A stretch of 19,103 nt of DNA from Pseudobacteriovorax sp. (GCA_050293845.1 JBNKNM010000100.1:1-19103), one strand, 5' to 3'. Counted from the stretch's first letter, positions 1 through 19,103 are shown. Translations and numbers: made by a program. The notes: generated by a model from the sequence alone, not told the origin.

Positions 1-590
1 TCATGAAGCATAGCTGATGGAAATTCCGCAGGAAATGTATTTCTGAATTGTTGAATAATCCATTCTTTATTAGGAGTCGCAGTCACGTTAATTAAAATCA
101 ATTTACGTGACGGAATTTCAATAATTGCGAAAATAAACAGCTGGACACCCTTGCTATCAAAGACCATCGTGAAATCCATCGCCCCATAGCGTTTGTAGCT
201 ATCTAGAACTGAACTCCAATTTGGTGGACAAAACTTAGTTTTTGGCGGTACATAACTGCTCTCTCTAAGAATTTTTAAGACTGTTTTCTTCGAAACCGAG
301 ATACCTAAAATCTTTAACTCATCAGAAATTCGTTGTGCACCCCAAAGCCAGTTACAACGCTTCATCTCAATGACTAGATCGACAACATTTTCGTGATCTG
401 TTGGCCTGCCTTTAGGCTTTTTTGAGCACCAAATGATCTTCAGTCTCCGCTTAAACCGCCGGTAGGTACCAACAATCAAAAGGATTGGATATGGATTTAC
501 AAAGTAATTCCATAGATCCTGCAGCAATTCCCACATAAGCCGCTTGAAATAATTAAATGTCCACCTGATTTTAGTCTGAAATTCTTTCAT
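1..590 (-). mobile_element. DDE integrase-core (rve) transposase, IS481/IS3-like, truncated by the left window edge
   Basis: Manual translation from ATG 590 is open to position 1: ...KPKGRPTDHENVVDLVIEMKRCNWLWGAQRISDELKILGISVSKKTVLKILRE...W...AMDFTMVFDSKGVQLFIFAIIEIPSRKLILINVTATPNKEWIIQQFRN...AMLHD. It shows GRP, the WGxxRIxxEL..VSxxTVxxIL HTH, the first catalytic D (MDF) and LHD(xD). Absent from the ORF track because there is no stop in the window. Confidence 0.88.
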
Positions 591-669
591 ATCTGACTTT
601 TTAGCATACCTGTATCAAAAATAAAAATATCTATGATATTAAAATGTTAGAGTTTCTCTCCAGCACAGG

Positions 670-756
670 AATGGCTACTAGGTCCGAGGCTCTAAGAGCT
701 GAATTAATTCCGAGAGTGAACAACGCCAGGTCTCTTGAATTATCAGCTAATAGCTT
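670..756 (-). pseudogene. Tyrosine recombinase (phage integrase family) fragment
   Basis: Inside ORF 631..819, KLLADNSRDLALFTLGINSALRASDLVAI matches box I (RD.A..........LR.SD/EL) with the catalytic Arg. HxxR and Tyr motifs are absent and the frame closes at 631. Confidence 0.75.
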
Positions 757-855
757 CTCCGTGAAATAGTCTTTTTCCATATGGAAAGCTACATGTACTC
801 GGTAAATTTGCCGCAGCAATGATAATTCTGCGACAAGGTTAACTTTCAGTTGGCA

Positions 856-883
856 TTGACATAAGAATATTATCTGATATTGT
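856..883 (+). promoter_or_regulatory. Putative sigma70 promoter for the cfa-like cassette
   Basis: TTGACA (856-861), 16 nt spacer, TATTGT (878-883) with an extended -10 TG. SD AAGGAG 911-916 precedes ATG 925. Confidence 0.5.
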
Positions 884-924
884 TACTTCGTAACGTATTT
901 TTTGGCTCAAAAGGAGTCTCAAAA

Positions 925-2148
925 ATGTTTACAAGCAAAGTATTAAAAAGTAAACCAATTCCAAATCTTGAACATTTCACTGAAATTATTGATAAGAGAA
1001 TTAGTGACAGCATTCAGGTTCCATTTAGTATCGAGCTGTGGAATGGAAGCGTATATTCATATGGATGTGGAAAGTCTCAGTTTAAAATTCTTATCAAAAA
1101 TAAAACTGGATTAGCTATTCTAAGCAGTCTAGACGAATTGCATATTAGCGAAGCATATGTGAATGAGTTAATTGACTTCGAAGGTAATATATTAAACTTA
1201 ATCGCCTTACGTAAATATCTAAAAGATACTCACAGATTAGTGCGGCTATGGCAAATTGTTATGCCTTTCCTAACCAAGACATTGCGACGAAATCGAAAAG
1301 CTATTGCTGTTCATTATGAGTATGATAATGAGTTCTATTTTTCGTTCTTAGATTCATCACGAAGCTATTCTCATGCGGTATTTACTTTCGACAACGAACC
1401 GCTGGAGGTGGCTCAAAAACGCAAATTGGAATTAGCCATTAAAGCATGTGATTTAAAGCAGGGAGATCGTGTACTAGATGTTGGTGGTGGTTGGGGATCA
1501 TTCGTTGAGCTTGCCGGTAAAAAAGGTATAGAGGTTACTTCGCTGACAATATCAAAAAACTCAGAAATCTACATACGCGAATTGATCGATAGGGAGAAGC
1601 TTCCTTGTCGAATAGAAAATATTGATTTCCTTGCCTATCATGAGAAACATTTGTACGACGCAATTGTTGTTCTTGGTGTTATGGAACATCTACCAGACTA
1701 TCAAACTGTTATTCAGAAATTTGATCGTTTGCTCAAACCAGGCGGACGAGTTTATCTGGACGCGAGCGCATCTTCACGGAAATTTGATAGCTCGACTTTT
1801 GTATCAAAGTATATCTTTCCTGGAAGACATTCATTCTTTTGCCTTCACGATTTTCTTACAAAGGTTGCAAAAGAAAATTTTGAAGTTATCTCGGTTTATA
1901 ATGATAGAAAAAACTATCTTCTCACATGTAAATCCTGGGCAGAAAATCTTGATCGACGACATGATGAGATAGCCAACCGTTGGGGTGAGCGTCTCTATCG
2001 TCTATTTAGAATCTATCTATGGGCATCAGTGTTTGGATTTCAGTCTCAAGATCTCACGGCGTACCGCGTAGTTCTTGAAAAAGCTAGAAGTACTACTCAG
2101 CTCTTGCCGCGAAATTTGGAAACACTGGACTACAAGAGTTTAGCGTAA
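925..2148 (+). CDS. cfa: Cyclopropane-fatty-acyl-phospholipid synthase family class I SAM-dependent methyltransferase
   Basis: Family motifs IAVHYE..NEFY..FLD..SYS.A.F, LEVAQKRK, VLDVGGGWG (SAM binding), GVMEHL, LLKPGG, KYIFPG, NYLLTCKSW, RLFRIYL. Start moved to ATG 925 because of AAGGAG. Exact activity is uncertain (see findings). Confidence 0.85.
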   Translation: MFTSKVLKSKPIPNLEHFTEIIDKRISDSIQVPFSIELWNGSVYSYGCGKSQFKILIKNKTGLAILSSLDELHISEAYVNELIDFEGNILNLIALRKYLKDTHRLVRLWQIVMPFLTKTLRRNRKAIAVHYEYDNEFYFSFLDSSRSYSHAVFTFDNEPLEVAQKRKLELAIKACDLKQGDRVLDVGGGWGSFVELAGKKGIEVTSLTISKNSEIYIRELIDREKLPCRIENIDFLAYHEKHLYDAIVVLGVMEHLPDYQTVIQKFDRLLKPGGRVYLDASASSRKFDSSTFVSKYIFPGRHSFFCLHDFLTKVAKENFEVISVYNDRKNYLLTCKSWAENLDRRHDEIANRWGERLYRLFRIYLWASVFGFQSQDLTAYRVVLEKARSTTQLLPRNLETLDYKSLA

Positions 2149-2173
2149 TTAAAAGTAGAAATAGGTATCGAGT

Positions 2174-3079
2174 ATGGTTGCAGGAGAATATAGTGAGGCT
2201 TTTTCTAAGATACGGCACAAGTCGGCTTTGATCGACGGTGTTCGTATTCACTGGGATATCGTAGGCAAGGAGTCTTCGCTCCCAACAGTTGTTATGTTGC
2301 ATGGTCTGAACGACAGTTCTCTGACTTGGCGTCGGGTTGCTCCTAAAATTGCCAAAGATCGTTTAGTGCTCCTTCCCGATTTACCTGGGCACGGACGATC
2401 GGATCGACCGGATGCTACTTATGAATTGTCGTGGTATGCACATATTATGTCTTTGTGGTTGAGGAATCTGGGGTACTCAGTATTTGATCTAGTTGGGCAT
2501 TCGTTTGGTGGTGGTATCGCTCTGATGATGCTCCTAGAATGTCGTGAGCTTATTAGGAGAATGGTTTTGGTTTCTTCGGGAGGCCTTGGGCGAGAAATTG
2601 CCATGATTCTGCGTTTGGCATCGATTCCATTTGTAGTGGAACATTTAGGACAACCATTCATGAAAGTTGCCACAAAGCTAGCGTTAACACTCGCGCGTGA
2701 TGGTAGGCCCTACGAAGATATCGCACAACTTAGTGCGCTAAGTGGTAAACGAGGATCGGCACGAGCCTTTGCGCGAACGGTCGATGATATTATTAATTGG
2801 CGTGGGCAAAAACACACCTACATCCAGCGAGTTCAGGAAGTTCCTGAACTACCACCCGTCCTGATTATGTGGGGTGCGCTAGACTCCATTATTCCAATTG
2901 CTCACGGTAAGCGCATGGTGAAAAACTTTGAAGGCATTCAATTAAAGATTTTTGAAGATTGCGGTCACTATCTACACTTCAACAAGCCTGAGCTCTTTGT
3001 TAAAACATTGCACAATTTTCTCCAGTCCCCCTATTTGCCTCCAGCTCACCTCAAAACGGCATTAATGTCGAGTCAGTAA
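2174..3079 (+). CDS. Alpha/beta fold hydrolase (Abhydrolase_1-like)
   Basis: MLHG oxyanion motif, DLPGHGRS, nucleophile elbow GHSFGG, acid WGALD, His in CGHY. Starts 25 nt after the cfa-like stop. Confidence 0.92.
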   Translation: MVAGEYSEAFSKIRHKSALIDGVRIHWDIVGKESSLPTVVMLHGLNDSSLTWRRVAPKIAKDRLVLLPDLPGHGRSDRPDATYELSWYAHIMSLWLRNLGYSVFDLVGHSFGGGIALMMLLECRELIRRMVLVSSGGLGREIAMILRLASIPFVVEHLGQPFMKVATKLALTLARDGRPYEDIAQLSALSGKRGSARAFARTVDDIINWRGQKHTYIQRVQEVPELPPVLIMWGALDSIIPIAHGKRMVKNFEGIQLKIFEDCGHYLHFNKPELFVKTLHNFLQSPYLPPAHLKTALMSSQ

Positions 3080-3136
3080 GAGGAACTTCCCCTCGAACTG
3101 CTTCCAGATCCGTACATGAACTTCTGATAATCGGCA
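3067..3136 (-). mobile_element. Group II intron 3' end remnant (eroded domain V plus domain VI)
   Basis: Minus strand reads GCCGATTATCAGAAGTTCATGTACGGATCTGGAAG-CAGTTCGAGG-GGAAGTT-CCTCTTACTG-A-CTCGAC: the DV 3' arm (TTCAYGTACGGATCTG), a DVI hairpin, a candidate bulged branch A and the typical ACYCGAY terminus. No RT ORF nearby. Confidence 0.75.
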
Positions 3137-3399
3137 GTACAATTCCAAAAATGGTCTTTGAGGAAATAACCAAATCAGAGATAATGACTAAAGCTAGGAA
3201 AATCACCCAGTTCTATTGAATCCGGTTGAGATTGGGAAGCTCGTTGATGATGCAAAGCAGATGGGAATTTCCGATCCTTCAGAAATCAAGGAGTATGCAA
3301 AGGAACTACCGAACCTTGAGCAGAGGATTCCCGAGAGCGAATCTGTCAAAACTCACTAGTTGAAAGATGTCTTCCGATACTGAAACGCGGAGGTATATA

Positions 3400-3566
3400 A
3401 TGGACACTTGGTATAAGGAGATAACTCATTGTATTCACTGCGAATCAGAGGAATTCAATTCGATAGGCAATACTATTTTTGGCTATCAGCGCAATGAGTG
3501 TGGTGATTGTCATCGAACTTTCAATGAAAGATCAATACCCCGTTCAATCACCTGGAAATACAGACT
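3400..3566 (+). pseudogene. IS6/IS1-type transposase N-terminal zinc-ribbon fragment, frameshifted
   Basis: CIHCESEEFNSIGNTIFGYQRNECGDCHRTFNERS; after a 1-nt slip near 3535 it continues TPFNHLEIQT. This restores the CxxC..G.QR..CxxC..FNERxxTPFNxL signature. Confidence 0.72.
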
Positions 3567-3661
3567 TTCAATTGGCTATCGAGAAAAGTCAGCTTCCCTC
3601 AAACTCATATCTTTTCATTGATAACAACAAAGGTAACCTTGTGGAAGATGAAAAAATTGGG
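3566..3661 (+). pseudogene. HAD-superfamily phosphatase C-terminal fragment
   Basis: FQLAIEKSQLPSNSYLFIDNNKGNLVEDEKIG resembles HAD motif IV (F..A.......LFIDD...N...A...G). No DxD motif I upstream. Confidence 0.5.
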
Positions 3662-3786
3662 GAGCTGTGGCCTTCTCAAACATTCCGCCGCGCGTGGAGT
3701 ACACCTTGTTACTGCAGATATTTCGCAGAAGTTTTGAAAGCACTTACCAGCACTGTATAAAGATTTGGAGGAAAACCTCACCAAGC

Positions 3787-3944
3787 GATTACATTGAAAC
3801 TTAGAGCTTAAGGTCGAGATTGAGACTCCTGTATTTAAAGACTCTTCGCGACTGCTAAATTAACGCAAGCTTTATGGTTGGTTGTGAGTAGAAACTAATG
3901 GCTCAATCTCAGATGACTGCCACTGCTCAACTTCCCATACCACC
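3787..3944 (+). mobile_element. Possible eroded IS1/IS6-type transposase C-terminus and right terminal repeat
   Basis: Broken frame DYIET*SLRSRLRLLYLKTLR/TAKLTQA resembles the IE....LR.RL....KT tail. AACTTCCCATACCACC (3929-3944, reverse GGTGGTATGGGAAGTT) starts like IS1/IS6 ends. No matching left IR found. Confidence 0.3.
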
Positions 3945-4056
3945 TAGAAACAAGTGTGCTCTTTATGTCTCACACGTGCTAAAACATTACCTGAATCAGG
4001 TAAATCCCGCTACAGTTCTAATACTTTAACCTGCTGTTATTGCAGTAATCAATTCA

Positions 4057-4073
4057 TCGGCACAACCGTTGCT
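4057..4073 (+). promoter_or_regulatory. Sigma54 (RpoN) -24/-12 promoter
   Basis: TCGGCACAACCGTTGCT has GG-N10-GC and closely matches YTGGCACGNNNNTTGCW. It lies 36 nt upstream of ATG 4110. Confidence 0.7.
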
Positions 4074-4109
4074 TTAGTCTCTCCGTCAGTGTTAACTTGG
4101 AGACTACAC

Positions 4110-4649
4110 ATGAAAAAATCTTTACTAGCCCTAACCTTGCTTTCCTCTTCGGTTTCCGCATTAGCCGTAGAGTATAGAGATGACGAGAACGTTTCAGTTA
4201 TGAAGGGTCAACTGGTAGAAGTGGGTGAACGAAATAAGTATCACTATAACGCGCCAAAATTTAATCTTGATATCAACCCCTTTGGTATTATGGCAGGATT
4301 ATATAGTGCTTCGGCCAGTTTTGCTTTAGGAAAAATTGCTAATATACGAGGCGACGTTTCCTATAATGAGGATGATTCTACCTGGGAGATAGCATTAGGA
4401 AGCCAAATTTATTTCAGAAAGATGTATTCCGGTACTTTTCTGGAACCAGGACTTCTCAGACGTGAAAGTGACAACGTATTCGGCCCTCAGGTTCTACTTG
4501 GTTATACCTGGATTTGGGATTCTGGTATGAATGTCAGTCTAGCTGCCGGCGTTGGACGCAACCTCAATGATAACGATGATAACGATGACACCTATGACAG
4601 CAAAGATACCTTCGCAAATGGCTACTTTAGAGTTGGCTATGCGTTTTAA
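4110..4649 (+). CDS. Small outer-membrane beta-barrel protein (DUF3575-like)
   Basis: GGAG then ATG 4110, signal peptide MKKSLLALTLLSSSVSALA, amphipathic strands (LGYTWIWDSGMNVSLAAGVG) and a C-terminal beta-signal YFRVGYAF. The 3954 start in the track overlaps the promoter. Confidence 0.82.
   Translation: MKKSLLALTLLSSSVSALAVEYRDDENVSVMKGQLVEVGERNKYHYNAPKFNLDINPFGIMAGLYSASASFALGKIANIRGDVSYNEDDSTWEIALGSQIYFRKMYSGTFLEPGLLRRESDNVFGPQVLLGYTWIWDSGMNVSLAAGVGRNLNDNDDNDDTYDSKDTFANGYFRVGYAF
4567..4588 (+). repeat. 9-bp in-frame tandem repeat (ATGATAACG x2.4) encoding an acidic loop
   Basis: ATGATAACG ATGATAACG ATGA encodes NDNDDNDD. Confidence 0.6.
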
Positions 4650-4756
4650 AGGTTCTTCAAATGAACTAGCTACGGTGGCAAATTTTCTGAGATCACGGAT
4701 AGAAGTCTACCCTTGATATGCCTTTAGTTATAGTGTTTGCTTAAAATTAAGCGGTA

Positions 4757-5428
4757 TTACTGTTTTTGGAAAAGTGCCGCCATAAGCTTTTTGAAGGCTA
4801 TGGACTGGGCTACGGCATGCCCCTCTCCTGGCACGACGGTTAATTGAGATTTAATCCCGTTACGGAGCAAAGCGCTGTGGGTTTCATTTGCTTTTTTAAC
4901 CCAAATCTTCCCATCTAGGTTACCGACAAACAGCTGAACAGGAATGGATTTTAGTGCTTTCAGCCTTATTAAATCTTCTGGCTTGGCAAATCCTGGTGCC
5001 ACAGTCAGTGATGAAAAATTTTGAGGATATAGGGTGGCAACCCTGAAGGCACCAATACCGCCGTTGCTTATTCCAAATAAAGCGAACCTTATATTGCCTC
5101 GTTTAAGCTTTTTTTTAACGCGGATTAGAAGTTCGGGGATATACTGCTCTGCACCTTGAAAGAATAGCTTTCCAGGAGCCACAGGGCTGACAACTGCCAC
5201 TTGAGACTTCCGTAACTTCTGTAACCATTTTGTTATTCCTTTTTTTACCATTTGTTTGGTCCCAGGTCCTGGAGGGATTGCTAACATGAAAAATCTAGGT
5301 TTTGCAGGCAGGGATATGAGGTATTCAAGCTTGGTACCATTTTGGGTTGTGAAAGTGCTAAAAGAAATCCCACCATAACTAGGATGGGCTATTAATAGAA
5401 TCAATAAGACAGTCCATATTTTATTCAT
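4757..5428 (-). CDS. Secreted alpha/beta hydrolase (esterase/phospholipase-carboxylesterase-like)
   Basis: Signal peptide MNKIWTVLLILLIAHPSYG, GISNGG elbow, VGNLD acid, GEGH His. Confidence 0.82.
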   Translation of the reverse strand: MNKIWTVLLILLIAHPSYGGISFSTFTTQNGTKLEYLISLPAKPRFFMLAIPPGPGTKQMVKKGITKWLQKLRKSQVAVVSPVAPGKLFFQGAEQYIPELLIRVKKKLKRGNIRFALFGISNGGIGAFRVATLYPQNFSSLTVAPGFAKPEDLIRLKALKSIPVQLFVGNLDGKIWVKKANETHSALLRNGIKSQLTVVPGEGHAVAQSIAFKKLMAALFQKQ

Positions 5429-5460
5429 AAAGTCTCTCAGTGTTTAGTGTTCATAGCTTA

Positions 5461-5487
5461 TTATCGGGAGTCCCTTAAAACTATTAA
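5461..5487 (-). promoter_or_regulatory. Sigma28 (FliA)-type promoter for the esterase
   Basis: Minus strand TTAA-N15-CCCGATAA versus consensus TAAA-N15-GCCGATAA, 32 nt upstream of ATG 5428. Confidence 0.6.
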
Positions 5488-5692
5488 AGAAATAAAATTT
5501 TCTGAATTATGCTCGGGGAAAAGGAGGACTTTTGACTTCTTAGAAAGAAGCAGAACATTAAGTTGCCTATGTTTAAAAAGGTGAATCCAAGATTTATATA
5601 GCTATAGACAAATAAATGTGAATCACTCCTTGACTGCATATTTTTGTATTAGTATTTAGTAATTGGATGTTCATATTCATAAGGATACAGAT

Positions 5693-5926
5693 ATGTCTCC
5701 ACTTGTTGCTAAAATTGAAAAATTTGCAAAAAATTTTAATATTTCACCCCGAGAGACGGAGATTATTCACCAATTGGTTAGCGGTAACATCCGCTCCGAT
5801 GAGATAGCTAAAGTCTTAGGTATTTCCCCGAATACTGTTCGTATTCATATCAAGAATATCAATTTACGTGTTGGCGTGAACTCGAAGGCAGGTATCTTAA
5901 CTAGTCTCATCCGGTTTTGGCATTGA
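5693..5926 (+). CDS. Stand-alone LuxR/GerE-type HTH transcriptional regulator
   Basis: ISPRETEIIHQLVSGNIRSDEIAKVLGISPNTVRIHIKNINLRVGV. AAGGA precedes ATG 5693. No sensor or receiver domain. Confidence 0.88.
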   Translation: MSPLVAKIEKFAKNFNISPRETEIIHQLVSGNIRSDEIAKVLGISPNTVRIHIKNINLRVGVNSKAGILTSLIRFWH

Positions 5927-5967
5927 TATATTCGTTTTCTAGCCGAGCTTACTGTACAACTCATACT

Positions 5968-6363
5968 CTATCTCGTTTTTAACCAGTGGCGTTTGACAAT
6001 AGTACTGACAAACTTTTTATCAAAGGAGATGTAGTTTTTTAGATGCTCGAATGAGGATTTGGGCTCGTCATATTGCCATGCGATATGAGGAACGATAGTC
6101 GATTCAAAAATGAGGTCATAGTACTTGGCATTTCCTTTCCAAATGCAAGTGCTCCTATGGCCAGCAAGCTTTAAGTTTTTCCACATGATGCAGTCCTTAG
6201 GTAGGTACTTCTGACCCCCAAGATCCACAACACGATTGATAGGGCAAACTGCTAGTAGCAAGTCTCGCCAATAGACATAAAGAAATTTTTTATTAAAAAA
6301 TATCAAAACCCATTCCGAGTCATGCGGAAGCTTCTTACTAAGAGGGATTATTGCCGTACTCAT
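5968..6363 (-). CDS. DUF427 domain protein
   Basis: YLP..C...L....STCIWKGNAKYYDL......AWQYDEP...F..LKNYISF matches the DUF427 signature. Start codon uncertain. Confidence 0.8.
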   Translation of the reverse strand: MSTAIIPLSKKLPHDSEWVLIFFNKKFLYVYWRDLLLAVCPINRVVDLGGQKYLPKDCIMWKNLKLAGHRSTCIWKGNAKYYDLIFESTIVPHIAWQYDEPKSSFEHLKNYISFDKKFVSTIVKRHWLKTR

Positions 6364-6379
6364 TCAGATATGCAACAGT

Positions 6380-6406
6380 TTGTCGGCAGAACTTCAAAAA
6401 TCTTTA
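6380..6406 (-). promoter_or_regulatory. Sigma28 (FliA)-type promoter for the DUF427 gene
   Basis: Minus strand TAAA-GATTTTTGAAGTTCT(15)-GCCGACAA, one mismatch to consensus. Confidence 0.72.
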
Positions 6407-6539
6407 AGGTTTTTTGATTTTCGAGTTCAATAGGACTTGCGGTACTATGGTATTTATTGATAGGTACGAGAAATAATGCTTTTTTTACCCCTGCTTTACC
6501 TTGTCCTTAGGGGTGGTTATAGAAGAAAGGATTGAGGCT

Positions 6540-9500
6540 GTGTGGGAATTCTGGGTAGATCGTGGGGGGACATTTACTGATATTATAGCAAAAACCCCTG
6601 AAAAAAAGTTAGTAGGCGCTAAAGTCCTTTCAGAGAACCCAGAACTATATTCTGATGCACCCATGTATGGCATTCAAAAGATTCTTAGCAAGCATGGCTT
6701 GAGTATAACTGAAGCAAGGATCAAAGCTATTAAAATGGGTACTACAGTCACTACAAATGCCTTATTGCAACGAACGGGTCTTCCCACTGCTCTTGTGGTG
6801 ACAAAAGGGTTTCGGGATATTTTTGAAATTGGGGATCAAAGTAGATCAGATTTATTTTCATTGAAAATTGTCAAAGAAAAACCCCTCTATCATGTTGTGG
6901 TGGAAGTTGAAGAAAGAATAGCTGCCGATGGAAAGGTCGTTACACCCCTTAATGAATCCATGCTAAGTGAAGAGTTGCAATCTATCTTAGACCAAGGGAT
7001 CTATTCTTGTGCTATAGTCTGCCTTCATGGCTATCGTTACCCGCATCATGAGCAGCGCATTGCAGAGGTTGCTAGAGCATTAGGGTTTAAAGAAGTCGTC
7101 TGTTCCTACATGTCTAGCCCTATGAGACGATTGATCCCCCGAGGAAACACGACGGTTCTGGATGCCTATTTGAATCCTGTGATAAAAAAATATTGGCAGC
7201 TATTTCAGCAGCAGTGGGGTGAGAGTGAAGCTTTTCCGATCCTTTTTATGCAGTCTAATGGAGGCTTGTGTTCTGGTAATCAACTTACAGGTAAGAATAG
7301 TCTGCTTTCAGGGCCAGCAGGAGGTGTCATTGGTGCGGTTAAGTCTCTTGTTAAGTTGAATATTGATAAGATTGTAGCTTTCGACATGGGAGGAACTTCT
7401 ACTGATGTTTGCCACTATGCAGGTATTATTGAGCGTGCCATGGAGCTGCAATTCGGCCAGCTGAATTTACAAACACCGACTATCGCTATTCATACAGTAG
7501 CAGCTGGTGGGGGCTCCCTAGTAAAATTTCATCAAGACCGTTATCAGGTAGGTCCTGAGTCGTCGGGTGCCCATCCAGGACCCGCCTGTTATGGCCAAGG
7601 TGGACCAGCTACTGTAACTGACTGTAATCTCATATTGGGACGTTTGGTGCCGGCAGCGTTCCCCAAAATTTTCGGACCTGATGGTGATAGGGGATTGGAT
7701 ATTCCAGCAGCTAGAGCAGCCTTGGAGTCATGGCAACGCAAAATTAAAGATGACCGATCCCTTGAAGGTGTGGCGGAAGCGTTTTTAAATTTGGCGATCT
7801 TTAATATGGCAAATGCAATCCGTAAGATTACAACTGAAAAGGGCGTCGATTTAGTCGATTACACCTTGTGTTCTTTAGGTAGTGCCAGTGGGCAGGTCGT
7901 ATGTAGAATCAGTGACGAACTGGGTATCAAAAAAATCATCATTCACCCCATGGCAGGCTTGCTTTCAGCTTTTGGTATCGGGAATGCTGATAAGATCCTA
8001 GCTTTTTCCGAATCCATCAACAGGCCTTTGCGAGATATTCAAGACAATGAACTGCATAGTCTTGTTGAAAAATTGAAAGAAAAATATTGCCAGCTATACA
8101 AGCTGGATCAACATTCGGCATGGTCCATTAAGTGTTATCTTAAAAGTAGCGACTCACAGGCTAAGATTCCGATAGAGCTTGATCAGATCGAAAGTATGAA
8201 AATGGCTTTTGAAAAGCAATTTCAGATGATGTTTGGGTTTATACCTGAAAGAAATAGCATTCAGCTAGACCTTATGGAACTTGAATATCGCGAAAATAAT
8301 GCAACTATGGATTATGAGTGCCAAGAACTTGAAGCTATTGCTACTTTTCCTAAGACACAGAAAATCTTCTGTCGTGGTCAATATCTGCTTGCCAATATTA
8401 AGCAACGAAACGAAATTGGTTCGCAGCGTATTTCTGGTCCGCTCATCATTTTGGATCAAACCGGTACCAATATAGTAGACCCTGGATGGACGGCTCACTC
8501 TGATGCAGCGGGAAATCTTATTTTGTCGAAAAACTGCGATGAAAAAATCTGGTCTACCGATCGAGATGATCGGGAAAAGGTGGACTCCTATAAGATAGAG
8601 CTATTTGGGAGATTATTTCAGCAGATATCAGAGCGTATGGGGGTCGTGTTACAAAGAACCAGCAGATCGGTAAATATCAGAGAACGGCTTGATTTTTCAT
8701 GTGCCATCTTTGATCAAAGGGGAAATCTAGTGGCAAATGCGCCCCATATTCCAGTGCATTTGGGATCTATGAGCAGTAGTGTAAAAAGCCTTCTTGAAAA
8801 GAAAAAATATGACATGACGCCCGGTGATTCCTTTATACATAACGATCCCTATAGTGGTGGTACCCATCTCCCCGACCTCACTGTGATTACCCCAGTGTTT
8901 TATAAAAACAGAGATCGTCCCTTGTTTTTTATCGCATCGCGGGGACATCATGCCGATATTGGCGGTATCTCACCAGGATCTATGCCTGCTTTTTCCAAGT
9001 CTATTGATGAGGAAGGTATCATGTTTGGCCATGACCTTATTGTGCGACAAGGGGAGTTTCGACAGGCTTTCTTAGAGAAAAAATTGCGTCGTGCTACCTA
9101 CCCAGCAAGACAGCCGGAAACTAATCTGGCCGATATCAAAGCACAGCTTGCTGCCAATCAGAAAGGTATTCAAGATCTATTCATGTCCTGTGATCGTTAT
9201 GGCTTGGAGCAGGTATTAAAATATATGCAGGGAATTCAAGATAATGCAGCAAAAGCGATACTTTCTTGTTACGACTCCATTCGTATCGGTAAGTCAAAAA
9301 TTATTGCTGATAACGGTATCAGAATTTGTTGCTCAGTGAACAAAAACCCAAAAACCAGAAAATTGGTTTTTGATTTTACGGGCAGTTCATGGCAACAGCA
9401 GAATAATTTTAATGCACCCTATGCTGTGGTAAAGGCAGCGATACTGTACTGTATCCGCTGCTTATTGGCAGAAAATATCCCTTTAAATGATGGCCTACTT

Positions 9501-10109
9501 AATAATATAGATATTATTATTCCTCCCAATAGCTGTCTTGCCCCTCAGTATCCCGCAGCAGTTGTTGCAGGTAATGTGGAATTGTCCCAATTGGTTGTCG
9601 ATGCTATTTTGGAGGCGACACAGCAATTGGCTAACAGCCAGGGTACTATGAATAATTTGACCTTTGGTAACAAGTATTTTCAGTACTATGAAACAATTTG
9701 TGGAGGTATGGGCGCTGGAGCAGGCTTTTCTGGAACCAGTACCATCCAAAGTCATATGACAAATTCTCGCCTTACGGATCCTGAAGTTATCGAAAGTCAG
9801 TTCCCTATTCGGGTAGAAACGTTTAAAATTAGGCGGGGTAGTGGTGGTAAAGGAGCATATGCAGGTGGGGATGGAGCAATCAGGGTTTTACGGTTTTTAA
9901 CCCCCATGCAAGTAAGTATGATAGGAAATCGCAGGACTTCGCGGCCACAGGGAATTGGTGGGGGAGGACCTGCAAAACCTGGGGAAAATATATTGATGAC
10001 TGAACCTAAAGGTAAAAAAATGTTACTCAGTTGCTTTTTAGAGAACGTGAACACTAATGATATGTTAGTGATAAAAACTCCAGGTGGAGGAGCTTATGGA
10101 AAGGAATGA
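6540..10109 (+). CDS. oplA: Fused hydantoinase A/B, ATP-dependent 5-oxoprolinase (OPLAH type)
   Basis: [126 protein letters not shown]. Likely start GTG 6540 after AAGGA. Confidence 0.94.
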
Positions 10110-10599
10110 GTGGTGATAGGTTCAATACAGGAACTACTCAAATTACTCAGTAAGCAAGAAAAGCGTTTGCACCTTTAGGAGGATTTGTGCTTTCGGATAA
10201 ACGCCGCCTGTTCCATTCTACAGCGTCAAAAAATAGATCAACACCTTGTCGATCAGCTATGGCTACTTCGATACCTTGATGACTAGTTCCAGTCGTGACA
10301 TTTTGTCTTGCATGGTTATTTCCATCGTATAGATCTATGGTTTGGCATTAATTTGATACAGCTCATCACTAAAAGTCTCTAATGGGTAATATGTTCATCG
10401 GATGCGAACTTTCTGTGGAGCTAATGCTCGAATCTCGTAGTCTATTGCAATTGAAGAGTGGCCATTGCACGTCGACGGGCTCTCAAAACTGAATAAAAGC
10501 GGACTTGAGCACAGCTAGTGCGTTGACTAGACATAGAATTCTTAGTTCATAAAAATGATAGTGCTGACAAGTTAATGGTGACACTCGGATAAAGCTTGA

Positions 10600-10639
10600 A
10601 ATTGCTCAGTCTTTAGGCCATATCAAAGACGGAGCGATT
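10600..10639 (+). promoter_or_regulatory. Stem-loop immediately upstream of the ABC operon RBS
   Basis: AATTGCTC-A-GTCTTT, 10-nt loop, AAAGAC-G-GAGCGATT. It ends 21 nt before GTG 10661 and has no strong U-tract. Confidence 0.5.
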
Positions 10640-10660
10640 GATTTAAAGATAGGACAAACT

Positions 10661-11497
10661 GTGCTAAGACTTGCTATTCTGGGCTTCTTTTTCTTATATT
10701 TCCCTTTTATCTTGGCGAAAGCTGATAAAAAACCGCAGCGGATCGTTACAACATTTGTAGGTGCCGATGTCATCGTTTATGAGCTGCTCCGCGGCGAGCC
10801 GGAGCGCTTGCTTGCTGTGTCTCCCTTGGGTCTCGATAAAGCTTACTCCCCCATTTATAATGAGCTAAGTCAAAATGTAAAAACCTTTGGCTGGGAATTA
10901 GAAAGTTTGCTGCTACTAAAACCAGATTTGGTCATAGCGGCGAAATATACTCGTGCTGAATGGTTAGCTATGTTGGGACAGGCAAAAGTTAATACCCTCA
11001 AACTGGAAAACTTTTCTTCACTAGCGGACATCAAGGAAAATATTCTCAAAATTGGTCAAGCCATTCAACGACTTCCTCAAGCACAAGCCATAGTTGCAGT
11101 TATGGATAAAAAATTGCTTAGCTTGCAAAAAAATTGCCCATTAAAGGGTAAAAAAATTCTAAACTATAATCCTGAAGGTACGCTTTTCGGCAAAGGAACA
11201 ACCTTTGACGATCTGTTTACCCATGTGGGGGTCCGAAACTTAGCTGGTGAACTAGGTATTAAAGGTTGGTCTCAAGTTCCCCGGGAGCAATTAGCTAGTA
11301 TGATGCCTGATTACGTTGTTGCCACTGGGGAAGAAAGTCATCGCATAAAGCTGCTTGGTAAACTACGTTCTAGTTTAGGGTGGAAACAGTTGCCCGCTAT
11401 AAAACGCGGACAATTGATCCTGATACCAGGACGCTTTTTATCCTCTGTAACCCATTGGTCTTTGCGAGCTTTGGAGATCGCTTGTGGCCAAATATAG
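10661..11497 (+). CDS. ABC transporter substrate-binding protein, BtuF/FepB-like (cobalamin or iron chelate)
   Basis: Signal peptide, PQRIVT, ESLLLLKPDLVIA, GKGTTFDDL...GVRNLA, W.QV..EQL...PDYVV, WKQLPAIKRG. Confidence 0.87.
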   Translation: MLRLAILGFFFLYFPFILAKADKKPQRIVTTFVGADVIVYELLRGEPERLLAVSPLGLDKAYSPIYNELSQNVKTFGWELESLLLLKPDLVIAAKYTRAEWLAMLGQAKVNTLKLENFSSLADIKENILKIGQAIQRLPQAQAIVAVMDKKLLSLQKNCPLKGKKILNYNPEGTLFGKGTTFDDLFTHVGVRNLAGELGIKGWSQVPREQLASMMPDYVVATGEESHRIKLLGKLRSSLGWKQLPAIKRGQLILIPGRFLSSVTHWSLRALEIACGQI

Positions 11498-12482
11498 TCG
11501 AACCCACCTAGGAGTTGTGCTCAGCCTGGTGGTGTTTTTAGCGACATTGATCATAGGGATTTCCTGGGGAGCTAGTGGCTTTTTCCTCGATGGGATTGGA
11601 GAACAGAACTCTCAGCAGCGACTCATACTTTTCACCATAAGAGTTCCCAGGGTATTAGTTGCAGGAATCTGTGGAGCATCCTTAGCTCTCGCTGGAGTGG
11701 TAAGCCAGGGGCTATTTCGCAACCCCTTAGCAGGGCCCACCATTTTAGGGACTACAGGGGGGGCCAACATGCTTGTTGTCCTATTCATGTTCCTCGGGAT
11801 AACTCAAGACCACTGGTTTTATCCTCCTATAATAGCTTTTCTGGGGGCCGGATTTTCTACGGTAGTTGTTATAAGACTAGCTTTGTCGCGCGTTTTCCTG
11901 CGTGGAGAACGGTTGCTATTGGCAGGGTTCGCTCTGAATAGCTTGTTTGCAGCTGTAACGACTTTTATTCTTTCCCTTAGTCTAAATGAGTATGGTCTTT
12001 CCCAATCTATCGTTTACTGGCTATTAGGTGGGTGTAATGGCAAGGGGTGGCACCATGTATTCATGGGATTACCTTGGTTTAGCTTGGGAATTTTCCTGTC
12101 TTTCTTTCTGGCGAAGCAGTTGAATGTGCTCAATTTAGGCGAGGATTTGGCAAGTTCATTGAGTATAAACCTCAAGCGCTTACGGGTACTCTCGATCTTA
12201 GCTATGGCGATTCTCGTTGCTGGTGCCGTAGCCCTATGTGGTGGCATTGGTTTCATTGGACTTATTGTTCCTCATTTTACGCGGCTATACTCAGGAGCGG
12301 AAAATCGTCGCCTTATGGTTCTATCCCTATTCAATGGTGCTTCCTTACTGATAGCTGCGGACACAGTTGCAAGAACGGTTTTATTACCGCAGGAGCTTCA
12401 GGTTGGTGCCATTATTTCTCTGATCGGAGCCCCACTGTTTCTTATTCTAATGGCTGTAAGAGCACGCAATCAGGAGAGTTGA
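11484..12482 (+). CDS. FecCD/BtuC-family ABC permease
   Basis: IRVPRVLVA, GASLALAG..SQGLFRNPLA.P.ILG, WLLG, LNVLNLGEDLASSL, GGIGFIGLIVPH, ADTVAR, IGAPLF. Overlaps the previous stop. Confidence 0.93.
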   Translation: MAKYSRTHLGVVLSLVVFLATLIIGISWGASGFFLDGIGEQNSQQRLILFTIRVPRVLVAGICGASLALAGVVSQGLFRNPLAGPTILGTTGGANMLVVLFMFLGITQDHWFYPPIIAFLGAGFSTVVVIRLALSRVFLRGERLLLAGFALNSLFAAVTTFILSLSLNEYGLSQSIVYWLLGGCNGKGWHHVFMGLPWFSLGIFLSFFLAKQLNVLNLGEDLASSLSINLKRLRVLSILAMAILVAGAVALCGGIGFIGLIVPHFTRLYSGAENRRLMVLSLFNGASLLIAADTVARTVLLPQELQVGAIISLIGAPLFLILMAVRARNQES

Positions 12483-12483
12483 G

Positions 12484-13188
12484 GTGTTTCATATTGATTC
12501 CATGAAGGTTATAAAGAATAAGCAGCCTATATTAAAGATCGATCACCTCGATTTCCATAAGCCAGAGCTAAACTTCGTGATTGGCCCCAATGGAGCTGGA
12601 AAAACGACCTTATTGAGGGTCTTGGCAGGCCTGGAGCCATACGAAGGGCATATTTTCTTTCGCCAGCAGGAATGCCGGAAGGTCAATAAACGGCAATTTG
12701 CAACAGAAGTTGCTTGGATGCCATCTGCAAGCTACCCTAGCTTTGACTTAAGGGTGCAGGACCTGCTGCAATTGGGTCGTTATCCTTGGCATCAGGGTTT
12801 TCCCCAGGAGAAAGACAGACTGCAGATTGAAAAGGCCTTGTCCACCTTACAAATAGAGCACTTATCCTTACGGCTGGTCTCATCCCTAAGTTCAGGAGAG
12901 TACCAGAAAGTGCAAATTGCCAGGGCTCTGGCGGGAGAGGCTCGCTGTTTAATCCTTGATGAGCCCTGCTCTCACCTTGATATTGGCGCACGCTTGGAGT
13001 TCTGCCAAATATTGAAAGAGCTGGGTATGATGACGATTATGTCAAGCCATGACCATTTTCTGGCTCATAAGTTTGCTGACCGGTGTATCTGTATTAAGGC
13101 CGGGACGGTTTTTAATATCATAGCAGGAAAACCAGAGCTTACCGATATCGCAGAATTATTTTCAGTTAACCCAGCATACTTAACTTAG
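12484..13188 (+). CDS. ABC transporter ATP-binding protein, FepC/BtuD-like
   Basis: Walker A GPNGAGKTT, LGRYPW, signature LSSGEYQ, Walker B LILDEP, H-loop SSHD. Confidence 0.92.
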   Translation: MFHIDSMKVIKNKQPILKIDHLDFHKPELNFVIGPNGAGKTTLLRVLAGLEPYEGHIFFRQQECRKVNKRQFATEVAWMPSASYPSFDLRVQDLLQLGRYPWHQGFPQEKDRLQIEKALSTLQIEHLSLRLVSSLSSGEYQKVQIARALAGEARCLILDEPCSHLDIGARLEFCQILKELGMMTIMSSHDHFLAHKFADRCICIKAGTVFNIIAGKPELTDIAELFSVNPAYLT

Positions 13189-14224
13189 ACCTTGGTTTGT
13201 ACCATTGTTCGATGGCTTTTTTAGTAAGGTAATTTTTTTCACCGCTACAGAGATGAGACCATTGATGCTCGCTGTTGACGGCTTTTAACAAAAAATCGAA
13301 CAGAGTAAGGTGACGACGCTGGATGCGTTTTAGTCTATGGGGCATAATAGGGTTGAAAATACCGAAGGGTGATACCAGCTGACGGGGATTTTTACGAATC
13401 CAATGCCAAGAGCCCATTTCCAAACAAAGGGGGAGAAAAGTCATCTTTTGATCTACATTTTTTTTGCGAAACCTATAGTACATATAATCCCATAAATCTC
13501 CATGGGCCATGTACTGTAAATTTTGGGGTTCAATTGTGTAAACATGCTGAGGGTAGCTGTAGTCCAGGAGGCGTTTAAGGGCTAGCACCTTGTAGGCTTC
13601 AGGAAAAACAGAACGCGAATGCGCATAGGGAAACCAAATGCGATCGACTAGGCCAAAGCCTGAGTGTACATCCAATATAACAGTGGTATTTGCTTGGAAA
13701 GTATTTTGCTCAATAAACTGACACAGAATCTCAGATTCTTTTTCCATGTGATTCTGATCATAACCTCGGTACCAGGGGATCTTGGGACTAATGCGGTGAC
13801 CTCCGATGATTGGCATTACTGCAGATTTTGCTTCGATAGGTGCATTTCTCATAAGATCTACACCATGTCCATTAGAGCGAGAGCCGCGATACATCCCGAC
13901 TGGATTTGCCAAAGGATAGAACAATAGCTGGCAATGCTCCATCAAGGACTTTACCCCTGGGTCCCACTTTAAAAGTCGGATCATAGTATTCAGATAGGAT
14001 GTAACAACATGGGTTCCTATTTTTTCAAGACCATGAATACCTCCTATGATCACCAGCTTTGGAACATTGGGATTGTTATTTCCAAATTTGAAAGAAAGGA
14101 TCGGGAACTGCTTGCGCTTATAGTTAATAAGTCCTTCTTCAACGCATTCTCCTACTCCCTCTAAGTTTTGGGCACATCTAAAAATATCGTTGAGTTCACC
14201 AAAGAAAGATAGTTGCGATGTCAA
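13166..14224 (-). CDS. M14 family zinc carboxypeptidase-like protein
   Basis: GGIHGLE (HxxE), PLANPVG, RSNGHGVDLMRN, LDVHSG (third ligand), CLEMG (catalytic Glu). TTG start 10 nt after the olsB stop. No signal peptide. Confidence 0.85.
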   Translation of the reverse strand: MTSQLSFFGELNDIFRCAQNLEGVGECVEEGLINYKRKQFPILSFKFGNNNPNVPKLVIIGGIHGLEKIGTHVVTSYLNTMIRLLKWDPGVKSLMEHCQLLFYPLANPVGMYRGSRSNGHGVDLMRNAPIEAKSAVMPIIGGHRISPKIPWYRGYDQNHMEKESEILCQFIEQNTFQANTTVILDVHSGFGLVDRIWFPYAHSRSVFPEAYKVLALKRLLDYSYPQHVYTIEPQNLQYMAHGDLWDYMYYRFRKKNVDQKMTFLPLCLEMGSWHWIRKNPRQLVSPFGIFNPIMPHRLKRIQRRHLTLFDFLLKAVNSEHQWSHLCSGEKNYLTKKAIEQWYKPRSKLSMLG

Positions 14225-14234
14225 AGGATTATCC

Positions 14235-15065
14235 TTATTGAATTTGACATCGGATATATTTTTTATGGTAGGAGCTGGATAACTGCCTGAAATCTAAGAC
14301 TGTGAAAAAATCGATACACCCAAATCGTAAGTCGATAGCGGGTGGTCCAAATATCTTGGCACCAGCTTTGAGATACCCCCACAATAAAGGAGGAATGAGA
14401 TCATTATTTCCTATCATATCGATGTCGAAGTTTAGCTCTAGAGTATCTATTGTAATAAAATGGTAGTGATTTTTAGGAGTAATGTCAAACTCCTGGGAAG
14501 TGACTCCGATGTCAATGAGGTGTCTATAAATTTTTACTATTTCTTTTAAATGCAGCGACTGAACGCTGGAGCAACCAAACAGATAGCGGGCTCCACTTCG
14601 GACCATATATTCGGCTAAACCACGCCATAATAGATGTAAGGCTATGGAAGTGCGAGCTTCTTTTTTAACGCAAGCGCGGCTTAGCTCCAGCTTTTGTTCC
14701 GGTATCTTGAAGAAATCTTTTGCTTCAAACTCGGTAGCTGAATAGAACTTATCAGAAAACGCCGAGCATATAAGCCTATAGCTGGCGATGACCCTACCGT
14801 GTTTTTTAATAATTAGAAAATCTGCGTGAGCATCAAACTGATCGCTATCGGATTCATCTTGTAGGTTTTCTGCTGCAAACTCACCTAAAAAAACTTCCTT
14901 ACGAAGTTCCATAACATCTTGAAATTCTTTCGAAGAATCGGCGATTTTAATCGTATAGTGTCCTTGGATGATGGTAAAAAATATTTTTGCATGCCAAGTG
15001 ACGGGAATCTTTATGGGTTGTGGGGATACTGTGTTGATGGATACCAAAGGTTGCAGTGCGCACAT
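14235..15065 (-). CDS. olsB: OlsB-like GNAT N-acyltransferase (lyso-ornithine lipid synthase)
   Basis: LRKEVF..E, DSDQFD, IASYRL, FYSATEF, LELSRACV, LLWRGL, RYLFGCSS, IPPLLWGYLKAGA, PAIDLRFGCIDF. GGAG lies 7 nt before ATG 15065. The longer 15236 start would overlap the divergent gene. Confidence 0.85.
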   Translation of the reverse strand: MCALQPLVSINTVSPQPIKIPVTWHAKIFFTIIQGHYTIKIADSSKEFQDVMELRKEVFLGEFAAENLQDESDSDQFDAHADFLIIKKHGRVIASYRLICSAFSDKFYSATEFEAKDFFKIPEQKLELSRACVKKEARTSIALHLLWRGLAEYMVRSGARYLFGCSSVQSLHLKEIVKIYRHLIDIGVTSQEFDITPKNHYHFITIDTLELNFDIDMIGNNDLIPPLLWGYLKAGAKIFGPPAIDLRFGCIDFFTVLDFRQLSSSYHKKYIRCQIQ

Positions 15066-15227
15066 GGTCAGGCTCCTATAAAGTTTAGGGCTTGTTTGCC
15101 TTAGAAAGTATGGTTTAGTTTTTTGAAGCCTATTTAAAGCAAACGTTAACTGTGAATAAAGTTGCTGACCCCACCGTAGATTTGCAGTTAAGCTTGTGAC
15201 ATATGATCTTGTGTGGGGGTAAATGTT

Positions 15228-16058
15228 GTGAAGCAATTGCGTGCGAGCTATCGAATGGTAATACTTATTTTGATTATGGGGAGTCTCTTTGGAACTAGTT
15301 TGCTCATTGTACTATTTGCGAAAGCAAGTATTCTGCGAAGTTTCTATAAAATACACATGGAAGGAGAAATTGCAAAAAATATGCAACAGCACTTCCGGCT
15401 GCTTTTACGACTTATGAATGTAAAATGGCAGGTTTCTGAGGATCTGCAAGAGCCTATCATATCAAAAGGAAGTCTTTTTCTAAGCAATCATATTAGTTAT
15501 TTAGATATCATTTTACTTTCCGCTGCTTATCCTATGGCTTTCGTTGCCAAAAAGGAAGTAAGTACGTGGCTCGGATTGGGAACCCTCGTGAGGATGATGA
15601 ATACGATTTTTGTAGTTCGCGACAGCATAGCTAGTCGAGTTCAATGTATTAGAAGTTTGCAACGAAATATTAAAAGTACTAACTACTGCGTTTTTCCCGA
15701 AGGTACAACAACTTTATCAAAAGTACCAAAAATAAAGAATTGGAAGGCGGGTAATCTTTTTGTTGCAAAGATTTCTAAGACTCGAGTCATTGCGACGAGC
15801 GTGTGTTATCAAGATCATAATGATCTTTATTGGATAGATGACATGACCTTGCTACCTCATCTTTGGAAACTTCTACAGAAAAAACGAATCGTGGCCGGGA
15901 TACAGCTGAAGGAGTTTAGAAGTCGTGATTTACTTACAGATAATATACGAAAAACGGCGCGAAAAGTGTGCAGTGAAGTATCCTATTTATGTCAGGATAC
16001 AGAGTTTCTTTTTGCTCAGCCGTTAAAGATGATCCCGACTTGGGAGTTATCAAAATAA
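15228..16058 (+). CDS. olsA: PlsC/OlsA-family lysolipid O-acyltransferase
   Basis: SNHISYLD (HX4D), FVAKKEV..W..LG, IFVVRD, VFPEGTT, WIDDM.LLPHLW, N-terminal TM segment. Divergent from olsB. Start could be GTG 15213, GTG 15228 or ATG 15254-region; the olsA symbol rests on gene context. Confidence 0.82.
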   Translation: MKQLRASYRMVILILIMGSLFGTSLLIVLFAKASILRSFYKIHMEGEIAKNMQQHFRLLLRLMNVKWQVSEDLQEPIISKGSLFLSNHISYLDIILLSAAYPMAFVAKKEVSTWLGLGTLVRMMNTIFVVRDSIASRVQCIRSLQRNIKSTNYCVFPEGTTTLSKVPKIKNWKAGNLFVAKISKTRVIATSVCYQDHNDLYWIDDMTLLPHLWKLLQKKRIVAGIQLKEFRSRDLLTDNIRKTARKVCSEVSYLCQDTEFLFAQPLKMIPTWELSK

Positions 16059-16084
16059 CATTTCAAATAAAATTATAGCAGAGT

Positions 16085-16147
16085 TTGCTGTTTTGCAATA
16101 ATGCTATCAACTTAGCTTAAGTTGCTGTATTGAATAATGCTATTATT
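16085..16147. repeat. Imperfect ~22-bp direct repeat flanking a 17-bp palindrome
   Basis: TTGCTGTTTTGCAATAATGCTAT (16085-16107) and TTGCTGTATTGAATAATGCTAT (16122-16143), CAACTTA-GCT-TAAGTTG (16108-16124), AATAAT-GCT-ATTATT (16133-16147). Confidence 0.6.
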
Positions 16148-16232
16148 AATTACTCAAGGTTATTAGCGGAACAATCGATACTGTTAAAGCAGTTTTTTTA
16201 AAGTTATGCCCCATAGCCGTAAGGGTTGATTT

Positions 16233-19103
16233 ATGGCCTTACCAAATCGAAAAATATTGGTGACTTTCCTCGCTTTGTGCTGGAACCTTTCGCTACTGGG
16301 GCAGGATGAAACTATGCAATTTGATAAATTGCCGCCTATCTTAAACTATGTTCCTGAAAATGAATTGATGTCATTAATAGAGGCTGAATTCAATCTTCAG
16401 CATGTAGGGGAAAATATACCATCCAACGGCCGTAGGGCAGCGAAACAATATAGAGAAGTAAAAAAAAATTACAAAGGTTTAATTGCTAGAGCAGACTCTG
16501 CTGAACTTAGCACATTTCATAAATTTTTTGAGGATGCTCTACAAGTATATGCTTACTACATATCTACCGATTATCTGGGGAAAGCCAAAGCAAGAATTAA
16601 TCAATTGCGAGAGATTATTTATAAGCTTGGTGAATGGGTTTACTTAAAGGAAACTGATGCTGATAAACGGCTGAATGTGCAAATTCTGTACCTAGCCCAT
16701 GGTTTAGGCCAACCAGCATACTTAGCTGATTCCATCTCAAAAATAATTGAAAAAGATAAAAATGCTCCAGAAAATTTTGTAAACCCTATTAAACTGTTAC
16801 TTTATTTCAATTTGAATAGATCCCCCAGTACTGCAGGATCTGCAAAAATGATTTTAGATCAAGTTGCAGGAAAACTTACAACACGTCAACAAGTTATTGT
16901 TGATTTGATAGCCTTGCAGAATCGAACTGTTGGTGAGGAGGATGTCGGTCAAACGGATATTTCACCCGCACAAAATCGTAATATACTGCTAGATATCTCT
17001 AGAAAAGCGCAAAGAATTAAAGAGTTGGGTCTGCGATGGCGCGTGAACAGTACAATTTTGGATCTGTGGCTTAGAATGAATAAAAGTATAGACTGGCGCA
17101 ACGCGCCATTAATCGAGATTGAAAGTAAGTCAGGTATAGTTATCACTCCGATCCTTGAGCGCATTGTTATCGAAGAAATCGCTAGTGGTAATTTAAGCAA
17201 AGGGATCAAAACTTATAAGGCTCTTTCAAAAGCATTTCGTAGCCAAATCATTTCCATTCAACTAGATAATAGATATTTGTCTTTGTCCATAAAATTTGCA
17301 AAAAAAACAAGTGATTATGAATTTCTTGACCGTATCTACTATGAGCTTGTTACTAGGTATCAAAAACCCAATAGCCGTTTTAATAAACCGGCAAGAAAAG
17401 CCTATGTAGCATTTTTCTTAGGCTACAATCAATACATCCAAAGCCTGTTGGAGCAGGGCTTAAGTGGGAAGTTGGACACCAAAGCAAAAATTAGGATTGC
17501 TAATATTGCTAAGAAGTTTACAAGCACCTTTGCTAGTGCACGCACGCAAATTCTAAAAAATAAAGAATTACTGGCTAAACTTTATGAAAATTTAAAGAAA
17601 TATAAGGAAGCGGTAACTGAGTACTTGGACTTAACTAAAGAAGATCCTTTGAATTTCTATGAAAAGGCAAGTCATCCCCAGAAAATTTTAGCATCATGGC
17701 CGGAATCTCCTCCTTGGGGAAAAATTGGTAGAGGCAGCAAGGCAGAGCGACTGCATTTGATCAAAATTTATGAAGCTCTGGTTAGTGCCCAAAAAGATAA
17801 AGATGAAAAGGTGAATTGGGTGGACTTGGCTCATCTAGGCTTGTTATATGGAGTTACGGGACAAATTACTAAAGCCGAAGATCTTTGGGCTCCAGAAATT
17901 AAAAATGCTTCACCGTCCCCTCACGTTAATGGGGCTAGCGGTATATTACTAGCCTTCTACTATCGACAAAAGAAATGGGACCAGTTTATTAACCTTGCCA
18001 GAACTGCTGAGAATAAGAAAATCTTACCCACTTTGGAACAGCAGGTTCTGGATATGAAAAAATTCTACAAAATTGCATTGGTACAGAGGAGCCAAGAATC
18101 CATAAGGGAATCAAAATGGAAGGCCGCTATAGCGGATTATGAGGAAGTGGTGTCACGCTATCCAAAGGAACCGAATCGTCCTGCTTTGCTTGCAGAAATC
18201 GGTAGACTATACGTTAAATCTAAGGACATCCTGGGGGGAATGACAGCGATCAAAAAACTGCTTACTGAATATCCAAACAGCGCCCAAACAAAAAAATCAC
18301 TGCTGGAAGCTGGTGCATGGGGAAGCGGCTCCAAAGATGCTAAGGTGCTTGCTGAAGCAGCAAATTTTTATAAATGGTATTTGGAAAACTTTACTAATGA
18401 TCCCAATGTTCCTAAGGCGAGATTTGAATGCGCCAAGATTTACATAATGCTTAAGCAGTACCCACAGGCTTCTGGATACCTAAAGGATCACGCCTTAGAT
18501 CGTAGAGTGAATGTCCCAGATCGTGTCCGAGCAGCCTTGATGCATATTAATTTGGAAGATAAGTATGGTGAGAGAGAGCGAGCTATAGCTTCTTTGGTCC
18601 CTGTTATACGCATGGTGAAACCCAATTTTGGGGATGATCTCAACATATCGGCTCATGTTATACTGGCCAGGGTTGCAACTGAAAAGGTCAATATCCAGCA
18701 AATGAAGATAGAAGAAAAAATCTTAGCACCCCATATCAGCCGAAGATTGGATGTGGCTGATGCTTTAGGCTATCTTCGCCTATCCATGGCAAATCACTTT
18801 GAATACGAGATACCATTCCCGAATGAGCCTCATGGTATTGATACTTTCAGGCCAACAATAGATAAGATATTTAAGGCCTTTAGAATTATTCAGGATAGTT
18901 ACGAAAGAATTTGTTTAGCACGTGAAAATCGTTATTGTGAGCCTGCTTACGGCCGTTTGAAACAGTTTTCTCAGGATGCCTTGGATGCGATTGCAGCCGT
19001 GGAACTTGTTGGTAAAATACAACCCAAAATGCTCAAAGTTCTAAAGGAATATCAGCAGAATATTCTCCAAGAGGTACGGGAAGAAAAACAGAAATTTGAT
19101 CGC
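16233..19103 (+). CDS. Large exported tetratricopeptide-repeat protein (at least 957 aa), truncated by the right window edge
   Basis: ATG 16233 gives MALPNRKILVTFLALCWNLSLLG... and the frame stays open to 19103. TPR-like segments: LAKLYENLKKYKEAVTEY, WKAAIADYEEVVSRYPKEP, KKLLTEYPNS, AANFYKWYLENFTNDPNVPKARFECAKIY. Missing from the ORF track because there is no stop. Confidence 0.88.
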   Translation, partial: MALPNRKILVTFLALCWNLSLLGQDETMQFDKLPPILNYVPENELMSLIEAEFNLQHVGENIPSNGRRAAKQYREVKKNYKGLIARADSAELSTFHKFFEDALQVYAYYISTDYLGKAKARINQLREIIYKLGEWVYLKETDADKRLNVQILYLAHGLGQPAYLADSISKIIEKDKNAPENFVNPIKLLLYFNLNRSPSTAGSAKMILDQVAGKLTTRQQVIVDLIALQNRTVGEEDVGQTDISPAQNRNILLDISRKAQRIKELGLRWRVNSTILDLWLRMNKSIDWRNAPLIEIESKSGIVITPILERIVIEEIASGNLSKGIKTYKALSKAFRSQIISIQLDNRYLSLSIKFAKKTSDYEFLDRIYYELVTRYQKPNSRFNKPARKAYVAFFLGYNQYIQSLLEQGLSGKLDTKAKIRIANIAKKFTSTFASARTQILKNKELLAKLYENLKKYKEAVTEYLDLTKEDPLNFYEKASHPQKILASWPESPPWGKIGRGSKAERLHLIKIYEALVSAQKDKDEKVNWVDLAHLGLLYGVTGQITKAEDLWAPEIKNASPSPHVNGASGILLAFYYRQKKWDQFINLARTAENKKILPTLEQQVLDMKKFYKIALVQRSQESIRESKWKAAIADYEEVVSRYPKEPNRPALLAEIGRLYVKSKDILGGMTAIKKLLTEYPNSAQTKKSLLEAGAWGSGSKDAKVLAEAANFYKWYLENFTNDPNVPKARFECAKIYIMLKQYPQASGYLKDHALDRRVNVPDRVRAALMHINLEDKYGERERAIASLVPVIRMVKPNFGDDLNISAHVILARVATEKVNIQQMKIEEKILAPHISRRLDVADALGYLRLSMANHFEYEIPFPNEPHGIDTFRPTIDKIFKAFRIIQDSYERICLARENRYCEPAYGRLKQFSQDALDAIAAVELVGKIQPKMLKVLKEYQQNILQEVREEKQKFDR

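Follow-up and report, generated by a model that had tools for sequence, protein, structure and literature searches.

Three routes for building ornithine lipids and several enzymes that modify these lipids are known, and bacteria exchange phospholipids for aminolipids, or the reverse, in response to phosphate supply and stress. A route for the breakdown or remodelling of aminolipids must therefore exist. Enzymes with an M14-like fold that hydrolyse N-acyl amino acids are known: aspartoacylase, aminoacylase 3 and succinylglutamate desuccinylase, members of the AstE-AspA family, cleave the N-acyl group from a single amino acid bearing a free α-carboxylate, which is the chemistry we propose here for an M14 protein encoded beside genes of the ornithine-lipid type. 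Placing an enzyme that builds a polymer or store next to its own hydrolase is likewise familiar from the operons for PHA synthase and depolymerase, cyanophycin synthetase and cyanophycinase, and glycogen (glg). We draw on these as an analogy for olsB and olsA combined with an M14 gene and an alpha/beta-hydrolase (ABH) gene, although they handle storage compounds rather than membrane lipids and have no sequence relation to the genes described below. The main text of a 2026 review of ornithine lipids (PMC12971839) contains none of the terms degrad-, amidase, turnover, peptidase or deacyl-, and it names neither an M14 or esterase partner nor a removing or recycling enzyme. A full-text literature search returned no paper that connects an M14 or amidohydrolase enzyme with ornithine lipids, and a 2025 paper likewise yielded no such role. 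Among the matches listed for DUF2817, none looked relevant by title and abstract, and combining 'olsB' with 'M14' retrieved just non-peptidase senses of the latter (Streptomyces M145 and unrelated clinical texts).

The locus lies in the window, by which we mean the whole 19,103-nucleotide stretch of Pseudobacteriovorax sp. DNA analysed (Table 1). An earlier sequence-only reading had placed an M14 gene 10 nt behind olsB, and the minus strand bears this out: at the junction it reads CAA TAA GGATAATCCT TTG ACA, so that exactly the claimed 10 nt separate the olsB stop from the start of M14. The AAGGA word ahead of the M14 gene is Shine-Dalgarno-like, and the olsB-like and M14 genes form a predicted operon. 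At its 3′ end the M14 gene overlaps a convergent ABC ATPase gene (ending at 13188) by 23 nt. The olsB-like frame is open from 14235 to 15236 on the minus strand, up to a TTG at 15236; its start is likely the ATG at 15065, giving a protein of 276 aa. For the olsA-like gene the candidate starts are GTG 15213, GTG 15228 and ATG 15255. The divergence of olsA from olsB is as the same reading described, and its estimate of about 160 nt falls within the range set by the start codons chosen. A promoter and terminator scan of 12900-16400 gave 13 promoter-like sites against 8.5 +/- 2.8 expected, which is not above background. No ABH gene adjoins the M14 gene in the window.

Table 1. Features of the aminolipid locus, in positions of the whole window
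Feature	Position	Strand	Remarks
M14-fold zinc hydrolase gene	13166-14224	-	352 aa, TTG start; Pfam Peptidase_M14
Spacer, olsB-like stop to M14 start	14225-14234	-	10 nt, AAGGA word overlapping the olsB stop codon
OlsB-family N-acyltransferase gene (putative lyso-aminolipid synthase)	14235-15065	-	Pfam Acetyltransf_5, NCBIfam OlsB models
Divergent olsB-like/olsA-like intergenic region	15066-15254	.	147-189 nt depending on start codons
OlsA-family gene, PlsC type (putative lyso-aminolipid O-acyltransferase)	15213/15255-16058	+	Pfam Acyltransferase, NCBIfam OlsA models

The two acyltransferases resemble the OlsB/OlsA pathway, whose models they match best over their full length, with Pfam domains above cut-off; they differ from it in scoring far below the equivalog cut-offs and in being divergent rather than joined in an olsBA operon. 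The OlsB-like protein scores 71.3 bits on Acetyltransf_5 (PF13444, cut-off 22.4), and its top NCBIfam matches are the OlsB models NF052555 and NF052554, which it covers over the whole profile at 96.4 bits against a cut-off of 320 and 92.5 against 350; the local OlsB HMM match spans 14247-15026. The M14-linked OlsB proteins at 14 other loci reach 100-184 bits on the OlsB models. Because the scores lie below these cut-offs, the product of the OlsB-like enzyme may not be plain lyso-ornithine lipid. The OlsA-like protein scores 57.3 bits on Acyltransferase (PF01553, cut-off 23), with the OlsA models NF052552 and NF052553 as its top NCBIfam matches (78.1 and 71.1 bits, cut-off 300), and its translation carries the HX4D motif as NHISYLD together with an N-terminal membrane helix.

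The third protein is a zinc carboxypeptidase by fold. It scores 65.4 bits on Peptidase_M14 (PF00246, cut-off 21.6), and its AlphaFold model (pLDDT 85, pTM 0.88) has the carboxypeptidase alpha/beta fold. The carboxypeptidases of M14A are its best structural and profile matches, with Foldseek hits to CPA4, CPT and CPB (E 3e-14 to 1e-11, probability 1.00, TMq 0.60-0.66) at 14-18% identity and a profile match to CPA4 at E 2.5e-9. The zinc ligands described earlier as intact are H64, E67 and H187, aligned with the HxxE and H of CPA4, and the HxxE motif is kept in 129 of 130 distinct family members. H64, E67, D123, M125, R126, H187, Y238 and E269 are invariant in the family. R126 corresponds to Arg145 and Y238 to Tyr248 of CPA; E269, which lies in a predicted beta-strand (262-271) outside the HMMER-aligned range, is probably the equivalent of CPA E270. 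The DLMRN found in place of the usual DLNRN is present at residues 123-127 as reported, not as a local mutation but as a signature of the whole M14 family, with DLMRN in 124 and DIMRN in 5 of the 130 members. DxMRN thus retains the carboxylate-binding Arg in 129 of 130, and in as many the Asn of the classical Asn144-Arg145 pair is replaced by Met. In classical M14 enzymes that Asn contributes to holding the carboxylate of the substrate, and its loss is a point against the amidase reading. The protein further departs from CPA, CPB and CPT in having no pro-domain, a Trp at the position of specificity residue 255, and extra C-terminal helices that form a basic extension of about 90 residues (helices 295-342 in the AlphaFold model). 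It also shows no signal peptide, in line with the sequence-only reading; on inspection the N-terminus is acidic with no hydrophobic run, and the protein is apparently cytosolic.

The AstE-AspA enzymes share zinc and a carboxypeptidase-like fold with the M14 protein. They have neither DxMRN nor the helical extension, the acyl groups of their known substrates are short (acetyl, succinyl), unlike the lipid chains we propose, and the M14 protein scores 16.7 bits on AstE_AspA_cat (PF24827), under the cut-off of 25. The family is DUF2817-like, with 4499 matches, and a protein atlas holds just automatically named M14/DUF2817 clusters, offering no functional lead. Among proteins of 617-2000 aa, no fused M14 form was found at E <= 1e-20, which is weak evidence.

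The co-occurrence of M14 with olsB, proposed earlier as a check, came out positive in the window's class. Linkage was called from HMM hits on stop-to-stop frames. In 95 genomes of the window's bacterial order, M14 occurs in 62 and OlsB in 67; 60 genomes have both, 2 M14 only, 7 OlsB only and 26 neither. OlsB lies within 5 kb of M14 at 55 of 61 loci (54 of 60 fetched, plus the window), counts that overstate independence, as genomes in the class are related. Another order of that class (family f18) has both OlsB and OlsA within 3 kb of M14 at 14 of 14 loci, in yet other gene orders. Proximity is kept through at least nine gene orders among the linked loci. With < marking the opposite strand, these are <olsA olsB-M14; olsB-olsA-M14; M14-olsB-olsA; olsB-M14; olsB-ABH <M14 with olsA beyond on either strand; olsB-olsA-M14-ABH; olsB-M14-ABH-olsA; olsA-M14 <olsB; and M14 <olsB <olsA. 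A tree of 130 M14 proteins requires at least 16 changes of linkage state, 11 of them forced by well-supported branches, and 8 OlsB-linked loci with six gene arrangements are scattered through its Pseudomonadota clade. The adjacency of M14 and olsB is far above chance, because it recurs across two bacterial orders, and the co-occurrence, linkage and varied gene orders support a role for the M14 enzyme in the aminolipid pathway. Of the lipid-editing or turnover system suggested at first, this role is the part that linkage upholds; no result distinguishes between turnover, remodelling and editing.

These arrangements also bear on whether the M14 protein might simply be a carboxypeptidase of peptides or muropeptides, whether MpaA-like or of another kind, that plays no part in lipid metabolism and owes its linkage to inherited synteny. 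Its Pfam family is indeed one of zinc carboxypeptidases, and it matches MpaA weakly (18.5 bits, with a profile E of 1.3e-4 to 5hxd). The cut-off of the MpaA model NF007897, however, is 157 bits, no cell-wall genes are conserved nearby, and a linkage that survives at least nine gene orders in two bacterial orders and arises repeatedly in Pseudomonadota is unlike passive synteny. We regard this explanation as very improbable.

Outside the window's lineage the M14 family has a second companion. An ABH gene is found at 63 of 80 M14 loci, nearly always directly downstream and often overlapping M14, and loci with M14 and ABH as their only two genes of this set are the most frequent type (52 of 80). 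Some clusters hold all four of olsB, olsA, M14 and ABH. This commonest partner of the family was missed by the sequence-only reading. Clustering of neighbouring ORFs at the 80 loci gave no further conserved neighbour, the next family reaching 8 of 80, and no transporter, regulator, cell-wall gene or second-residue ligase is conserved beside M14 there. The profile of the ABH protein is nearest to an intracellular PHB depolymerase structure (7.8e-14), the monoacylglycerol lipase ABHD6 (2.2e-12) and a lipase (2.6e-12). In the available part of a study of the OlsH/OlsI pathway, OlsI is an O-acyltransferase of alpha/beta-hydrolase fold acting on lyso-ornithine lipid, so that this fold does work in the pathway (PMC12493201). 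In the same part this acyltransferase has a GH3-like enzyme as its partner (PMC12493201), unlike the M14 pairing seen here, and the ABH partner scores 16.6-34.5 bits on the OlsI model (cut-off 385), with other alpha/beta families equal or better. The window's genome has no good ABH copy, which counts against a reading that couples M14 to ABH: its top match reaches 109 bits, compared with 250-350 bits for linked copies. This gene, on contig C43, was rejected as a partner; its neighbours are an adenine deaminase gene and unassigned ORFs, and no lipid gene is among them.

The frequency of the bare M14-ABH pair raises the question of whether it serves catabolism in general, breaking down N-acyl amino acids or related amphiphiles of exogenous origin. 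Its substrates might be prey or environmental aminolipids, or N-acyl-homoserine lactones, of which ABH would open the lactone and M14 would cleave the resulting N-acyl-homoserine; the latter has the same free-carboxylate geometry, and lactonases and esterases of alpha/beta fold are known. On that view its clustering with olsBA would stem from kindred chemistry or shared regulation rather than from turnover of the cell's own lipid. The pair does occur in Burkholderiales genomes where OlsB is far off or not found. In 151 evenly drawn genomes of that order, M14 is present in 16, with OlsB within about 1 kb in one of them, a linkage weak enough to speak against obligate coupling to OlsB. OlsB was not found at E <= 1e-20 in three of the 16, and its frequency in M14-positive genomes (13/16) shows no clear enrichment over M14-negative ones (86/135). 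The M14 family therefore cannot everywhere depend on an adjacent or even a present OlsB. We nonetheless consider a purely catabolic pair unlikely: within the window's class, M14 loci that lack ABH are still linked to olsB or olsA, the proteins look cytosolic, and the conserved neighbourhood just described holds no transporter or regulator.

Two further explanations assign the M14 enzyme to the building side of the pathway. In one, it would mature the head group, for instance by trimming the C-terminal residue of an N-acyl dipeptide or blocked precursor that the OlsB-like enzyme makes, or would proofread N-acyl amino acids that contain the wrong amino acid. Such a role would suit its apparent co-transcription with biosynthetic genes in several orders (olsB-M14, olsA-M14, olsB-olsA-M14) and OlsB-like proteins that score 96-184 bits against equivalog cut-offs of 320 and 350. 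It would leave unexplained the M14-ABH pairs distant from olsB, the clusters contain no second-residue ligase, and, in the systems covered by the available part of the review, OlsB and OlsA alone suffice for ornithine lipid (PMC12971839); we judge it distinctly unlikely. In the other, M14 would be an N-acetylornithine deacetylase feeding free ornithine to OlsB, and here the window's genome gives some encouragement. It has an argC-argD-argF′-argB cluster (argF′ 303 bits, cut-off 288) and neither ArgJ nor an ArgE above cut-off, and its arginine synthesis appears to run through N-acetylornithine carbamoyltransferase, a route in which free ornithine is no intermediate. The M14 protein also weakly matches the Shewanella-type N-acetylornithine deacetylase model (NF052223, 21.9 bits, residues 38-126 only), whose cut-off of 400 bits is not reached. 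Two arginase-family genes, however, could supply ornithine; M14 occurs in 20 of 22 f16 and 7 of 16 f3 genomes, two families that gave no carbamoyltransferase in any genome (0/22 and 0/16); ArgJ is present in all five Pseudomonadota carriers tested; and the esterase partner would go unexplained. To this deacetylase we assign a very small probability.

Our preferred reading, to which we give an even chance, is that the M14 protein is an N-acyl-amino-acid (lyso-aminolipid) amidohydrolase reversing the OlsB step, and that ABH reverses the OlsA step. For the amidase chemistry we argue solely from the M14 fold, a catalytic set that is intact and the geometry of the substrate; substrate, direction of reaction and physiological role are correspondingly conditional. 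The M14 enzyme would be a cytosolic, zinc-dependent N-alpha-acyl-amino-acid amidohydrolase acting on the lyso-aminolipid that the OlsB-type enzyme encoded next to it produces, namely N-(3-hydroxyacyl)-ornithine or the like derivative of another amino acid with a free α-carboxylate, and would release the amino acid from its 3-hydroxy fatty acid. The lipase/esterase-like ABH would take off the ester-linked second chain. The four genes olsB, olsA, M14 and ABH would then constitute a build-and-break module for membrane lipids of the ornithine-lipid type, serving turnover, homeostasis by clearing the detergent-like lyso-lipid, or remodelling of acyl chains. A breakdown enzyme in a biosynthetic operon implies a futile cycle unless regulated, an objection to degradation that is sharpest for one genus with clusters of olsB and M14 only. 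The module is widespread in Oligoflexia/Bdellovibrionota and in Burkholderiales.

More tentatively, and with somewhat less than even confidence, we suggest that M14 and ABH would be the first N-deacylase and O-deacylase dedicated to acyloxyacyl aminolipids, mirroring OlsB and OlsA in a Lands-like cycle of deacylation and reacylation. The M14 enzyme is a good candidate for the missing enzyme that dismantles or remodels lipids of the ornithine-lipid type, and a large uncharacterised M14/DUF2817-like family thereby gains a concrete and testable hypothesis on its substrate, along with a candidate esterase as partner. If the proposal is true, annotations would follow for thousands of proteins that at present bear the label 'hypothetical' or 'carboxypeptidase', aminolipid turnover would be opened to study, and enzymes useful for producing or splitting surfactants of the N-acyl amino acid type would come to hand. 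The Lands-like cycle, if true, would let bacteria remodel or recycle their phosphorus-free membrane lipids.

The olsB-like gene, which encodes an N-acyltransferase, is followed on the same strand by the M14 gene, and the olsA-like gene for the O-acyltransferase that adds the ester-linked second chain is divergent to both. This is the arrangement that the sequence-only reading had described, with M14 10 nt behind olsB, and its observation of the locus is confirmed. An AAGGA word overlaps the stop codon of the olsB-like gene, ahead of the M14 start. The ATPase gene of a FecCD/BtuC-type ABC transporter converges on M14 and overlaps its 3′ end by 23 nt, so the olsB-M14 unit consists of two genes and ends with M14. 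A tail-to-tail ATPase/M14 arrangement is also present in a same-genus genome (L092).

Features of the window's contig and of one arginine cluster elsewhere in the same genome
Feature	Position	Strand	Remarks
Partial ORF, off contig start	3-590	-	Weak HTH_21/HTH_32 (transposase-type helix-turn-helix) matches
CMAS-like methyltransferase, 25 nt, then alpha/beta hydrolase	880-3079	+	Methyltransferase 167 bits, with DUF7884; hydrolase 301 aa
DUF427 gene	5968-6363	-	Upstream of hydantoinase A/B gene, opposite strand
Fused hydantoinase A/B protein	6501-10109	+	1202 aa; 5-oxoprolinase or caprolactamase-like
FecCD/BtuC-type ABC importer	10661-13188	+	Complete: binding protein, permease, ATPase
M14 gene	13166-14224	-	352 aa; Pfam Peptidase_M14 65.4 bits
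olsB-like gene	14235-15065	-	ORF open to 15236; 10 nt upstream of M14, same strand
olsA-like gene	start between 15213 and 15255, end 16058	+	Divergent to olsB-like gene and M14
TPR-repeat protein, off contig end	16233-19103	+	>957 aa; directly downstream of olsA-like gene; signal-peptide-like N-terminus; weak YbgF/BamD-type matches
argC-argD-argF'-argB	~37250-41260 of contig C19		Locus L141:4251-8259

The own-genome assembly spans 6.68 Mb and is 96% complete, with the 19,103-bp window forming its entire contig C100. The ORF with weak transposase-type matches at the contig edge may explain the assembly break. The CMAS-like methyltransferase, which resembles cyclopropane-fatty-acyl-phospholipid synthases, and its neighbouring hydrolase form a second membrane-lipid-modifying pair on the contig; this hydrolase scores just 24 bits with the model of ABH, the alpha/beta hydrolase that partners M14 in other lineages.

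Co-occurrence of M14 and olsB, which the sequence-only reading had put forward as a check, was scored in 95 genomes of the window's order. Members of the M14 family occur in 62 of these genomes and OlsB-like proteins in 67; 60 have both, 2 M14 only, 7 OlsB only, and 26 neither. Completeness is 53% and 81% for the two genomes with M14 only, and in the more complete of them M14 lies at a contig end. Stretches of M14 ± 5 kb were then fetched at 60 loci from 59 of the 61 other M14-bearing genomes and scored by local HMMs; G061 and G049 were left out because their M14 lies at a contig start. OlsB falls inside the fetched stretch in 54 of the 60 loci, in addition to the window itself, and OlsA does so in 39. 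The six loci without OlsB comprise one cut by a contig end, one on a 1.6-kb contig, one with OlsB 35 kb away, and three with M14 and ABH only. In family f18, from a second order of the class, OlsB and OlsA are both within 3 kb of M14 in 14 of 14 loci. The three loci with M14 and ABH only all belong to family f6 (L135-L137, genomes G022-G024). In G022 and G023, OlsB is on other contigs than the M14-ABH pair, and f6 is a natural contrast group for M14 function.

M14 relatives occur at no fewer than 574 genome loci, and neighbourhoods were studied for the best 80. Among these 80, an ABH gene of ~250 aa is present in 63, directly 3′ of M14 in nearly all ABH-bearing loci and frequently overlapping it, and 21 of the 80 have OlsB no more than 6 kb away, including one weak 66-bit match and one contig-end fragment. 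The ABH profile is closest to the solved intracellular PHB depolymerase, ABHD6 monoacylglycerol lipase and a lipase, and ABH matches the OlsI model weakly and unspecifically. Four-gene clusters of olsA, olsB, M14 and ABH are found in Burkholderiales (L044, L046, L062) and in the window's order (L103, L106, L107, L132). In the window's family no ABH adjoins M14, and the top ABH copy in the own genome scores 109 bits.

The order of these genes varies between lineages. With < marking the opposite strand, the arrangements are <olsA olsB-M14 (the window's family), olsB-olsA-M14, M14-olsB-olsA, olsB-ABH <M14 (with olsA beyond M14 on either strand), olsB-M14, olsB-olsA-M14-ABH, olsB-M14-ABH-olsA, olsA-M14 <olsB, and M14 <olsB <olsA. 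The proximity of M14 to ols genes survives this heavy rearrangement, which argues for selection on the neighbourhood over inherited synteny. In a FastTree phylogeny of 130 distinct M14 proteins, 56 of the 74 rows in the Bdellovibrionota clade are OlsB-linked, and the 56 rows of the Pseudomonadota clade divide into 45 with ABH only, 8 OlsB-linked and 3 with neither. At least 16 changes of linkage state are needed across the tree, and well-supported branches force 11 of them. In Pseudomonadota, the eight OlsB-linked loci occupy seven separate tree positions in six gene arrangements, and this scatter suggests that M14 was recruited repeatedly to olsB neighbourhoods in Pseudomonadota.

The linkage has limits. 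Among 151 Burkholderiales genomes sampled evenly, 16 have M14 and 99 have OlsB; OlsB is present in 13 of the 16 M14-positive genomes versus 86 of the 135 M14-negative ones, so that enrichment is not clear, and it was not found in the other 3 of the 16, for which completeness is not reported. Only one of the 16, G204, has the two genes ~1 kb apart. Burkholderiales M14 is thus mostly away from olsB, indicating that the family can do without an adjacent olsB. Each of five additional M14 carriers encodes an OlsB- or OlsF-like protein at another place in its genome. In a few genomes, M14 may have a different substrate, or may act on lipids that come from another route. In addition, scores of the OlsB-like proteins range from 96 to 184 bits, below the equivalog cut-offs (320 and 350), so their head-group amino acid may be other than ornithine.

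The M14 protein retains the catalytic features that the sequence-only reading had pointed out, namely intact zinc ligands and DLMRN in place of the usual DLNRN. In HMMER alignments, H64, E67 and H187 are the counterparts of the carboxypeptidase A4 zinc ligands, Y238 aligns with CPA Y248, and W245 aligns with specificity position 255. Among 19 members that are 44-63% identical to the query, H64, E67, D123, M125, R126, H187, Y238 and E269 are invariant. DxMRN occurs in 129 of the 130 distinct members and, judged from these sequences, the Asn-to-Met change is a trait of the whole family, with the carboxylate-binding Arg retained. AlphaFold predicts the structure with confidence (pLDDT 85, pTM 0.88), and the solved structures nearest to this model are CPA4, CPB and CPT, at 14-18% identity; in sequence the protein is remote from all solved structures (E 0.009 single-sequence, 2.5e-9 profile). 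The catalytic domain is extended C-terminally by basic helices (295-342) in which R297, R300, R303, R304 and H305 are invariant; we speculate that these helices contact the membrane. The family is a large one (4499 matches at E ≤ 0.001), and its database names are limited to M14, DUF2817 or hypothetical; the nearest named homologues are from Pseudobacteriovorax and Oligoflexus (63-64% identity), and these names place the source organism as an Oligoflexia-type bacterium within Bdellovibrionota. Matches to the DUF2817 and AstE/AspA Pfam models are sub-threshold. Scores with the models for MpaA, the Shewanella N-acetylornithine deacetylase and AstE/AspA all fall far under the respective cut-offs.

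M14 could instead supply ornithine as an N-acetylornithine deacetylase, which we consider unlikely. The own genome carries an argC-argD-argF'-argB cluster whose argF' product reaches 303 bits with the N-acetylornithine carbamoyltransferase model (cut-off 288), and neither ArgJ nor ArgE was found above cut-off in this 96%-complete assembly. Free ornithine may then not be a biosynthetic intermediate, and such a role can be imagined. However, none of the 22 genomes of family f16 and none of the 16 of family f3 was found to have the carbamoyltransferase, yet 20 and 7 of them, respectively, carry M14, and ArgJ is present in all five Pseudomonadota M14 carriers tested. The ABH esterase partner is also left unexplained by ornithine supply. 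Separately, the acetylcitrulline deacetylase step has no gene assigned in the own genome, given that no ArgE-type deacetylase scores above cut-off.

The literature covered offers no precedent for M14 in this pathway. The main text of a 2026 review of ornithine and other aminolipids (PMC12971839) contains no degrad-, amidase, turnover, peptidase or deacyl- terms, and the text of the 2025 OlsH/OlsI paper contains no peptidase, M14, amidohydrolase or hydrolysis. Judged by titles and abstract starts, full-text literature with few subscription journals contained nothing relevant on ornithine lipid or olsB with carboxypeptidase, amidohydrolase or M14, and none of its DUF2817 papers was of relevance; on N-acyl amino acids with zinc carboxypeptidases in bacteria it contained no paper.

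Action on an aminolipid would fit the pathway chemistry. According to the review's main text, the N-(3-hydroxyacyl) amino acid formed by OlsB keeps its alpha-carboxylate free, and OlsA esterifies the 3-hydroxyl (PMC12971839). M14 active sites bind a terminal carboxylate and hydrolyse the adjoining amide on the amino side. When the substrate is one N-acylated residue, this is an aspartoacylase-type reaction. M14 would then undo the acylation made by OlsB, and the lipase-like ABH that made by OlsA. From the observed arrangement, fold, residues and linkage, we infer the substrate of M14 and the direction of its reaction, and a purpose in turnover, lyso-lipid removal or acyl remodelling. Synthesis and breakdown are paired in the operons for PHA, cyanophycin and glycogen, as proposed here for M14 with olsB, so co-transcription of the two is no contradiction. 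The earlier proposal of an aminolipid amidase or head-group remodelling enzyme gains backing from comparative genomics, in the form of conserved linkage. The family is best described as putative M14-fold amidohydrolases recruited to aminolipid clusters, usually with an esterase, and the locus provides a testable lead on the breakdown or remodelling of ornithine-type lipids.
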